A program made the position numbers and the translations under genes. Under the pieces are notes generated by a model. That model ran no database searches and was not told the DNA's origin. It was given only the letters and a program-made list of their open reading frames with translations. Shown here in pieces: positions 1-64,000 of a DNA stretch of 64,000 nt. Position 1 is the first letter of the stretch. Every line of letters begins with the position of its first letter. The stretch comes from Nitrosopumilaceae archaeon. Its GTDB lineage: Archaea > Thermoproteota > Nitrososphaeria > Nitrososphaerales > Nitrosopumilaceae. The stretch covers positions 256,001 to 320,000 of the forward strand of contig OZ242376.1 of NCBI GenBank assembly GCA_965209085.1. The letters are read 5' to 3'.

Positions 1-743
1 ATCTGCTCCATCATATCTGCATCCACACTATTTTTGGCACTGATCCAAAACTCACTTTCTTGGGTATCAAATGCATCAAATTCATGCATCCAGGAGGCGT
101 TAAAATATACCGCGTTGGTTATGATAACTTTCAAATCTTTATCAGATAATACATCATTGCTAATTATTTTGGGTATTTTTCCTCTTGTTGAATCATTTGC
201 CCATTTGTTGATTTTATCAGCACTTTTACTGTCAAATGAATCTGCAACACCGTCATAATGGATATTTACTATATCTGCATATTCGGGACTGACTTTATAG
301 TCATCTCTAATCCACAGGGCGTTTGCCACGTTTAATTCATAATTCAAATTTTCACTCGTTAAACTATCCGTTATATTTTTCAGTCCCAATCTACGTGCAT
401 CATCCTCAGAGGGTATGCCAAGTGCCTTTTCCATCTCTAGTGCCGTATTGCCCCGTGCCCCCTCGTAAGTCATCGTCATGGCCGTAAGAATGCTAAAAGG
501 TGAAAAAAAGATGTTTTTTTGCGTGTCAGTTTCCAACAATTTGAATAAATCTATGGCTACCTGGTTGTTTGCCTCTGAAACAGAAACTGATTGGTTAAAT
601 GACAATGTATGATTAACCAGGAGTTTTTCATTATTAGTTGCAGGCTGTACGTCAATATTGTCGGCAGGAATTACAAATACAAGCGAAACCACTATAGCTA
701 TAACTGTTACAATTGCAATCATTATTAATTTGTTGGATAACAA
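1..743 (-). CDS. Serpin (serine protease inhibitor) with N-terminal signal/TM segment; partial, runs off the left edge
   Basis: Not in the ORF track. Manual translation from TTG 743 (or ATG 722): hydrophobic IAIVTVIAIVVSLVFVI, then ANNQVAIDLFKLL...KNIFFSPFSILTAMTMTYEGARGNTALEMEKAL, the serpin N-terminal signature. Confidence 0.9.
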   Translation of the reverse strand, partial: MLSNKLIMIAIVTVIAIVVSLVFVIPADNIDVQPATNNEKLLVNHTLSFNQSVSVSEANNQVAIDLFKLLETDTQKNIFFSPFSILTAMTMTYEGARGNTALEMEKALGIPSEDDARRLGLKNITDSLTSENLNYELNVANALWIRDDYKVSPEYADIVNIHYDGVADSFDSKSADKINKWANDSTRGKIPKIISNDVLSDKDLKVIITNAVYFNASWMHEFDAFDTQESEFWISAKNSVDADMMEQ

Positions 744-906
744 TATTACCTGTTGTATAATGATATATTTATAATTTTTTGATTGAGGTTCTGTGAAGTT
801 ATCGGTGCATAGGCGTGAATATGGATATTCTTTGAATTGATTGTAAATATGCAAATAGGATGAATTATATAATAGACCTCATGCATAATTAACTAAAAAA
901 TCAATT

Positions 907-2106
907 TTGGCAAATCGAAAGATCTATGATCTAGTATCATGTGAGCATAGCATGTGCAAATCAGACAAACGCATGATCTCTAAACTGGAAAAGACGATCT
1001 TAAAGATGGAAAAGACGATCCTAAAGATGGAAAAGAATAGCTCCAGGCAGGAATCAGAAATTCAACACTACAAAAAGATGGCACAGAGTAGCAATGATGA
1101 CAAAAGACAACATGTCGATAAATATTTGAACAAGGGAATTGGGAATGATGTTCATCTATATGAAATGACAGGAATGAACCGTGAAGAATTTGAATGGATT
1201 CTAGAACGGTTCAAAAAAACCGTAGAAAATTCATCAGAGATTCCCCGCTTTTCAGAATATGTGGACGATCCTGGAAACACCTGTATCCTTACCGTAAAGC
1301 AAGTTTTGTTTATCGTATTGTGCCGCAAACGCAATAATCTCAAACAGGGAGCACTTGCGTTCATTGCAGACGTTGATCAGAGCACCATTAGCAGATATCT
1401 GACATTTTCTGATGAACTATTGATGGATATTCTTCCAACGGCTAAGAATATTGGTGCTGCAATACGGACAATACGTACAAGCGAGTTGTTTAAAAAATTC
1501 GTACCCGGCAGAGGCGGCGGCGAGCTATATCTTGATGCCACGTTTGTACAGGTTCAAAGACCGCAGGAGAATCAAGAAACAGTATACTATTCTGGAAAGC
1601 GCAAAAGGCACGTCTACAGCATACAGATAACCTCCAACAAAGATGGAGTGGTAAATGACATTGGCGGTCCAGAAGAGGGCTCAGTACATGACATGGAGGT
1701 ACTGCGGCGTAATCCGCCAAATTTTGGCAAATGGACCGATGGCATGAAAAACTCTGATACAAAAAAAGAGCGCCAAATTACACTCTACACCGACAAGGGA
1801 TACTTGTCCGTGGAAAAAGACTATCCTGGAATTATCTCAAAGCAGCCGTACAAAAAACCAAAGGGTAGGGGATTGACAGAGACAGAACGCGAATATAGCA
1901 AGAGGATCAGTCGTAAGCGCATAAAAGTAGAGCATGCCATAAACCGGCTCAAATGGTTTCGCAGAATGAGTGCCGTATATGATGACACAATGGATGCGTT
2001 TTATACAGAAATCCAAGTGGTTACAGGACTGACCAATCTGCACATCATGTTAAAGGATCGCAAGTATATCGAACCGTTGGAAAAAATTTGCCCTCAAATC
2101 AAGTAG
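907..2106 (+). CDS. IS5-family DDE transposase
   Basis: HTH (VDQSTISRY), YLDATF..QRP, YSGK.KRH, HDM, YTDKGY and RIKVEHAI motifs. Confidence 0.9.
   Translation: MANRKIYDLVSCEHSMCKSDKRMISKLEKTILKMEKTILKMEKNSSRQESEIQHYKKMAQSSNDDKRQHVDKYLNKGIGNDVHLYEMTGMNREEFEWILERFKKTVENSSEIPRFSEYVDDPGNTCILTVKQVLFIVLCRKRNNLKQGALAFIADVDQSTISRYLTFSDELLMDILPTAKNIGAAIRTIRTSELFKKFVPGRGGGELYLDATFVQVQRPQENQETVYYSGKRKRHVYSIQITSNKDGVVNDIGGPEEGSVHDMEVLRRNPPNFGKWTDGMKNSDTKKERQITLYTDKGYLSVEKDYPGIISKQPYKKPKGRGLTETEREYSKRISRKRIKVEHAINRLKWFRRMSAVYDDTMDAFYTEIQVVTGLTNLHIMLKDRKYIEPLEKICPQIK
986..1036 (+). repeat. 21-bp in-frame tandem repeat, about 2.4 copies (heptad MEKTILK)
   Basis: TGGAAAAGACGATCTTAAAGA / TGGAAAAGACGATCCTAAAGA / TGGAAAAGA. 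Confidence 0.9.
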
Positions 2107-2276
2107 CACATCTTTGTGCATACAGTCACGCATAATATCCTGCTTTTTGTCATGCATATGATATTTGGATTTATTTTGTTGTCTGCTTGAAGGTTTTAGG
2201 CCATATGTACTTTGATCATGACAGTGTCATAGTAGGAACCGTATGTCTTTGCAGTTGATTATGCATGAACTCTAAT

Positions 2277-3631
2277 AGACCTTATGCATAATTAACCAAA
2301 AAATCAATTTTGACAAATCGAAAGATCTATGATCTAGTATCACATTCGTACAGCATGTGTGCCCCAGACAAGCGTATAATCGCCCAGCAAACAGAGATGA
2401 TCTCCAAGCTTGAAGCAGAAATTCAACACTACAAAAAAACGATACATGATAATGAGGTCGAAAAGCAACAATCTGCCTACGAATATTTGAACCACATAAT
2501 TGATGATGACAATTATTTGTACGGGACGACTGGAATGAACCGTGAAGAGTTTGAATGGATTCAGGAACGGTTTGAAAAAGTTATCGAATATTCGCCCAAG
2601 GTCCCCCGCTTTTCAGATTATGTCGACGATCCTGGAAACACCTGTATTCTCACTGCATCTCAAATTTTGTTTGTCACACTGTGCCGCAAACGCAACAATC
2701 CTAAACAGGAATTGCTTGCGGCCATTGCAGGCGTTGATCAGAGCACCATCAGCAGATATCTGACCTTTTCTGATGAATTGTTGATGAATATTCTTCCAAC
2801 GGCTAAGAATATTGGTGCTGCAATACGGACAATACGTACAAGCGAGTTGTTTAAAAAATTCGTACCCGGCAGAGGCGGCGGCGAGCTGTATCTTGATGCC
2901 ACGTTTGTACAGGTTCAAAGACCGCAGGAAAACCAAGAGGTAGTATACTCTGGAAAGCGTAAGAGGCACGTCTACAACGTACAGATAACCTCAAACAAAG
3001 ACGGGCTGGTACTTGACATTGGCGGACCTGAAGATGGCTCAGTACATGACATGGAGGTACTGCGGCGTAATCCGCCAAATTTTGGCAAATGGACCGATGG
3101 CATGAAAAACTCTGATACAAAAAAAGAGCGCCAAATTATGCTATATACTGACAAGGGATATCTGTCCGTGGAAAAAGACTATCGGGGCATTATCTCAAAG
3201 CAGCCGTACAAAAAACCAAAGGGCAGAGGATTAACAGAGACAGAACGCGAATACAGCAAGAGAATCAGTCGTAAGCGCATAAAAGTAGAGCATGCCATAA
3301 ACTGGCTCAAATGGTTTCGCAGAATGAGTGCCGTATATGATGACACAATGGATGCGTTTTATACAGAAATCCAAGTGGTTACAGGACTGACCAATCTGCA
3401 CATCATGTTAAAGGATCGCAAGTATATCGAACCGTTGGAAAAAATTTGCCCTCAAATCAAGTAGCACATCTTTGTGCATACAGTCACGCATAATATCCTG
3501 CTTTTTGTCATGCATATGATATTTTGATTTATTTTGTTGTCTGCTTGAAGGTTTTAGGCCATGTGTACTTTGATCATGACAGCGTCATAGTCGGAACCGT
3601 ATGTCTCAGTGATTGATTATGCATAAGGCCT
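2277..3631 (+). mobile_element. IS5-like insertion sequence, copy 2, in tandem with copy 1
   Basis: TIRs AGACCTTATGCATAAT (2277-2292) and ATTATGCATAAGGCCT (3616-3631); AAT on both flanks. Confidence 0.85.
2310..3464 (+). CDS. IS5-family DDE transposase
   Basis: Same motifs as 907..2106; C-terminal two-thirds nearly identical. Confidence 0.9.
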   Translation: MTNRKIYDLVSHSYSMCAPDKRIIAQQTEMISKLEAEIQHYKKTIHDNEVEKQQSAYEYLNHIIDDDNYLYGTTGMNREEFEWIQERFEKVIEYSPKVPRFSDYVDDPGNTCILTASQILFVTLCRKRNNPKQELLAAIAGVDQSTISRYLTFSDELLMNILPTAKNIGAAIRTIRTSELFKKFVPGRGGGELYLDATFVQVQRPQENQEVVYSGKRKRHVYNVQITSNKDGLVLDIGGPEDGSVHDMEVLRRNPPNFGKWTDGMKNSDTKKERQIMLYTDKGYLSVEKDYRGIISKQPYKKPKGRGLTETEREYSKRISRKRIKVEHAINWLKWFRRMSAVYDDTMDAFYTEIQVVTGLTNLHIMLKDRKYIEPLEKICPQIK

Positions 3632-3645
3632 AATAAATGTAATAT

Positions 3646-3840
3646 GTGAATAATATGGGCATTATTGGTACCTATTCGGTAGTTGTGAAATGTGAAAATT
3701 GTGGTACGGGTAATAAAATTGTTATTTCTAAAGGTGTAACGATTGGGAGTAGCTTGAAGAATATCCGTGATGTATGTGGTAATTGTGGCTGTCCGTTAAA
3801 ACGTAGAGCAAATTATACCGCAGATCATAAATTCGTTTAA
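3646..3840 (+). CDS. Small zinc-ribbon protein
   Basis: Two CxxC pairs (CENC, CGNC) in 64 aa. Confidence 0.55.
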   Translation: MNNMGIIGTYSVVVKCENCGTGNKIVISKGVTIGSSLKNIRDVCGNCGCPLKRRANYTADHKFV

Positions 3841-4085
3841 ATTCTGAATGATGTTCATAAATGATTCATGTTTTTTACATCTATAACTTCGTCATATTAT
3901 GATATTATTGATGGTTTTTTTAAACGAATTAATGCTTTGGGGTATAACAATAAAGTGATCTTTTTTTCACACCAACCGATAAACTTTTAGATCGCTAAAA
4001 TACATTAGACTTCATGCATAATGGGTCAAATTCACAATTTTTACGAATAAAAATGACCGATTTGAACGATTATGCATAACCATAT

Positions 4086-5208
4086 GTGAAGAGAGCTTCT
4101 AAGACCACAGATGGTTGTAAGAATGTCAAACGATCCGTATCACCGAAACGTAAATCATCTAAAAAAGATCCAAATGCAAACAAACAGATTACCACATATT
4201 CTGGGAAGAATATGTTTGTTGGAATGGACGTTCACAAGAAATTTCTTCAAGTTGCAATGATGGATAAAAAAGCCAAAGTGATTTTTAATGAGAGGATTGA
4301 AAATGAAAACAAGTCCATCAGTCGATTCTTCAGATCAAGCGTACCTGAAAATGCAAAAATCGTAATGGAATCTTCATCCGTATGGTACGGTCTATATCGA
4401 TACATGACAGATAAAATGGGTTATAATGTCGTATTGTCAAATCCATGGGCGACAAAAATCATCGCCGCATCCAAGAAAAAGACCGACAAGAGGGATGCTG
4501 TAACACTTGCAGACCTATTACGGTGCGGATACATATCCCTCTGTCATGTCTCAAACAAGGACATAGTGGAACAACGGCAACTTGTACGATATCGCGACAG
4601 CCTTGTCAAGACAAGGACAACTCTAAAAAACAAAATACATGGAATTTTGTTACAGGGAGGGATAAAGATCTTTGGAGCAACATTTACGCTTACATACAAT
4701 AGAAAACTGCGTTCTCTAAAGGATTATCGTATAAACGGATATTTGGATTCTATTGGATTCGTTAATACAAAAATTGCAGACTCAAACATAAAAGTACACA
4801 ACGCATCCTGTTCAAACAAGGATGCAATGTTGCTCAAGACAATACCTGGCATAGGTGATTTTATTTCATTGATACTGGCAGCAGAGATTGATGGAGTTGA
4901 GAGATTTTCTGAACCAAAACAACTCAAATCATATGCAGGTCTTGCCCCATCGGTTCGCAATTCAGCAGATGTGGTCCATCACGGACATATAACAAAAAGA
5001 GGAAAGTCAGATGATGCGATGGGCACTGGTGGAAGCTGTTACCACACATGTCCGATTTGCATCAGAGAGTAACATTTCTGAATTTTACCGGCGTCTTGCA
5101 AAAAAGAGAGGATCATCCAAGGCCAAAGTTGCAGCAGCGGCCAAGATGCTGGATATCATATTTCGTATGCTAAAGGATAGGAGTGAATTTGAAATACATC
5201 ATAGTTAA
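4086..5208 (+). pseudogene. IS110 DEDD recombinase/transposase, frameshifted near 5003
   Basis: FVGMDVHK, VMESS, KKKTDKRDA, TIPGIG, SYAGLAPSVRNS and ITKRG motifs; the C-terminus (MRWALVEA...KAKVAAAAKML) continues in another frame (5011..5208). Confidence 0.9.
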
Positions 5209-5216
5209 AGCAACAA

Positions 5217-5330
5217 ACCGCGGGTTAGACTTTGGGGATGTTACCCCGGCTGCATAACTGCGGTAAGCTTTAACATGTAGATGAAGATGGTTGTGGGATT
5301 AAATCCCGAATGGATAGATGTCTTTTATCT
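5217..5330 (+). ncRNA. Putative bridge RNA/seekRNA (target-binding and donor-binding loops)
   Basis: Two stem-enclosed internal loops, each with a central hairpin. Guides TAGACTTT (5226-5233) and TGCATA (5251-5256) match the IS5/MITE TIR; ATGGTT (5287-5292) and ATGGATA (5310-5316) match the element's circle junction. Transcript ends unknown. Confidence 0.75.
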
Positions 5331-5525
5331 TTTGGTTGGAACCAGACACATAGCGAAAGCCATACCGCATGACACAAAAAAGCAAGAAACCTTTAAAAAG
5401 TATTCACATGGATAACCTCTATTGCCATTATTGTCTAATAATCACTAAAATTGACAAATTATGCAAGGTTGTACACCATACCACGCATGAGAATGTTTAT
5501 GGACACTATATGATGGATAATAACC

Positions 5526-7664
5526 GTGAAGGTTGCAAAACTACATTTAGAAAAAGAGGCTCTGGAATTTCTTGACAAACAAGGATACAAGGATCTCTTC
5601 CCGCCCCAAAAAACTGCCATAGATGCCGGATTATTAAAAGAAAAAAGCATACTGGTTTCAGCTCCCACTGCGGGAGGCAAAACACTCATTGCCATGATGG
5701 CAATACTCTCGTTTCTCTCAAAAGGCAAGGGCAAGGCCGTATATCTTAGCCCTCTAAAGGCGCTGGCAGCGGAAAAATATTCTGAATTTAAAAAACTCGA
5801 ACAAATTAAAATCGGCGGAAGAAAGCCCCGTGTGGCAGTATCTGTTGGAAATTTGGGCAATTCGAAAAACAATCCTGCAAACAGCGACGTTTTGATTTTA
5901 ACAAACGAAAGAATGGACTATATGATAAGGCGCGGTTCGGACTGGGTTGATGACATAGGTCTGATCATAGCTGATGAGGTGCATCTTGTCGGCGATGATG
6001 ACAGGGGACCGGCACTGGAGATGATTTTAACGCGAATGAAAAGAAAAGATCCGACACCGCAGATAATCGGCCTTAGCGCAACGGTGACAAACTCTGAAGA
6101 GATTGCAGACTGGCTGGGTGCTGATCTTGCAGAAAGCGATTGGCGTCCGGTTCCGCTTACAGAAGGCGTGTGCGACGGCAGAACGGTTGAAATGAACGAT
6201 GGTAAAATATACGAGCCTAAATTTACGGTCAGGGGAATTCCCGTGGATCTTGGTATTGAATGCGTGGTAGAGGGCGGACAGTCGCTCCTGTTTGCAGAAA
6301 CGCGCGTGCGTGCAGCATCACTGGCAACCAAGGCTGCTGATGCGATATCAGAGCTGCTCACAAGCAATGAGCGCAAATCGCTTGCAGCAATATCCAAAAA
6401 AATTACCGGCTCTAGTGAGCGCACCGAACTGGTCCAAAAACTGGCAGATCTGGTGAAAAAAGGCGTGGCGTTTCATCACGCAGGATTGGATCAGAAATGT
6501 CGCGAGGCAGTGGAGGATGGATACCGCAAAGGCGCCATAAAGCTGCTCTCATCAACTCCAACGCTTGCAGCAGGCGTAAATCTTCCCGCAAGGCGCGTTG
6601 TAATATCCAGCGTGATGCGTTACAACGGCAAAGTGGGCGCCAACGTTCCAATACGCGTCCTTGAATACAAACAACTGTGCGGCAGGGCCGGCCGGCCGCA
6701 ATACGACGATCACGGCGAGGCAATAATCGTGACAAGCAGGGCAGCTGAGGAGATTGCCGAACATTACATTGACGGCGAGGCTGAACCCATTGAATCGGTG
6801 ATAACCGAGGAGAATGCATTGCACAACCACGTTTTGGGACTTGTATCAACGGAGCCGGGAATACGCGGCGAGGATGTCGTGAAATTTTTTATGGACACGC
6901 TTGGCGGAATGCAGTACCAGAAAGGTGAGACAAAAAACGGCGTCTCTGAGGCGCTTGAATACCTGGAGGAAAAAGAGATGCTGGTCGGAAAGAAAAAACG
7001 GTACGCTGCAACCGAATTTGGAAAAAGAACCTCCTCACTGTACATTGATCCGCAGACTGCATGGAGGATGCGCGAGGCGATAACGAATGCGTCAAAAAAA
7101 GGATCGCATGCGCTCGGATTCTTACATGTAATAACACAGTGCCGGGAATTTTACCCGCGCATGCAGCTGCGGCAAAAAGATTACGAGCTAGCCGATGAGC
7201 TGCTTGAAAAGAAACGCTCAGAGCTGTTAGATCCCCTGGATGCATCCGAGTGCAGCAGAAGTTTGATTGCACTTGACATGTGGATATCCGAATATTCTGA
7301 ATCAAACATTGCAAGCGCCCTAAAGGCAGAATCCGGTGATGTACACCGCATGAATGAAACTGCGCGGTGGCTTGCATTCTGCATGAGGGAGCTCTCACGG
7401 CATCTTCAACGACCGGATCTTGCAGCAGAGATGGAGTCATTGGAGATGCGCATCAGGTACGGAGTAAAGACACAGCTGCTTGATTTGGTGCGCGTGAGGG
7501 GAATTGGACGCGTCCGGGCGAGAATCTTATACAAGAGGGGAATAAAGACAGTTGAGGATCTTGAAAAAATACCTCTTGCAAAACTTGCAGCAACCGACAA
7601 GATTGGCTCAAAGCTTGCAGCAAGTATAAAATCACAGACGGGCAGATTTGGACCGCGGCGCTAG
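5526..7664 (+). CDS. hel308: Hel308/Hjm (Ski2-like) SF2 DNA helicase
   Basis: APTAGGKT, DEVH, SAT, TPTLAAGVNLPA and QLCGRAGRP motifs; C-terminal HhH (GIGRVRAR). Confidence 0.93.
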   Translation: MKVAKLHLEKEALEFLDKQGYKDLFPPQKTAIDAGLLKEKSILVSAPTAGGKTLIAMMAILSFLSKGKGKAVYLSPLKALAAEKYSEFKKLEQIKIGGRKPRVAVSVGNLGNSKNNPANSDVLILTNERMDYMIRRGSDWVDDIGLIIADEVHLVGDDDRGPALEMILTRMKRKDPTPQIIGLSATVTNSEEIADWLGADLAESDWRPVPLTEGVCDGRTVEMNDGKIYEPKFTVRGIPVDLGIECVVEGGQSLLFAETRVRAASLATKAADAISELLTSNERKSLAAISKKITGSSERTELVQKLADLVKKGVAFHHAGLDQKCREAVEDGYRKGAIKLLSSTPTLAAGVNLPARRVVISSVMRYNGKVGANVPIRVLEYKQLCGRAGRPQYDDHGEAIIVTSRAAEEIAEHYIDGEAEPIESVITEENALHNHVLGLVSTEPGIRGEDVVKFFMDTLGGMQYQKGETKNGVSEALEYLEEKEMLVGKKKRYAATEFGKRTSSLYIDPQTAWRMREAITNASKKGSHALGFLHVITQCREFYPRMQLRQKDYELADELLEKKRSELLDPLDASECSRSLIALDMWISEYSESNIASALKAESGDVHRMNETARWLAFCMRELSRHLQRPDLAAEMESLEMRIRYGVKTQLLDLVRVRGIGRVRARILYKRGIKTVEDLEKIPLAKLAATDKIGSKLAASIKSQTGRFGPRR

Positions 7665-7927
7665 GATTTTACAACAGGAGAGTTTTTTATCTTTTCAGGA
7701 ATAATATCCGCATTATCTTTAATAAAATCCGAATCAAGTTTCCTATCTCGAAGCTCATCTGGCAGCATGATTGGTATTCCATCTATAATCGGATAAAATC
7801 TCTTACACTTTGTACAGTAAAGAGCCCCCACCGATACTGTATCGCCGTTGGATTTGCACTCGTGCAGCTCCAACGGGTGGTATCCGTCCATGGGACATGC
7901 GAGTATGTCCATCATGCTTTTCTCCAT
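7661..7927 (-). CDS. Trm112-family methyltransferase activator
   Basis: DILACPMD...LYCTKCKRFYPIIDGIPIMLPDE; start at the ATG coupled to the upstream stop. Confidence 0.88.
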   Translation of the reverse strand: MEKSMMDILACPMDGYHPLELHECKSNGDTVSVGALYCTKCKRFYPIIDGIPIMLPDELRDRKLDSDFIKDNADIIPEKIKNSPVVKS

Positions 7928-8835
7928 CAGTACACACCCTCGAGCCATTTGGAATATTTTGATCTCTGCCCATTTACTATGGCATCATATTCGTCCATCA
8001 TGGTTTTTGTAACCGGCCCGCACCTGCCTTTGGATATGTTTTTGCGCCCAATTCTTGTTACGGGAACAATTTCAGATGCTGTTCCGGATAAAAATATCTC
8101 ATCAGCTGATTTTAACTGTGAAAGGGTTATCTTTTTTTCAACAACTGATATTCCAAGATCTATACCCATGCGTTTTACCGTATCCCGGGTTATGCCAAGC
8201 AGGGGGGATGAGCTTTCAGGCGGGGTGGAAATTTTACCGTTTTTTACGACAAAGATGTTCTCTCCTGTCGCCTCGCTTACATTTCCGCTGTGATCCAATA
8301 GTACGGCATCATCGTACCCGCCGGATTTTGCCTCCCCTGTGGCTATGATGGAATTCAGATAGTTACCACCCGCCTTTGACTGTGTAGGCGTGGCAAGTCC
8401 TGAGAATTTGCGCCATTTGGAGATACACACGGAAATGCCTTTTTTGTCAAATAAATCGCCCATATCCATTACGAATATTGCCGTGTGAGTGGGGGATTTT
8501 TTTGTCAGGTGAAGCTTTATTCCGTTGTTACCGACAAAATAAAACGGCCTGATATAGCATGATTTTTTGATTTTGTTTTTCCTGCATACGTTCAGTATTG
8601 CCTTTGTAATTGCAGCACTAGTATGCCTTGACACTATGGAATAATATTCGCCGGATCTCTTGAATCTTTTGACATGATCTGCGAGCCTGAATATGTTTAG
8701 CTGCGAACCGTTCCAGTATCCGCGGATGCCTTCGAATACTGACGTGCCGTAGTGTATTGCATGCGTTGCAATTGAAACTGTGGCATCTTTTTCTTTTATC
8801 AAAGAGCCATCAAACCAAACGTACCCATACGCCAC
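7927..8835 (-). CDS. ilvE: Branched-chain amino acid aminotransferase
   Basis: HAIHYGTSVFEGIR, KAGGNY, EATGENIF, LLGITR and GTASEIVP motifs. Confidence 0.93.
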   Translation of the reverse strand: MAYGYVWFDGSLIKEKDATVSIATHAIHYGTSVFEGIRGYWNGSQLNIFRLADHVKRFKRSGEYYSIVSRHTSAAITKAILNVCRKNKIKKSCYIRPFYFVGNNGIKLHLTKKSPTHTAIFVMDMGDLFDKKGISVCISKWRKFSGLATPTQSKAGGNYLNSIIATGEAKSGGYDDAVLLDHSGNVSEATGENIFVVKNGKISTPPESSSPLLGITRDTVKRMGIDLGISVVEKKITLSQLKSADEIFLSGTASEIVPVTRIGRKNISKGRCGPVTKTMMDEYDAIVNGQRSKYSKWLEGVY

Positions 8836-8859
8836 AAATTTGCGCCATCTTGCGCCAAT

Positions 8860-9462
8860 TTATCTATTTTTACAGGAACACCAAAAACCGTCTTTTGGAA
8901 ATTTCATTCCGGCCACCCTTATGGTCAGGTCATTTTGTTCGGAAAAATGTTCAACCATGCCGGTGTTTTTTTCAATAATGGGTACGATCTTATCTGGCAC
9001 ACTGTTTTTCCAGTCCTTACCTGAGTAAATGGCCTCTTTAACTGACGTTGCAGAGATAGGCTCCCTCTCCCCTATCATGGGTCTCATACGGTATGATTTT
9101 AGCATGCGCCCCTCTGCACGGTCTCCAGTATACGTGAAATAATCCTTGTCGTATCCGGCAACGATCCTCTGCCGCAGCATCCAGGAGGCTATGGATACCA
9201 GCGGTGGCAGATATTTTACAAACGGCGCGTTAAACTGATACTTGTCTGATACGTCCACAGAATCCCCAAAGACTGCCTCGATCATCTCTTTTCTGGATTC
9301 AAAGCTGAACGGAAAGCTCTTGCTGTTTATTTCAATGCCGCGTTTTCTAAAGATTACCGGCATGATTACGACCCTGTCGGCTTTATTCTGCAGGTTTTTG
9401 ATTATATTTACGTGCGAATTGGTAAGGGGGTTTAGGTGTGCAAGATAGATGGCAGTGGTCAA
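8860..9462 (-). CDS. Nucleotidyltransferase-superfamily (cytidylyltransferase/NMNAT-like) protein
   Basis: N-terminal HLNPLTNSH (HxGH-like), PFSFESRKEMI, ISATSVK...W...VP. Confidence 0.7.
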   Translation of the reverse strand: MTTAIYLAHLNPLTNSHVNIIKNLQNKADRVVIMPVIFRKRGIEINSKSFPFSFESRKEMIEAVFGDSVDVSDKYQFNAPFVKYLPPLVSIASWMLRQRIVAGYDKDYFTYTGDRAEGRMLKSYRMRPMIGEREPISATSVKEAIYSGKDWKNSVPDKIVPIIEKNTGMVEHFSEQNDLTIRVAGMKFPKDGFWCSCKNR

Positions 9463-9508
9463 CTGCCTGTACCCTGTACGTACACTATTTCAATATAGGT
9501 AAAACAGG

Positions 9509-9582
9509 TGGGAACGGTGGGATTTGAACCCACGATCTCCAGCGCCCGAGGCTGGCAGTCCACCAAGCTAACCTACGTCCCC
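9509..9582 (-). tRNA. tRNA-Pro(CGG)
   Basis: Cloverleaf GGGGACG...CCAGC-CTCGGGC-GCTGG...GTTCAAATC...CGTTCCCA. Confidence 0.95.
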
Positions 9583-9632
9583 GTGGTAAAAAACAATGCA
9601 TTGAATATTACCGTTTATGTTGGAGTGAAATT

Positions 9633-10493
9633 TTAACCGTATGACTCAAACTTTACTTCAAAACTTCCGTCGGCGCGTCTATCACGCTGAGTTACAAAGT
9701 TTTTAGGTTTTAAAAAGTCCATGACACCGTCTATTGTGCCCTGCCAGCCGCAAATATAGAATATCGTATTATCTTTGGTAATTTTTTCACCAACCATCTC
9801 TTCGAGCGGGGATTTTCCTCCGTCTTCGGGCCGCAAAAATGTCTCAACCCTGCCGGTCTGACCGCTCCATGATCTGTTAAACCATTCCTGCGGACGGCTT
9901 ATGGTAGCCCTGTATTTAAAATTCCATCCCTTGCGGTCAGAAGCTATACTCTTTTCTTCAAGATCTGTAAACAATTCTTTGTAGCTTAGCTCATCAACAT
10001 AGCTTGCCCCGTGCAGTATGATAATTTCTCTTTTGTCTCCTACATCGTGCAGGTGCTGTGCAAAGCTTACAAACGGTGCAATACCTGTTCCTCCGCCAAG
10101 ACACACTATGCGGCGGGTATCTTTTTTACCGTCGTGAAGTTTTTCGTTAATGTCAAGTGCGGCTCCGGTGGGTTTTATCCACGATATTTCATTTCCTTCT
10201 CTTGCGTTAAAAAGTTCAGTAGTCAGTCTTCCGGGAAGTGGTTTTCTGACCCATCTGATTACCAGCTCAATATACTTGTGGTTTTCTGGATGTGATGCAA
10301 TAGAGTATGCCCTTCTAATCAGCTTGCCTCCCTCGCTTGGGATGGGCATTCCTATGGTGATAAACTGGCCTGCATCATATTTGGGGACAACTCCGTCATT
10401 TGGAACCATCCTGAATATGGCCAAATCCTCCTTTAACAGCTGTACGTATGTTATAGTTGCCTTGTTTTCCTGTACCACAGCGCATGTATGCAT
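9633..10493 (-). CDS. Ferredoxin-NADP+ reductase
   Basis: RRAYSIAS, GRLT, GGGTGIAPF and YICG motifs; C-terminal ESYG; true start probably a few codons downstream. Confidence 0.88.
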   Translation of the reverse strand: MHTCAVVQENKATITYVQLLKEDLAIFRMVPNDGVVPKYDAGQFITIGMPIPSEGGKLIRRAYSIASHPENHKYIELVIRWVRKPLPGRLTTELFNAREGNEISWIKPTGAALDINEKLHDGKKDTRRIVCLGGGTGIAPFVSFAQHLHDVGDKREIIILHGASYVDELSYKELFTDLEEKSIASDRKGWNFKYRATISRPQEWFNRSWSGQTGRVETFLRPEDGGKSPLEEMVGEKITKDNTIFYICGWQGTIDGVMDFLKPKNFVTQRDRRADGSFEVKFESYG

Positions 10494-10615
10494 TATGCCA
10501 TTAAATATCTTATGAAAAAAAGGCAGAGATTGAAATCATAATTTTACCTGATGTAAAGCTAGACGTAAATAAGTACGAGTCAGGATTATGTTGTCGGATT
10601 TTATATCCGGCAAGT

Positions 10616-10689
10616 GGGCCGGTCGTCTAGTCTGGTAGGATACGCCCTTGGCATGGGTGAGATCGAGGGTTCAAATCCCTTCCGGTCCA
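10616..10689 (+). tRNA. tRNA-Ala(GGC)
   Basis: GGGCCGG...CGCCC-TTGGCAT-GGGTG...GTTCAAATC...CCGGTCCA. Confidence 0.95.
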
Positions 10690-10718
10690 TTATAAATTCA
10701 AAATTATTCCCTACGCCA

Positions 10719-11180
10719 TTATATGCCCACAAGATTTGCAGCATGCTTTGCACTCTCCCTGACCTCATCGGATTCATCATCAAATAACCCAAGTATTGCA
10801 CCACCATACTCTGCGGATTTTAAATATCCTAGCGCACCTGCAGCACACGAGCGCACCATGGATGATTCGTCTTTTACAAGATGTGCAATCTCTTTTGATT
10901 TTTTTGAATCCCCCCTGTTTGCCAAAACAAGCGCACAGTATCCGCGAACGTGTCTGTCCGCATGATTCAGACACTCTGATACGGTTTTAGAAATATCCTC
11001 ATTCATAGTAATGAGCCATGCAAACGCCTCACCTCTTACACGCAGACTCTTATCTGCAAAACATTCCACCACGCACCGTACAATATTCTCATCAGAATCT
11101 GGCAAAAGATCTTCAAGCAGATGCGCTCTTGCAAGAGGTTCAGAATCATCCAACATTTTTTGCAGATCCGCATGTTTCAT
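10719..11180 (-). CDS. HEAT-repeat protein
   Basis: Repeated D....VR..A..AL units. Confidence 0.85.
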   Translation of the reverse strand: MKHADLQKMLDDSEPLARAHLLEDLLPDSDENIVRCVVECFADKSLRVRGEAFAWLITMNEDISKTVSECLNHADRHVRGYCALVLANRGDSKKSKEIAHLVKDESSMVRSCAAGALGYLKSAEYGGAILGLFDDESDEVRESAKHAANLVGI

Positions 11181-11290
11181 TATATTGCAGGATATATTTT
11201 CATATAAAATGCATTCTCCTGCAAGAGTGCCCGTAATTATTGTGCTTTAACATATACCCTTATTTTTAACCGTCTTTACAATATATCATC

Positions 11291-12175
11291 ATGTTGTGTA
11301 ATTTGAGCAGACGGGCGGGTTTGAATGTGTTTTATAAAAAATGGATAATTGTAGGTCTTTCCGTATTGCTTGCAGGATTTATAATTTTACAAACAGCGGA
11401 GAGTGAATCGGACGCACCGCACCTGCACGGCAATCTAATTTTCTCATACTCTCCGTATACTGCAATACTTTTTGATCTTGATACGGGCATTGAAAAGGCG
11501 GAAATAAGACTGCCAAATGGAGAAATCTTTGATCTGAGCAACGCGCGTCTGACAGTTGAAAGTGACGGCAGCTTTACCATAAACCACGCATCCTCTAAAT
11601 CAATAGTGGTAATTGCCACGCCAAACGATGCGGACAATTATGCCATATCGGTACACGTTTCCATGTTTGATACGACAACTAGAAAATCAACACTTGAGAC
11701 TGCCGCATACGATGCAATACTTGCACCGCTACCACATGAGGAGCCAGCTCCTCCGGCAATAGTGGATGATAGAACAATACAAATCCTTGAAGAAACCCCT
11801 CATAGAGGCTATACGACCGAATCATTTGACTTTGACATTTTAATTGTGGATCCTACGATAAACCGCCACCGGGATATTCACTTTAATGACGGACGTGTAT
11901 CTGGCGCAACCATTAACGGTAAAATTTATGATTCTGAAAGGACATTGATGGAATCATTTACCCATACCACGCAACAAAATGATGAATATGCTCATTCCTG
12001 GCCGGTACCTTATAGCGCTACCACTAGGGGTGCCTATACCATACAAGTGGATGCAACAAAAGTGTTTGATACCGGGCATACGGCATCTGATTCCATAATT
12101 ATAGAATTTTGGGTAAATGAACGCGATGATGACTCTAATAGTATCACCAATAGTACCGGCAATAACACTAGATAA
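11291..12175 (+). CDS. Hypothetical exported/membrane-anchored beta-rich protein
   Basis: KKWIIVGLSVLLAGFIIL signal/TM segment, Pro-rich linker, Ig-like C-terminal half; start uncertain. Confidence 0.6.
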   Translation: MLCNLSRRAGLNVFYKKWIIVGLSVLLAGFIILQTAESESDAPHLHGNLIFSYSPYTAILFDLDTGIEKAEIRLPNGEIFDLSNARLTVESDGSFTINHASSKSIVVIATPNDADNYAISVHVSMFDTTTRKSTLETAAYDAILAPLPHEEPAPPAIVDDRTIQILEETPHRGYTTESFDFDILIVDPTINRHRDIHFNDGRVSGATINGKIYDSERTLMESFTHTTQQNDEYAHSWPVPYSATTRGAYTIQVDATKVFDTGHTASDSIIIEFWVNERDDDSNSITNSTGNNTR

Positions 12176-12293
12176 TAAAATACAAGTCAAAAACCATCAG
12201 CATATCTTGGATCTGACACAATCCCATTTGCCATAAACGGCTGCAAGCCTGATTTCTTCTAGGTTTAAATTATGCAGGGCGTGAATTGTCCAT

Positions 12294-12578
12294 ATGTCGA
12301 CTGAGGCAAATGATACGATATTCATTGGCAAAAAACCGTTAATGGCATATGTAACCTCCACGCTGATACAGCTGGCCAACCTACCCGTCGTCCACATAAA
12401 GGCCAGAGGCATGAGCATAGGCCGGGCTGTTGATGTGGCGCAGATCATCGTTCGCAAGACCGAGGGTGCCGGCTACGCAATTGGAGACATCCGAATCGGC
12501 TCCGAAGCCATGGAGTCAAAAGACGGCAAACCCCGCAACGTCTCGACAATTGAAATACAGGTAAAGCGTAACGCATAA
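12294..12578 (+). CDS. albA: DNA/RNA-binding protein Alba
   Basis: IFIGKKPLMAYV, IKARGMSIGRAVDVA and NVSTIEI motifs. Confidence 0.95.
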   Translation: MSTEANDTIFIGKKPLMAYVTSTLIQLANLPVVHIKARGMSIGRAVDVAQIIVRKTEGAGYAIGDIRIGSEAMESKDGKPRNVSTIEIQVKRNA

Positions 12579-12629
12579 AATACCAATTATTTTTATTTTC
12601 ACATCCCGCGCATGGGAATACCGTGCATG

Positions 12630-12869
12630 CTAATCGTGTTTTTTCTTGCCGGTCCATTCCTCGTATGTTTTTATGAGACCGTCGATGTCTTTTTTCTCTT
12701 CCGAGTATGCGACAAATATTCCAAACTCGCCCTTTGAATCATGACCTCTTGCATAATAACCCCAGAAACTATCCGGCAGTTTCTCAAAACTGGATTTGTT
12801 TTTTGCCACGCCCATGAGGTTTTTGGCCAACGTTGCTGCAACACTTGATGCGTCATCTGAATCGATCAT
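12630..12869 (-). CDS. Hypothetical protein
   Basis: 79-aa ORF with normal composition, co-oriented with padR. Confidence 0.65.
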   Translation of the reverse strand: MIDSDDASSVAATLAKNLMGVAKNKSSFEKLPDSFWGYYARGHDSKGEFGIFVAYSEEKKDIDGLIKTYEEWTGKKKHD

Positions 12870-12899
12870 GTATGAATTTTGATGCCCCGTGATAAAAGC

Positions 12900-13382
12900 C
12901 TAGTCTTGCTTTTCTTTTTTGGCATCAAGCCTTGCAAGCTCTGATTTTAAAAATTCCCTGTATTCATCTTCGCCGCCGCTCTTTGAAGCTCCCGGATACT
13001 CGCCGCTGACTCCTGCCACGAGTCTCTCAACCATATCCGATAGGACAAACTTGCCCACGTTGCCCAGCGCCATTATGGTGTCAATCTGTTTTTTTACCGC
13101 CTGCCCGACGCGGTCAATATCTTCTGAGGTTTTTCTGCCTTTTTCCGTTACGGTGTATTTGCCTCCATCCTCTTCAAGAATTAATTTTTCAACTACAAGT
13201 CTTGCAAGCATTGGATATATCAGACCAGGTGATGGCTTCCAAACCCCTTTGCTTTTTCTCTCGGCATCCTCTATGATCTCTTTGCCCGTGCGGGGCTCTT
13301 CCTTTAGAGTCTCTAAAATGAAATATCTTGAAAATCCCCTTGGAACTACGCACTCGAATAGTCTGTCTACCATGTGCATCAT
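12900..13382 (-). CDS. PadR-family transcriptional regulator
   Basis: GKEII...WKPSPGLIYPML..L...Y.VTEKG. Confidence 0.9.
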   Translation of the reverse strand: MMHMVDRLFECVVPRGFSRYFILETLKEEPRTGKEIIEDAERKSKGVWKPSPGLIYPMLARLVVEKLILEEDGGKYTVTEKGRKTSEDIDRVGQAVKKQIDTIMALGNVGKFVLSDMVERLVAGVSGEYPGASKSGGEDEYREFLKSELARLDAKKEKQD

Positions 13383-13535
13383 ATCGCTAGCGATATATAT
13401 TAACTATTTGATACAGAAACTTTGAAAATATATCTATTTTTAAATATAATGAGTGCATAAATTATAGTAATACGCGTTATTTTTTAATAAACTGCAAAAT
13501 GATTATAGTTTGGTTTAATGAATCAAGGGTTCTAG

Positions 13536-13890
13536 ATGAATGCTAAATCGTTTACCAAACCCAATGGGAAGATCATCGAATCTACATTTCAGCCAAATTT
13601 GCTGCCACCACAAATTTTCTATAATGATACTGCAATTACAGGCGAAATACACAAACAATCTTGATGAAATTCATGCCAACAGCAACGCGCGCCAACTAGT
13701 GGATCATTTGTTTGAAAACTCCTATATCACAATACCCAAAGCCCAGGAATTATTGTCCATAACATACCCGTCTGCAAAAAACGTGGTTCAGGTACTGATC
13801 AAAGCCAAAATACTAGAGGCATCAAAAATACCTTATCGCAGCAAAGTTTTCCATGCCAGAGAAATAGAAATTCATGCAGTAAAGCGTTGA
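13536..13890 (+). pseudogene. Fic-family gene remnant with the catalytic core deleted
   Basis: ATG 13536 gives a Fic-like N-terminus (...TFQPNLLPP), joined out of frame to a Fic-like C-terminal HTH (LVDHLFENSYITIP...ITYPSAK); no HPFxDGNGR motif. Confidence 0.65.
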
Positions 13891-14245
13891 AAAGTACCCC
13901 TACCTGATAATCCAATAACATCGTGATTTCTCCGCATCTGATTGAGTTGTCTTTGCAGAATAATCTTTATGATCTCTAGTAATATTTTATCCATGAGGTC
14001 ATATCATGTCTAAAATTTATGCAATAAATGAAAATGCAGATATAAAATAGTACAAGGTGCAGATCTTGTATTTTTTTCTAAATATCCTAATAGAGTTTAT
14101 ACATAATCAATCGAAGAGACATACGATTCTGATTATGACGGTCATGATCAAAACGCACATGGCCTAAAACCTTCAAGTAGACAAATTAAAATGTCCCATA
14201 CATGACAAAAAGCAGAATATTATGCGTGACTTACATAAATATGTG

Positions 14246-15442
14246 CTATTTGATTTTCGGGCAGACTTTTTCCAACAGTTTGATGTATTTAGGATCTTTT
14301 AACATTATATGCAAATTGGTTAATCCTGTAACCACTTGGAGTTCTATATGAAACGTATCAATGTTATCATTATATACGGCACTCATTCTGCGGAACCATT
14401 TGAGTCGGTTTATAGCATGCTCTGTTTTTATGAGCTTACGACTGATCCTCTTTTTGTATTCGTGTTCTGTCAATCCCCTGTCTTTTGGTTTTTTGTACGG
14501 CTGTTTTGAGATAATTCCGGGATAGTCTTTTTCCACGGACAAGTATCCCTTGTCGGTGTAGCATGTAATTCGGCACTCTTTTTCTGTGTCCGGATTTTTC
14601 ATGCCATCGGTCCATTTACCAAAGTTTGGCGGATTGTGCCGCAATACCTCCATGTCGTGTACTGGACACTCTTTTGGACCGCCAACGTCAAGTACCAACC
14701 CGTCCTTGTTGGAGGTTATCTGTACGTTGTAGATACATTTCTTGTACTCTTCAGAGTCGTGTACTGTTTCTTGGTTCTGCAGTATTTGAACATGTACAAA
14801 CGTATCATCAAGATACATCTCACCGCCGCCCCTGCCTGGTACGAATTTTTTAAACGACTTGATTGTATGTTCTGCCCGTATTGCGGTGGCAACATTCTTG
14901 GCAGTTGGAAGGATACTCATCAACAGTTCTTCGGCAAGGATCACATATTCAATGATGGTGCTGGGATCAACATCTACAATGAGCGCTTGTATTTCATGTT
15001 TGTAGTTGCTGTGCTTGTAACATAGTACGACAAACAAGACTTGCTTTACAGTAAGGATATTGATGTTTCCCAGATCGTTGGCATATTCTGAAAAGCTGCG
15101 GGCATCTGGCGAGCCTTTAACGGCTTTTTTGAACCGTTCTAGAATCCATTCAAACTCTTCACAATCCATTCCGGTATCCTTGTACAAATGATCCTCATTT
15201 TCAATTTCACGGTCCAAATATCCATCAACTTGTTGCTTAATGTCCTCATCACTTGGTAACGCCTCATTGTAGAGTTGTTCTATTTCTGACTTGGAAATTG
15301 TCCCATCCATTTCTAACTCGGAAATTATTTCATCCATTTCTGACTTGGAAATTACATCATCCATTTTGGGCATTATACGCATATTTGAAGCACCCATGCT
15401 GTATGAATGTGATCCTTGATCATAGACCTTTTGATCCGTCAA
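14246..15442 (-). CDS. IS5-family transposase, diverged but full length
   Basis: Clear paralogue of 907..2106; YTDKGY and EHAI retained, YSGK motif lost. Confidence 0.85.
   Translation of the reverse strand: MTDQKVYDQGSHSYSMGASNMRIMPKMDDVISKSEMDEIISELEMDGTISKSEIEQLYNEALPSDEDIKQQVDGYLDREIENEDHLYKDTGMDCEEFEWILERFKKAVKGSPDARSFSEYANDLGNINILTVKQVLFVVLCYKHSNYKHEIQALIVDVDPSTIIEYVILAEELLMSILPTAKNVATAIRAEHTIKSFKKFVPGRGGGEMYLDDTFVHVQILQNQETVHDSEEYKKCIYNVQITSNKDGLVLDVGGPKECPVHDMEVLRHNPPNFGKWTDGMKNPDTEKECRITCYTDKGYLSVEKDYPGIISKQPYKKPKDRGLTEHEYKKRISRKLIKTEHAINRLKWFRRMSAVYNDNIDTFHIELQVVTGLTNLHIMLKDPKYIKLLEKVCPKIK
15282..15362 (-). repeat. 27-bp in-frame tandem repeat, 3 copies (MDxxISxxE)
   Basis: On +: ATTTCTGACTTGGAAATTGTCCCATCC / ATTTCTAACTCGGAAATTATTTCATCC / ATTTCTGACTTGGAAATTACATCATCC. 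Confidence 0.85.
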
Positions 15443-15546
15443 AATTGCCTTTTTGGTTAATTATATACGCTCTACGAGGATGTTAAGTATATGTGCCATT
15501 TCGATATGTGGTAATTATGTATAAGCCTGAAATCAATAACAATTTC

Positions 15547-15783
15547 TTACATTGATTCCAATTTTTTATTTTCAACCAACTTTACTTCAAAATCCATAGA
15601 ACCGTCTGAAATTATTTTTTTATGATGTTTTGGAAATGTCTTGACATATCCGGATATTATCTTGACGACTTGATCACTCAAGTCAGATTTCTTTTTTGCC
15701 ACTGTGATGATTTCTGGATTATTTACACATTGTGCAATATACTGGCCCTCTGATTTCATGTAATTTACTAATATTTTTATCAT
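15547..15783 (-). CDS. HicB-like small protein (orphan antitoxin-like)
   Basis: Start at ATG 15783; EGQYIAQC...PEIITVA resembles the HicB N-terminal domain. Confidence 0.5.
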   Translation of the reverse strand: MIKILVNYMKSEGQYIAQCVNNPEIITVAKKKSDLSDQVVKIISGYVKTFPKHHKKIISDGSMDFEVKLVENKKLESM

Positions 15784-15964
15784 ACAACAAACGTAAAATA
15801 TGAATATAAATATCTTTGATGAACGGATCTTGTAAATTGTGATAGTATCATAATTTATCAATATAAAAATGCATGATATTTGATAAAAATCGTTATCTAA
15901 TACGTACATTTGGACGGTATTTTGCCGCGTTTACTATTTAACCAAGCCGCCGCACTCACATATA

Positions 15965-17677
15965 ATGGCCGAATCCATTGATTTTGACCTGATAATATGC
16001 GGCTCCGGATTAGCCGGACTGCGAGCGGCAATTTCTGCTTCTCAGAAAAACCCAAAGATTCGGATAGGCGTCGTCTCAAAGGTGCAGGTAATGCGTTCGC
16101 ATTCAGTATCTGCTGAAGGCGGAACAGCTGCGGTCATAGCCGAAGACAGGGGCGATACGATAGAATCCCACATTTATGATACTGTAAAGGGCAGCGATTT
16201 TTTAGCCGATCAGGATGTGGTATCTAGACTCTGCAACGAGATGCCAAAACAAATCTTCCAGCTTGATCGCTGGGGAATGCCATGGTCGCGCGAAAAAGAC
16301 GGAAGAATTGCACAGCGGGCGTTTGGTGGATACAGCTATGCGCGCGCAACATACGCTTCAGATAAAGTGGGATTTTATGAAATGCAGACCCTATATGATA
16401 CGTGCCAGAAATTTGAAAACATTGAATATCTTAACGAATGGTTTGCAACCTCAATAATACATGATGGACAAAAATTCATGGGTATAACTGCAATAGAGAT
16501 TGGCACAGGAACTTTTTACGAGATAAAGGGAAAAGCGCTGATAATGGCCACGGGCGGAGCGGGACGCATATACAGCTTTACAACATATGCCCACTCTTCC
16601 ACACCTGACGGACTTGACATGGCGTACAGGGCAGGAATGGCACTCAAAGACATGGAGTTTATCCAGTTTCATCCCACCGGCGTTATACCGTCGGGAATTT
16701 TGATAACAGAAGGCGCAAGGGGAGAGGGAGGATATCTTTTAAACAACAAAGGCGAGCGGTTTATGAAAAGATACGCTGAATCCAAGATGGAGCTTGCACC
16801 AAGGGATATTGTTTCACGCTCCATCATAACGGAGATAAACGAGGGACGCGGTTTCAAACACGAAACGGGCGTGGACTGTATGAAGATGGACCTGCGCCAC
16901 ATCGGGGATGAGACCATAAAGGAGAAACTTGGCGGAATACGCGAAATTTCGCTAAAATTTTCAGGAATTGATCCATCAAAAGAGATGATGGATATAAGGC
17001 CCGTATGCCACTATATGATGGGCGGAATACATACGGATATTGACGGCAAAGCAGAGCTTGCCGGCGTCTGGGCTGCCGGCGAGGTTGCATGCAACAGCGT
17101 GCACGGCTCAAACAGGCTTGGTGCAAATTCAACTTCAGAGTGTTTGGTGTGGGGCGAGATTACCGGCAAATTGGCAGCTGAATACGTGGAGAGAGGCGTC
17201 TCATCTTCTCCGTGGCCGCACCACCTGGTCGTATCTGAGGAAAAACGCATCTATGATGGAATATTTCGGGGCAGCGGCAAGGTAAACCCGTACGAGGTGC
17301 GCGAAGAGCTGACAAATACGATGAACGAAAAAGCGTATGTATACAGAAACAACGATCAGCTTGTAGAGGGACTCAAAAAGATACGCGAGCTGCACGATCA
17401 AACATGGAAGCACGTGGATGATGGGGCCAAAGAATACAATACGAATTTTATAAACGTAATGGAGCTTGATTCAATGTTCCGTACGACCGAAGTTGTACTG
17501 CTTGGCGCCATAAACCGCAGAGAATCAAGGGGCTCGCATGCAAGAGTGGACTATCCTGCACGTGATGACGTTAATTTTCTCCATCATACGCTCGCGTACA
17601 GCGGGGAGAGGGAACCGATTATGAAAACATATCCGGTGAAAATAACAAACTATAAGCCCGTGGAGAGAAAATACTGA
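15965..17677 (+). CDS. sdhA: Succinate dehydrogenase flavoprotein subunit
   Basis: GSGLAG, RSHSVSAEGG, QFHPT, LITEGARGEGG, ELAPRD, HGSNRLG and RESRGSH motifs. Confidence 0.96.
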   Translation: MAESIDFDLIICGSGLAGLRAAISASQKNPKIRIGVVSKVQVMRSHSVSAEGGTAAVIAEDRGDTIESHIYDTVKGSDFLADQDVVSRLCNEMPKQIFQLDRWGMPWSREKDGRIAQRAFGGYSYARATYASDKVGFYEMQTLYDTCQKFENIEYLNEWFATSIIHDGQKFMGITAIEIGTGTFYEIKGKALIMATGGAGRIYSFTTYAHSSTPDGLDMAYRAGMALKDMEFIQFHPTGVIPSGILITEGARGEGGYLLNNKGERFMKRYAESKMELAPRDIVSRSIITEINEGRGFKHETGVDCMKMDLRHIGDETIKEKLGGIREISLKFSGIDPSKEMMDIRPVCHYMMGGIHTDIDGKAELAGVWAAGEVACNSVHGSNRLGANSTSECLVWGEITGKLAAEYVERGVSSSPWPHHLVVSEEKRIYDGIFRGSGKVNPYEVREELTNTMNEKAYVYRNNDQLVEGLKKIRELHDQTWKHVDDGAKEYNTNFINVMELDSMFRTTEVVLLGAINRRESRGSHARVDYPARDDVNFLHHTLAYSGEREPIMKTYPVKITNYKPVERKY

Positions 17678-17679
17678 CC

Positions 17680-18114
17680 ATGGAAAACGCCGGTGAAAAC
17701 AGCGGAGGAATACGCGACATGGCAAACCCGCGCAGATACGGGATTGAGCGCGTAGCGTATATTTTGATGCGCATAACCGGACTTGGATTACTGGCGTACT
17801 TTGTAGGCCACATATACGAGACTAGCACCATACTGCAGGGTAAGGTGAGCTGGAACGAGATGCTTGCCATGACACAGACTGTGGAAGGTCATGCATTTTT
17901 GGCGATTATAATCGGAATGTGCGTCTTTCATACGGCAAACGGCATACGCCTAATGTTAGGTTACGGCGGACTTGGCATGGGAAGACCCATGCGTCCGGAC
18001 TATCCGTACCCTCCAATGTCTCAGGGCGTGCGCCATAAAATTGGAATATACTCTTCGATAGTTTTGGCAGCTGCTGCAATGCTGTACGGTCTCTCGGTGA
18101 TGTTTGGTGAATAA
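17680..18114 (+). CDS. sdhC: Succinate dehydrogenase cytochrome b subunit
   Basis: RITG and FHTANGIR motifs; 3 TM segments; operon position. Confidence 0.88.
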   Translation: MENAGENSGGIRDMANPRRYGIERVAYILMRITGLGLLAYFVGHIYETSTILQGKVSWNEMLAMTQTVEGHAFLAIIIGMCVFHTANGIRLMLGYGGLGMGRPMRPDYPYPPMSQGVRHKIGIYSSIVLAAAAMLYGLSVMFGE

Positions 18115-18117
18115 ACG

Positions 18118-18462
18118 ATGAGAGAGAGCCACCTGATGAAGATACATTATGCAACCGCCCTAGCATCTGTTGCACTAGTAGCTGTGCACGTACTCTTTCG
18201 CGTATCGCGGGGATTTACCGAATCTTTGGAGTATGAGAGCGTAATTGCAAATTATGAATTTCTTCCATACGCTGGCATACTTGGAGCCATACTCGTATTA
18301 CTCTCGATACACGGCTTTAACGGCTTGCGCGTCATACTAATAGAGCTACATCAGGGTAGAATATATGAGAAATTCGTCTCTTATGGGTGTCTTGTGGCAA
18401 TGATTGCAGTTATTGCGTACGGTTCAAGAACCATTATAGTGGTAGGAATGGGTGGAGCATAG
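18118..18462 (+). CDS. sdhD: Succinate dehydrogenase membrane anchor
   Basis: HGFNGLRVIL; 3 TM segments; operon position. Confidence 0.85.
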   Translation: MRESHLMKIHYATALASVALVAVHVLFRVSRGFTESLEYESVIANYEFLPYAGILGAILVLLSIHGFNGLRVILIELHQGRIYEKFVSYGCLVAMIAVIAYGSRTIIVVGMGGA

Positions 18463-19191
18463 ATGGCAACTGTACAGCAGATTTCCAGGATGATTACAGT
18501 AAAGATAGCCCGGCAGGAAGCTGACGGTACGGGCAAAAAATTCATGTCATATAGGGTACCTGCTGAAAAATGGACCACCGTGCTTGATGCCATACTGGAT
18601 GTAAAAAAACATCTGGATCACTCCATAGGTGTGAGGTATTCGTGCCGGCAGGCCACGTGCGGCTCTTGCGGCATGATGATAAACGGCAAACCCCGTCTTG
18701 CCTGTTTTACAAAGCTGGACGAGCTGGATTCAGATGAGATTACAATAGAGCCGATGAAAAACTTTCCAATAATACGGGATTTGGCAGTAAAGTTTGACCG
18801 CATGTTTGCAACGCACCGCAAGCTAAAACCGTACATTATACGCGAGGACTCTGATGTAAAACCTGGCGACCGCGATCTGATACAGACTCCAGAAGAGCTT
18901 GAAAAATTCATCCAGTTTTCCGGATGTATAAAGTGCGGTTTGTGCAACTCTGCGTGCCCGACAATGGCAACTGATAACTCGTTTGTTGGTCCCCAAGCTT
19001 TGTCGCAGGCATACAGGTACATTGCAGACAACCGCGACAAGGGTAAAGATGATCGTCTGCGGATTATTGATGACTCGCACGGAATTTGGCGCTGTCATTC
19101 TGCCGGTTCGTGCAGCAAGGTGTGTCCGAAAGGTGTGGATCCTGCAATGGGAATACAGCTGTTGCGCGGATATCTTTTGGGATTTAAATAA
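18463..19191 (+). CDS. sdhB: Succinate dehydrogenase Fe-S subunit
   Basis: SCRQATCGSC, CIKCGLCNSACP and CHSAGSCSKVCP clusters. Confidence 0.95.
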   Translation: MATVQQISRMITVKIARQEADGTGKKFMSYRVPAEKWTTVLDAILDVKKHLDHSIGVRYSCRQATCGSCGMMINGKPRLACFTKLDELDSDEITIEPMKNFPIIRDLAVKFDRMFATHRKLKPYIIREDSDVKPGDRDLIQTPEELEKFIQFSGCIKCGLCNSACPTMATDNSFVGPQALSQAYRYIADNRDKGKDDRLRIIDDSHGIWRCHSAGSCSKVCPKGVDPAMGIQLLRGYLLGFK

Positions 19192-19359
19192 TTAATAATT
19201 AATAATACATGATGGAAATTAAATTACTTTTGTAATTTTGATTGTCATCATGGGCAATTGTTGTTGCCAAAATTTTCAGCAAAATAATTGGAACCGCAGT
19301 TCTTGTAATTGCAACGGTGGTTTATTGTTCATTATGCGCGGATAAAATTATAACATATT

Positions 19360-19436
19360 ATACCATATGTATAATGAACCAAATTCACAATTTTTACGAA
19401 CAAAATGATTGATTTGAATGATTATGCACAAGGTAT
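19360..19436. mobile_element. 77-bp MITE, uninterrupted diverged copy
   Basis: ATACCATATGTATAAT...AAATTCACAATTTTTACGAA...ATTATGCACAAGGTAT with ATT on both flanks; homologous to 4007-4079. Confidence 0.8.
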
Positions 19437-19464
19437 ATTCATAAAAATATGGCAGATTATAAAT

Positions 19465-19776
19465 TTAATGATTGTTTTTAAACTTGTTATCTAATAATGT
19501 GAAAATCTCATCAATTTTTTTTTGAGTATTACTTGAAATATTCCACAGTACTTTAGAATTAGATTTTATTTGTACAATGGAATTATTTTTTTGTGCCGAT
19601 ATAAATATTTCAATATGTTCCCCAAAAGAAAAAAAACTAACATTTACCGATATGTCGATATGACGTAATTTTGGATCAGATTTTTTAATATTGTATATAT
19701 TTTGAATATTTGAAATAAGAAAATCAAATATGGTGTCTGGGTTTTCAATGTACGTATTTTGTCCAACTGATTTCAT
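19465..19776 (-). CDS. Small hypothetical alpha/beta protein, translationally coupled to the TIR gene
   Basis: 4-bp start/stop overlap with 19773..20426; SFFSFGEHIEI motif. Confidence 0.75.
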   Translation of the reverse strand: MKSVGQNTYIENPDTIFDFLISNIQNIYNIKKSDPKLRHIDISVNVSFFSFGEHIEIFISAQKNNSIVQIKSNSKVLWNISSNTQKKIDEIFTLLDNKFKNNH

Positions 19777-20426
19777 AATTTACCAAGAGATATATTTTTT
19801 CTACATGTGGGACACGTGAACTGTAATTGTGAAGAATAATATAAAAATGTGATATTACATTTTTCGTTTGGGCATGTAACTTTTGTACATATATCAGAAT
19901 TATTGCCATTAGTTGATGATATCAGAAGACCAGCTATTGCACCAATAACCATTCCAGCAGGTCCAAAAATTGAACCAAGAGCTGCACCGCCCCCAATACC
20001 CGTTAAATTCTTTAAACCAGTATTATTGCTTATTTTTTTTATTAATTTCTGCATATCAAACATATCTGCAATATTTTCGGGATCAAAAAGTGCATAATCT
20101 GTAATATATGGTATTGGAAATAGCGATTTCATGGTTGAACTTTCAAAAACAAATAGACGTTTATGAGCTTCAGAAGCAACACCAATTTCAAAATTAACCC
20201 AATTGCTAGTATGTTGAGTAGATGTGATATTATCTGTTAAAAGTAATAAAACCAAATCACTGTTTTCTACATTTTTTTTTATTTCCTCATATGGTACATT
20301 TTCTTGATGTTCTTCTGCTATAAATTCCTCTATTATTGGATTGTTGCCAATATTTTCCATACTGTGTTTAATACTGTTTACAAGAGCATTGTCTTTTTTA
20401 CTATGGGAAATAAATATGGTCGCCAC
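19773..20426 (-). CDS. TIR-domain protein with glycine-zipper TM segment and C-terminal Zn ribbon
   Basis: IFISHSKKD, SDLVLLLLT, SNWVNFEIG (catalytic-position Glu); GIGGGAALGSIFGPAGMVIGAIAG; CPNEKC...CPTC. Confidence 0.85.
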   Translation of the reverse strand: MATIFISHSKKDNALVNSIKHSMENIGNNPIIEEFIAEEHQENVPYEEIKKNVENSDLVLLLLTDNITSTQHTSNWVNFEIGVASEAHKRLFVFESSTMKSLFPIPYITDYALFDPENIADMFDMQKLIKKISNNTGLKNLTGIGGGAALGSIFGPAGMVIGAIAGLLISSTNGNNSDICTKVTCPNEKCNITFLYYSSQLQFTCPTCRKNISLGKL

Positions 20427-20474
20427 AAGTTTTACGTATCTTGTCTTTGTAATATATTTTACTATATAATCAAT

Positions 20475-21161
20475 GTATGAGGTCAGCTCATGCCTAACAA
20501 ATTAGTCAATATTGATGAGATCTCGTACATACTGAATGGATTGATGGTTTGGGCGTGGGCAATCGCATACGAGAAAAATATTGCGATAATCACGAACAAG
20601 AGCCGTGGTGCGTATGTTATGGACGCATATATGGACAAATTTGTCGGTGTTGCAGTAACTGACGGATATCCCGTATACCAGAGATTTGATCCTGGAGGAA
20701 TGCACCAACGGTGTCTGGGCGCACGAGCTGCGGATTGCTAAACATATGGCAGTACTCATCAGAGACTCTACGAGAATCTGTGCATACTGTTTAACGATGC
20801 TAAAAATAATATCCACGGCGGTGCAAGTGTACGACATGCGTTTGAATACACACTTGATGTCATGCTAGATAAATACCGCAGTACAGAAATGTCCGAAATG
20901 CAGAGTTTGATCAAACGGTTGGAGAATGCGACGATGAATCTGTTTGCCTTTATAGAGCATGAAAACATCCCACCTACAAACAATGCAGCCGAACGTGCAT
21001 TACGGGATGTCGTGGTTTGCCGTAAGATAAGCGGACAGATCAGAGGATCTGAATCCATGAGAAGAATGTCAAACTTTCTAACGTGCGTTTTGATGTGGAG
21101 ATCACATGGTAAAAGCGTCTTTGAAGATGTGTTCAGTGTAGTTTAATAGCTGACCTCATAC
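20475..21161 (+). mobile_element. Internally deleted IS66-family element
   Basis: Perfect 14-bp TIR GTATGAGGTCAGCT / AGCTGACCTCATAC; fragments with IDE...WAW, VTDGYPVY, QRC and PTNNAAERALR..V..RKISG. Confidence 0.88.
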
Positions 21162-21290
21162 CATAATCATTCAAATCAGCTATTTTTATTCCTAAAAATT
21201 ATGAATTTAATCCATTATGCATGTGTGTTTTGATCATGGAAACATCATGTCTGAATCATACGTCTGTGCGATTGATTATGGATAAACTCT
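21162..21290. mobile_element. Degenerate inverted MITE copy fused to an IS5 right-end fragment
   Basis: 21162-21222 resembles the reverse complement of the MITE; 21223-21290 resembles the IS5 3' UTR and ends ATTATGGATAAACTCT followed by AAT. Confidence 0.65.
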
Positions 21291-21315
21291 AATGTATTTG
21301 GATATTTTAAAACTT

Positions 21316-21636
21316 TTATGGTTTGTGCGGATTTGGACTGTTGTTTACCTGGTTGTTTATCTGCTCTGCCATAAAGTGGTTTGAGACGTTTACCTTTACA
21401 ACATCAACGCCGTCTATCCTTAGGAGATTATCGTGTATGTCCTGACATATCTTAAATCCGAAAACGGCCGGACAGAACGGGCTTGTAAGGTGCAAATCCA
21501 CCTTTACGTTGTTTTCGTTAACGTCAACATCATCTATTAATTCCAGCTCTGTAATAGTCGTGTTTATCTCTGGATCCACAATCTTTGATAGCTCATCAAA
21601 GATCTTTACACGTATCTGTTTTAACTCCTGAGCCAT
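21316..21636 (-). CDS. MIP18/SufT (DUF59) Fe-S cluster assembly protein
   Basis: IVDPEI...ITELELI and LTSPFCP motifs. Confidence 0.9.
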   Translation of the reverse strand: MAQELKQIRVKIFDELSKIVDPEINTTITELELIDDVDVNENNVKVDLHLTSPFCPAVFGFKICQDIHDNLLRIDGVDVVKVNVSNHFMAEQINNQVNNSPNPHKP

Positions 21637-21684
21637 GCATACTGTGAACGTTTATCGTATATATAGCCATTGTATAAGGCAGGC

Positions 21685-23145
21685 ATGTACCGGGCAAGAC
21701 TTGGAAAAGGCATGGACAAGATTACATTGGATTATGTCAGTTCTGTTCATTCTGATCTGCGGATTGCCAAATACGACATACTTGGGAGCTGTGCGCATAC
21801 CCTGATGCTTTTAAAATGTAAAATAATCCAAAAATCCGACGCACAAAAAATACTTTTTGCATTAAATTCGATCAAAGATAAGGATCTGATAAACGGCGGC
21901 GAATCCGAAGATGTGCACGAACTTGTGGAATCGCTTGTAATACGCAAGGCCGGATTAAAAAGCGGCGGCCGGATGCATACTGCCCGCTCACGCAACGATC
22001 AGGTATCGTTGGATATGCGCATGAAGATACGCGATGACATACTGGAAATCTGCAGAGGAATATTGGACTGCTCTAATTTGCTCTTAAAGCTGGCAGAAAA
22101 ACACCAAAGAACCGTAATACCGCTGTATACGCACATGCAGCAGGCCCAGGTGGGCACTTTGTCGCATTATTTTCTTGCACATCTTGACGCACTGTTGCGC
22201 GATTTTGAGCGTCTCACATCGGCGTACTCGCGTATAAACCAAAATCCTTTGGGTGCCGGTCCTATCGGTGGAACCAGTCTTCCGATAAACAGAAAGGATA
22301 CTTCCCAGCTGCTTGGATTTGACGGACTGGTGGAAAATTCCATTGATGCGACAAGCTCGCGTGACTTTGCTGCCGAATACGTCTGCAACATTGCAATATT
22401 GATGACAAACATCAGCCGTATAGCTGAAGATCTTGTAATCTGGTCCTCATCAGAGTTTTCATTTGTGGAATTCTCCGATAAGTTTGCCTCACCTTCAAGT
22501 GTAATGCCTCAAAAGAAAAATCCCGACATAATGGAGCTGACGCGGGGCAAGACTGCCATGACCATAGGGAGTGTCACGGGAATACTTTCTGCAATAAAGG
22601 GACTCTCCACCGGATACAGTCGGGATCTGCAAGAGATAAAACCCGAAGTGTGGTCCGCATCCGATACTGCAATGGGGGCAGTTGCAATACTTGGCTCCTC
22701 TCTCTCTTCAATCAAAGTAAACGAGGATGTGATGAAAAAAGCAGCTAAAGGCGGCTATATGGCAGCACTGGACATTGCCGAACAGCTGGTACTTTACGGC
22801 ATGCCGTTTCGTGAAGCGCATAAAATAACCGCACAATTGGTGCAAAAAGCACATGCTGATAAAATTCCGCTCAACAAACTTGACCTGAAAAAAATACGTG
22901 AGGCAGTCAGTAAAAGCGGCGTAAAGCCAGCATACGTGCACTCTATGTTACAATCTGCCACCCCATCTGACTCGTTGCGCAAACGCATATCCGCCGGTTC
23001 TGCCGGCTATGCTGAGCAAAAACGCATGATAATACGGCGTAAAAAATCCCTTGCACGGCTGTGTAAGAAACTTGCCAAACGGGAGAAAAATCTGACAGAT
23101 GCGTTGAATAAAATGTCGGTACGGGTTTCAAAAGTTTTAAGATAA
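21685..23145 (+). CDS. argH: Argininosuccinate lyase
   Basis: HTARSRNDQ, YTHMQQAQ, PLGAG, SSVMPQKKNPD and YSRDLQE motifs. Confidence 0.95.
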   Translation: MYRARLGKGMDKITLDYVSSVHSDLRIAKYDILGSCAHTLMLLKCKIIQKSDAQKILFALNSIKDKDLINGGESEDVHELVESLVIRKAGLKSGGRMHTARSRNDQVSLDMRMKIRDDILEICRGILDCSNLLLKLAEKHQRTVIPLYTHMQQAQVGTLSHYFLAHLDALLRDFERLTSAYSRINQNPLGAGPIGGTSLPINRKDTSQLLGFDGLVENSIDATSSRDFAAEYVCNIAILMTNISRIAEDLVIWSSSEFSFVEFSDKFASPSSVMPQKKNPDIMELTRGKTAMTIGSVTGILSAIKGLSTGYSRDLQEIKPEVWSASDTAMGAVAILGSSLSSIKVNEDVMKKAAKGGYMAALDIAEQLVLYGMPFREAHKITAQLVQKAHADKIPLNKLDLKKIREAVSKSGVKPAYVHSMLQSATPSDSLRKRISAGSAGYAEQKRMIIRRKKSLARLCKKLAKREKNLTDALNKMSVRVSKVLR

Positions 23146-23171
23146 ATTACAGACGGGAATTGATATTATAA

Positions 23172-23444
23172 CTAGTTTGATTTGTTGTATTCCTGTATTT
23201 TCTTTGCAATCATTGCCATATCATTAACAGCGATGCATTTTACCTCTTGAAATTCACACTGTTTCATCATTTTGTCATCTTTTGTAACAATAACCAGATT
23301 ATTCTTTTTTGCATATTCTACAATCTCTTTATCGTCTGTTTTTTTTGTAGGACAACCTTCATCTCCAATTTTTCTATATTTGATCTCTTTATCCAAATAT
23401 ATAACGGCACCCAAAACATCTTCATCAAGCAGGAATTCTACCAT
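23172..23444 (-). CDS. DUF5615/Mut7-C-like PIN-fold protein
   Basis: FLLDED, DDKEIVEYAKKNNLVIVTKD. Confidence 0.75.
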   Translation of the reverse strand: MVEFLLDEDVLGAVIYLDKEIKYRKIGDEGCPTKKTDDKEIVEYAKKNNLVIVTKDDKMMKQCEFQEVKCIAVNDMAMIAKKIQEYNKSN

Positions 23445-23548
23445 ACTTGATTATTATTTTTCTTGTAATTAAAGCTGATCTTTCATATGGGGATAAAATC
23501 GTCCAAATCATGATAAAGGGCTAAATATCTTGATAATATCTGCCAATT

Positions 23549-24301
23549 ATGAAAGTAAGTAAAAAGATCGGTATCGCTGTGGCATTAGTTGCAATAGCGG
23601 CAGGGATCGGATTTGCAAGCCCGCTCTTCTATGATGTAGATATTGACGAGCCGATTCCAACAGGAACTGCCGGTGAATCAGTTGAAATGATGAAAGAATT
23701 TGCCGAGAGTGTAATTACTTCTGCCACAGAGGATATGATGGATATATCACTTGCAGATATGAAAGAGATGCCAATGATGGAAAAAGCTATAGAGATGATG
23801 AGTGAAAAAGGAATTTCCACAGAAGAGATGGAAGATATGATGCTAGACTCGTTCAAACAGTTGGATGAAGACGGAGAAATACGCCAAATGTTACAATCCG
23901 AACCAAACGAAATGATGGTTGAGATGCTGATGAAGGCTGCTGCAAGAACTGAAACACCAGCTACTGATGATGACATGGAATCGATGGGTCCTATCATCCT
24001 AAAGAGCGGCACTTTTACAGGAATTGGAGGGCATCAGGCATCCGGTATTGCAAAAATAATTGATGTAGAGGGAACAAACTATCTCAGATTTGAAGACTTT
24101 AGCGTTACAAACGGTCCCGATCTTCGAGTCTATGTGACGCTGGACGGCAACGTTAACAACGGAATTCATCTTGAAAAATTAAAGGGAAGCCGTGGTGCAC
24201 AAAACTATGTGCTAGATGACATTGACATTGAAAAATACAGCACGGTGGTAATATACTGCCAGCCGTTTGGCGCATACTTTGCTAGCGCATATCTTGCCTG
24301 A
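23549..24301 (+). CDS. Membrane-anchored DM13-domain protein with a Met-rich insert
   Basis: N-terminal TM; SGTF.G...H.ASG.A, LRFEDFSVTNGPDLRVY, LKG..G.QNY and VVIYC..F...F motifs. Confidence 0.88.
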   Translation: MKVSKKIGIAVALVAIAAGIGFASPLFYDVDIDEPIPTGTAGESVEMMKEFAESVITSATEDMMDISLADMKEMPMMEKAIEMMSEKGISTEEMEDMMLDSFKQLDEDGEIRQMLQSEPNEMMVEMLMKAAARTETPATDDDMESMGPIILKSGTFTGIGGHQASGIAKIIDVEGTNYLRFEDFSVTNGPDLRVYVTLDGNVNNGIHLEKLKGSRGAQNYVLDDIDIEKYSTVVIYCQPFGAYFASAYLA

Positions 24302-24347
24302 GACTATAAATCACAACATATTTAGCAACAATTATCCAACAGTCATC

Positions 24348-24644
24348 ATGGCAGAAACAATTATGGCTGGAGATTTCAACTCTCAAAAGGAAAATTTTAC
24401 AGTTATTGATGTAAGAGAACCTGATGAAATAGCTGGTGGAAAAATAGACGGATCAGAAAACGTGCCGCTTGGTCTGATAATACGAAACGCCAAAAAAGGC
24501 CAGATGGACGAATTAAAGGGCAAAAAAATATGCGTATATTGTGCCAGCGGTTACCGCGGCAACATTGCAGCGGACGAGCTGGAAAAAGCCGGCTTTGATG
24601 CGGTAAATCTCAAAGGCGGATACATGGCCTGGAAACAGGCCTGA
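24348..24644 (+). CDS. Rhodanese-like sulfurtransferase
   Basis: IDVREPDE, YCASGYRG and NLKGGYMAW motifs. Confidence 0.9.
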   Translation: MAETIMAGDFNSQKENFTVIDVREPDEIAGGKIDGSENVPLGLIIRNAKKGQMDELKGKKICVYCASGYRGNIAADELEKAGFDAVNLKGGYMAWKQA

Positions 24645-24652
24645 GCATGCGA

Positions 24653-25711
24653 TTATTTGATTCTGTATCGTAGAACGGCTAGTACTGAATCATGTATGTC
24701 CAATTTTTTAACAAGGTTTGGAGCTGACACAAATTCAATAACTGCAGAGGTATTTTCAGCCGTCTCTAACATTTTCATTATCTCAAGATGTTTTGGGTTT
24801 GATCTGTACTGAAACGAGACGTAAAGCGTTCCAACCGCACCTACTGCCAGTGCTTTTTTAATTACGGAATTTTTTCTGGCCGTTTTGCCATGTTTTACTT
24901 TATCCTCAAACTCTTCTAGCATTCTTGTAACGCGTGCCTTTCTGTATGCATACAGGTGGTTTATCAATTTTTTATGAATGTCTGCTGCCGGCGTGGAAAA
25001 TGACACTGTATCAACAAATCTGCATTTTTTCATCAGTATGGGATCAAGCTCGTCATGAAACTCTGTCTTTGCCTGACCATTGCCTCCAAGAAACAAAATC
25101 TTGACATCCTTTGAATCCATCTCTAGAACTTTTTTTGCCACTTTTTTAAAGAAAACGTGAATTTTAGTCTGCCTAGCTCTCAAAAATCTGCCCTGACTCT
25201 GCCCGCCTTTTCTGTGTCTACCCATCAGATGTATGGAAATTTTGGATTCTTCCACAACCTTGTCACCCTGTAATATGGCAAGTCTCGCAGATTTGCTGTC
25301 TAAAATGGCAAGCATTACCCTGTAATTCACCTTTAGAATGTCTTTGAACGGTTTTACGTACGGTTTTTTGCCCAGCATGTAGATGTATGGAAGTTTTTTT
25401 GAAACAGTAACGCTTTTGATAATTATTTTGCCGTCCTTTATCCATCCAAATATGCACAATGTACTGATAGCATTTGTACCAGGACCCGGTTCTTTTTGCA
25501 TCTTTATAATTTTTCTCTCAATGGCAGATTCTATCTTTTCAGATGCTGCATCACGTTTTGTTTTTCGCATCAAATCAACCGTTTCTGCACCAGTGCCACG
25601 CGGATAATACACGGAGATGCAGCGTTTCTTTACAATGCTCAGATCCTGTACAAACGCATTAAGCATGTACCATTCTCTTGGAGATATCTGTATCGGATTT
25701 GTTTTAACCAA
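24653..25711 (-). CDS. eRF1/aRF1-like release-factor paralogue
   Basis: GRHRKGGQSQGRF.R motif; C-terminal domain 3 ending AVLRY; no NIKS motif. Confidence 0.8.
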   Translation of the reverse strand: MVKTNPIQISPREWYMLNAFVQDLSIVKKRCISVYYPRGTGAETVDLMRKTKRDAASEKIESAIERKIIKMQKEPGPGTNAISTLCIFGWIKDGKIIIKSVTVSKKLPYIYMLGKKPYVKPFKDILKVNYRVMLAILDSKSARLAILQGDKVVEESKISIHLMGRHRKGGQSQGRFLRARQTKIHVFFKKVAKKVLEMDSKDVKILFLGGNGQAKTEFHDELDPILMKKCRFVDTVSFSTPAADIHKKLINHLYAYRKARVTRMLEEFEDKVKHGKTARKNSVIKKALAVGAVGTLYVSFQYRSNPKHLEIMKMLETAENTSAVIEFVSAPNLVKKLDIHDSVLAVLRYRIK

Positions 25712-25765
25712 TATCTAGAATAATATCTCATAGTATAAAGGGATATGCCAAACTATGCATAAAAC

Positions 25766-26149
25766 CTAGAGAGATACGAGCTTTACCGTATCCATCTTTC
25801 TGTTGGTCAGAAAACCCCTGGTAACTGCCTCTATTTTTTTTGATTCTCCATCTAGCAGGAATATTTCAACGCATCTTTTACCGTCAATTTTGCTGTGAAG
25901 ATGGGTTTTAATCAAATCCTCATAATCGTGTTTTATTCCGGCTACCTGATCGTCAAATTCATCGGCATGAACCACCGTAAGCAGGGCGTTTCTTTTCCCC
26001 TTTACGTCCAGTTTTTCTTTTTCTTCCTGTAAAAAATTCCGTATTCCGGTTCTAATGATCTCAGATCTGCCGGTGAATCCAAGTGTTTTTCGCATATTAT
26101 CCAATTCTTTCATCATCGTATCATTCAAAGAGATTGAAATTATTCCCAT
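25766..26149 (-). CDS. NikR-like (RHH + ACT) metal-responsive regulator
   Basis: IISISL, GFTGRSEIIR, THLHS and CVEIF motifs; divergent from the metal ABC operon. Confidence 0.88.
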   Translation of the reverse strand: MGIISISLNDTMMKELDNMRKTLGFTGRSEIIRTGIRNFLQEEKEKLDVKGKRNALLTVVHADEFDDQVAGIKHDYEDLIKTHLHSKIDGKRCVEIFLLDGESKKIEAVTRGFLTNRKMDTVKLVSL

Positions 26150-26182
26150 GTCTGATCTACAGTTAAATTATATATAAAATTA

Positions 26183-26197
26183 TGTTAAGGTTTAACA
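26183..26197. promoter_or_regulatory. Candidate operator palindrome in the divergent regulator/znu promoter
   Basis: TGTTAA-GGT-TTAACA, in very AT-rich context. Confidence 0.3.
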
Positions 26198-26293
26198 ATT
26201 TAAATACGTGATATGATTATTTTATATTAAAAATATGTGTATTTTATATGAATATTGTTAAATTTATATGATTTATTAATAATATTTTATTTC

Positions 26294-27238
26294 ATGGGTG
26301 CTAGATTGTCTGTCTTAACCGGAATTGTGGCCGTTCTTGTAATGTTAGGGGTTGCTGCATATTCTTGGACAACTGAGGAGACCGTACTAGCAAAGGAAAA
26401 TACCGGCAAACTTCGAATTTATGCTTCTTTTTTCCCATATTATGAATTTACAAAAAACATAGCTGGTGAGAAAGCCGAGGTTGTGCAATTTATTCCGTTT
26501 GGCTCGCAAACTCATGAATGGACTCCGAGTACAAAAAAAATTCTATCATTGGCAGAAACTGATGTTTTTGTTTACAACGGTTTGGGCGTGGAACCGTATG
26601 TGCAGGAGATAATTGATTCTAATGAATTTAATAATATTGTATTCGTTAAAGCTTCTGATGAAATAGATTTGATCAAAATAAACGACAAACATGATCATGA
26701 TGATGATTTTAAATTTGATCCTCACATATGGCTGGATCCAATTTTGGTTAAAACCCAGATAAACAACATTGTTGATGGTATAATTTTAGTGGATCCTGAA
26801 AATGCACAATATTATGAAAAAAATGCCATGGCATATAATGTACAGCTTGACGAGTTGGATGAAAAAATAAAATTAGCACTCTCATCATGCAAAAAAGATA
26901 CAATCATAACATATCATGACGCTTTTGCATATTTTGCCGAAAGATACGGATTAAAAGTAAAATCATTGGGCGGATTGGATCATGAACACGAGTTTACATC
27001 TTCTAAAATATCCGAATTTATAAAATATGCAAAAGAGAGTGGTATTGATGTGATCTTTGCCGAAGATTTGGCAGACTCAAGACTAGCTGATGTAATTGCA
27101 GCAGAGATGAATGGACGGGTTTTGTTCTTTAGTTCACTTGAAACAATAACCGACAAGGATACAAACGACGGTGTTACATTCGTGGATAAAATGGAGGATA
27201 ATCTAGCAGTATTGGAGGATGCATTACAATGTCGTTAA
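26294..27238 (+). CDS. znuA: Zn/Mn ABC transporter substrate-binding protein
   Basis: THEWTP, His/Asp-rich loop, DPHIWLDP and YHDAFAYFA motifs. Confidence 0.9.
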   Translation: MGARLSVLTGIVAVLVMLGVAAYSWTTEETVLAKENTGKLRIYASFFPYYEFTKNIAGEKAEVVQFIPFGSQTHEWTPSTKKILSLAETDVFVYNGLGVEPYVQEIIDSNEFNNIVFVKASDEIDLIKINDKHDHDDDFKFDPHIWLDPILVKTQINNIVDGIILVDPENAQYYEKNAMAYNVQLDELDEKIKLALSSCKKDTIITYHDAFAYFAERYGLKVKSLGGLDHEHEFTSSKISEFIKYAKESGIDVIFAEDLADSRLADVIAAEMNGRVLFFSSLETITDKDTNDGVTFVDKMEDNLAVLEDALQCR

Positions 27239-28038
27239 ATTACGTACTAGACGTGCAAAATCTTACGGTTAGATACCGCAACCATGTGGCCGTAGACGAT
27301 ATCAGCTTTAATGTGGAAAAAGGGGATCTGTTAGGCATAGTGGGACCCAATGGAGCGGGTAAAACGACTCTTTTCCGAGCGATTCTTGGATTGCAGCAGT
27401 ATCGTGCTGGAAAGATCAAACTGTTTGGATACGGATCTGAAGAATCTGCCTCGTTAATATCCATGATTGGATATGTTCCGCAAAAAATTTCATTTGACAG
27501 GAATTTTCCCGCAACAGTTTTTGATGTAGTTTCTATGGGGATGATCTCTGAACATAAAATTGCAAAATGTGCACGTATGGTAAAAAAATCTGGATTTGAT
27601 TGGACGAGAATCTATAATCTGATCAACAGAGACGAGGACAAAGTATACGAGGCGTTGAAGACTGTCGGGATGGATGACCTTCGGGATAGAAGAATCGGCG
27701 ATCTGTCCGAAGGGGAGATGCAGCGAATATTTATCGCAAAATCTTTGGTAAAAGATCCACTGTTGCTGATTTTGGATGAGCCTGTAACTAGCGTGGACAT
27801 GGAATCTCAGAATAAATTCTATAATGTCATTACAAAAATAAACCGGGAAAACAAAGTTACAATAGTGTGGTCTTCACACGATCTTGATGCACTTGAAAAA
27901 TACGCCACCAAAGTTGCATGTATGAATTGCAAGCTGTTCTTCCACGATGAAAAAGAGAAATTCTTTAGCGATGAGCAGGCTATGAAAAAATATACGGAGT
28001 CGACCATGCAAATGCATATGCATGATCACATGCACTAG
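27229..28038 (+). CDS. znuC: Zn/Mn ABC transporter ATPase
   Basis: GPNGAGKTT, GYVPQ, LSEGE (signature variant), ILDEP; His-rich tail. Confidence 0.9.
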   Translation: MSLNYVLDVQNLTVRYRNHVAVDDISFNVEKGDLLGIVGPNGAGKTTLFRAILGLQQYRAGKIKLFGYGSEESASLISMIGYVPQKISFDRNFPATVFDVVSMGMISEHKIAKCARMVKKSGFDWTRIYNLINRDEDKVYEALKTVGMDDLRDRRIGDLSEGEMQRIFIAKSLVKDPLLLILDEPVTSVDMESQNKFYNVITKINRENKVTIVWSSHDLDALEKYATKVACMNCKLFFHDEKEKFFSDEQAMKKYTESTMQMHMHDHMH

Positions 28039-28047
28039 GTGTAATTC

Positions 28048-28884
28048 TTGGTTTTTGAAATTCTTGCCTATGGGTTTATGCAAAAAGCACTTGTTGCGGG
28101 AATTGCAACCGCGGTGGTGTGCTCTTTTATGGGCACATTTTTGGTATTGAGGCGATATGCACTTTTTGGCGACGGTATATCACATGTGGCGTTTGGAGGG
28201 ATCTCCCTGGGACTGTTTCTGGGGATATTTCCCATATGGACCGCATTTTTAGTCTCAATATTGGGCGGTATTGGACTGCAAAAATTACGATCTAGCGCTA
28301 AAATATCCGGTGATGCGGCAGTTGTGGTCATGCTAACATCCGGTCTAGCAGTAGGGGTGATGCTGACTAGTCTGTCTGGAGGATTTTCTGTAGATTTGTT
28401 TAGTTTTCTGTTTGGTAACATATTGCTTGTTGGCACAAATGATGTACTGATGATAGTGGTAATTGCCACTGCAATAACTGCCATACTGATATTGTATCAA
28501 AAACAGTTTTTGCATCTTACCTTTAATGAAGAGCAGGCAAAAATTGCCGGACTCAATGTGACGCTGTTAAATTATGTATTTGTGATTCTTGCTGCAATAA
28601 CCGTGGTGGTCTCTATGCGGCTTGTGGGAATTCTTTTGATCTCAGCACTTATCGTAATTCCAAATATTTCTGCAATGATGTTCGGTAAGGGATTCAAAAA
28701 AACGGTTGGAATATCCGTATCAATGTCCGTATTTTCTGTAATATCTGGAATAATTGTATCCCATTATTTTGATCTTGCCCCATCTGGAACCATAGTGATG
28801 ATTGCAGTGGCATTATTGCTGATTACTATGCTTTTTCGCTCGTTAGGATTGATATCCAAAGTGCCGGTTAAAACCAATACATGA
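28048..28884 (+). CDS. znuB: Zn/Mn ABC transporter permease
   Basis: LRRYALFGDGISHVAFGG, FLFGNIL and VGILLISAL motifs. Confidence 0.9.
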   Translation: MVFEILAYGFMQKALVAGIATAVVCSFMGTFLVLRRYALFGDGISHVAFGGISLGLFLGIFPIWTAFLVSILGGIGLQKLRSSAKISGDAAVVVMLTSGLAVGVMLTSLSGGFSVDLFSFLFGNILLVGTNDVLMIVVIATAITAILILYQKQFLHLTFNEEQAKIAGLNVTLLNYVFVILAAITVVVSMRLVGILLISALIVIPNISAMMFGKGFKKTVGISVSMSVFSVISGIIVSHYFDLAPSGTIVMIAVALLLITMLFRSLGLISKVPVKTNT

Positions 28885-29099
28885 TTATACAATCTAGAAC
28901 CTGTAAAAACTCAGGAACATCATACATTTGCAGTAAACGGTAAACCATACAACGTTAATTTGAATATAAACGCAGGTAAGAGCGATACGATTTCATTTGT
29001 AGTCCGTGAGTCTAGAATTTTCTAGCATATAGCCACACGCCAAAGTTCATGAGCTAAATTCATCGAACCGAAAAGTATTTGGATCTCCAAATTATTACA

Positions 29100-29352
29100 A
29101 TACCCCTGAACAAATTTACCGGGTAGTTAACACGTTGCATAACGTTCTCGAATTGGAGCAGCTTGCGCTGTATCTCTCCGTGCAAACGTTCAAGCTTCCG
29201 TTGGTCTACGTATGATTTACGCGTGCCAAAACGTGCTTTATGTCCAGTTCCACAAGTTTTTTCTCAAATTTAGAGATGCTTTTTTTTACCTCTAATGTAT
29301 TTGCATAAAATTGTGCCCCATGATCCGTCATTACGGATGCGGGGTTGCCATA
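29100..29352 (-). pseudogene. IS481/IS3-like integrase-core transposase fragment
   Basis: Manual translation YGNPASVMTDHGAQFYAN...FEKKLVELDIKHVLARVNHT*TNG, then frameshifted LERLHGEIQRKL. Confidence 0.75.
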
Positions 29353-29488
29353 ATAGAGTGCGCAATATTGTTATATAAAATTAAAACCCTGAAGCAATTT
29401 ACTGTGAGTAAATCTGAATTAACTGAATGTAAACATGGATAAATATTCATGAATTATGTTGATGTTAATACGTGTGATGTAAACATTA

Positions 29489-32400
29489 TTACGGATTTAA
29501 TTCCTCATCAAAACCTCTAAATCTATCAATAGCTCTCTCAGTATCTTGTATATATTCTGACAACCATTTTTGGACATTTATGTTTGATTCTTTTTTATAT
29601 AATTCTTCAAGTTTCTGTTTTTTATTTTCATGATGCGTTGCGCCAGATCCTGTCCAAGATTCATTATTAAAATTTATAATAATATATCGTCCAACATTTT
29701 CAATTTTTGAATATTTTGCAAGTATTTTACGTGCAATATTGAAATCATGAGGTATTAAATTTGCGATTATCGGTGCTCTTTTGTTTGGAGATTCATCAAT
29801 CCAAGACATTACATCGTCGATAGGAAATTTATCAAATATAGATTTTTTGTCATGTCCATCTCCCCGCATCCAAAGTGTCATGGTCACCGTGTGTTTTGTT
29901 CTTGGATCTAGATATGATGAGACAAGTTCCCATACTTTAGAGGGATGTTTTGATATTATGTCATTTAATATTTCCAAACATTGTGTATTACCAATTGCAG
30001 AAAATATTGAATTTCCTGAAAAATTATCAAAAATATGTTTTGCCAGCGGCATGAGCATACTAGGATATACTTTGATAAATTTATCTGCAATATTCTTCCA
30101 ATAATACTCCAGCATTACATCATGATAAGTATCAGATATGTGTTCGCTTGTTAATAAATTAAATATTAAATCATCGGATATCAGATTCCAATTAAAATTA
30201 TAATCTAATTGCTTATCAAGTAAATTAATTGCTAGAATAACAGAATCTCTTGTATTGGATTTAATGATCTTTTCAAGCCATTTCACAAATATAGAATCAG
30301 ATAATTTACCAAATCTACCATATTGAAAATATTCAAAAATAGTATAATCCATACTTGGTTTATCTAGTATCAATAATAACATTTTGGCAGATTTATCATT
30401 AATTCCACTTCTCCATATTAATTCTGGTATTAGTTTATACAATACAGAATCAGAAAAAATTAAATCAAGAGTTTGATCATACATTTTAATATTGTTTTCA
30501 TATAATACTCGCATATACCCACCAAGAAAATGGCATGTGTTTAGTTTTGGATCATATTGCACGTTGCGATATGATTGTAGTATGTTTGGTAATAATTGAA
30601 ATTTTTTATCATGGTTACCTAATTCATATCCAAAATATTGTCCATTTTTTGCATTTTTACCAATTAACCATGGCAATTCATTTTTAATTAATTCATAATT
30701 TTTGGAGTCATCGATCAGTTTACAAAATCGTTTCTTGAATAACGAATCATGATTTTCATCAATTTTGTCTACAAGTAAATCCATTCCAACATATCTATGC
30801 AATTTCGAAACATAGTCAACACCAATAATATCATTATTTAACAAATTCTTTAATTTTAATTTCATATCTTTTGAAATATGATCGTTATATTTCAATTCTT
30901 TAGATATGGAATCAACTAGCGATTCTTTGTTAGCATAATTATTGGCATTTAATGATCTTAGGATTGAAAAAAATATTAGCACTGTTTTGGAATTTACAAG
31001 CATGTTTCTTGCACTGGTAAATACAACTTTAACAATTTCACTTCTTACATCATTGTTACATTTTGGTAATAATGATCTCATAAATATCAAAATTGCAATC
31101 CTGTAATCGTCTATTTCATTACCATTTGCAGGGATCCATACTTTCACATTATCATCCAATTCTCCGTATTCGTGAACATTTACTATGCCTAGAGGTTCAT
31201 GCAATCCAGCTCCACACGCATTGATCATAATTATCCGTCTTGTAGTAGAAGAGTTGGCAAATTCTTCCTGTAATATTTTAAAACGTTCGATTGGAGCTAA
31301 TTCTGTGGGTGCGGTATTATGACCGTACACAATACTGAACAAGCCCATAAATGATCCAGTTGCGTTATTCGCATACGTTGAATTTTCGGTTTCTGCCAAA
31401 GTTAGTAATAATTTCATTGCTTGAGAAAAATATTCTTTTTTCATAACAATTTTATTTAACGCAAAAACTATTTCAGTTCTTCCAGTTTTATAATTTAATA
31501 ATTTTTCATGAGACATTTTAGAAAAAAAACGTTCTAAAAAAGATAATGAATCATTCGGATGTATCACTGCTATTACTAAAAAAAAATTTTGTATTATTGT
31601 ATTTTTATCTGTATTCATATATTTTTCAAATAATCCACCCTCCGCAAGTAATTTTTTTACTCTTGATTGTGCCACTAGATTCTTTTTTGCATATCTAAAC
31701 ATATCAAAATACCACGTTATAAAAATATGAGTTGTACTATCAATTTCATTATTTTCATTTTTTAATATGAGATTATCTAGATCAATGGCCACTGCATTTC
31801 CAAATTTTTCCCACAATTTAACCCATAATTTAACATGTAATATTTTTGGAGTGATGTATAATATTATTTTACCTTGTAAAACTTTCATATGCATCAACGT
31901 ATCTACATTTTCGTTAAAGTCTCCCAGAGAGATGTTATCGTATGTTTTTGCTAATTTTGCAATATATTTAATATGTTGACTATATACATCTCTATATCCA
32001 AATCGTTTGAATAAGCTAATCCACATTAAAACTTTCCAACGAATTTTTGCTTCGGGAGATTTTACATCATTTTTATTTGCAACGTATCTCTCCCAAAATG
32101 GAACTGAATTAGGATTTTTTAGTATGTCTTGGGGATATTTTTCTAAATTAAAACCTATTATGTGTGCAGCTCTAGGCGAATCTCCACATTCTCTGGCCCA
32201 TTTAGAAATATGTTCTTTTGGAATATGATATTTTTCTAATATAGATTCTATTTGTTTATTTGATAATAGTGGTGGAGAAAATTTATTATTCGAATAATCT
32301 TCATTAAATTCATTATGAATTGTTATAAGTTTAATTCTAGAACCATGTTGACGAAATTGATTACTAATCCGTTCATATGCCATATCATCACATTCATCGA

Positions 32401-33226
32401 CAACTAATATCATGTGTTTATTTGTATCATGTTTAATCGAACGACTAAAATCGTTATAATCTAGATCGTCAGGTGTTTCAAAATATAATACTAATGGGGC
32501 TATATCATCAGATCTTGTTGTTTCTAAAATTATCCGTGTTTTTCCCGCACCGGGTTCTTCAATAACACGAATATTGGTAGATTGGCTCCAATTTCTTAGC
32601 TGATCTTGGATATTATTCATATAAACAATTTGTTTTTCATCCTTAATGAATTCTTGACGGAAGTCATTATTTTTGGACCATGTTTCATGTGTTATGAAAT
32701 TTGATTTTATATTTTTTATATCTACGATTAATGATGGAAAATGATTTAAAAAGCTGACGATTGTGTTTTTTTTCCAAATTTCTATATTTGGTTTTGTGTC
32801 GGTTATGGACACATTTTGTAACGCATCATAAAATTTCTTTAATAATTCATTATTATGAGTTTCTGGTTTATCATATCCGGTTAGTATAAGGATCAATGTG
32901 TTATTGTTGTCAAAACACATTTTAATTTTTGGCTTTAATTTTCCTTTGCTGTTAAATAAAATTTCTTTAATAATTAAATTTTTGCCAGATTTGACTTGAT
33001 AATACGTTGTACCTTTTTTTATAAGGCCATATTTACTATTTCTATCCGCATTAACAACCTCTGCATCAATTCCTCCATCTGAATCATTAATTTCACTTGG
33101 TATGTTTATATTGGTTGAAGGGATTTCAGATATGCTAGCATCTGTCCAAAGCATCTTATGTAATAATTCTACAGATCTTGTTGGATCTAGTTGTGTTAAT
33201 TCGTCTACTAATATCTCAAACATCAT
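29489..33226 (-). CDS. Large PD-(D/E)XK nuclease-STAND-like NTPase with helical-repeat C-terminus (candidate defence protein)
   Basis: N-terminal SDGGIDA...YYQVKSG; Walker A EEPGAGKTR; Walker B ILVVDE; long helical C-terminus; very AT-rich. Confidence 0.75.
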   Translation of the reverse strand: MMFEILVDELTQLDPTRSVELLHKMLWTDASISEIPSTNINIPSEINDSDGGIDAEVVNADRNSKYGLIKKGTTYYQVKSGKNLIIKEILFNSKGKLKPKIKMCFDNNNTLILILTGYDKPETHNNELLKKFYDALQNVSITDTKPNIEIWKKNTIVSFLNHFPSLIVDIKNIKSNFITHETWSKNNDFRQEFIKDEKQIVYMNNIQDQLRNWSQSTNIRVIEEPGAGKTRIILETTRSDDIAPLVLYFETPDDLDYNDFSRSIKHDTNKHMILVVDECDDMAYERISNQFRQHGSRIKLITIHNEFNEDYSNNKFSPPLLSNKQIESILEKYHIPKEHISKWARECGDSPRAAHIIGFNLEKYPQDILKNPNSVPFWERYVANKNDVKSPEAKIRWKVLMWISLFKRFGYRDVYSQHIKYIAKLAKTYDNISLGDFNENVDTLMHMKVLQGKIILYITPKILHVKLWVKLWEKFGNAVAIDLDNLILKNENNEIDSTTHIFITWYFDMFRYAKKNLVAQSRVKKLLAEGGLFEKYMNTDKNTIIQNFFLVIAVIHPNDSLSFLERFFSKMSHEKLLNYKTGRTEIVFALNKIVMKKEYFSQAMKLLLTLAETENSTYANNATGSFMGLFSIVYGHNTAPTELAPIERFKILQEEFANSSTTRRIIMINACGAGLHEPLGIVNVHEYGELDDNVKVWIPANGNEIDDYRIAILIFMRSLLPKCNNDVRSEIVKVVFTSARNMLVNSKTVLIFFSILRSLNANNYANKESLVDSISKELKYNDHISKDMKLKLKNLLNNDIIGVDYVSKLHRYVGMDLLVDKIDENHDSLFKKRFCKLIDDSKNYELIKNELPWLIGKNAKNGQYFGYELGNHDKKFQLLPNILQSYRNVQYDPKLNTCHFLGGYMRVLYENNIKMYDQTLDLIFSDSVLYKLIPELIWRSGINDKSAKMLLLILDKPSMDYTIFEYFQYGRFGKLSDSIFVKWLEKIIKSNTRDSVILAINLLDKQLDYNFNWNLISDDLIFNLLTSEHISDTYHDVMLEYYWKNIADKFIKVYPSMLMPLAKHIFDNFSGNSIFSAIGNTQCLEILNDIISKHPSKVWELVSSYLDPRTKHTVTMTLWMRGDGHDKKSIFDKFPIDDVMSWIDESPNKRAPIIANLIPHDFNIARKILAKYSKIENVGRYIIINFNNESWTGSGATHHENKKQKLEELYKKESNINVQKWLSEYIQDTERAIDRFRGFDEELNP

Positions 33227-33429
33227 ATTAAATTAATTTTGCTATTATATATTAGACACTATACTGACACGTAAAAGTAACTGCAATTTATGACTCTGCA
33301 CAATGTTACCGCAAGATATTTTGATCACATCGTGTATGAATCAATCATGAACAAAGAACATCAAGAACTGTACAATGCAAGCAGGCATGTCAAAGATGGT
33401 AGAGATCGAGAAAATACATTTTGTAAGCA

Positions 33430-34466
33430 TGGATGATCCTCTCTTTTTTGCAAGACATCGGTAAAATTCAGAAATGTTACTCTCTGATGTAAATCAGACA
33501 TGAGTGATAACCGATTCCACCAGTGCCCACCACACCATCTGGCTTTCCTCTTTTTGTTATATGTCCGTGATGGACCACATCTGCTGAACTGCGAACCTAT
33601 GGGGCAAGACTCACATATGATTTGAATTGTTTTAGTTCAGAAAACCTCTCAACTCCATCAATCTCTGCTGTCAGTATCAATGAAATAAAATCACCTATGC
33701 CAGGTATTGTCTTGAGCAACATTGCATCCTTGTTTGAACAGGATGCGTTGTGTATTTATGTTTGAATCCGCAATTTTTGTATTAATAATCCAATAGAATC
33801 CAAATATCCATTTATACGATAATCCTTGAGAACGCAGTTTTTTATTGTGTGCAAGCGTAAATGTTGCTCCAAAGATCTCTATCCCTCCCTGTAACAAAAT
33901 TCCATGCATTTTGTTTTTTTTAGAATTGTTCTTGTCTTGACAAGACTGTAGCGATATCGTACAAGTTGTCGTTGTTCCATTATGTCCTTGTTTGAGACAT
34001 GACAGAGGGATATGTATCCACAACGTAATAGGTCTGCAAGTGTTATAGCATCTCTTTTGTCAGTTTTTTTCTTGGATGCGGCGATGATTTTTGTAGCCCA
34101 TGGATTTGACAATACGACATCATAACCCATTTTATCTGTTATGTATCGATATAATCCGTACCATATGGATGAAGATTCCATGACGATTTTTGCATTTTCA
34201 GGTACGCTTGATCTGAAGAATCATCAGATAGACTTGTTTTCATTTTCAATCCTCTCATTAAAAACCACTTTGGCTTTTTTATCCATCATTGCAAATTGAA
34301 GAAATTTCTTGTGGACGTCCATTCCAACAAACATATCCTTCCTAGAATATCGGGTAATCTGTTTGTTTACATTTGGATCTTTTTTAGATGATTTACGTCT
34401 CGGCAATACGGATCGTTTGACATTCTGACAACCATCTGTGGTCTTAGAAGCTCTCTTCACATATGG
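33430..34466 (-). pseudogene. Degraded, 3'-truncated second copy of the IS1111-type element
   Basis: Colinear with 4080-5118, with several frameshifts and stops; left end CCATATGTGAA intact. Confidence 0.9.
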
Positions 34467-34539
34467 TTATGCATAATGAGTCAAATTCCCAATTTTTACG
34501 AATAAAAATGACAGATTTGAACGATTATGCATACGGTCT
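34467..34539. mobile_element. MITE copy interrupted in its left TIR by the IS110 element
   Basis: TTATGCATAAT-GAGTCAAATTCCCAATTTTTACGAATAAAAAT...ATTATGCATACGGTCT followed by AAT. Confidence 0.85.
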
Positions 34540-34577
34540 AATAAAGATAAAAATATGACAATTAATTAAAAATATCT

Positions 34578-35450
34578 ATGAATAATAATATAGCCATAAT
34601 ATGCGATTGTGATGAAACACTAGCTGATGATACAACTAGTACTCTTATAAAAGAAAATGATATTGATGTAAAGGACTTTTGGAATGGCATAAATAAAAAT
34701 TTTGTAGAAAAAGGCTGGGATCCTCCTCAAGCATATATGAGTGAAATTTTAAGATATATGATAAATAAACAAATTAAACAAAATACACCTGAGAAGATGA
34801 AATGTTTTGGAGAAACGATCAAACCATATCGTGGGGTTGATAATTTTATGAAAGAATTAAAAGATATGATATCGGATAATTCTAGATGTATAAAAGCAGG
34901 CATTAATTTGAAAGGATATATTATTTCATCTGGTATTGAAGATTTGATAAGAGGTTGTAGTTTTGCTAATAAAGAACAATTTGAAGACATATTTGCATGT
35001 AATTATAATTGTGATGAAAATGGAATATATGATTCAATAAAAAATATAACGACATTTACAGAAAAAACAAAATTTCTTTATGCAATTAATAAAGGTATAA
35101 ACGGTAAAAGTTTAAGAAAATACCCATATTTAGTAAATGGCACAATTGAAAAAAAATCTAGAATACTCCCATTTGAAAATATGATCTATATTGGGGATGG
35201 ATCTGGAGACATACCCTGTTTTTCCGCTGTTCAATCTAATGGAGGTCATTGTATTGGAATATTTAATCCAGATAATATGAATGATGATCAAAATCAAATC
35301 ACCAGTACAAGAATTCGAAAAAAAGCATATGAATTATCATATGGAGGAAGAACAAATCATGGAAATTACTCTAATAATTTTTGTGAGAACAGTGATTTAC
35401 GATTAAATTTAGACATAATAATACACGAGATCACTGATCGTATATTATAA
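34578..35450 (+). CDS. HAD-superfamily hydrolase
   Basis: Motif I DCDETL, motif II ISSG, motif III EKTK, motif IV YIGDGSGDIPC. Confidence 0.85.
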   Translation: MNNNIAIICDCDETLADDTTSTLIKENDIDVKDFWNGINKNFVEKGWDPPQAYMSEILRYMINKQIKQNTPEKMKCFGETIKPYRGVDNFMKELKDMISDNSRCIKAGINLKGYIISSGIEDLIRGCSFANKEQFEDIFACNYNCDENGIYDSIKNITTFTEKTKFLYAINKGINGKSLRKYPYLVNGTIEKKSRILPFENMIYIGDGSGDIPCFSAVQSNGGHCIGIFNPDNMNDDQNQITSTRIRKKAYELSYGGRTNHGNYSNNFCENSDLRLNLDIIIHEITDRIL

Positions 35451-35691
35451 TATAAAATCGTGAAGTGGAATGGATGTCACATTTGCTAGATGGAGGGAAT
35501 TATTTCTCATAACAGGCAGAATCGCATTTTCTAACAAATCCACAGACAATTGGAATGTAGTATAGCCGCGAAGCGTCTCATTGCTCTGTATGGATTAGAT
35601 GAAATTCTCATACGCAGTACCTGTCATATCTTCTATTTTTATATCCATGCTGTATATGCGGTGTGGGCCTTTATTTGTCATCAAAATATAG

Positions 35692-35765
35692 CGGGTCTAG
35701 TGGGATTCGAACCCACGACAGCCGGATTAAAAGTCCGGTGCGCTACCTGGCTGCGCTATAGACCC
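35692..35765 (-). tRNA. tRNA-Lys(TTT)
   Basis: GGGTCTA...CCGGA-CTTTTAA-TCCGG...GTTCGAATC...TAGACCCG. Confidence 0.95.
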
Positions 35766-35861
35766 ATATTTGCACAAACCCTATATCGCATAATTTAGTC
35801 TTTATAGACGGCATAAAAATTCCGTAATGCTTTAATCGGACATACTGCCGATTGAAAATTA

Positions 35862-35939
35862 GCCCTTGTAGTATAGCCTGGTCTAGAATTCGGCCCTGTC
35901 ACGGCTGAGACGCGTGTTCAAATCCCGCCGAGGGCGCCA
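35862..35939 (+). tRNA. tRNA-Asp(GTC), CCA encoded
   Basis: GCCCTTG...CGGCC-CTGTCAC-GGCTG...GTTCAAATC...CGAGGGCG-CCA. Confidence 0.93.
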
Positions 35940-35951
35940 CTCTTTTCAAAC

Positions 35952-36749
35952 CTACCTTATATCTTTGACAATCTCATCTAGCATCTTTTCACTTGAAGCT
36001 GCCAAAAACGAGAGCCTTGTGGAATATTCCAAATCCGAATCCAAAGGTTTCAATTTCTCATCCAGTATTATCCCGCCGGCCTCTTTTACGAGAATATACC
36101 CCGCAGCAATATCCTGTATGCGTATCTTGCCGCGCAAATCCACCATCGCATCCATCAGACCGCGGGAAAACAGCGCCATCTCTAATGCGTTTGCACCAAA
36201 GTGGCGCAGATGATTGTAACTCTCAAAGAGCGGCTGCAACCTTGATAACAGTGCAGCATCAGCTCCGGAAATATTTAATCCAAGAATATTGTACAGCGGC
36301 TTTCCAGAATACACATGTATGGGTGAATCATTTAGAAAAGCACCTTTGTCTTTTGCTGCCCAATACACATCACCGTTTGTGAGATCACATACCACACCGG
36401 CAGATACTGTAGATAATTTATTTTCTCTAGCATAAGCTAGAGAGCAGCAAAAAAACGGCACGCCCCGTACGGCATTGGTTGATCCGTCTATTGCATCCAT
36501 TATTAAAAATCCCCCAGGTTCTCCTCCAAGCTCAATCCTACCGCACTCTTCGCCCAGTATTGTACATCCAAAACCTTTCTCCTTTACATAATCAATTACG
36601 GTTTTCTCCGCCACAACGTCTATGTTTCTTGAAATATCGCCGCCTGCACCAATACCAAAATCGCCTCCGGCCTCGTCAGTACCTGCCATGTTCTTTACTG
36701 CCTTGTACACAAGATTCGATGCCTCCCTTAACAGATCCTCTATTTCCAT
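35952..36749 (-). CDS. Inositol monophosphatase/FBPase family protein
   Basis: GEE, DAIDGSTN and DIAAG motifs. Confidence 0.9.
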   Translation of the reverse strand: MEIEDLLREASNLVYKAVKNMAGTDEAGGDFGIGAGGDISRNIDVVAEKTVIDYVKEKGFGCTILGEECGRIELGGEPGGFLIMDAIDGSTNAVRGVPFFCCSLAYARENKLSTVSAGVVCDLTNGDVYWAAKDKGAFLNDSPIHVYSGKPLYNILGLNISGADAALLSRLQPLFESYNHLRHFGANALEMALFSRGLMDAMVDLRGKIRIQDIAAGYILVKEAGGIILDEKLKPLDSDLEYSTRLSFLAASSEKMLDEIVKDIR

Positions 36750-36825
36750 GAAAAATCATACAGGCGCACCAATTTAAGTCAAATTTTGTATAAACCATTA
36801 ATAATAAAACATCCCCTGTCCGCAT

Positions 36826-37947
36826 ATGAGCGGCAAGGATTCATCCCTAGTAAGCAAAGAGGCCCTCATGGGAACCAAACCAGGCAAGAAGATAATCAAA
36901 CAGGGACTCTTCAAATCCAAAGGATACCGCATGTTCTCAAAGTACAAGATGGAAGCTGAAAAAGAGCTGCCAAACCTTGCAAAAAGATTTGCCAAACAGA
37001 TGCATGCTGCGATCAAGGCAGATGGTGCGCCAGCTGACACGCTAAAGGCGTTTGTGGCAGAAACCGGAGAGATGGAGATGGATTTACAGCCATCAATGAT
37101 AGAAAAAGTCAAGGCAAATCTGAACGATCCACAGATATTGCAGGATCGTATCATGCGCATACTTGATTCAAATTTTGTAAAAATGACATATCCTGTGTTT
37201 AACGCCCTATATGATGCAGCAGCTGCACACGATGGCCGTGACTCCTCGCTGAGACAGGACATGGTGGAGGGGCATATACTGGCAATCGATTTGAGTGAGC
37301 CGATGGACCGCATCGTGGACAAGGATGAGGATTTGGAATATCTTGACGATTACAGACTGATGAATCCGTACATTTTGCAGATTGCTAGAGAAAAAATAAA
37401 ACGCGGAGGCGAGCACGTACTAGAAGAATTTGAAAATGGGTTTGCACAGGCTCGGATGGGACAGGACATGGATACTGCATTAAAACAAAGGCCGGATAAA
37501 ATAACAAAAGAAGAGATGAGCGAATCATACAAGAAATACCGTTCTGTAATGGGAACTGCGGGACGCAACATGGCGCTTGCAAAAAATCCGCTGGGTGAGA
37601 TATTTTATTCTGGAATGGCGCACGCAGCTGAAGGCGTAGGGTGCGGAAACGAGATGGAGGATTCCCTAAAGCACGGGTTCATCAAAGTGCCCTCCTGGCC
37701 CTTGTACTATACCTTTTGCGCACAAAATGTGGAAAAAGGATTTGAATTGACAATGGAAAAAAGCGATCTGTATCTGAATGAGGCAAGACTTGCAATTGAA
37801 GCTGTGCCGAAAAATTTCACACACACGGATTTTCTAAACTTTCTCTTTCTTTCAGTGGAACACTATAACCGATACTGGTACAACCGCATTACAAAGGCGT
37901 CCGTTTGGAAGAGATTTGAATCAAACCTTCCGGTGAGCCTTCAATGA
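36826..37947 (+). CDS. Hypothetical protein (helical)
   Basis: 373-aa ORF with core-genome composition, coupled to rfcL. Confidence 0.8.
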   Translation: MSGKDSSLVSKEALMGTKPGKKIIKQGLFKSKGYRMFSKYKMEAEKELPNLAKRFAKQMHAAIKADGAPADTLKAFVAETGEMEMDLQPSMIEKVKANLNDPQILQDRIMRILDSNFVKMTYPVFNALYDAAAAHDGRDSSLRQDMVEGHILAIDLSEPMDRIVDKDEDLEYLDDYRLMNPYILQIAREKIKRGGEHVLEEFENGFAQARMGQDMDTALKQRPDKITKEEMSESYKKYRSVMGTAGRNMALAKNPLGEIFYSGMAHAAEGVGCGNEMEDSLKHGFIKVPSWPLYYTFCAQNVEKGFELTMEKSDLYLNEARLAIEAVPKNFTHTDFLNFLFLSVEHYNRYWYNRITKASVWKRFESNLPVSLQ

Positions 37948-39104
37948 TGTGGTCTGAGACATACAGGCCAAAAGGCATAGCATACATGGTGGGCAATGAG
38001 GAGGCGCGCGCCACACTTGTGGAATGGTTTACAAAATGGAAAAAAGGACTGAAACCTGTTCTCTTGGTTGGTCCGCCCGGAGTGGGCAAGACTACTGCTG
38101 CCATTCTTGCTGCAAATTCGTTTGGGTATGATATTGTGGGATTAAATGCTAGCGATATGAGAAACAAGGCCGGAATACATGATACGCTATACCCGATACT
38201 TGGAAATTTGAGCGTGAGGGGAACTCCGATGATATTCGTTGATGAGGTGGACGGCATACACGGACGCAACGATTTTGGAGGGGCAGAAGCTTTGCTCAAG
38301 ATACTCAAAGAGCCCACAATCCCGATTATTCTTGCGGCAAATTCTGCATCTAGTAAAAAAATGAAAAGCATAGCCAAAGCATGCAAAGTCATAAAGTTTA
38401 ATCCCTTATCCCCAAGACTGCTTCGGATGTATTTGCAAAACGTCCTAAAAATCGAAGGTGCAACGCTAGATACGCAAAGCATAATGCACGTTTTATCCTC
38501 CTCCAACGGGGACATGCGCTCCATGATGAATATGGCGCAGGCGTTTGTGGGCGGATTTTTACCTGACACTGAAAAACCTTTCATCACGCTTGATGCGCAG
38601 ACGGGCGTGGAGATGTTTTTCAAATCAAAGACAAAACAGGATGCGCGCCATATACTGGGCCGTATGAGGATGGATCCGTTTGAGAAAATATCCTCATTTT
38701 ATTCAAGCATAATAACAAGCGGTGCAAAACCTGTACAAATGGCTCGCATGATGGACGTACTCTCAAGGGCAGATGTACTGTACGGACGCATAATGTCAAC
38801 GCAACAGTGGAGACTGCTGCGCTATTTGGATGCAATTTTACTTGATTTGTTTGAGGTAAATTCCGGTATTTCATACAAACAGTACAATCTTCCATGGCCG
38901 CTGTTAAACCGGCTGCGCTGGGAGGGAAGATCGTTTGCAAAGATAAATGCCGAGATTGGATCAATGGTGCACGCATCAAAGAGCGCAATTGCTGCAATCT
39001 TTTTACCGTATTTTCTTATCTGCATTCGCAATGGTTCGATGAATCTGCAGCTATACAAGGAAGGATCAAATGAGGCCCTGCAAAAAGAGGTTGAGAGAAA
39101 ATGA
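37944..39104 (+). CDS. rfcL: Replication factor C large subunit
   Basis: WSETYRP, GPPGVGKT, LNASD, DEVDG and GDMRS motifs. Confidence 0.9.
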   Translation: MMWSETYRPKGIAYMVGNEEARATLVEWFTKWKKGLKPVLLVGPPGVGKTTAAILAANSFGYDIVGLNASDMRNKAGIHDTLYPILGNLSVRGTPMIFVDEVDGIHGRNDFGGAEALLKILKEPTIPIILAANSASSKKMKSIAKACKVIKFNPLSPRLLRMYLQNVLKIEGATLDTQSIMHVLSSSNGDMRSMMNMAQAFVGGFLPDTEKPFITLDAQTGVEMFFKSKTKQDARHILGRMRMDPFEKISSFYSSIITSGAKPVQMARMMDVLSRADVLYGRIMSTQQWRLLRYLDAILLDLFEVNSGISYKQYNLPWPLLNRLRWEGRSFAKINAEIGSMVHASKSAIAAIFLPYFLICIRNGSMNLQLYKEGSNEALQKEVERK

Positions 39105-39418
39105 GCTGGATAAAAATGACAATGAAATTTGCAGGCAAATGTACAGTATGCGGCAAAACTGTAGATGCGGGCAAGACCGGATTTTGGGCGCAAGGTATTG
39201 GGGTAAAACACGAAGAGTGCGCGCAGACAAAGGATCTTGAATGCATGGTTTGTGGCTCTTCTACAGGCTGTCCTTCCTGCGAATTTGCGGATTTTTGCGA
39301 TCCAAATCTAGTATCACAAAAATGCATCTGTACAAAATGCTCAAATTCTGAAGATCCGCTTTTATCGTACCTGAACCGCGCATCGAGGCAGTTTCCGGTG
39401 CTAAATCTTAAAATTTAA
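39101..39418 (+). CDS. Cys-rich zinc-finger hypothetical protein
   Basis: CTVC, HEEC, CMVC, CPSC and CICTKC. Confidence 0.8.
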   Translation: MSWIKMTMKFAGKCTVCGKTVDAGKTGFWAQGIGVKHEECAQTKDLECMVCGSSTGCPSCEFADFCDPNLVSQKCICTKCSNSEDPLLSYLNRASRQFPVLNLKI

Positions 39419-39425
39419 CCAAATA

Positions 39426-39851
39426 ATGCCTTTGAACATAATGTCAAAAGATGAGGCTGCAGCGGGAAAGAAAATTATTGATGCACCAACAGAAAAGGCA
39501 CCTGATGCTGCCTCTAATGCCGTGGAAAAGGTAGAGCCAAAGCCAAAAGAATACACTCCAGAAGAGATTGAATCCATTGCCAATAAAGTGGAGGTGCCAG
39601 GAGATCAGACGCCGCCGTACAATCCAAAATTTATACTCTCAAAGGAATTTGAAGGCACGTCAAGTTATGAACACGGCATAAAGACGGTAAAGACTGAGCT
39701 TCAAAAAACAATTGATACTGAACAGGATCCGGTAAATTTGAAGAGGGCAAAAGAAGAGATGCGCAAATTGGACTATCTTTATCAGAATTTTAACATCGGC
39801 ATGAACGTCTTTAGAACCTCCAAAGGCGGCAGGGACAAACTGCGGGTTTAA
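39426..39851 (+). CDS. Hypothetical protein
   Basis: 141-aa ORF continuing the operon. Confidence 0.75.
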   Translation: MPLNIMSKDEAAAGKKIIDAPTEKAPDAASNAVEKVEPKPKEYTPEEIESIANKVEVPGDQTPPYNPKFILSKEFEGTSSYEHGIKTVKTELQKTIDTEQDPVNLKRAKEEMRKLDYLYQNFNIGMNVFRTSKGGRDKLRV

Positions 39852-39920
39852 CTGCGGATTTTAAAACCCTCACTGCCATATGTTGGATAATTTTAAATAA
39901 TTGTACGTACAATATATGAC

Positions 39921-39998
39921 ATGGCTGGAAAAAAAGGCAAAGGCGGAAAACCCAGTAAAACGGGCAGACCGTCTGGAAAAGGCAGAGACAACGACTAG
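39921..39998 (+). CDS. 25-aa Gly/Lys-rich micropeptide MAGKKGKGGKPSKTGRPSGKGRDND
   Basis: Clean ATG..TAG, below the ORF-track cut-off; TATA-like TTTAAA at 39892-39897, spaced for a leaderless transcript. Confidence 0.6.
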   Translation: MAGKKGKGGKPSKTGRPSGKGRDND

Positions 39999-40049
39999 TG
40001 CCGGATATTTTACCAAACTTTTTTTAACGCACATACACTAGGTGACGTA

Positions 40050-40934
40050 TTGGATTTTAAAACACTGGAGCATTTTATAAAGAAAAAAATGAAAATGACC
40101 CACATCTATCAGCCTCTAATGATAAGGACGCTTTTGACGTCAAATAATACGGCCACAGTTGAGGATATTGCACGGGTGTTTGTGAACAGCGATCCTTCCC
40201 AATTGGAATATTACAAACAGATAACAAAACGCTGGCCGCACATTACCTTGAAAAAACACAGCATCATTAGCTATGAAAAAGGAACGTACACACTGCTTGC
40301 CGAAAACATGACGAAAAAACAAAAACGAATGCTTGTCGAGCTGTGTAATTTGCGGCTAGAGGAATTTATCGACAAAGATCCGGCCATAAAACTGGCACAC
40401 GAGATGGACGACAGAAGCGTTTCTGGAAGCATGAAGTATGATGTATTGGCAAAGACAAAAGGAATATGCGCCGCATGCGGCGTAAAAGCCTCTTCAGGTT
40501 ATCCGATGCACATTGATCACATAATTCCAGCAAGCCGTGGAGGGAAATCTGTACTTGAAAACTTGCAGCCTCTTTGCTACAAATGTAATACTGGAAAAAG
40601 AGACAGGGACGATACGGATTTTCTAAAATGGCACAACCAGTTAAAATTCAGAAATGAAAAATGCAAACTGTGCGCTCCTGCCGGACCGATAAAAGAAAAC
40701 ATAATGGCGTACGCCCTTGACACCTCCAAATCAACCACGTTGATAACTCCGAAAAGGCACGTTGGCAGCTTTATCGAACTTTTTCCCTCTGAGAGGCACC
40801 TGTGCTTTGAATTGGTGGATTCTGTACAGTCAGCCGTTCGGGAACGTAACAAGTCTGCCAAATTTGACGTGCATTTTGATTCAAATTACAACGCGGCCCA
40901 AAAACATTATTCCATAATACTGCGCCAAATCTGA
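40050..40934 (+). CDS. HNH endonuclease with N-terminal helical domain and degenerate C-terminal HIT-like domain
   Basis: CAACG...HIDHIIP.SRGG....NLQPLCYKCN; TLITPKRHV; HIT HxHxH motif not intact. Confidence 0.85.
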   Translation: MDFKTLEHFIKKKMKMTHIYQPLMIRTLLTSNNTATVEDIARVFVNSDPSQLEYYKQITKRWPHITLKKHSIISYEKGTYTLLAENMTKKQKRMLVELCNLRLEEFIDKDPAIKLAHEMDDRSVSGSMKYDVLAKTKGICAACGVKASSGYPMHIDHIIPASRGGKSVLENLQPLCYKCNTGKRDRDDTDFLKWHNQLKFRNEKCKLCAPAGPIKENIMAYALDTSKSTTLITPKRHVGSFIELFPSERHLCFELVDSVQSAVRERNKSAKFDVHFDSNYNAAQKHYSIILRQI

Positions 40935-41181
40935 CGTTTTTGATCAAAGTACTGTGACAGTTGGTGAAAAAATATGTTGCACCATATATGAAATCATCAC
41001 GTAAAATATTTGGCAAAGATGATGTGAATTAATGATAAAACTCTAAGAGGCATCTAAAATTAAGATTGATGGATTAAATGAATGACCGATGTTGATAAAG
41101 AACGCAAGTTTGCATACATATGAATAAATGGTTATATGTAATACCTACGATTAATGATGTGTATGAAATGGGGTTTTATCG

Positions 41182-41736
41182 ATGACAATTAAAAATCTTT
41201 GGTCATTAACTGTAGGAGAAGCTATAGTGGCAGAGAAGATTGGTGATAACAAAATGTTGAAGAATCATCAAGTATTTTTTCCAACAAATTCACAACTTAA
41301 AGACATTGATCTTATCTTATACAATTTACAAACTCAAAAAATAAAATCCATTCAAGTAAAAGAATCTAGAACATATAATCCACAACCTCGAGAAATAAAA
41401 AAACACGGTGTGGGTCATACTAGCTGGCTTCGTATTAAAAAAAATAAAATATGTAATCCAAAGAACAAAATTGATTTTTTTATTTTTGTGTTTTACCGTT
41501 TAGATTGTGACAAAAAATCTGCCACGTATGGGAAAATCACTCCAAAATGTCTTGTTGTACCGATAGGTAAATTCAGAGATCTAATAAAGGGGAAAACTCT
41601 TAAAGCTAAGGATATGTATGACTTTGTTTTTTTCATCAGCTTGGATGGCAAACAAATAGGCGATATTGATCATAATAATCAAGACTTGGTAGATTATACA
41701 AAATTTATGGATAAATTTGAATTGTTGAAATTTTGA
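41182..41736 (+). CDS. PD-(D/E)XK nuclease-like protein
   Basis: GE..VA, DIDLI and IQVK motifs; AT-rich. Confidence 0.65.
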   Translation: MTIKNLWSLTVGEAIVAEKIGDNKMLKNHQVFFPTNSQLKDIDLILYNLQTQKIKSIQVKESRTYNPQPREIKKHGVGHTSWLRIKKNKICNPKNKIDFFIFVFYRLDCDKKSATYGKITPKCLVVPIGKFRDLIKGKTLKAKDMYDFVFFISLDGKQIGDIDHNNQDLVDYTKFMDKFELLKF

Positions 41737-41879
41737 GCACAAGAGTCAGCAAGCAATCCTAGATATGTTGACATTTTGGCTCAATTCATGGTAGATCGCA
41801 TTTTAAACCTCGATAATTGAACAGAAATACCTCGCACAAATAATTATATTCTGTGGCAAAAAAGTACAGATTGCCCATT

Positions 41880-43424
41880 ATGCATGCTAAAAAGATAGAC
41901 GATCACTCTGAAAAAGTCCGAAAAGCCCTGCAGGGTGGCGGACAGGATAGAATAGACGCACAGCATGATAAAGGCAAACTTACCGCACGCGAACGCATCA
42001 GCATACTAGTCGATGAGGGCTCTTTTGTGGAAATTGACTCAATGGCAACGCACCACTATCACGAGTTTGACATGCAAAAAAAGATCTATCCTGGAGATGG
42101 CGTGGTGGGAGGATATGCAAAAATTGCCGGAAGACAAGTTTACGTTTATGCATACGACTTTACCGTTCTTGGCGGAACCCTCAGCCACATGGGAGCTAAA
42201 AAAATTACAAAACTTATGGATCATGCATTAAAGAACGGATGTCCAATCATAGGAATAATGGATTCGGGCGGAGCCCGCATACAGGAGGGAATAATGAGTC
42301 TTGATGGCTTTGCGGATATTTTTTACCACAACCAGGCATCCTCTGGCGTAATACCTCAAATAACTGCAAGCGTCGGCCCGTCCGCGGGAGGTTCTGTATA
42401 TTCTCCGGCAATGACTGACTTTGTAATCATGGTTGAAAAATCCTCAACAATGTTTGTTACCGGTCCGGACGTGGTAAAGACGGTACTTGGCGAGGAGATT
42501 ACAGCAGAAAAGCTTGGAGGCGCAGCGGCGCACGGCAAAAGCGGTGTTGCACACTTTGTGGTAAAAAATGAATACGAATGCATGGATCACATACGCGAAC
42601 TAGTCTCGTTTCTGCCGCAAAACAACACGGAAAATCCGCCAACATTGCACTCCTCTGATAATCCGGACCGCACAGACAACAATCTTGTAGCAATCATTCC
42701 GGAAAATGAAAAAGAACCCTACGATATGTCTGAAATCATAAAATCAATCATTGATGATGGCCATTTCCTAGAAGTTCACAAACTCTTTGCTGAAAACATT
42801 ATTGTGGGATTTGCCCGCTTTAACGGCAGACCGGTGGGAATTGTTGCAAACCAGCCGATGCACCTTGCAGGTGCCCTTGATATCAGCTCATCAAACAAGG
42901 CTGCCAGATTCATACGGTTTTGTGATGCATTCAATTTGCCAATAGTTACCCTCGTGGATACTCCAGGATACATGCCCGGATACAACCAGGAGAGTAACGG
43001 AATAATCAGGCACGGTAGCAAACTGCTCTTTGCATATTGTGAGGCAACGGTGCCAAAGATCACGCTTGTAGTGGGCAAGGCGTACGGTGGGGCGTACATT
43101 GCAATGGGCAGCAAGAATCTGAGAACTGACATAAACTATGCATGGCCCACTGCCAGATGCGCCGTTTTGGGGGCAGAGGCGGCAGTTAAAATCGTAAACC
43201 GCAAGGATTTGAAAAATTCCAAAGATCCCGAATCCCTAAGAAAAGAGCTCGAGGCTGACTTTGGCAAAAAGTTTGACAATCCGTACGTTGCAGCCTCGCA
43301 TGGAACAGTTGATGAGGTAATAAATCCGGCCCAGACCCGTCCGATGATAGTAAAGGCGCTTGAAATGCTTGCAAACAAGAGGGAGCCTACTCCGTCCCGC
43401 AAACATGGAAACATAAATCTGTGA
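41880..43424 (+). CDS. Acetyl-/propionyl-CoA carboxylase, carboxyltransferase subunit
   Basis: GKLTARERI, DSGGARIQEG, KAARFIRFCDAF and RKHGNI motifs. Confidence 0.95.
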   Translation: MHAKKIDDHSEKVRKALQGGGQDRIDAQHDKGKLTARERISILVDEGSFVEIDSMATHHYHEFDMQKKIYPGDGVVGGYAKIAGRQVYVYAYDFTVLGGTLSHMGAKKITKLMDHALKNGCPIIGIMDSGGARIQEGIMSLDGFADIFYHNQASSGVIPQITASVGPSAGGSVYSPAMTDFVIMVEKSSTMFVTGPDVVKTVLGEEITAEKLGGAAAHGKSGVAHFVVKNEYECMDHIRELVSFLPQNNTENPPTLHSSDNPDRTDNNLVAIIPENEKEPYDMSEIIKSIIDDGHFLEVHKLFAENIIVGFARFNGRPVGIVANQPMHLAGALDISSSNKAARFIRFCDAFNLPIVTLVDTPGYMPGYNQESNGIIRHGSKLLFAYCEATVPKITLVVGKAYGGAYIAMGSKNLRTDINYAWPTARCAVLGAEAAVKIVNRKDLKNSKDPESLRKELEADFGKKFDNPYVAASHGTVDEVINPAQTRPMIVKALEMLANKREPTPSRKHGNINL

Positions 43425-43427
43425 TGT

Positions 43428-44918
43428 ATGATGATTGACAAAGTACTGGTAGCAAACCGCGGGGAAATTGCACTCAGGGTAATCCATACGTGCAAGGCAC
43501 TTGGTATACAAACCGTCGCCGTATACTCGGATGAGGATAAAAATTCACTTCACGTAAAGAATGCAACCGAATCATACCATATAGGGGAGGGTGTCCCATC
43601 CAAAAGCTATCTGAATCAGGAAAAGATACTAGAGGTTGCCATAAAATCCGGCGCTGATTCACTGCATCCAGGATACGGATTTTTATCCGAAAATGCCGCA
43701 TTTGCAAAATTGTGCGAGGATGAGAAAATAAAATTCATAGGTCCTCCGTCAAAATCAATCGAGCTCTGCGGTGATAAGATGCGCTGCAAGGCAGTAATGC
43801 GCAATGCTGCAGTTCCAACCGTTCCGGGAAGTCCGGATTTGGTAAAAAACGCCGACGAGGCGTTAAAAATCGCAAACGAGATAGGATATCCGATTCTCCT
43901 AAAATCCGTCTACGGCGGAGGAGGGCGCGGAATACGTCTGGTCGCAGGAGATGCTGAACTGCGTGAAAATTACGAGGCTGCAACCGGAGAATCCATGGCA
44001 GCCTTTGGAAAATCCGCAATTTTGGTTGAAAAATATCTTGAAAAAATCCGCCACATTGAATACCAGCTTGCCTGTGATTCGCACGGAAATGCCGTGCACA
44101 TATTTGAGCGCGAATGCTCCATACAAAGGCGCAATCAGAAACTAATCGAGATGACCCCCTCGCCGGTCATGGATGAGCAGACGCGTCAAAAAGTGGGGGC
44201 GCTTGCAGTCAAAGCTGCAGAGGCTGTGGGATATGAAAACCTTGGAACTGCTGAATTTTTGCGTGCCGATGATGGAACGTTTTACTTTATAGAGATAAAC
44301 GCAAGGCTGCAGGTGGAGCATCCGATAACTGAGCTTGTATCCGGACTGGATCTTGTAAAACTGCAGCTGGACATTGCAAACGGCGAGAAACTGCCGTTCA
44401 AACAGGATGATCTAAAGATGAACGGGCATGCAATAGAATGCCGAATAAACGCCGAAGACACGTTTGCAGACTTTGCCCCATCTACCGGTCCGGTACCAGA
44501 GGTTACAATTCCCGCCGGTCCCGGAGTGCGGTGTGATACATACCTGTATTCAGGATGTACGGTATCTTCTTTTTATGATTCGCTCATGGCAAAGCTTTGC
44601 ACGTGGGGGCAGACGTTTGATGAGACGCGGCTGCGCATGATTGCAGCCCTTGGCGATTTTTACATAGAGGGGGTTGAAACATCAATACCCCTGTACAAGA
44701 CAATTCTTAAAACGCCGGAATTTTGCAACGGCGATCTCTCTACTGACTTTTTAAAAAGATATGAAATTTTAAAACGCCTGGAAATGGACATCTCTACTGA
44801 CAGATTGGATAAAACTGACGCAGCTTTGGCAGCAGCTGCAATGCATCCGGAATTTCTCAAAGGTGCAACAAAACCATCAGCGAGACCGGGGTTTGCCATG
44901 TGGAAGGCAGGATTGTAA
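43428..44918 (+). CDS. accC: Biotin carboxylase
   Basis: ANRGEIA, HPGYGFLSEN, GGGGRG, RECSIQRRNQK and RLQVEH motifs. Confidence 0.95.
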   Translation: MMIDKVLVANRGEIALRVIHTCKALGIQTVAVYSDEDKNSLHVKNATESYHIGEGVPSKSYLNQEKILEVAIKSGADSLHPGYGFLSENAAFAKLCEDEKIKFIGPPSKSIELCGDKMRCKAVMRNAAVPTVPGSPDLVKNADEALKIANEIGYPILLKSVYGGGGRGIRLVAGDAELRENYEAATGESMAAFGKSAILVEKYLEKIRHIEYQLACDSHGNAVHIFERECSIQRRNQKLIEMTPSPVMDEQTRQKVGALAVKAAEAVGYENLGTAEFLRADDGTFYFIEINARLQVEHPITELVSGLDLVKLQLDIANGEKLPFKQDDLKMNGHAIECRINAEDTFADFAPSTGPVPEVTIPAGPGVRCDTYLYSGCTVSSFYDSLMAKLCTWGQTFDETRLRMIAALGDFYIEGVETSIPLYKTILKTPEFCNGDLSTDFLKRYEILKRLEMDISTDRLDKTDAALAAAAMHPEFLKGATKPSARPGFAMWKAGL

Positions 44919-45430
44919 TGGAATACCGCATAAAAGACGTGGAAAAATCCTTCAACTGTACGGTTCTAGGCCGTAACCTGGAGGGTAATTTTGAGATTGA
45001 CATGGATGGCAAAAAACGCGTTTTACAGGTGCTCTCTGTAACACCTGGCCGGATGGAGTTTATACTGGACGGGAAATATCATAATGTAAAATATCTACAG
45101 GCGTCCACTTCGGCAATGAACATGGTCGTGGACGGCATTGCCGTCTCACTTGACATGCACTCTATACTTGATAAAATTGTATACAAAAACTCTGGCGGTA
45201 CAAGCAAGGCAGCTTCGAGCTCTTCACTGCTAAGCAAGATACCAGGTAAGGTTGTCTCTGTTGCAGTAAAAGAAGGAGATGAGGTCAAAACCGGGGATAC
45301 TATATGCACGCTTGAATCCATGAAAATGCAGGTGGGAGTAAAGGCGCATCATGATGGAAAGGTAACATCGCTAAAGGTGGATTCTGGAAAAAGCGTTGCC
45401 AAAGGCGATGTTATCGCAGAAATTGAATAA
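44918..45430 (+). CDS. accB: Biotin carboxyl carrier protein
   Basis: ESMKM biotinylation motif. Confidence 0.93.
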   Translation: MEYRIKDVEKSFNCTVLGRNLEGNFEIDMDGKKRVLQVLSVTPGRMEFILDGKYHNVKYLQASTSAMNMVVDGIAVSLDMHSILDKIVYKNSGGTSKAASSSSLLSKIPGKVVSVAVKEGDEVKTGDTICTLESMKMQVGVKAHHDGKVTSLKVDSGKSVAKGDVIAEIE

Positions 45431-45558
45431 ATGTGCGATTTTAATTCAAACTCTCTGATATTGGTTATAATCTGTTGTGCGTATTTGTAAAAAATATCTC
45501 TGCAAGTAAATCCATTATAATAAACACCGGTTAAAACTCAAACCGTATTGACAATAAT

Positions 45559-46101
45559 TTATTTTTGTTTATTTCTACAGTTTTTGCACCATGAATGCGA
45601 CCTAGATATCCCGGCCACAGTGCGATAACCAAATATATTTTCGATCTCTTGTTTTGACTCAGCATTAGTATTGCAATTGGGGCATGTTGCATACTCTATT
45701 AGAGAAATTTCTTTTTTGTCATCTTTGATTATGCCAATTAATTTATCGATCGTTCTAAAAATAAGTTTTGCATGTTCTGATATTGTATCTGAATCCAGAT
45801 TTGCCTCATAAAAATTTCTGTGCAACAAACTTGCATTTGATAATGAATTAAAAATCATCGCATCATGTTGTCGTTTTGCTAACTCTTTTGCATAACTCAT
45901 TAATATTGCATGACTTTTAATTGATTTATTTTCTTTTGCGGCAACAGCTTTTATTGTACATGACATTGCTCCCCATATCATTTCACTAGCCTTTTGATAA
46001 TCTTTTTTTTCCAAATATTTTTTTGCATTATTACCGTAATGTAATACTAGGTCTGTAAATTTATCGACATCAATTTCACCATCATAAAACTTTACTGACA
46101 T
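45559..46101 (-). CDS. PaREP1-family (HEPN-like) protein with C-terminal Zn ribbon
   Basis: QKASEMIWGA, SHA.L, LHRNFYE; CPNC...IFGYR...SWCKNC. Confidence 0.75.
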   Translation of the reverse strand: MSVKFYDGEIDVDKFTDLVLHYGNNAKKYLEKKDYQKASEMIWGAMSCTIKAVAAKENKSIKSHAILMSYAKELAKRQHDAMIFNSLSNASLLHRNFYEANLDSDTISEHAKLIFRTIDKLIGIIKDDKKEISLIEYATCPNCNTNAESKQEIENIFGYRTVAGISRSHSWCKNCRNKQK

Positions 46102-46318
46102 GCATATACCCTAAAATTTTTCCAGAATTTGAATGTACTTTTACTTCGACATAGTCATCACCAAGAAATCCAACATCAATTATAATTGACCATGTATCAT
46201 TTTCTATATTTGCAGATTTCAGCATAATTGTATTATGATACTCGTATAGAAATTTTTCAGCTATTTCAATTGCTCTTCTTGCATCGATCTCTGGGTCCAT
46301 ACTTGATATATTCATCAA
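46082..46318 (-). CDS. Small PepSY-like protein
   Basis: AIEIAEKFL...W.I.I...EVKV..NSGKILG pattern. Confidence 0.55.
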   Translation of the reverse strand: MMNISSMDPEIDARRAIEIAEKFLYEYHNTIMLKSANIENDTWSIIIDVGFLGDDYVEVKVHSNSGKILGYMHVSKVL

Positions 46319-46756
46319 TATTATTTATTTATTTATTTTTGATATAGGCACGAATTTACCTGTTAATTAAATCAACAGTGCATAATAGCATCAATTAGGA
46401 AATTCATACAAAATCCTGATTGTACAAAATTTAATTGAAATTTTTTAAATTAATTTGAAATGTCTGCCGATCATACATTGCACAAATAAAACTGTCAAAC
46501 CCATCTTTGATAATTTTGACAACTGTGAACGGCCAAAAAAATTAATCATAAATAATATATTGGATGCAGGAACACACACTAAAATATTCGGTGGTAAAAA
46601 ACGCCCAACCATCATGCATCAAACATTTTTAATTCTTGTAACAATTTAAAATAAATTCATCCAAAAATACACAAATCAAAATTTTGATTCCATGTTTGTA
46701 ATAAAATTCACAATTATAAAATAACGTACAAATTAATCCGTAAATGTAAAATAAAA

Positions 46757-47242
46757 TCAAACTTTGTTTGCTAGTAAAAATTCCCGAATTTCAGCATAAT
46801 TTGGCTCTTTTAGCGGATCTTCAGATACCCACTTGTATCCTATTTTGCCATCCTTTGTTATGATGAATATGGAGCGTTTTGCCGCATTGTACCCTTTAAT
46901 ATGTAACAGATCCGGCATTAAAATGTCGTAATTTTTTATCGTACCGCTTGTATAGTCGCCAAGAATCGGAAACGTCAGATTGTTTTTCTCTGCAAACGCC
47001 TTGTTCGCAAACGGTCCATCATTACTAATGGCCAAAACCTGCGCGCCAAGACTTTGCAGCTCATCATGGGAATCTCGAAAAGAACACAATTCAGTCTCGC
47101 ATACAGGAGAGCTGGCCGCTACAAAAAACGCCAATACGACGTTTTTACCGGCAAACTCTTCCAATTTGCGCATCTTTAATTCAGTATCAACAAGCTCAAA
47201 ATCCGGAGCCTTGTCCCCTATGTTGACCATGACGGTTGTCAT
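46757..47242 (-). CDS. Peroxiredoxin (AhpC/TSA family)
   Basis: GDKAPDFEL, VCETELC and AKRSIFII motifs. Confidence 0.9.
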   Translation of the reverse strand: MTTVMVNIGDKAPDFELVDTELKMRKLEEFAGKNVVLAFFVAASSPVCETELCSFRDSHDELQSLGAQVLAISNDGPFANKAFAEKNNLTFPILGDYTSGTIKNYDILMPDLLHIKGYNAAKRSIFIITKDGKIGYKWVSEDPLKEPNYAEIREFLLANKV

Positions 47243-47356
47243 TTCCAGAGTAATATTAAGACATAGAATATAAAAAAATGCGGCAAATCTTCAGACCGAT
47301 TTGATCGCAAAAAATGGGTATAGGTTTTTATACATAACGGCGGGATTTTAGCTGAA

Positions 47357-47731
47357 TTGGTAGGCGAAATTGCCGGCAGCTATAGCACAGTGATCCTAAT
47401 GTTTGGTTTTGCAGTTGTAGCCACAGCTCCTGCATTGCTGATTTCAAGAATGATCGCGCCAAGAACCGGCAACAATCCTGTAAAATTTCTCCCAATGGAG
47501 TGCGGTCAGGTTCCATCTGGTGCCGGTCGGACGCATTTTATGATGCAATACTATGCGTATATACTCATGTTTGTAATATTCGACGTTATGGCAATATTCC
47601 TGTATGCGTGGGGCGGCGCGGTTTTAGACCTTCCAAAATCCGCAACGCTTCCAATTTTGGCTTTTCTTGCAATAATGTTTGCGGCAATGTCGTTTGCATT
47701 GTACCAGTCAAAGAGGAGAAACATCTGGTGA
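47357..47731 (+). CDS. nuoA: NADH-quinone oxidoreductase subunit A
   Basis: MECG, FVIFDV; 3 TM segments. Confidence 0.92.
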   Translation: MVGEIAGSYSTVILMFGFAVVATAPALLISRMIAPRTGNNPVKFLPMECGQVPSGAGRTHFMMQYYAYILMFVIFDVMAIFLYAWGGAVLDLPKSATLPILAFLAIMFAAMSFALYQSKRRNIW

Positions 47732-47735
47732 CCCA

Positions 47736-48260
47736 ATGTTAAAAGAACTCATAACTCCGCATGCAACAAATGTTTTTATCGGCAAGCTTGGAGACATTTT
47801 GGAAAAAGCGATAGACAAACCGCTTGGATACGCGCTAAAATGGGGAAGGCTGTGGTCTTTGTGGCCGGTGCACATTGAGACGGCGTGTTGCAGTGTGGAA
47901 TTTGGCGCAGCTTCAGGACCAAAGTATGATGTTGAAAGATTTGGAATCATAGAGGCGTTTGGTTCACTGCGGCAGTGCGACTTGGTAGTTGTACAGGGTA
48001 CGATAACAAGAAAGATGGCACCAAGACTGCGGCTTGTATACGATCAAATGCCGGAACCAAAATACGTCATAGCAATGGGAGCATGCGCCATTACCGGCGG
48101 ACTATATTTTGATTCATACAACGTGCTGCCGGGAATAGACGGCGTACTGCCTGTTGACGTGTACGTTCCAGGATGTCCGCCAAGACCGGAAACTTTGATA
48201 CAGGGATGCATGCTGTTGCAGGAAAAAATAAAACGCATGAATGCAAGGAACAGGGTATAA
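47736..48260 (+). CDS. nuoB: NADH-quinone oxidoreductase subunit B
   Basis: TACCSVE, MGACA and PGCPPRPE motifs. Confidence 0.95.
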   Translation: MLKELITPHATNVFIGKLGDILEKAIDKPLGYALKWGRLWSLWPVHIETACCSVEFGAASGPKYDVERFGIIEAFGSLRQCDLVVVQGTITRKMAPRLRLVYDQMPEPKYVIAMGACAITGGLYFDSYNVLPGIDGVLPVDVYVPGCPPRPETLIQGCMLLQEKIKRMNARNRV

Positions 48261-48262
48261 AA

Positions 48263-48805
48263 TTGAGCCAACTGGTACCAGAAAAAAAAGAGGAAACACC
48301 GGCGTCTGTTGTGCCAAAATTTGAAAAAGACATTGCCGATTCTGTAAAAAAACAGTTCCCCTCCTACGTAGAGGTGATCTCCGTGCAGCCAAAGAGGGTG
48401 AAATTGATCACAAAAAAAGAAAATATCGTAGAGGTTGCCCAGTTTATACGCGATGAGCTAAAATTTGATCATGCCGAATCCGTGACTGGAATCGACTATC
48501 CTGAGGAAAACCAGATAGAACTAATCTATCATCTTGGTTCGTATACGGATGAGACGCTTGCATCGCAGGTTTTAGCACTCTCCACAAAGGTTCCGCGCGA
48601 AAAGATTCCAAATCCTGGGAATGATTCTACAAGAATACACAGCCTCCGGGAGGTCTTTTACAGCGTGGAATTTCACGAGCGCGAATGCTTTGAAATGCTC
48701 GGCATATACTTTGAAGGCCATCCTGACAACAGAAGACTGCTTTTACCTGAAGACTGGGCCGATCTGCCACCGCTTAGACGTGACTTTAAGCTAAAGGGGC
48801 GGTAA
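48263..48805 (+). CDS. nuoC: NADH-quinone oxidoreductase subunit C
   Basis: ERECFEMLGIYFEGHP, PLRRDF; TTG start inferred. Confidence 0.93.
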   Translation: MSQLVPEKKEETPASVVPKFEKDIADSVKKQFPSYVEVISVQPKRVKLITKKENIVEVAQFIRDELKFDHAESVTGIDYPEENQIELIYHLGSYTDETLASQVLALSTKVPREKIPNPGNDSTRIHSLREVFYSVEFHERECFEMLGIYFEGHPDNRRLLLPEDWADLPPLRRDFKLKGR

Positions 48806-49944
48806 TGCAGATGAGCAAACAACTGCCATCTGGTATGACATTAGATACAGTAGATGAGAACATTATGACGCTAAACGTCGGCCCGCAGCATCCGGGCTCC
48901 GGACACATGAGGCTTATCGTAAAGATAGACGGCGACTATATCGTCAGCTGTGATCCCGATCCAGGATACGTGCACCGCGGCGAGGAAAAAATGGCCGAAC
49001 ACCGCAACTATATTACAAACATACCCCACCTGGAGAGGCCGGTAATTCATGATTCATGCAACGTGCTGTATCCGTACTGTCTTGCATCAGAAGATCTTCT
49101 CGGAGTCGAGGTTCCAGAGCGCGCAAAATACGTGCGCGTTATTGCATCAGAGCTGAACCGCTGTGTATACACCACATACTGGCTTGCAATTTACGGAATA
49201 TTCCTTGGACACTCGACAATGTTCATGTGGCCTACGGGCGATCGCGAACTGTTAATCGACTTGCTTGAAAAACTCACCGGCGCGCGCGTAACGCACGCAT
49301 ACTTTGTACCCGGCGGAGTAAGAAACGACTTGCCACCGGGATTTGAGGATGTATGTCTGCGGCAGGTAGATTATTTTGAAAAACGCATCAAAGAGTATGC
49401 TGCCATATTTTACGACAATCCAATCCTCATAGCAAGAACGGAAAAAACGGGAATACTCTCAAGGGAGGATGCAATACGCCTTGGAACTACCGGTTCGGTT
49501 CTGCGCGCAAGCGGCGTTGACTATGATCTGCGCAAAAAAGAACCCTACGACGTATACGATGAGCTTGACTTTGAGACGCAATATCTAAAGGACGGCGACT
49601 CTTACGCGCGCTCCAAAGTTCCCTGGCTTGACATGCTTGAGAGCTGCCGGATAATCCGCGATGCGCTAGAAAAAATGCCAAAGTCCGGCTCTGTACGCAC
49701 AAAACTAAAACCAAATCCCAAAGGAATCATAGGTGACTCATACCGCAGGGTTGAATCCGGACGCGGCTCGCTTGGATGCCATCTAGTATCTGATGGCAAG
49801 ATAGAACCCTATAGGGTAAAGCTCAGCGTGGGATCTTTTAGAAATCTCATATGCATTCCATACCTGCTAAAGGGTGAAAAACTGGGAAACATGCCGGCAG
49901 TATACTGGAGCTTGAATTACTGGCCCGTGGAGGCAGACCGGTAA
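48805..49944 (+). CDS. nuoD: NADH-quinone oxidoreductase subunit D
   Basis: GPQHP, GYVHRGEEK; C-terminal EADR. Confidence 0.95.
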   Translation: MQMSKQLPSGMTLDTVDENIMTLNVGPQHPGSGHMRLIVKIDGDYIVSCDPDPGYVHRGEEKMAEHRNYITNIPHLERPVIHDSCNVLYPYCLASEDLLGVEVPERAKYVRVIASELNRCVYTTYWLAIYGIFLGHSTMFMWPTGDRELLIDLLEKLTGARVTHAYFVPGGVRNDLPPGFEDVCLRQVDYFEKRIKEYAAIFYDNPILIARTEKTGILSREDAIRLGTTGSVLRASGVDYDLRKKEPYDVYDELDFETQYLKDGDSYARSKVPWLDMLESCRIIRDALEKMPKSGSVRTKLKPNPKGIIGDSYRRVESGRGSLGCHLVSDGKIEPYRVKLSVGSFRNLICIPYLLKGEKLGNMPAVYWSLNYWPVEADR

Positions 49945-51242
49945 TGTCCACAATCGCGCCAAAGTTCCGCCTGGGATATTTCATAAAGTCAATAACTGAC
50001 AATGCATTTTGGGTGCTCGTACTTGCCACGCTTGCCGGAATACCAATAATGCAGATTGCACTCTTTTACATAGACCTGCCGGTGGTGGACGGAAACCTGG
50101 TAAACCCGTTTCTTGCACTCACGCTTTTGGCACATCCGGAGTTTTCACTGCCGTTAATCAAATCCCTGCTGTACACTGACCTTTTCAGGGTGATTGCGTT
50201 TCCAGGCTTTGGATTTGCAGCATTGGTAGCAGCTGGAACAATATTTGTCGAGCGCAAAATGCTTGCAAAACTCCAGCTTCGTGTTGGACCATTTTACTGC
50301 GGTAAAGTGGAGGGAATTTTACAGCTAATGGCTGACGGTCTAAAGCTTGTCTCAAAAGAGATAATTATTCCGGCAAAGGCGGACAAACCGATATTTGTAG
50401 CAGCTCCGCTTCTTTTCATAGGAGCTGCAGCTGCATTTGTAGCGTTCATACCTGTAGCTCCTGGCTGGGTGGTAGCGGACGTTGACATGGGTTTGATTGC
50501 AATATTTGCAGTAATTGGATTTTTCCCGATAATCACAGTACTCTCTGCATGGTCCTCAAACAGCAAATATCCGTTCATCGGGGGAATTCGCGCGCTGTAC
50601 CAAATGGTCTCATTTGAGATTCCCCTGATACTCTCGTGTCTTGGCGTGGTAATCCTGACCGGCACGCTGAATCTCTCTGAAATCGTGGCGAGTCAGTCGT
50701 TTCTGCCGTGGATTATATTCATGCCCATAGGTGCTGTGGTCTTTTTCATATGCGCCTTGGCCGAGCTTGAACGCATCCCATTTGATCTGCCAGAAGCTGA
50801 GAGTGAGATTGTGGCCGGATGGCTTACGGAATTTTCCGGCATGATGTACGGACTAGTACAGCTTGGCTCTTACCTGAAACTTTATGCGTTTGCGGCTCTT
50901 TTTGTGGTTTTATTCCTTGGAGGATGGAATGGTCCGACATTCTGGCCCCCTCTTGATGCGCAGCTGATAAATGACGGAATAACAATGGGACCGATTAAAA
51001 CATCGCTGCCGGGCCTTCCGATATTCTCAATGGAGTTTTTCAGCGCCGTTGGATGGTTTGTACTAAAAACGATGGGAGTGATATTTTTCATCCTGTTACC
51101 AAGGGGCGTTTTTCCGCGCATCAGAATAGACATGCTGCTGCAGATAGGCTGGTACAAACTCATCGGAATGGCGTTTGTAAACATTTTTGTCGCACTCGCG
51201 CTCGTATATGCAGGCGTTTTAGGTCCTGGAGGTATAATCTAA
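49944..51242 (+). CDS. nuoH: NADH-quinone oxidoreductase subunit H
   Basis: ERK..A..Q.RVGP, RIPFDLPEAESE and PRIRID motifs. Confidence 0.95.
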   Translation: MSTIAPKFRLGYFIKSITDNAFWVLVLATLAGIPIMQIALFYIDLPVVDGNLVNPFLALTLLAHPEFSLPLIKSLLYTDLFRVIAFPGFGFAALVAAGTIFVERKMLAKLQLRVGPFYCGKVEGILQLMADGLKLVSKEIIIPAKADKPIFVAAPLLFIGAAAAFVAFIPVAPGWVVADVDMGLIAIFAVIGFFPIITVLSAWSSNSKYPFIGGIRALYQMVSFEIPLILSCLGVVILTGTLNLSEIVASQSFLPWIIFMPIGAVVFFICALAELERIPFDLPEAESEIVAGWLTEFSGMMYGLVQLGSYLKLYAFAALFVVLFLGGWNGPTFWPPLDAQLINDGITMGPIKTSLPGLPIFSMEFFSAVGWFVLKTMGVIFFILLPRGVFPRIRIDMLLQIGWYKLIGMAFVNIFVALALVYAGVLGPGGII

Positions 51243-51243
51243 A

Positions 51244-51741
51244 ATGGGTACTGCAACTGGAATCATCAGGGCGCTAAACTCCGGGGTAAAACATTTGGCG
51301 GTAAAAAGATTCACCCTCAAATATCCCGAAGAGAAACTAAAGTTTGTAGGTGACGGATACCAGTATGATCCGAGCACCGGGGTGGGAGTGGCCGGATTAA
51401 AGGGCCGCCACATACTCTTTCATGACCACTGTACGGGCTGCCAGCTTTGTGCAATAGCGTGCGAGGGTGTGGCAGAGGCTATTGCAATGGTAAAGGTTCC
51501 CGAAGACTGGAAACATAACAAAAAAGCGATAATGCCGCAGATAGATTATGGCAAATGCGTATTTTGCGGACTGTGCGTTGATGCGTGCCCGTTTTACGCC
51601 CTATACATGACAAACGATTACGAGCTATCCTCGTTTACAAAAGAGGGGCTGATTTACACGCCATCACAACTGCAGGTAAAACCGCACGTGGCGCAGGATT
51701 CCGAAATTATCATAGACGAGAGGGGCGCCACCCATGGCTGA
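51244..51741 (+). CDS. nuoI: NADH-quinone oxidoreductase subunit I
   Basis: Two CxxCxxCxxxC clusters. Confidence 0.94.
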   Translation: MGTATGIIRALNSGVKHLAVKRFTLKYPEEKLKFVGDGYQYDPSTGVGVAGLKGRHILFHDHCTGCQLCAIACEGVAEAIAMVKVPEDWKHNKKAIMPQIDYGKCVFCGLCVDACPFYALYMTNDYELSSFTKEGLIYTPSQLQVKPHVAQDSEIIIDERGATHG

Positions 51742-52246
51742 TGCGGTATTTTTGGCACTCTCTGTTCTTACCATCGGCTCTGCAATCGCAGCCTTGGAGA
51801 TGCGCTCGCTCATATACGGTTCAATAGCATTGATGGGAACCCTTGCCGGAATTGCCGGATTTTTCCTTTTACTTGATGCTCCATTTGTAGCGCTCTTTCA
51901 GATTGCCGTCTACGTAGGCTCCATTGCCGTACTGATACTCTTTACTGTAATGCTGGTGAAAAGGGAGCTTATTTTTACAAAAATCGAAGATCCGCGCAGA
52001 AGGTATGCGGGCATAGGGCTGATGCTTGTATTCATGATGGCAATCGGCGCAATCATCGTGGATTCTGGAATACGGCAAATTACAACAGATGAGCCGCCCG
52101 TGGACTTTACGTCCATTGGGGAGGACTTTTTGATTCATTATTGGCCGGCACTTATTGCAATGGCACTGATACTTTCTGCATCAGTAACTGCCGCGCTTGT
52201 CCTGGCAAGAAGGGAAGGGGAGATTCCAAATGAGCGAACTGATTGA
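51734..52246 (+). CDS. nuoJ: NADH-quinone oxidoreductase subunit J
   Basis: QIAVYVGSIAVLILF. Confidence 0.92.
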   Translation: MADAVFLALSVLTIGSAIAALEMRSLIYGSIALMGTLAGIAGFFLLLDAPFVALFQIAVYVGSIAVLILFTVMLVKRELIFTKIEDPRRRYAGIGLMLVFMMAIGAIIVDSGIRQITTDEPPVDFTSIGEDFLIHYWPALIAMALILSASVTAALVLARREGEIPNERTD

Positions 52247-52532
52247 CTTTTCACTCGTATCGGTGGCACTGCTTGCCATCGGAATATACGGCCTGGCCGT
52301 AAAACGCAACGCAATACGTATGCTCTTTTCAGTGGAGATTGTCATAAACGCGGCAAACCTCAATCTGGTGGCGTTTGCAAGATTTATTCCGAACAGCAGC
52401 GGGCAGACGTTGGCACTGTTTTCAATAGCCATAGCTGCTGCCGAAGTTGCCGTGGGACTCTCGCTGATAATCGTGGCATACCGCATATACAAAAACGTCG
52501 ACGTTGCAGAATTCCGGAGCCTGAAAGGTTAG
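52230..52532 (+). CDS. nuoK: NADH-quinone oxidoreductase subunit K
   Basis: SVEIVINAANL, AAAEVAVGL. Confidence 0.93.
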   Translation: MSELIDFSLVSVALLAIGIYGLAVKRNAIRMLFSVEIVINAANLNLVAFARFIPNSSGQTLALFSIAIAAAEVAVGLSLIIVAYRIYKNVDVAEFRSLKG

Positions 52533-52533
52533 A

Positions 52534-54090
52534 ATGGAATATGCCCTACTGCAGGCAGTATTTCTGCCCCTTTTATTGTCCCCCGTAGCATACATTTTGG
52601 GAAGAAAACTTGGCATCTTTGCTGCAACGTGGTTTACGTTCGGACTGTTACTTTACTGTACGGTGCTGGTAATTATCGCCTCGTTGCAGGGCGGATACGA
52701 GGAGCACTATCCGTGGACCCAAATGTTTGGAGAGTTTGGATTTGCACTTGACGGACTTGCCTCGCCGTTTGCAATTCTCATATATGTAATGAGTACCATA
52801 TTGGCTATATACTCAAAACCTTACATGACCCACAAGTTTCAGGAAAAATACGCCCAAATGTACGGCTCTAATTCAGGCAGCGGGGGAACAAATACAATTG
52901 TCACAGGATCCGATTCTGAGAGATTTGTAAATTCCCAGTCCGGAACATACTATGCGCTCTTTTTGGTATTTGCAATGGGAATGCTTGGAACAATCCTGGC
53001 TACAAACCTGATTGAATTTTACATATTTTTCGAGGTAATGCTCATACCTGGTTTCTTTTTGGTGGCATTTTGGGGCGATGGGGCGCGGCGCAAAATCTCG
53101 CTCATGTTTCTGTTTTGGACGCACGTGGGTGCAGTCGTACTCTTGTTGGGATTTCTGGCAATAGGATTCTCCATTGGCAGCTTTGATTATGCTGACATTG
53201 CAGAGGCTGAACTTACAGGAAATCTAATGCTGATTGCCGCAGTTGCGATAATCCTCGGCCTTGGGGTAAAACTTGCAGCATTCATGTTCCACGTATGGCT
53301 TCCGTGGGTTCACGGCGCGGCCCCGACGCCGATAAGCGCGCTTTTATCGCCGGTCATGATTGGAATCGGCGCGTACGGAATATTCCGTCTGGTGATAGAG
53401 TTTATGCCGATGCAGTATGATCAGCTTGCCATATGGCTGCACGTCTGGGGGCTTGTCACCATGATATACGGCGGTGCCATGGCACTGATGCAAGATGACA
53501 TAAAGCGGCTCTTTGCGTATTCGAGCATAAGCCAGATGGGCTATCTGCTGTTTGGCATCGGCTCGTATTCTGCAACCGGACTTGCAGGTGCTGAAATGAT
53601 GTATGTAACGCACGCCCTGGGAAAAGGACTGCTCTTTATGACGGCGGGAATTCTCATAGTAAATGTTGGAACGCGCAGCCTCTCAAAGCTGGGCGGACTT
53701 GCCGGCAAGATGCCGATAACTGCAGTATGTGCAGTAATTGGCGCCCTGACGATAATGGGCGTGCCACCAACCAGCGGATTTATGGGTGAATGGATTGTAT
53801 TTTACGGAGCACTGGAGACTGCAATTGATGAGGGCTCCACCCTCCGCATGGTGACATTCGGACTTGGCATGCTTGCCACGGCCCTTACAATGGCGTACAT
53901 GCTGTGGATGTTAAAGCGCGTCTTTTTTGGCAAACTGCCAGAGAATTTATCACACGTCAAAGATGGCAGCTGGTACATGCTCGCCCCGATGATGATTTTG
54001 GCCGGATTTACAATAGTGCTTGGAATTTATCCTGATATTTTCCTGGAAGGAATAACCGGATACATGAACGGCGTACTGGGAGGAGCCTAA
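52534..54090 (+). CDS. nuoM: NADH-quinone oxidoreductase subunit M
   Basis: FYIFFE, HVWLPWVHGAAP and YSSISQMG motifs. Confidence 0.92.
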   Translation: MEYALLQAVFLPLLLSPVAYILGRKLGIFAATWFTFGLLLYCTVLVIIASLQGGYEEHYPWTQMFGEFGFALDGLASPFAILIYVMSTILAIYSKPYMTHKFQEKYAQMYGSNSGSGGTNTIVTGSDSERFVNSQSGTYYALFLVFAMGMLGTILATNLIEFYIFFEVMLIPGFFLVAFWGDGARRKISLMFLFWTHVGAVVLLLGFLAIGFSIGSFDYADIAEAELTGNLMLIAAVAIILGLGVKLAAFMFHVWLPWVHGAAPTPISALLSPVMIGIGAYGIFRLVIEFMPMQYDQLAIWLHVWGLVTMIYGGAMALMQDDIKRLFAYSSISQMGYLLFGIGSYSATGLAGAEMMYVTHALGKGLLFMTAGILIVNVGTRSLSKLGGLAGKMPITAVCAVIGALTIMGVPPTSGFMGEWIVFYGALETAIDEGSTLRMVTFGLGMLATALTMAYMLWMLKRVFFGKLPENLSHVKDGSWYMLAPMMILAGFTIVLGIYPDIFLEGITGYMNGVLGGA

Positions 54091-54091
54091 A

Positions 54092-56155
54092 ATGGAATCA
54101 ATCTCATTTGGATTTGAAACACTTGCCCCGTGGCTTGTATGGATACTGCCGTTTGCAGCTGCACTGATTATTCCCGCAGTTGCCAAAGGATCCAAAAAAG
54201 CCATAGGATATACTGCGATCGCGTTTGCACTGATGAGCGCCCTCTCTGCGGCGTATCTTTTGCCAGGTGCGCTTGAATCCGGCGAAATACACCATCAGAT
54301 TGGATGGATTGACTCACTGGGTATCAAAGCCGGCGTGTTAGCTGACCCAATAGCTGTCATAATGGCAAACGTTGTCGCATGGATATCGTTCCTGATTATG
54401 ATATACAGCACAGGATACATGAAGGGCGAAAAGGATCTGACCCGATTTTGGTTTTGGATGCTGTTCTTTGTAGGATCCATGCAGCTGATCGTACTGTCTG
54501 ATAACCTCCTGCAGGTCTTCTTTGGATGGGAGGGCGTGGGGCTTGCCTCGTATGGACTGATTAGTTTCTGGTACAGGGACAAGGAAAAACATCACGTCGG
54601 AAGCTCCGATAGGTCAGTACTTGGCGTGCTGGATTACTATTCTCCCACACACGCGGGCATGAAGGCGTTCATCATGACAAAGGTTGGAGATATCATGATG
54701 CTTGCCGGAATGTTTTTGATATTTGCATTTGCCGGAACATTTGGATTCAAAGAGCTGCTAAATGATACGACATGGGCCACCTCGATGGCAGCACAGGGCC
54801 TGCTGGTACCTGCTGCCGTACTGCTGTTTGGAGGCGCGGTTGGAAAATCCGCCCAGTTTCCGCTAAACGAGTGGCTGATGGAAGCTATGACCGGACCTAC
54901 CGCAGTATCTGCACTCATACATGCTGCAACAATGGTTAAAGCGGGAGTCTTTTTGGTTGCCCGCATTGGTCCTTTATTTTTTGCACTAGGAGCTGCGGGA
55001 ATACTGGCCGACCAATTTTTCGAGGTTATCGCGTGGACCGGTGCGATTACCGCACTGTTACTTGCAACGCAGGGCATGGTGGCCAAGGAGATAAAAAAAG
55101 TGCTTGCATACTCTACCGGTTCACAGATTGGATACATGATGATGGCGCTTGGAATTGCCGGATTGTCGCACCAGTTTGTTGACGGATTTACCGCCGGATT
55201 CTACCACCTCATATCGCACGCAATATTCAAGGCCTCGCTGTTTATGGCTGCCGGCTCGCTGATACATGTAGTCGGCTCGAGATTTATGACCGACATGGGG
55301 GGATTGCGCAAACATATGAAAAAAACATACGTCTTCATGTGGGCTGCCGGTCTTGGACTGATGGGCGCCCCGTTCATTACAACGGGATTTTGGAGCAAGG
55401 ATGCCATATTTGCCGCCGTCTATGATTCCGGAAGCACATGGGCAGCTCCTATATTTGCAATCGCGGTTTTAACTGCGGTAATTACGGCATTTTACACTAC
55501 AAGAATGATAGGACTGGTATTCTTTGGACCAAAAAGCAAACATGCAGAAAAATTGGATGCAGAGCACCGTCTACATGAGGCACCGTTCTCAATGTGGGCC
55601 CCATATGGAATACTTGCCGTAATGACCATAGGGATAGGCCTAATCGGACTTTCAGTGGAAGGGGGGCTGCATAATCTCTTTGATGGATATCTCTCACATA
55701 CATTTGGCATACATTCGGATCATGTAGAAACGGCAGCATCCGTACTTCCCTCGTTCCTCTCGGGTCTAAATCCTGTGGCGCTTGGCGCCTCGCTTATTGC
55801 GTTTTCAGTTGGCATAGGGTTGGGATACGTGTTTTACATTGGACGGTTTGTGAGTGCTGAGAAATTTGTAAACAGTAACATTTTCTTCTACTCTATGCAC
55901 AAATTTTTCCTAAACAGGTGGTACATTAACGCCGGAATTTACTGGTGCTTTGTAATCGCCCCGCTGTGGCTTGCACGCGCAGTCTTTAGATACTTTGAAA
56001 AGACTGTCATAGATTACGGAATGAACATGGGAATGCAAAAAGCGGTAGGATGGAGCGCAAAGGTGGTCCAGGGTACTCAAACCGGGGTTGCCCAGTCGTA
56101 TCTGTTCGTATTTGGAGCGGGGATTTTATTTCTAGCCCTGATACTGCTAATGTAG
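54092..56155 (+). CDS. nuoL: NADH-quinone oxidoreductase subunit L
   Basis: GKSAQFPL..WL.EAMTGPTAVSALIHAATMV, GFWSKD. Confidence 0.95.
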   Translation: MESISFGFETLAPWLVWILPFAAALIIPAVAKGSKKAIGYTAIAFALMSALSAAYLLPGALESGEIHHQIGWIDSLGIKAGVLADPIAVIMANVVAWISFLIMIYSTGYMKGEKDLTRFWFWMLFFVGSMQLIVLSDNLLQVFFGWEGVGLASYGLISFWYRDKEKHHVGSSDRSVLGVLDYYSPTHAGMKAFIMTKVGDIMMLAGMFLIFAFAGTFGFKELLNDTTWATSMAAQGLLVPAAVLLFGGAVGKSAQFPLNEWLMEAMTGPTAVSALIHAATMVKAGVFLVARIGPLFFALGAAGILADQFFEVIAWTGAITALLLATQGMVAKEIKKVLAYSTGSQIGYMMMALGIAGLSHQFVDGFTAGFYHLISHAIFKASLFMAAGSLIHVVGSRFMTDMGGLRKHMKKTYVFMWAAGLGLMGAPFITTGFWSKDAIFAAVYDSGSTWAAPIFAIAVLTAVITAFYTTRMIGLVFFGPKSKHAEKLDAEHRLHEAPFSMWAPYGILAVMTIGIGLIGLSVEGGLHNLFDGYLSHTFGIHSDHVETAASVLPSFLSGLNPVALGASLIAFSVGIGLGYVFYIGRFVSAEKFVNSNIFFYSMHKFFLNRWYINAGIYWCFVIAPLWLARAVFRYFEKTVIDYGMNMGMQKAVGWSAKVVQGTQTGVAQSYLFVFGAGILFLALILLM

Positions 56156-56165
56156 GTGTGATGGT

Positions 56166-57644
56166 ATGATTGAACTCTTTTCAACCCCGATGGTACTAGT
56201 GGCAATTTTGGGAACGGTTGGCGTTTTACTCCCTGTGGTAAGCATTGCTAGAAAGGAGCGCGGCTCAAGCCCGTTTTATGGTCTAATCGCCCTTGGATCT
56301 CTTGGAGCGTCTATGGCGTTTATCGGATATAGGATCTTGACTGATTCCATACAGCCTGCCGCCCTCTTTTCCAAAGAAGTTTTATCAGATGATATGTTTG
56401 GGGCATTTTTTGCAATTGCCATGCTAATCGTTGCGGCAATGACCACCGTAGGATCATTCAACTATATGCGCAAACACGGACACCATGCCGTCTATTATTC
56501 GCTCATCCTCATGTCAGCTGTAGGAATGGTGCTTGTGGCATATTCTGCGGATCTTGTCATGCTCTTTGTAGCCTGGGAGCTTATGAGCATCCCAACGTAT
56601 GCACTAGTAGCATTTGCAAAACGCGACCCGTCTTCAAACGAAGCTGCCATAAAATATTTCCTGTTTGGAGCTTTAGCTTCGGCAATAATCGTATATGCAA
56701 TATCGTTGGCGTACGGAATTACCGGCTCTACAAACATTGGCGATGTTATACAGGGTTTTTCAAATTTGGATTCGGCAATGCTGCCGCTGGGTCTGCTCTC
56801 AGTGGCCCTGTTTATAGCCGGATTTGGATTCAAGATGGGGCTGGTGCCGTTTCACATGTGGCTTCCGGATACGTACGAGGGCGCACCTGCACCCGTTACA
56901 GCACTGCTTGCAGCCGGAACCAAAAAAGCCGGATTTGCAGCGGCATTGCGCGTAGTGGTTATGGGTGCAGTAGCTTTGAGCATAGACTGGACGCTGGCGC
57001 TTGGAATCATTGCCATAATGACGATGACTGTTGGAAACGTTGCAGCCATAATGCAGAAAAACCTCTCCCGCATGCTTGCATACTCTAGCATAGGACACGC
57101 AGGGTATATCCTGATAGGACTTGCAGTGGCGCCATACTCACCAACCGGTCTTAGCGGCTCGATGCTCCACATCATGAATCATGCGGTAATGAAGGGTGCA
57201 GCATTCATTGCAATCGCCGGAATAACTGTAGCTTTGGCCACAACCCAACTTGACAAAATAAAAGGTCTTGGACGGCGCATGCCGATTACCTCTATAGGAC
57301 TGCTTGTATCCTTGTTGGCGCTTGCCGGCGTGCCGCCCCTGAACGGATTTTGGTCAAAACTGATGCTCTTTGGCGGAGCAATTGATGCCGGCTCTGTTGC
57401 ACCATGGGCTCCGTGGCTTGCAATTGCCGGAGTTTTAAACAGCGCCCTCTCGCTTGCATATTACGGATGGATTATCCGTAAAATGTACTTTGAAGGGGAA
57501 AATGAAAAACGGATCTCTGAGCCAAAATCCATAATCGCCGTAATGATATTCTCGGTAATATTCATGGTCGGCTTTGGCGTGTATCCTGACCCGCTTATTC
57601 AGTTTGCACAGAGCGCAGCTCCTGTAATAGGCCTTATGCCTTGA
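56166..57644 (+). CDS. nuoN: NADH-quinone oxidoreductase subunit N
   Basis: EAAIKYF, FK...VPFHMWLPDTYEGAP and AYSSIGHAGY motifs. Confidence 0.94.
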   Translation: MIELFSTPMVLVAILGTVGVLLPVVSIARKERGSSPFYGLIALGSLGASMAFIGYRILTDSIQPAALFSKEVLSDDMFGAFFAIAMLIVAAMTTVGSFNYMRKHGHHAVYYSLILMSAVGMVLVAYSADLVMLFVAWELMSIPTYALVAFAKRDPSSNEAAIKYFLFGALASAIIVYAISLAYGITGSTNIGDVIQGFSNLDSAMLPLGLLSVALFIAGFGFKMGLVPFHMWLPDTYEGAPAPVTALLAAGTKKAGFAAALRVVVMGAVALSIDWTLALGIIAIMTMTVGNVAAIMQKNLSRMLAYSSIGHAGYILIGLAVAPYSPTGLSGSMLHIMNHAVMKGAAFIAIAGITVALATTQLDKIKGLGRRMPITSIGLLVSLLALAGVPPLNGFWSKLMLFGGAIDAGSVAPWAPWLAIAGVLNSALSLAYYGWIIRKMYFEGENEKRISEPKSIIAVMIFSVIFMVGFGVYPDPLIQFAQSAAPVIGLMP

Positions 57645-58491
57645 ACATTGTAAATTCCACGAGCGTTTCCAGCTTGAGTCTTGCATGAGATTCCGGCAGC
57701 TTTGATAAGGCAGTGCGAGCTTTGGACGAGTAATTTTTGAGCATCTCATCCATCTTGTCAAATACATCCCTTGGATCTTTTGATTTTTTTATCAAAATAT
57801 TGAATAATTTATCCTCGTTTTTCCAGTCCAAAAGATCGTCGCGTATCTGGTATGCAATGCCGATATTTTTTCCAAACGCAGTTAATGCTTTCACGTGCAT
57901 ATCAGAACCGCCGGAAATTGCAGCTCCAATCTTTGCGGCTGCCTCAAAGACTGCCGCAGTCTTGTATTCTATCACTTTGAGATAGTCATTAAATGTAACA
58001 TCGCATCCGTTCTCCAGTCTTCCCTCCATTGCCTCGCCTTCACTCATCTGCATGGCAGCTGTGGCAAGATCCTTTGTTATGCGCGGATTGTCAAGACGCG
58101 AGGCGATATTCAGTATGAGTCCGAGTACAAAATCGCCGCTAAGTATGCTCTTATTTTGGCCGTATTTTACATGAAATGGCTTGCGCAATCTCCGCTGTTT
58201 TTCATCGTCTATAATGTCATCGTGTATTACCGACTCTGTATGCAGAAATTCCACAGCACACGCTGCTGCATACACGTTTTCATCAGCGTCCCCCCCTCCT
58301 GCGCTTTCTGCGGCAAGGGCAAGTATTATGGGGCGGATTCTTTTGCCTCCTGCCACGGCGTATTTTAGCGGCTCTACGAATTCTGAGCCAGAGTACAGAT
58401 TTAATTCCGCCTCTAGAGCCATGTCTATACGCTCTATATGCACTCCATATGATTCTAAAAGGGGATTTGTCTTGATATTTTTTCTATCCAT
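57634..58491 (-). CDS. Polyprenyl diphosphate synthase (GGPP synthase-like)
   Basis: GGKRIRP, HDDIIDD...RR, KT and QIRDDLLD motifs. Confidence 0.92.
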   Translation of the reverse strand: MDRKNIKTNPLLESYGVHIERIDMALEAELNLYSGSEFVEPLKYAVAGGKRIRPIILALAAESAGGGDADENVYAAACAVEFLHTESVIHDDIIDDEKQRRLRKPFHVKYGQNKSILSGDFVLGLILNIASRLDNPRITKDLATAAMQMSEGEAMEGRLENGCDVTFNDYLKVIEYKTAAVFEAAAKIGAAISGGSDMHVKALTAFGKNIGIAYQIRDDLLDWKNEDKLFNILIKKSKDPRDVFDKMDEMLKNYSSKARTALSKLPESHARLKLETLVEFTMFKA

Positions 58492-58528
58492 TTGCTGATT
58501 TTAGTGCATAAAAATGCTAATTAAATCT

Positions 58529-58623
58529 TGGTGCTCCAGTCGGGATTTTCATCTTTTGGAGTTTGAACCCGAGATCACTGCCTTGAAAGGGCAGTATGCT
58601 TGACCGGTCTACACCACTGGAGC
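58529..58623 (-). tRNA. tRNA-Glu(TTC) with a 16-nt non-canonical intron at 59/60 (58546-58561), CCA encoded
   Basis: GCTCCAG...CTGCC-CTTTCAA-GGCAG...GGG-TTCA-AA^C-TC-CAAAA-GA-TGAA-AA^T-CCC, a bulge-helix-bulge motif. Confidence 0.92.
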
Positions 58624-58687
58624 CCGATCTTGGTCAGTATAGGCGCCCTTAAAAAGCAATTTGTAACAAAGATTTTTTTATCGGCTT

Positions 58688-59380
58688 TTGGAGAATGACT
58701 CTATGGACATATCATCTAAAATCGACGAACTGGTACGGGAGCACAGTCTGTTAAAACACCCGTTTTATCAGAGATGGTCTGATGGCAAACTAGAGATGCA
58801 ATCGCTTGCCGGATATTCAAAAGAATATTACCAGCTTGTAAAGGCAGTCCCTGAATTTATGAGCCCGCTTATAACAATGTCCCCTGTGAGCTCTAAAAAA
58901 GAGCTAGAGGAGAACCGTACGGAGGAATCCGAGCATATTGCGCTGTGGGAAAAATTTGCCGGCTCTTTGGGGATTGATTCTGGGCAGCTTTTGGCATACG
59001 GGGGCAGTGAAAAAACCCGCAGAGCCGTTTCTAGACTTGCCGCATTGATGGGTACGCTTGGGCAAGGCGCGGCTGCAATGTATGCGTTTGAAAAAGAAAT
59101 TCCTGAATTAAGCCGGATCAAACTGGAAGGACTGAAAGAATTTTACGGCATGGATTCAAAAGATGCGACAGATTATTTTAAACTGCACATAACAGCTGAC
59201 GTGCGACACGCCGCATCATGGAGAAACATTATAGACACATCTGATGAATCCGCAGATGATCTTTACAGTGCGGCAGTTAAATCCGTATGGGCGCAAAATC
59301 TTTTGCTTGACACGTGTTATGAGCAGTACTTCCATAATACTTTATATCATGACGACTGTCGGTTTGATCAGGGCCCGTAA
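58688..59380 (+). CDS. CADD/PqqC/TenA-like heme-oxygenase-fold diiron protein
   Basis: LLKHPFY..W, EE...H..LW..F, Y.FE..IP..S..K..GL..FYG and YF..H...D..H motifs. Confidence 0.85.
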   Translation: MENDSMDISSKIDELVREHSLLKHPFYQRWSDGKLEMQSLAGYSKEYYQLVKAVPEFMSPLITMSPVSSKKELEENRTEESEHIALWEKFAGSLGIDSGQLLAYGGSEKTRRAVSRLAALMGTLGQGAAAMYAFEKEIPELSRIKLEGLKEFYGMDSKDATDYFKLHITADVRHAASWRNIIDTSDESADDLYSAAVKSVWAQNLLLDTCYEQYFHNTLYHDDCRFDQGP

Positions 59381-59444
59381 CTCAGCTTGGTAGAGTAACC
59401 GACTCATAATCGGTGAGCCAAGGGATCGAAGCCCTTCGGGCCCA
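59371..59444 (+). tRNA. tRNA with CAT anticodon, probably tRNA-Ile2
   Basis: ACCGA-CTCATAA-TCGGT; GGGCCCG acceptor stem of archaeal Ile type, not the initiator A1-U72 type. Confidence 0.85.
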
Positions 59445-59589
59445 TCATTACATCTTGCAACGAAGAGAACACGTTTGTATCATGGAATCATTACTAGATG
59501 GTCATCATTTTGACTTTGAAATTATGATGATAAAAATCACATCACACATGAAATAAAAAAATGCACAATCTGCAAAAAATGTCTGATGA

Positions 59590-59887
59590 ATCTTTAATGG
59601 CCTTTACGAACCGTTCCTAAATTCATTCTTTACTATACATTCTGGTCATATGGTACAGATAATTGCCATTATCAATTATATAATCCAAATGTTCATCAGC
59701 ATGCTTTTTTTATCATCACTGCTCGGAGCCGTTTTTTTGTAGTGTTGATTCTCTGCTTTCATCTTTTTCCAGCCTGCGATCATCTCTGCCTGCATGGAGA
59801 TTTTATGCCTGTCTGGGGAATACATACTGTGAATATGATCCTTTATCCGTCAAAATTGCTTTTTTTGGTCAATTATGCACAACCTCT
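59590..59887 (-). pseudogene. IS5-like left-end fragment
   Basis: TIR ATTATGCACAACCTCT (59872-59887) followed by ATT; adjacent sequence matches the 5' region of copies 1-3. Confidence 0.7.
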
Positions 59888-59967
59888 ATTGACTAATACA
59901 TTCCAAATAATACATGAGCGCCGTTGCCGTATTTGCACTAGTATTGCTCTCCTCGTTGCCATTTGTA

Positions 59968-60034
59968 ATGGAGATCCCATGGTAAAAACGTCTTTGAAGA
60001 TGTGCTCAGTATCGTTTAATAGCTGACCTCATAC
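59968..60034 (+). mobile_element. IS66 right-end fragment
   Basis: Homologous to about 21095-21161, including TIR AGCTGACCTCATAC (60021-60034). Confidence 0.8.
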
Positions 60035-60398
60035 TAGAGCGCACTAGACCATCTATCTGCCGTACGCGGATGCATAATGCAGCGTACAATTCTATATGTG
60101 TGTGTGATAACATGCGAGAATAATTCGGACATTTATACGTGCTAGCAAATTAACGCCGCACCGTCGGCAAACTTGATTTTCCTGCATTTATCCATTGGTT
60201 TTTTATATCTCAAAAATAGAATCTTGTATGTTTTATCCTGACCGAATTGAACGTATTTTATTGATTTTATTAAAATGACCCTGTTTACTAGATTTTCGTG
60301 TCTATATCCACGAATTAAAAATTACTGTGGATTTTTGGTATCATTTATGAAGTCATCTGGGGCAATACTTGATATATGGCAACGTCCATATCGAATAC

Positions 60399-60638
60399 AT
60401 GGCAACCGCATACGTTCTGATAAACTGCGAACTTGGCTCCGAGGAACCAATCATAAAACAGCTTAAAGATTTGGATGGAGTGCGCGAAGTACACGGTACT
60501 TTTGGCGCTTATGACATTTTGGCAAAGATAGAATCCGATACGGTGGAAAAACTCCGGGAAACAATCACATGGAAAATCCGTAAAATAGACAAAATCCGCT
60601 CAACGCTCACACTTATGGGCATAGACGGACAGACATAA
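60399..60638 (+). CDS. Lrp/AsnC ligand-binding-domain protein
   Basis: AYVLINCELG.E, GTFGAYDI and IRSTLTL motifs. Confidence 0.9.
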   Translation: MATAYVLINCELGSEEPIIKQLKDLDGVREVHGTFGAYDILAKIESDTVEKLRETITWKIRKIDKIRSTLTLMGIDGQT

Positions 60639-60653
60639 TCCTCGGAAACTATT

Positions 60654-61232
60654 TTGCGCTTATCTTTTATTTTCATGTCTGCTCGGGACGATCTGAATCT
60701 GCGTGAAAAAGAATATTCATACGTGCACCGCATGGCAAATTTTTACTCATCATGGGTGCGGGAAAATTTCAACGAGGATTTTCAGACAAGCTGCGATCAG
60801 ATGGCCGTTGACAAGCGAGGACTACTGGACAGAATTGACACGCACACGCTGCTAAAAGATCATAATTCCAGGGATCCGGAAACGCTTCATTTCTATCTTG
60901 CAAACTTTAGGCCCATCTGGACTGACTGCACGTGCGAGGGGTATTCTGCGGAAAATTTTGGCATGTCACTCTGGCTTCAACCCAAAGACGGCGATGACGT
61001 GGATGATTTTTGCGCAACGAAAAACTGTCCTGTGGTATCGCACGTCCTGTGCCATGAGATGCTGCGGCGTAGCGGATACAAACGGCACGAGCAGGACGTA
61101 CATGAAGTATGGATGCGGCACTATCACGGAAGATTTGCACTACGGACGTACGATACGGATCATGCAGAGACAAAAGACAAACCTCTTTTTACCACGATTG
61201 ACGTGCAGGCGGTAAAAGCACTCAGTCGTTGA
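60654..61232 (+). CDS. Hypothetical protein with zincin-like His/Glu motif
   Basis: CTCEGY, HVLCHEML and VHEVW..H; start uncertain. Confidence 0.7.
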   Translation: MRLSFIFMSARDDLNLREKEYSYVHRMANFYSSWVRENFNEDFQTSCDQMAVDKRGLLDRIDTHTLLKDHNSRDPETLHFYLANFRPIWTDCTCEGYSAENFGMSLWLQPKDGDDVDDFCATKNCPVVSHVLCHEMLRRSGYKRHEQDVHEVWMRHYHGRFALRTYDTDHAETKDKPLFTTIDVQAVKALSR

Positions 61233-61854
61233 TTATGGAATAAATATTGCCCTCGAAATTTGCAAGCCGGAAGCTTAACGCGTTTTCAGGATCTGCGGGT
61301 CTCTCATCTGAGAGTCTTCCAAGCTCAGCTACAGCCTCTGTACTAAAACCTACAGACGAACCGTATACGGCCTCTACTAGCTGTGTGCCGTGATCGCCGG
61401 CCTTTATGTCATCTACAATGCGGTAAAACTTTGAAGTTTCTTTTTTGTTTATTGAATTGCCTACTGCCTTGTTAAAGGCCACTGCCGTATACATGCCGTT
61501 GCTTTTTACGGCAACCTGTACCTTGTGGTTTTTTCCAGTACCGCCAGGGATTGACTCGTCTACGAGTATTTCACACTTGTGATACATGCTAGTAACATAT
61601 GCGTAAAACCTCAAATTCGCAAATTTGCCTTCCTTGTCCTCGGCTGTATTCACAAACACCTTGTGCAGCATTTCTAGTGCGCGGTTGTTCATGCTCTGCA
61701 GCCTGTCATCTATGCGGCCTTTTTCAAGCAAATCCGAACCGCATTCCTTTGCCACAATGTTTAGGACAAAGTCAGGCAGATTGTAATTCTTCAGATCTGT
61801 AATGAGGGTGCCAGACTGTGACATGCTGAATTTGGGAAATCCTTTGTTTACCAT
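61222..61854 (-). CDS. Hypothetical protein
   Basis: 210-aa ORF with core-genome composition. Confidence 0.75.
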   Translation of the reverse strand: MVNKGFPKFSMSQSGTLITDLKNYNLPDFVLNIVAKECGSDLLEKGRIDDRLQSMNNRALEMLHKVFVNTAEDKEGKFANLRFYAYVTSMYHKCEILVDESIPGGTGKNHKVQVAVKSNGMYTAVAFNKAVGNSINKKETSKFYRIVDDIKAGDHGTQLVEAVYGSSVGFSTEAVAELGRLSDERPADPENALSFRLANFEGNIYSIIND

Positions 61855-62013
61855 TTTTCATACAATCCGCTATACATCAGTGTAAAAATGTAGCCTTTGT
61901 TTATAATTGTTAAGCGTAATATGCCATCAGGATGTAGCGCATACTGCGGTTTTTGACGCCAAACGTACACGCTGTGTGCAAATTATAAATTCATGTAAGC
62001 GCATACATAGTAC

Positions 62014-64000
62014 ATGGATGTGGAAACCACCCAAGAGATGGCATCAAAAATATACTCGATAATGGCCCAGCGCATAGCAGAATACAAAAACACCGCCAAC
62101 CGTCCGCTCACTCTAGCAGAAAAGATAATGGCTGGCCATTATGCAAAAAAACCCGAATCAATTCCAAAAAAAGGAATCGATTACGTATTTTTGCACCCAG
62201 ATAGAGTGGCTTTGCAGGATGTTACAGGACAGATGGTGATGCTACAGTTTATGCTTGCGGAAATGAAACAAACGTCGCTTCCGACAACAGTGCACTGCGA
62301 TCATTTGATACGCGCCGTAAGAGATGGCGAATCGGATACAAAAAATTCACTTGATGAGAACCGCGAGGTGTTTTTATTTTTAGAGTCTGCTGCATCAAAA
62401 TACGGCTGCGGATTTTGGAGGCCGGGTGCGGGAATAATACACCAGGTGGTGCTTGAAAATTACGCGTTTCCAGGGGGACTGCTGATAGGAACTGACTCGC
62501 ACACGCCAAATGCGGGAGGTCTTGGAATGATGGCAATCGGAGTAGGCGGCGTTGATGCAGCTGAAACCATGGCCGGCATGCCATGGGAGATATTGCACCC
62601 AAAACTAATTGGCATAAAACTTGTGGGCAGCTTCAACGGATGGACCTCGCCAAAAGATGTCATATTAAAGGTGGCCGGCGAGCTTGGAGTTTCAGGCGGA
62701 ACAAATTCAATCGTGGAATATTTTGGCCCTGGCGCATCATCATTAAGCTGCACGGGCAAGGCAACAATATGCAACATGGGAGCTGAGATTGGCGCGACCA
62801 CTTCTATATTTGCATACGATGAGAGCATGGGCAGATATCTGCGATCCACTGGCAGAGAAGAGATTGCGAATTTGGCCGATGAGAACAGATATCTGCTGAC
62901 TCCGGACTCAGAAGTTGAATCCGAGCCTGAAAAATACTATGATACAATACTGGAGATTGATCTTTCAACTTTGGAGCCGCATGTGGTAGGACCGCACACA
63001 CCGGATCTTGCCAGGCCAATATCTGAATTTGCCAAAGAGGTGGCCCAGAAAGGATATGTTGACAGGATATCAGTGGCGCTAATCGGCAGTTGTACAAATT
63101 CTTCGTACGAGGACATGTCGCGCGCAGCTGATGTGGCAGGCCAGGCTGCCAAAATGGGCGTCTCTTCTGCCGTGCCGCTGCTTGTCACACCCGGCTCTGA
63201 GATGATACGTGCCACGATAATGCGGGACGGACAGATGAGATCGCTGCAAAAAATCGGTGCCACCGTGCTTGCCAACGCATGCGGTCCGTGCATAGGCCAG
63301 TGGAGCCGTCCGGAACTGCAAAAAGGGGATGCAAATACAATCGTCACATCGTTTAACCGCAACTTTCCGGGACGCAACGACGGCAGGCGGGAGACGATGA
63401 ACTTTATTGCAAGTCCTGAAATTGTTCTAGCGTTCGCACTCGGAGGCAGACTCTCCTTTAATCCAATGCATGACAAGCTGCGTTCATCTGATGGTGCGGA
63501 ATTTTTACTAGAGCCGCCAAAAACCGCGCCGGATGTACCAAAAGACGGATTTGAAAATACCGCGGAAATTTATGTGCCGCCATCAAATGATCCCTCTTCT
63601 GTGCGGATAACGCTTGATCCCTCTAGCAAGAGACTGCAAAAACTTGAACCGTTCAAACCCTGGGATGGGGGGGACTTTGAGGATATGCATTTGATGGCAA
63701 AGGCGCAAGGCAAGTGCACCACGGATCACATATCTCCCGCGGGAGCCTGGCTTTCGCTGCGCGGACACCTTGATGCATTAAGCGATAACATGCTGCTTGG
63801 GGCGGTGAGCGACTTTGATGGCACAATCGGCGAGGGAACAAACGTCCTAAACGGGGAGCGGGCACCGTACGCGCAGATTGCAAGAGAGTACAAAAAACAG
63901 AATATGCGCTGGGTTATAATCGGGGATGAGAATTATGGCGAGGGAAGCAGCAGGGAACATGCTGCAATGACTCCAAGGTATCTTGGATGCGCTGCAGTCA
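62014..64000 (+). CDS. Aconitate hydratase; partial, runs off the right edge
   Basis: Not in the ORF track. Manual translation MDVETT...RPLTLAEKI...DRVALQD.TGQM...HCDH...GTDSHTPNAGG...GSCTNSS...NACGPCIG...NYGEGSSREHAA. Confidence 0.95.
   Translation, partial: MDVETTQEMASKIYSIMAQRIAEYKNTANRPLTLAEKIMAGHYAKKPESIPKKGIDYVFLHPDRVALQDVTGQMVMLQFMLAEMKQTSLPTTVHCDHLIRAVRDGESDTKNSLDENREVFLFLESAASKYGCGFWRPGAGIIHQVVLENYAFPGGLLIGTDSHTPNAGGLGMMAIGVGGVDAAETMAGMPWEILHPKLIGIKLVGSFNGWTSPKDVILKVAGELGVSGGTNSIVEYFGPGASSLSCTGKATICNMGAEIGATTSIFAYDESMGRYLRSTGREEIANLADENRYLLTPDSEVESEPEKYYDTILEIDLSTLEPHVVGPHTPDLARPISEFAKEVAQKGYVDRISVALIGSCTNSSYEDMSRAADVAGQAAKMGVSSAVPLLVTPGSEMIRATIMRDGQMRSLQKIGATVLANACGPCIGQWSRPELQKGDANTIVTSFNRNFPGRNDGRRETMNFIASPEIVLAFALGGRLSFNPMHDKLRSSDGAEFLLEPPKTAPDVPKDGFENTAEIYVPPSNDPSSVRITLDPSSKRLQKLEPFKPWDGGDFEDMHLMAKAQGKCTTDHISPAGAWLSLRGHLDALSDNMLLGAVSDFDGTIGEGTNVLNGERAPYAQIAREYKKQNMRWVIIGDENYGEGSSREHAAMTPRYLGCAAV

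Follow-up and report, generated by a model that had tools for sequence, protein, structure and literature searches.

An IS1111-type element inserted in a MITE repeat

The window, that is, the whole stretch of 64,000 nucleotides that was analysed, contains an element composed of a DEDD recombinase gene, a long 3' non-coding end and 7-bp subterminal inverted repeats (4079-5412, Table 1). The repeats, whose length falls in the 7-17 bp range of the IS1111 group, lie 5 nt (left) and 3 nt (right) from the element ends; among homologues they are mostly 5-13 bp long, with two at 4 bp. A TA core flanks the element on both sides (4077-4078 and 5413-5414). The right end provides 204 nt of non-coding DNA from the stop codon to the terminus (5209-5412), while the left end runs 7 nt up to a GTG start codon. 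The host of the element is an 80-bp MITE, a relative of two nearby IS5-like copies, and the insertion lies in the right inverted repeat of that MITE. The same MITE flanks other copies of the element in both orientations. Empty sites are found in contigs from other runs, which continue after 4078/4079 with AGTCTA... or CGGTCTA.... The limits proposed in the sequence-only reading, 4007-5423, take in the element and its host MITE, the element proper being shorter. The reconstruction of the occupied site as TAGAGGTTATGCATAA is correct, and the right flank of the window copy shows two mismatches to its own guide.

Compared with the intact 373-aa copies, the recombinase gene of the window copy has a surplus A near 5003 and substitutions at 5004-5009, which together break it. 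Because of this frameshift the window copy is non-autonomous. Its product is recognised by Pfam as DEDD_Tnp_IS110 (PF01548, E 6.4e-28; E 5.7e-28 for an intact copy) with a Transposase_20 C-terminal domain (PF02371, E 1.2e-21), and it is weakly similar to the solved recombinases of ISCro4 (E 2e-8) and IS621 (E 6e-6). The motif G-x-x-P-x-x-x-x-S-(A/G), GLAPSVRNSA in the window element, occurs in 31 of 34 representatives, usually ending in S-A and in some of them in S-G. Both domains, the putative RNA in the right end and a guide order like that of IS1111 seekRNAs support the earlier assignment to the IS1111 type. The host had been taken for an ammonia-oxidising archaeon, and an archaeal amoA gene is present in its genome.

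Table 1. Features of the element, its host repeat and related copies in the window (window coordinates).
Feature	Position	Strand	Details
IS5-like element, copy 1	873..2274	+	DDE_Tnp_4 transposase ORF 907-2106 (Pfam search run on sister copy); terminal inverted repeats TAGACCTCATGCATAAT... / ...ATTATGCATGAACTCTA
IS5-like element, copy 2	2276..3632	+	ORF 2310-3464; DDE_Tnp_4, DDE_Tnp_1, HTH_Tnp_4; repeats, left TAGACCTTATGCATAAT, right ...ATTATGCATAAGGCCTA
Host MITE, left part	4007..4078		left repeat TAGACTTCATGCATAA through ...GATTATGCATA; last two bases TA = core
IS1111-type element, family 1, 1334 bp	4079..5412	+	A-CCATATGTG ... CACATGG-A
Left subterminal inverted repeat ATGTGAA	4084..4090	+	holds conserved in-frame start codon GTG 4086-4088
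Recombinase gene	4086..5208	+	read as 4086-5072, then 5011-5208 in other frame
Left-end internal site AGATGGTTGT	4109..4118	+	identical to loop 2 5' strand (5285-5294)
RNA module 1, putative target-binding loop	5204..5274	+	outer stem 5204-5210/5268-5274; inner stem 5217-5223/5258-5264; hairpin 5234-5247; guides, 5' UUAGACUUU 5225-5233, 3' UGCAUAA 5251-5257
RNA module 2, putative donor-binding loop	5279..5323	+	closing stem AGAU 5279-5282 / GUCU 5320-5323; 5' strand AGAUGGUUGU 5285-5294; hairpin 5295-5307; AUGGAUA of 3' strand 5310-5316
GC-GAAA-GC tetraloop hairpin	5353..5360	+	conserved, downstream of both loops; two pairs, 171/178 and 172/177, with compensatory changes
TATA-like octamer TTTAAAAA	5392..5399	+	faces outward, 21 nt from right end
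Right subterminal inverted repeat TTCACAT	5403..5409	+	
Second TA core copy (5413-5414) and remaining MITE right repeat ACCTCTA	5413..5421		
Truncated second family-1 copy	33430..34466	-	element positions 1-1040, 93% identity; left flank again ...CATTATGCATAA

Copies and target sites in the genome

The genome contains seven full-length copies of this family (family 1) and about 15 fragments. Two copies keep an intact recombinase gene (373 aa), one of them at G000 156315-157646, where G000 denotes genome coordinates; the truncated copy of Table 1 corresponds to G000 289430-290466. The flanks read ...TTATGCATA|A...A|TA(A/C)NNTCTA. The ends lie within the IS5-like/MITE inverted repeat in 11 of 12 cases on the left and in 14 of 16 on the right, the other two right-end motif matches being outside the repeat. 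About a quarter of the IS5-like/MITE repeats are occupied, and 36 repeat sites are still free. The IS5-like family is the resident family whose terminal repeat is the target of family 1, and the occupancy of this repeat supports the earlier proposal that family 1 parasitises a resident transposon. Tabulation of the flanks found the terminal inverted repeat at the sites, as had been claimed, except for one copy in a degenerate site (G000 682082-683412). Apart from that copy, none of the outcomes named beforehand as contrary to the proposal, such as copies in sequence unrelated to the repeat, occurred.

A conserved two-module fold in the right end

The right end folds into two modules, each formed by a two-strand internal loop and a hairpin, and the outer stem of module 1 takes in the tnp stop codon. 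The strings reported from the sequence alone lie where they had been placed. These are, for module 1, the stem ACCGCGG (5217-5223) / CTGCGGT (5258-5264), the guides TAGACTTT (5226-5233) and TGCATA (5251-5256) and the hairpin GGGG-ATGTTA-CCCC (5234-5247); for module 2, AGATGAAG (5279-5286) / TTTTATCT (5323-5330), ATGGTT (5287-5292), GGGAT-TAA-ATCCC (5295-5307) and ATGGATA (5310-5316); and, for the terminal inverted repeat, TAGACCTTATGCA (2276-2288). For the closing stem of module 2, covariation backs AGAU/GUCU, which overlaps the proposed longer pairing AGATGAAG/TTTTATCT.

The region taken as a single sequence gives little sign of a structured RNA. Its fold energy is no better than that of shuffles (MFE -48.3 kcal/mol, z = -0.88, 37 of 200 shuffles as good), and a scan of 3500-6000 against Rfam, with E up to 10, returned chance-level matches only (best E 1.2-9, far below gathering scores). 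Both observations are in line with another explanation, in which a protein recognises the palindromic repeat, the 3' region is merely a structured 3' UTR or a terminator, and the guide matches are coincidental.

Comparison of homologues, on the other hand, supports the two-module fold. Structure alignments were built from 24 of 34 homologues; ten whose 3' part diverges, or that have large insertions or a deletion, were left out. In them, 92.1% of cells are paired vs 82.7% in shuffles, a value reached by none of 500 shuffles, and slid controls give 33-49%. Changes on both sides are seen in 15 of 24 pairs; RNAalifold predicts 23 pairs, 15 of them with compensatory changes. Hairpin 1 is aligned poorly by MAFFT (69.8% paired) and was therefore checked by folding each sequence singly, which gave a stem, an internal loop and a hairpin in 33 of 34 loop-1 regions. 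A covariance model recovered 20 copies in the genome itself and, within the class, had matches in 21 of the 151 genomes. A possible pseudoknot with a downstream CUUCAUC-like strand lies in a stretch that does not align, as does the proposed longer module-2 stem.

Target guides follow the flanks of each element

The 34 homologues derive from 58 recombinase matches. Ends could be defined for 50 elements, using a motif-anchored finder, as a search for perfect inverted repeats of 7 nt or more gave wrong or no ends at many loci; dereplication then removed RNAs more than ~70% alike. The eight elements without definable ends (L049, L055, L056, L065, L069, L071, L072 and L073) were dropped, L049 being read by eye only.

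Across this set, loop 1 pairs through its 5' strand with the right flank of the element that carries it, and the 3' strand of the loop is a copy of that element's left flank. The mean exact run of the 5' guide is 6.15 against its own right flank and 3.74 against the flanks of others, with 19 of 34 homologues above the 95th percentile of non-self comparisons. For the 3' guide and the left flank, the values are 5.71 and 3.57, with 16 of 34 above that percentile, a signal that falls to 7 of 34 when G:U wobble is allowed. Four wrong-strand or wrong-flank controls place only 1-2 of 34 above it. Homologues are related to one another and therefore these counts are not independent. An alignment-free longest-common-substring comparison of whole RNAs with flanks gave little or no signal, its background being too high (left flank: own 5.82, others 5.48, the 95th percentile exceeded by 1 of 34). 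The order of the guides, with the top-strand match 5' of the bottom-strand match, is that described for IS1111 seekRNAs in the parts of PMC11187229 consulted.

Variation within this genome gives the same picture. A second resident family, 66% identical to family 1 in nucleotide sequence, shares its scaffold and donor loop and differs in guides and targets. Its guide CGCAGUAUAU matches its right flank ATATACTGCG at 10 of 10 positions, and its 3' guide matches the left flanks over 4-5 nt only. The site of family 2 is a TA duplication plus the terminus of an IS630-like element, and four of six such termini are occupied. Within family 1, the guide base equivalent to window position 5230 is either C or G, the target variants being AAAGTCTA vs AAACTCTA. 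The four copies with guide allele UUAGAGUUU are located in ATAAACTCTA (three) and ATAACTCTAA (one). The nine with UUAGACUUU are located in ..GGTCTA/GGTCCA (six), AAACTCTA (two) and, for the window copy, AACCTCTA. A one-base guide allele thus tracks a one-base target variant. The covariation of guides and targets, proposed earlier as a test, is therefore observed both across the 34 homologues and inside a single genome.

Recognition of the palindrome by protein alone could still appeal to the shortness of the matches (6-10 nt) in AT-rich sequences and to the weak alignment-free test. However, it does not account for guides that vary with flanks across 34 lineages whose stems stay conserved, for two co-resident families that combine one scaffold and donor loop with different guides and targets, for the one-base guide switch, or for the flat wrong-strand and wrong-flank controls. 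We consider this explanation very improbable.

Equally improbable, in our opinion, is that the loop sequences are not guides but target DNA captured into the element, whether by an earlier recombination with the repeat or because its ends were wrongly set. Ends in the IS110 family are hard to set, as noted in the sections of Siddiquee et al. 2024 (PMC11187229) that we consulted, and two relatives, L036 and L063, carry partial tandem duplications of the right end. But 12 left junctions and 16 right ones, together with empty sites, fix the ends used here. Both matches are found on opposite strands, 155-190 nt in from the right end, and always occupy the two sides of one internal loop at a fixed distance from hairpin and stem.

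Donor loop and an internal left-end site

In nearly all homologues, the 3' strand of loop 2 reproduces 7-8 nt of the right end and core exactly, and it follows the right-end variants ATGGATA/ATAGATA/ATGGGTA. Between the 5' strand and the left terminus, the match is 6 nt long in the window copy and 3-5 nt long in most homologues (own 4.12, others 3.63, 2 of 34 above the percentile). As this pairing is weak, the donor side departs from the textbook scheme. Both module 2 guides had been proposed to match the circle junction; this is so for the 3' strand, while the 5' strand tracks an internal left-end site instead.

That site falls in the first codons of the recombinase gene, ~30 nt in from the left terminus. 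Identity between loop strand and site averages 6.94 for own and 4.74 for other elements; the 95th percentile is exceeded by 14 of 34, and by 2 of 34 in each of two controls (the complement; the other loop strand). In 24 of 34 homologues a site of 7 nt or more is found at +29 to +53, in 23 of those 24 at +29 to +41. The variable bases of loop and site change together (GGTTGT, AGCAT, GATAC, GGTAC, GGTGC, GGCAA). A search throughout the elements for a partner complementary to the loop 2 5' strand, in RNA or top strand, found none that was consistent. The strand could then pair with the bottom (template) strand of the internal site, serving as a left-end mark or as a transcription brake. We regard this variant of the donor side as tentative and somewhat unlikely. 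The site also encodes a conserved peptide (..S/L-D-G/D/S..), and coding constraint together with the conserved loop AUGG could account for part of the similarity; moreover, the match is 6 nt or shorter in 10 of 34 homologues, and such a contact is absent from the bridge and seekRNA structures described in the main texts of the literature consulted.

A candidate promoter across the circle junction

In 33 of 34 homologues the GTG at the left terminus shares the recombinase frame, without intervening stops, and in at least eight representatives no ATG lies close to where the catalytic domain begins. The TATA-like box matches at six or more of its eight positions in 29 homologues, and in 24 of these 29 it lies 30 nt (first T to GTG) from the start codon across the junction. 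Only across the junction would the box come to lie about 26-27 nt (from its centre) upstream of GTG. From this conservation of spacing and frame, it is tempting to propose that circularisation switches on recombinase expression, giving a leaderless mRNA. That the lineage has added to the bacterial scheme both this junction switch (TATA box and leaderless GTG) and a third RNA-DNA contact at the internal left-end site seems to us rather unlikely. If true, the third contact could mean left-end recognition or RNA-guided self-repression.

Discussion

Our results make it highly probable that the element is of IS1111 type and carries a two-loop guide RNA that chooses its target, in an archaeal case of RNA-guided insertion into transposon ends. 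We hypothesize that the DEDD recombinase acts with an RNA of roughly 165 nt, encoded directly after the stop codon and overlapping it. Loop 1 would select the target: right of the TA core, its 5' strand UUAGACUUU would pair with the top strand, and left of the core, its 3' strand UGCAUAA would pair with the bottom strand. The site so specified would be TTATGCA-TA-A(A/G)GTCTAA, which is the terminal inverted repeat of the resident IS5-like transposon and of its MITEs. Loop 2 would hold the element's own ends, with a 3' strand that copies the right end together with the core. The element would then excise as a circle, with the predicted junction ...CACATGGA-TA-ACCATATG... (also written ...TTCACATGGA-TA-ACCATATGTG...), and insert into another copy of the repeat. 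This joint was not among the contigs of four runs, which is not evidence of its absence. The window copy, its reading frame being shifted, cannot make recombinase, but the two intact genome copies could mobilise it in trans.

Recombinase homologues are present in 78 of the 401 genomes searched in the class, which offers a well-populated natural set of candidate archaeal bridge/seekRNA recombinases. Their guide code can apparently be read directly from genomes, including the single-base guide/target switch in one genome. The recombinases are small (331-373 aa) and mesophilic, and thus candidates for testing. The set also points to transposon-on-transposon parasitism in small, streamlined ammonia-oxidiser genomes and provides a candidate archaeal version of the junction promoter. 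Our literature searches, mostly of article listings, found no paper describing bridge or seekRNAs in Nitrososphaerota; a 2026 preprint, in the part consulted, clusters IS110-adjacent intergenic RNAs across bacteria and archaea.

The mechanism, and its use against the ends of other transposons, are already established in bacteria, and none of our findings overturns it. IS621, of the IS110 group (PDB 8wt6), likewise has a two-loop RNA, each loop reading both strands around a core dinucleotide, CT in IS621 and TA here, and its recombinase belongs to the same fold family (E 5.6e-6 over the C-terminal domain). The IS1111 group (ISEc11, ISPa11, ISKpn4), according to the portions of PMC11187229 and PMC11208160 consulted, has in common with this element a DEDD recombinase whose C-terminal domain is Transposase_20, a long non-coding region after the gene, subterminal inverted repeats, an RNA whose top-strand match lies 5' of the bottom-strand match, both overlapping at the crossover, and a site-specific target with a short core and without classical duplication. 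In contrast to that group, the host here is an ammonia-oxidising archaeon, the RNA has no Rfam match and the 5' strand of the donor loop follows an internal left-end site. The recombinase motif is mostly S-A and not S-G; endings given for the IS110 family by Siddiquee et al. are SG, TG and rarely TA (PMC11187229, as far as consulted). The closest relative in a plasmid collection is a Halorubrum element, 36% identical.

In ISEc11 and other circle-forming IS, the junction promoter Pjunc exists only when the ends abut and then drives the recombinase gene (PMC11187229, in the sections consulted). In place of its -35/-10 organisation, the archaeal elements would use a TATA-like box that is complete in the right end, with a presumed start codon 7 nt inside the left end. 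Bacterial RNA-guided IS that insert into conserved sequence of other mobile elements do so, as here, in one orientation and at one position. Here, however, family 1 preys on an IS5-like family and its MITEs, and family 2 on an IS630-like terminus, both in one small archaeal genome. In summary, sequence comparison indicates that the known bacterial mechanism extends to a large archaeal lineage.

An IS1111-type element in the terminal repeat of another transposon

The genome carrying the window (G000) is a single contig of 1.69 Mb and contains archaeal amoA (E 4.5e-119), in keeping with the earlier description of the host as an ammonia-oxidising archaeon. The insertion sequence studied here belongs to family 1, present in this genome as seven full-length copies (96-100% identity) and about 15 fragments. 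All the IS110-family and IS1111-group features that we examined were found, namely the domains, the motif (as S-A), the downstream non-coding region, the subterminal repeats and the guide order. Membership of the IS1111 type is assigned from these features. Two other copies in the genome are intact and encode 373 aa; relative to them, an A has been gained near 5003 in the window copy and several substitutions are clustered at 5004-5009, so that this copy is non-autonomous.

Features of the window, and the second IS1111-type family of the same genome (window coordinates unless marked G000)
Feature	Coordinates	Remarks
Two IS5-like elements	873-2274 and 2276-3632	head to tail, one base (2275) between them
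64-aa ORF	3646-3840	two CxxC pairs (zinc-ribbon-like), between IS5-like element and MITE
Host MITE of window copy	4007-4078 plus 5413-5421	insertion in its right repeat
Insertion sequence, family 1	4079-5412 (+)	1334 bp
Recombinase ORF	4086-5072, resuming in a different frame at 5011-5208	matches DEDD_Tnp_IS110 and Transposase_20
Likely GTG start codon	4086-4088	7 nt inside the element
Internal left-end site	4109-4118	about 30 nt inside
Loop 2, 5' strand	5285-5294	
TATA-like octamer, outward-facing	5392-5399	TTTAAAAA, consensus TTTATAAA; fixed 21 nt from right end
Helicase-like gene	5526-7664	
Family 2 copies	G000 666537-667870, 856431-857766, 1172106-1173441, 730140-732620	

Family 1 left flanks nearly always end in ...(A/T)TATGCATA, the element runs from A-CCATATGTG to CACATGG-A, and the right flank begins TA(A/C)NNTCTA. 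Without an insertion the target reads TTATGCA-TA-AGGTCTA, the sequence that forms the terminal inverted repeats of an IS5-like element (DDE_Tnp_4); MITEs of roughly 80 bp also end in it. In the window, each of the two IS5-like elements has a complete DDE_Tnp_4 ORF (399 and 384 aa). Across the genome, this repeat holds 11 of the 12 left-end motifs and 14 of the 16 right-end motifs of family 1, and another 36 sites have no insertion. The sequence-only reading, in which the element parasitises a resident transposon family, is borne out by this tabulation of flanks, the exception being one full copy (G000 682082-683412) in a degenerate site (...CAGTTATA / AGGTCCA). Contigs from further public runs whose match extends to 4078/4079 go on as AGTCTA... 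or CGGTCTA...; judged by their sequence, they are unoccupied repeats, with the break where the window element is inserted. In other genomes of the taxonomic family, homologues (L035, L040, L042, L049 and L059; 48-59% protein identity) likewise occupy repeats of the ...ATGCATAA(A/G)GTCTA type, in some cases at another repeat position, so several lineages prey on one transposon family.

Family 2 has 66% nucleotide identity to family 1. Its recombinase ORFs are cut to 172-208 aa in the three full copies examined of the four, and the fourth carries an insertion. On the right, it abuts the end of an IS630-like element (DDE_3) of roughly 1.1 kb, with the TA of the latter in front, and 4 of the 6 IS630-like termini are occupied. 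Left flanks are unrelated genomic DNA ending in C/G-TA, and uninterrupted sites read ...CTATACTGCGG. Since TA is the sole sequence common to both sides in family 2, the core is TA, and the window element extends from A 4079 to A 5412.

A conserved predicted two-module RNA at the 3' end

The stem, hairpin and guide strings that had been picked out by eye behind the recombinase gene are all in place. Single-sequence folding reproduced the first module with a stability not above shuffles (z = -0.88), and Rfam has no family matching the RNA region; support for the RNA comes from comparison. When 401 genomes of the class were searched at the protein level, 78 had recombinase homologues, and one of these was left out of later steps. 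Ends could be set for 50 of 58 recombinase matches, leaving 34 representatives once near-identical RNAs were removed.

The 3' ends of these homologues align into one common architecture. It comprises an outer stem of the GUUAGGA/UCCUAAC type with the stop codon inside it, module 1 (predicted to bind the target; an inner stem, then an internal loop with a short hairpin inside it), module 2 (predicted to bind the donor; a second closing stem GGAU/GUCC, a loop and a hairpin), a GNRA-type hairpin and an A-rich tail. RNAalifold predicted 23 pairs, with compensatory changes in 15. In a 24-sequence alignment, the structure paired 92.1% of cells versus 82.7% in shuffles, and both sides had changed in 15 of 24 pairs; none of 500 shuffles was as high on these values, and sliding the partner strand left 33-49% paired. 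Folded one by one, 33 of the 34 module-1 regions gave stem, loop and hairpin. The two-module RNA structure proposed earlier stands, except for its module-2 stem as drawn, where covariation supports AGAU/GUCU in the window copy instead. A covariance model, as the sequence-only reading had suggested, was built from the homologue alignment. Within the class it gave matches in 21 of 151 genomes (14 of 48 genera). In G000 it found 20 copies of the RNA module, against only two intact recombinase genes. Several fragments there consist of the right end with the RNA only (e.g. 959195, 728323 and 794851, with one common left breakpoint).

Target-loop guides follow the flanks

The 5' guide (12 nt preceding hairpin 1) and the 3' guide (10 nt preceding the 3' strand of the inner stem) were compared with each element's own flanks, using the flanks of other representatives as control. 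[quoted passage not shown] The 3' guide is identical to the left flank, i.e. pairs with the bottom strand (5.71 versus 3.57; 16/34). Four controls with the wrong strand or the wrong flank exceeded that percentile in only 1-2/34 each, so the guide/target covariation set as a check at the outset was found. With G:U allowed, the 5' signal was kept (16/34) and the 3' signal dropped to 7/34. A position-free test of the whole RNA against the flanks was too noisy, and the left flank gave no signal. With the top-strand match first, the strand order agrees with that described for IS1111 seekRNAs (PMC11187229) and is opposite to that of IS621.

Two natural experiments, read from sequence, agree with guide/target matching. 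Family 2 has kept the scaffold and donor loop, and its guide CGCAGUAUAU is the exact complement of its right flank ATATACTGCG; for its 3' guide, the match to the left flanks is limited to 4-5 nt. In family 1 the guide comes in two alleles, with a one-base difference at the position that corresponds to window 5230. Allele UUAGAGUUU occurs in four copies, three in ATAAACTCTA and one in ATAACTCTAA, and allele UUAGACUUU in nine, six in ..GGTCTA/GGTCCA, two in AAACTCTA and one, that of the window, in AACCTCTA. In this last case the flank has one mismatch to the other allele versus two to its own, which suggests either action in trans or later mutation.

The proposed donor loop and an internal left-end match

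In nearly all representatives, the strand after hairpin 2 (AUGGAUA in the window) shares 7-8 identical nt with the right end plus core, and it tracks three end variants (ATGGATA, ATAGATA and ATGGGTA). This part of the donor-loop proposal holds. Its counterpart, the pairing of the strand before hairpin 2 with the left terminus, holds in the window element (AUGGUU versus AACCAT; 8 pairs, one of them G:T, when the core is counted) but not across homologues, where it spans 3-5 nt (own 4.12 versus others 3.63; 2/34 above the percentile).

The 5' strand of loop 2 is instead identical (10/10 in the window copy) to a site about 30 nt inside the left end. Across representatives this identity averaged 6.94 for own and 4.74 for other elements, above the 95th percentile in 14/34 (controls 2/34), and a match of at least 7 nt lay at +29 to +53 in 24/34 (23 of these 24 at +29 to +41). 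The variable bases of site and loop strand change together across lineages (L030-L078). The site falls within a conserved ..S/L-D-G.. peptide of the recombinase N-terminal extension, and coding constraint may contribute to the match. No consistent complementary site was found elsewhere in the 34 representatives. The simplest putative partner of this strand is the bottom strand of the internal left-end site.

A partial tandem duplication of the right end is present in L036 and L063, two loci of another genome of the class (G304). There, the first right end and a TA are followed by sequence that begins again at the 3' strand of the inner stem (..ACTGCAG) and goes on to a second right end, as if DNA encoding the 3' guide had acted as half target.

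A predicted expression switch at the circle junction

In 33 of 34 representatives, the GTG within the conserved left-terminal ATATGTG opens a frame that reads into the recombinase domain without a stop, through extensions of 14-71 codons. As at least 8 representatives lack an ATG near the start of the catalytic domain, this GTG is likely the start codon. Its position leaves no room for a promoter within the left end. Of the 29 elements in which the right-end box has at least 6/8 consensus matches, 24 have its first T at 30 nt from the GTG across a TA junction, which puts the box centre about 26-27 nt upstream, the usual archaeal TATA-to-start distance. We hypothesize that circle formation would join box and GTG, giving a leaderless recombinase mRNA that depends on the circle. 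In an integrated copy, transcription from the predicted box would begin about 9 nt past the element's end, in the window towards the helicase-like gene.

Comparison with known systems

In summary, the original observation is confirmed, and the reading of the element as an RNA-guided recombinase in an archaeal host is supported by sequence comparison, except for the 5' strand of the donor loop and the module-2 stem. A literature search found no paper describing such RNAs in Nitrososphaerota, and within the plasmid collection the best match is to an element of Halorubrum (36% identity). Zedaveinyte et al. counted 662 archaeal IS110 recombinases, and a 2026 preprint clusters IS110-adjacent RNAs with archaeal genomes included. 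Insertion into the conserved ends of other transposons is established for IS4321/IS5075 and ISEc21. The element is an archaeal case of an already known type of system, and two of its features are worth attention, the internal left-end match and the junction TATA/GTG switch. The latter would correspond, in archaeal form, to the junction promoter of ISEc11 (Siddiquee et al. 2024, PMC11187229).

Follow-up and report, generated by a model that had tools for sequence, protein, structure and literature searches.

The window, a stretch of 64,000 nucleotides from a Nitrosopumilaceae archaeon, contains two copies of an insertion sequence, IS-A, each adjoining a copy of a MITE, together with two copies of a second element, IS-X, and a fragment of a third repeat, IS-Z (Table 1). 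Intact copies of IS-A are 1335 bp long and run from AACCATATG to CACATGGAT. Comparison with uninterrupted MITE ends showed that IS-A is inserted at ...ATTATGCAT|ACGGTCT..., with a boundary that is ambiguous within ATA. This boundary is backed by the sister species, in which 14 uninterrupted targets of the sister's own IS variant were found. The subterminal inverted repeats CCATATGTGAA and TTCACATGG match perfectly over 7 bp (ATGTGAA/TTCACAT), or at 9 of 11 positions when a 2-nt gap is allowed, compared with the 11-13 bp, perfect or almost perfect, that are usual for IS1111 elements. The terminal extensions beyond these repeats are approximately 2 bp on the left (AA) and 2 bp on the right (AT), again ambiguous within ATA. 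We infer that the TATA-like box TTTAAAAA would act as an outward or circle-junction promoter.

Both IS-A copies in the window are defective. In copy 1, one extra base near 5003-5007 splits the transposase frame, and the gene of this copy is therefore a pseudogene. Copy 2 is cut at about 33433, where it adjoins the IS-Z fragment, and as a consequence this locus lacks the 3' non-coding region and right end of the IS as well as the left TIR's 7-bp tip. Only two intact copies are present in the genome (156316-157646 and 693560-694890), and their identity of 99.7% argues for recent activity. In a BLAST search of the genome, IS-A was represented by 10 copies that are full or split, together with eight fragments of its 3' part and one of its 5' part. 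Among the 41 genomes searched, this was the only one with IS-A at more than 90% identity, and the relatives of IS-A in the sister species are 67% identical.

Table 1. Mobile elements and predicted RNA modules at the two IS-A loci, in window coordinates
Feature	Position	Strand	Remarks
IS-X copy 1	872..2276	+	IS5-like; TIR tips AGACCTCATGCATAAT... / ...ATTATGCATGAACTCT in common with the MITE
IS-X copy 2	2274..3634	+	85% identical to copy 1, which it adjoins in tandem; AAT triplet common to both
Left 3-bp target duplication of MITE 1 (ATT)	4004..4006	.	ATT also on the right side
MITE copy 1, inner 71 bp	4007..4077	+	Left TIR, interior and right TIR up to ...ATTATGCAT
IS-A copy 1	4078..5413	+	AACCATATG...CACATGGAT; full length, 1336 bp; subterminal repeats CCATATGTGAA and TTCACATGG
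DEDD transposase gene of IS-A copy 1	4212..5208	+	Start ATG 4212 or GTG 4086; stop codon 5206-5208
Predicted target-binding module 1	5218..5263	+	Stem CCGCG/UGCGG; hairpin GGGG...CCCC; loop strands 5223-5233 and 5249-5258
Predicted donor-binding module 2	5279..5323	+	ATGGTT (5288-5293); ATGGATA (5311-5317)
TATA-like box TTTAAAAA	5392..5399	+	Some 14 nt before the right end; conserved among all variants of the IS
Right-TIR 7-bp tip of MITE 1 (AACCTCT) and duplication ATT (5421-5423)	5414..5423	+	71 + 7 = 78 bp, the length of an uninterrupted MITE
IS-Z end fragment, 177 bp	33260..33432	.	Another repeat, ~1.12-1.19 kb, at least 6 copies; marks the cut of IS-A copy 2
IS-A copy 2 remnant	33433..34468	-	IS positions 1-1040 only; several stops and frameshifts
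MITE copy 2, 71 bp	34469..34542	+	Inner left TIR ATGCATAAT... to the intact tip ...ACGGTCT (34539), then AAT (34540-34542)

The host elements and the junctions in the window

The host organism is an archaeon, with an SSU rRNA whose best match is the archaeal Rfam model (1472 bits). The MITE is found at 44 loci in the 1.69-Mb genome. Its body of 78 bp (AGACTTCATGCATAATGGGTCAAAT...ATTTGAACGATTATGCATACGGTCT) is flanked by a 3-bp duplication, ANT, which is the same on both sides in 13 of the 14 full copies that were stringently defined, and the outer ~16 bp of its TIR are common to IS-X, an autonomous element of 1.4 kb. Its assignment as a MITE is based on its short length, the lack of coding capacity, the presence of TIRs and a target-site duplication, the many copies, and the ends in common with an autonomous element. 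The 399-aa ORF of IS-X matches Pfam DDE_Tnp_4 (8e-20) and HTH_Tnp_4, which identifies IS-X as IS5-like. At least 10 copies of IS-X are present in the genome, six of them at 99-100% identity, and the MITE probably derives from IS-X and is mobilised by it. One IS-A copy itself carries an inserted IS-X (genome 559667-561071). We also considered the MITE as a part of the IS, which was ruled out by approximately 60 uninterrupted MITE ends without the IS and by the presence of the IS in IS-X ends as well. In annotation, the IS should be delimited so as to leave out the MITE ends and the short tips adjoining IS-A.

The original prediction held that IS-A had inserted a second time at the same TIR position, in the opposite end of the MITE, and that both junctions have the same sequence in element orientation. 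Both claims are confirmed by our analyses. The 22-mer ATTATGCATAACCATATGTGAA is found at window positions 4069-4090 (+) and 34456-34477 (-), with a chance expectation of 0, and both sites carry the junction ATTATGCATAA|CCATATGTGAA with no mismatch. None of 100 dinucleotide shuffles matched it. The alignment of the two loci suggested along with the prediction, made in the orientation of the IS, showed agreement in 60 of 61 columns of the IS and in the TIR but not in the MITE interior, which is inverted relative to the IS. On the + strand, MITE 1 and MITE 2 are colinear and 62/65 identical from ATGCAT to GCATA, so that the IS lies on the + strand at the right end of MITE 1 and on the - strand at the left end of MITE 2. 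Relative to the positions originally given for the junctions, 4080 and 34466, the boundary of the IS lies two bases further out. The interruption of the TIR at both loci was seen as predicted at copy 1, where removal of the IS joins 71 bp and 7 bp to a 78-bp MITE with ATT on both sides; at copy 2 the TIR tip is absent, and the interruption there is deduced from other left-end insertions in the genome. The reading of the two window copies as repeated, site-specific insertion is supported.

Junctions across the genome

The original prediction further claimed that the TIR is targeted in a sequence- and orientation-specific manner, and proposed a survey of the genome for further junctions and for empty and filled TIRs. 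This survey upholds the claim. Twelve left junctions were found, including that of a deleted derivative at 1681637: three at MITE right ends, five at MITE left ends, three at IS-X ends (one at the 'Y' end, and two with a common flank at the 'X' end) and one at a non-TIR site. Copies 1 and 2 of the window are one insertion of each kind, at a right end and at a left end. In 11 of the 12 cases the junction lies at the same base of the same TIR, always with the left end of the IS toward the interior of the host element, and the off-target junction at genome 683416 is not associated with a recognisable TIR. The single orientation of all 11 TIR junctions corresponds to a binomial p of 0.001, a value calculated for copies that are kin. 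A sequence resembling the TIR tip, A/G-NN-[G/C]TCTA-N-T, follows each of the 17 right junctions. In a context-based census, 107 ends were uninterrupted (34 MITE-left, 26 MITE-right, 20 IS-X 'X' and 27 IS-X 'Y'), which indicates that roughly one tenth of the targets are occupied. The first base of the tip is A in 16/17 filled and 60/107 empty sites (p = 8e-4); this A may come from the donor and is no proof of a preference.

Five copies have both junctions preserved, and in four of these the removal of the IS gives a 78-bp MITE with matching 3-bp duplications; the exception is the copy at 686399, where the flanking triplets differ. Matching ANT triplets would likewise be found if a MITE already containing the IS had been moved as a whole by the IS-X transposase, in which case the independent insertions would be fewer than the junctions. 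The three right-end composites, which are very alike (0-2 mismatches between the MITEs, 98.6-99.7% identity between the IS copies), are consistent with such mobilisation of some of the filled copies. We nevertheless consider it unlikely, since an end whose TIR is split by the IS 7 bp from the tip should no longer function, and since the tip AACCTCT at window copy 1 differs from ACGGTCT in the other two right-end composites. Moreover, at least two insertion events, one for each MITE end, would be needed regardless.

Traces of the insertion process were also sought in other data. Parts of the window are present in five public runs, all of them as contigs, and no RNA run turned up. The contigs of four of these runs contained no circle joint, although repeat contigs in these assemblies are fragmented and contigs cannot show rare forms, and no contig bridged an empty site at the locus. 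One skip joint was present in these contigs, from 4116 to 4938, which corresponds to a 516-bp deleted derivative that is also found in the genome. As regards activity, these contigs weigh on neither side. No counterparts of the regions around copy 2 (31500-35690) and to the left of copy 1 (3640-4004) were found in the sister species G001 or in a second genome, G002. The junction 19-mer had no exact match in species-representative genomes and four matches in metagenome contigs, none of which continues into the IS; the latter are therefore chance matches.

Transposase and predicted guide RNA

The transposase was characterised using the intact paralogue P0001. Its N-terminal RuvC-like DEDD domain matches PF01548 (7e-28, residues 45-190) and its C-terminal part matches PF02371 (1e-21). 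The NCBIfam model NF033542, 'IS110 family RNA-guided transposase', is matched with 218.6 bits against a cut-off of 140, over profile positions 1-342 of 343. The nearest solved relatives are the transposases of ISCro4 and IS621 (structures 8wt6 and 9t56 matched), to which P0001 has low sequence similarity (E values of 2e-8 and 7e-6), with the residues D, E and D..D aligned. The segment GLAPSVRNSA is aligned with GLTPRRYESG of ISCro4, such that the serine is kept and the next residue is A instead of G, and the motif of the transposase reads GL-P----SA. The protein is 331 aa long when counted from M43 (the profile match starts at residue 44) and 373 aa from the upstream GTG, compared with the 330-350 aa that are usual for IS1111. 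From these profile matches and alignments, we assign the IS-A transposase to the IS110 family in the wide sense, the defining sequence and target features of which are present. The organisation typical of IS1111 is, as judged from the element's layout, present in part. In PMC11187229, IS1111 members are described as extending past their repeats by 7 (or 6) bp at the left terminus and by 3 bp at the right. The IS1111 label given in the original prediction is retained for the organisation of IS-A, whereas the canonical 7/3-bp extensions of the termini do not apply to it.

A non-coding stretch of 205 nt lies downstream of tnp, between the stop codon (5206-5208) and the IS end at 5413. We aligned 11 such 3' regions from three genomes. 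IS-A and IS-B, a family of 65% identity that resides alongside it in this genome, contributed four and two regions, IS-C of the sister species together with its variant another four, and a different genus the last one. Their consensus fold consists of two modules, each with an outer stem, an internal loop and a hairpin, and comprises 23 pairs. In this fold 96.8% of the cells are paired, compared with 32-50% when partners are slid, counted on a structure that was derived from the same sequences, and compensatory changes are found at five pairs.

In module 1 the stems are conserved and the loop strands differ among the variants. The 5' loop strand GTTAGAC (5224-5230) complements the TIR tip GTCTAA; the full IS-A strand GTTAGACTTT pairs with AAGGTCTAAT at 10/10 bases when G-U is allowed. 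The 3' loop strand TGCATAA (5251-5257) has the sense of the inner TIR and is identical to the 7 bases on the left side of the IS; it hence complements the bottom strand. The order of these segments, with GTTAGAC upstream of TGCATAA, is the order published for IS1111 seekRNAs, in which the complement of the top strand lies 5' of the bottom-strand match (PMC11187229). When the 5' loop is reverse-complemented, it matches the right flank of its own variant over 6 (A1), 9 (A2), 10 (B), 7 (C) and 9 (C2) bases, whereas every non-cognate pairing is limited to 5 bases or fewer. The 5' loop of IS-A pairs with the ten bases that immediately follow ...GGAT, and the homologous loop of IS-B and IS-C extends over the final two bases of the IS as well, a shift of 2 nt. 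Placing the 5' loop of IS-A in the IS-B/C register (last bases of the right end, crossover, and 5-7 flank bases) was tried and rejected, as it does not fit.

Within IS-A, the copies with a GTTAGAG loop have CTCTA tips, the type found at IS-X 'Y' ends, in 4/4 cases, and those with a GTTAGAC loop have GTCTA tips in 6/9 cases. Two of the three mismatching copies have a common flank, and copy 1 of the window is an exception, with a GTTAGAC loop and a tip of the CTCTA type (AACCTCT). This association between loop and tip is at most suggestive (Fisher p = 0.06-0.07). In module 2, the strand ATGGTT complements the left end of the IS, AACCAT, and ATGGATA is identical in sense to the right end. The donor loop co-varies with the IS end: ATGGAT is found with CACATGGAT, and ATAGAT with CACATAGAT in the IS of the sister species.

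These data bear on whether the transposase protein alone recognises the TIR, in which case the complementarity of the 3' region would be incidental or serve another purpose, such as regulation. A protein-only mode of recognition would agree with the lack of an Rfam match (window positions 3900-5600, scanned at E <= 1, produced nothing but two unrelated matches below threshold), with a single-sequence fold of the 3' region that is no better than that of shuffles (z = -1.19), with the three of nine GTTAGAC-loop copies that have a mismatching tip, and with the different register of the 5' loop in IS-A and IS-B/C. It is, however, difficult to reconcile with five variants that have near-identical ends and related transposases and are each inserted in the target matching their own loop (6-10 versus at most 5 bases), or with a fold that is conserved while its loop strands vary. 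Furthermore, the RNA-guided family model NF033542 scored above its cut-off, and published experiments on IS1111/IS110 elements found the non-coding RNA essential, as reported in PMC11187229. Recognition by the protein alone is thus improbable, slightly more so than the mobilisation of composites discussed above.

Proposed mechanism, relationship to known systems and meaning

The original prediction described the MITE interior as flipped relative to the IS, and the pair of loci as something other than the duplication of one composite. The window loci agree with this: their outer flanks are unrelated, and their IS copies are 93.6% identical and fall on separate branches of the tree. The outer flanks of all filled copies in the genome are different, and the five left-end MITEs differ from each other at several interior positions. 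A history of one insertion, followed by duplication of the MITE and IS as a composite and by a flip of the MITE interior through recombination between its own TIRs, would account for the near-identical right-end composites (0-2 mismatches in the MITE, 98.6-99.7% in the IS), but it is contradicted by the differing flanks and left-end interiors, the divergence of the two window copies, the presence of the same IS in IS-X ends without a MITE interior, and the matching 3-bp duplication that each composite has of its own, and is so improbable that, on these sequence comparisons, we regard it as excluded. The two outcomes named as contrary to the prediction, an inversion after a single insertion and random flanks, were looked for and neither was found.

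Our preferred reading, to which we assign a probability of roughly 0.8, is that IS-A inserts site-specifically and in one orientation in the TIRs of IS-X and the MITE, most likely guided by a seekRNA or bridge RNA. Directly seen are the number, position and orientation of the junctions, the family of the transposase, the complementarity and co-variation of loops and flanks, and the conserved fold; the steps of the mechanism would be as follows. The target is ...TTATGCAT|A(N2)[G/C]TCTA, approximately 7 bp inside the tip of the TIR. This asymmetric sequence is found, inverted, at both ends of each IS-X or MITE, so that the IS can enter either end, each in a fixed orientation. Specificity would most likely be set by a seekRNA or bridge RNA encoded in the 3' non-coding region of IS-A, in which the 5' segment of the target loop complements the top strand of the TIR tip, the 3' segment complements the bottom strand of the inner TIR, and the second loop matches the IS's own ends. 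The RNA is presumably made and bound by the transposase, after which a circular copy of the IS would recombine with TGCAT|A... under its guidance. Each insertion probably disables that end of the host element.

IS-A is closest to IS4321/IS5075, which are known from the inverted repeats of Tn21, and represents a new example of a known behaviour. Those elements are also DEDD insertion sequences with subterminal repeats and a 3' non-coding region, and occupy one position in one orientation in the TIR of another transposon. IS-A differs from them in its archaeal host, in its targets (an IS5-like element and 78-bp MITEs), in its extensions of ~2 + 2 bp instead of 7 + 3 bp, and in the two co-resident loop variants that match two tip sequences. 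With the seekRNAs of ISEc11 / ISXne4, ISPa11 and ISKpn4 (Siddiquee et al. 2024, PMC11187229), IS-A has in common a non-coding region downstream of tnp with two short segments. As in ISEc11 / ISXne4, the relatives of IS-A appear to have been naturally re-programmed by segment replacement, and like the elements of that study that target REP and attC sequences, IS-A makes use of repeated sequences. In contrast to those elements, IS-A is known from sequence alone and has the motif GL-P----SA, not S(T)G, and its predicted RNA has a second, donor-matching module, as in the bridge RNA of IS621.

IS621 has a homologous transposase and an RNA with a target loop and an IS-end loop, as we predict for IS-A, but its RNA is encoded in the left end instead of the right end (Durrant et al. 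2024, PMC11208160). For 93% of the IS1111-group elements that study predicts right-end bridge RNAs, with which the position of the RNA region and the segment order in IS-A agree. A further parallel is ISPpu9 from Pseudomonas putida, which, according to PMC12288879, is an IS110-family element confined to a genomic repeat family, REP, with a small-RNA gene downstream of the transposase; its target is the REP palindrome, whereas that of IS-A is the TIR of a mobile element. Our full-text searches of open-access papers turned up no account of this archaeal element, nor of MITE TIRs being targeted by such an IS.

It is possible, though on balance doubtful, that IS-A is a specialised parasite of the IS-X family, with a guide RNA that tracks this family in a guide-RNA-mediated arms race of mobile elements within an archaeal genome. 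The loops GTTAGAC and GTTAGAG, which are one base apart, would fit the IS-X/MITE tips GTCTA and CTCTA, and each insertion would split a TIR and so disarm that end. If this tentative reading is true, IS-A would also give access to a natural series in which an archaeal bridge recombinase is re-programmed by single nucleotides.

The five variants in this genome and its sister species, in which ends and fold are conserved and the loops are differently programmed, each in a matching repeat, would constitute a complete case, internally controlled and drawn from sequence alone, of an archaeal IS110/IS1111 element whose target choice is programmed by RNA. Such target choice would explain the build-up of these elements in MITEs and IS ends, where the host is unharmed and a rival element is harmed. 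The natural guide/target pairs described here, including one pair of variants that differ by a single base, would be suited to a bridge-recombinase assay.

Reciprocal insertion of IS-A and IS-X

The families of IS-A, the IS110/IS1111-like element, and IS-X, the IS5-like probable parent of the 78-bp MITE, enter each other: an IS-A copy lying within an IS-X end is itself split by IS-X. The AAT triplet between the tandem IS-X copies of the window is common to both, and additional IS-X-type ends are found near position 14103. To the right of the duplication of MITE 1, the MITE split by IS-A copy 1, window 5424-5480 (…ATTATTGTCTAATAATCACTAAAATTGACAAATTATGCAAGG…) resembles a degenerate IS-X end on the opposite strand. 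The unusual tip AACCTCT at IS-A copy 1 may derive from an older nested insertion or from an exchange between IS copies.

Locations of IS copies, derivatives and associated features
Feature	Location	Remarks
IS-X copies 1 and 2	window 872-2276, 2274-3634	head to tail; 85% mutual identity
T-T-(T)-A-A-A-A-A box	window 5392-5399 (IS-A copy 1)	equivalent place in IS-B, IS-C and L019
Stretch around IS-A copy 2	window 29489-35450 and 35691-35939	includes a 1245-aa and a 290-aa ORF
IS-A copy within IS-X end	genome 558896-561651	split by 99%-identical IS-X copy at 559667-561071
IS-B copies (n = 4; L020-L022)	genome 666534-667795, 730168-732543, 856512-857691, 1172111-1173450	
Internally deleted IS-A derivative, 516 bp (L025)	genome 1681563-1682191	host is a MITE left end

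IS-B, IS-Z and the origin of IS-A copy 2

IS-B is a second IS110/IS1111-like family of the same genome, with 65% identity to IS-A. Its ends are nearly identical to those of IS-A, but its target loop, the part of the predicted guide RNA that matches the insertion site, differs (CGCAGTATAT / GAGATTCTAA). The complement of this loop, ATA(T)ACTGCGG, follows all four IS-B copies, and about 72 bp beyond this flank lies IS-Z, a repeat of approximately 1.12 kb with a 330-codon ORF on the opposite strand. The break of the remnant IS-A copy 2 coincides exactly with the start of a 177-bp IS-Z end fragment (window 33260-33432). Every IS-B copy has this IS-Z end downstream of it, with IS and repeat oriented to each other as at IS-A copy 2; the remnant may therefore have arisen by deletion or recombination between IS/IS-Z arrangements of the IS-B kind. 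The stretch around IS-A copy 2 has no counterpart in the genomes of the sister species (G001) and a second relative (G002), and terminates near tRNA-Lys and tRNA-Asp genes, which suggests that it may be a strain-specific island.

Right-end box and deleted derivative

All variants (IS-A, IS-B, IS-C and L019) share a T-T-(T)-A-A-A-A-A box some 14 nt upstream of the right end, while the sequence around it is variable. The box resembles an archaeal TATA element and is a putative promoter across the right end; in a circular IS, transcription from it would cross the right end into the transposase gene. The deleted IS-A derivative, whose deletion joint (window 4116 to 4938) recurs in a contig of public sequencing run X1, retains a 37-bp piece of the left end together with the right end and all of the predicted RNA region, making it a possible non-autonomous mini-IS with its own predicted guide.

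MITE targeting by IS-C

In six of six copies examined (L012-L016, L018), IS-C, the relative of IS-A in G001, is inserted at one and the same central position of another MITE (TIR GTATGAGGTCACG...), and its loop is matched to this insertion site. Two MITE-C copies of G001 (L033, C1:595123-595149; L034, 595243-595269) read GTTCTAGATGCATTTAC and exceed the 12 other uninterrupted targets by four bases. These extra bases are those that IS loss between two TA dinucleotides, one in TAACC and the other in CACATAG, would leave behind, and may thus represent an excision footprint. MITE targeting appears to be a habit of the IS lineage that holds IS-A and IS-C.
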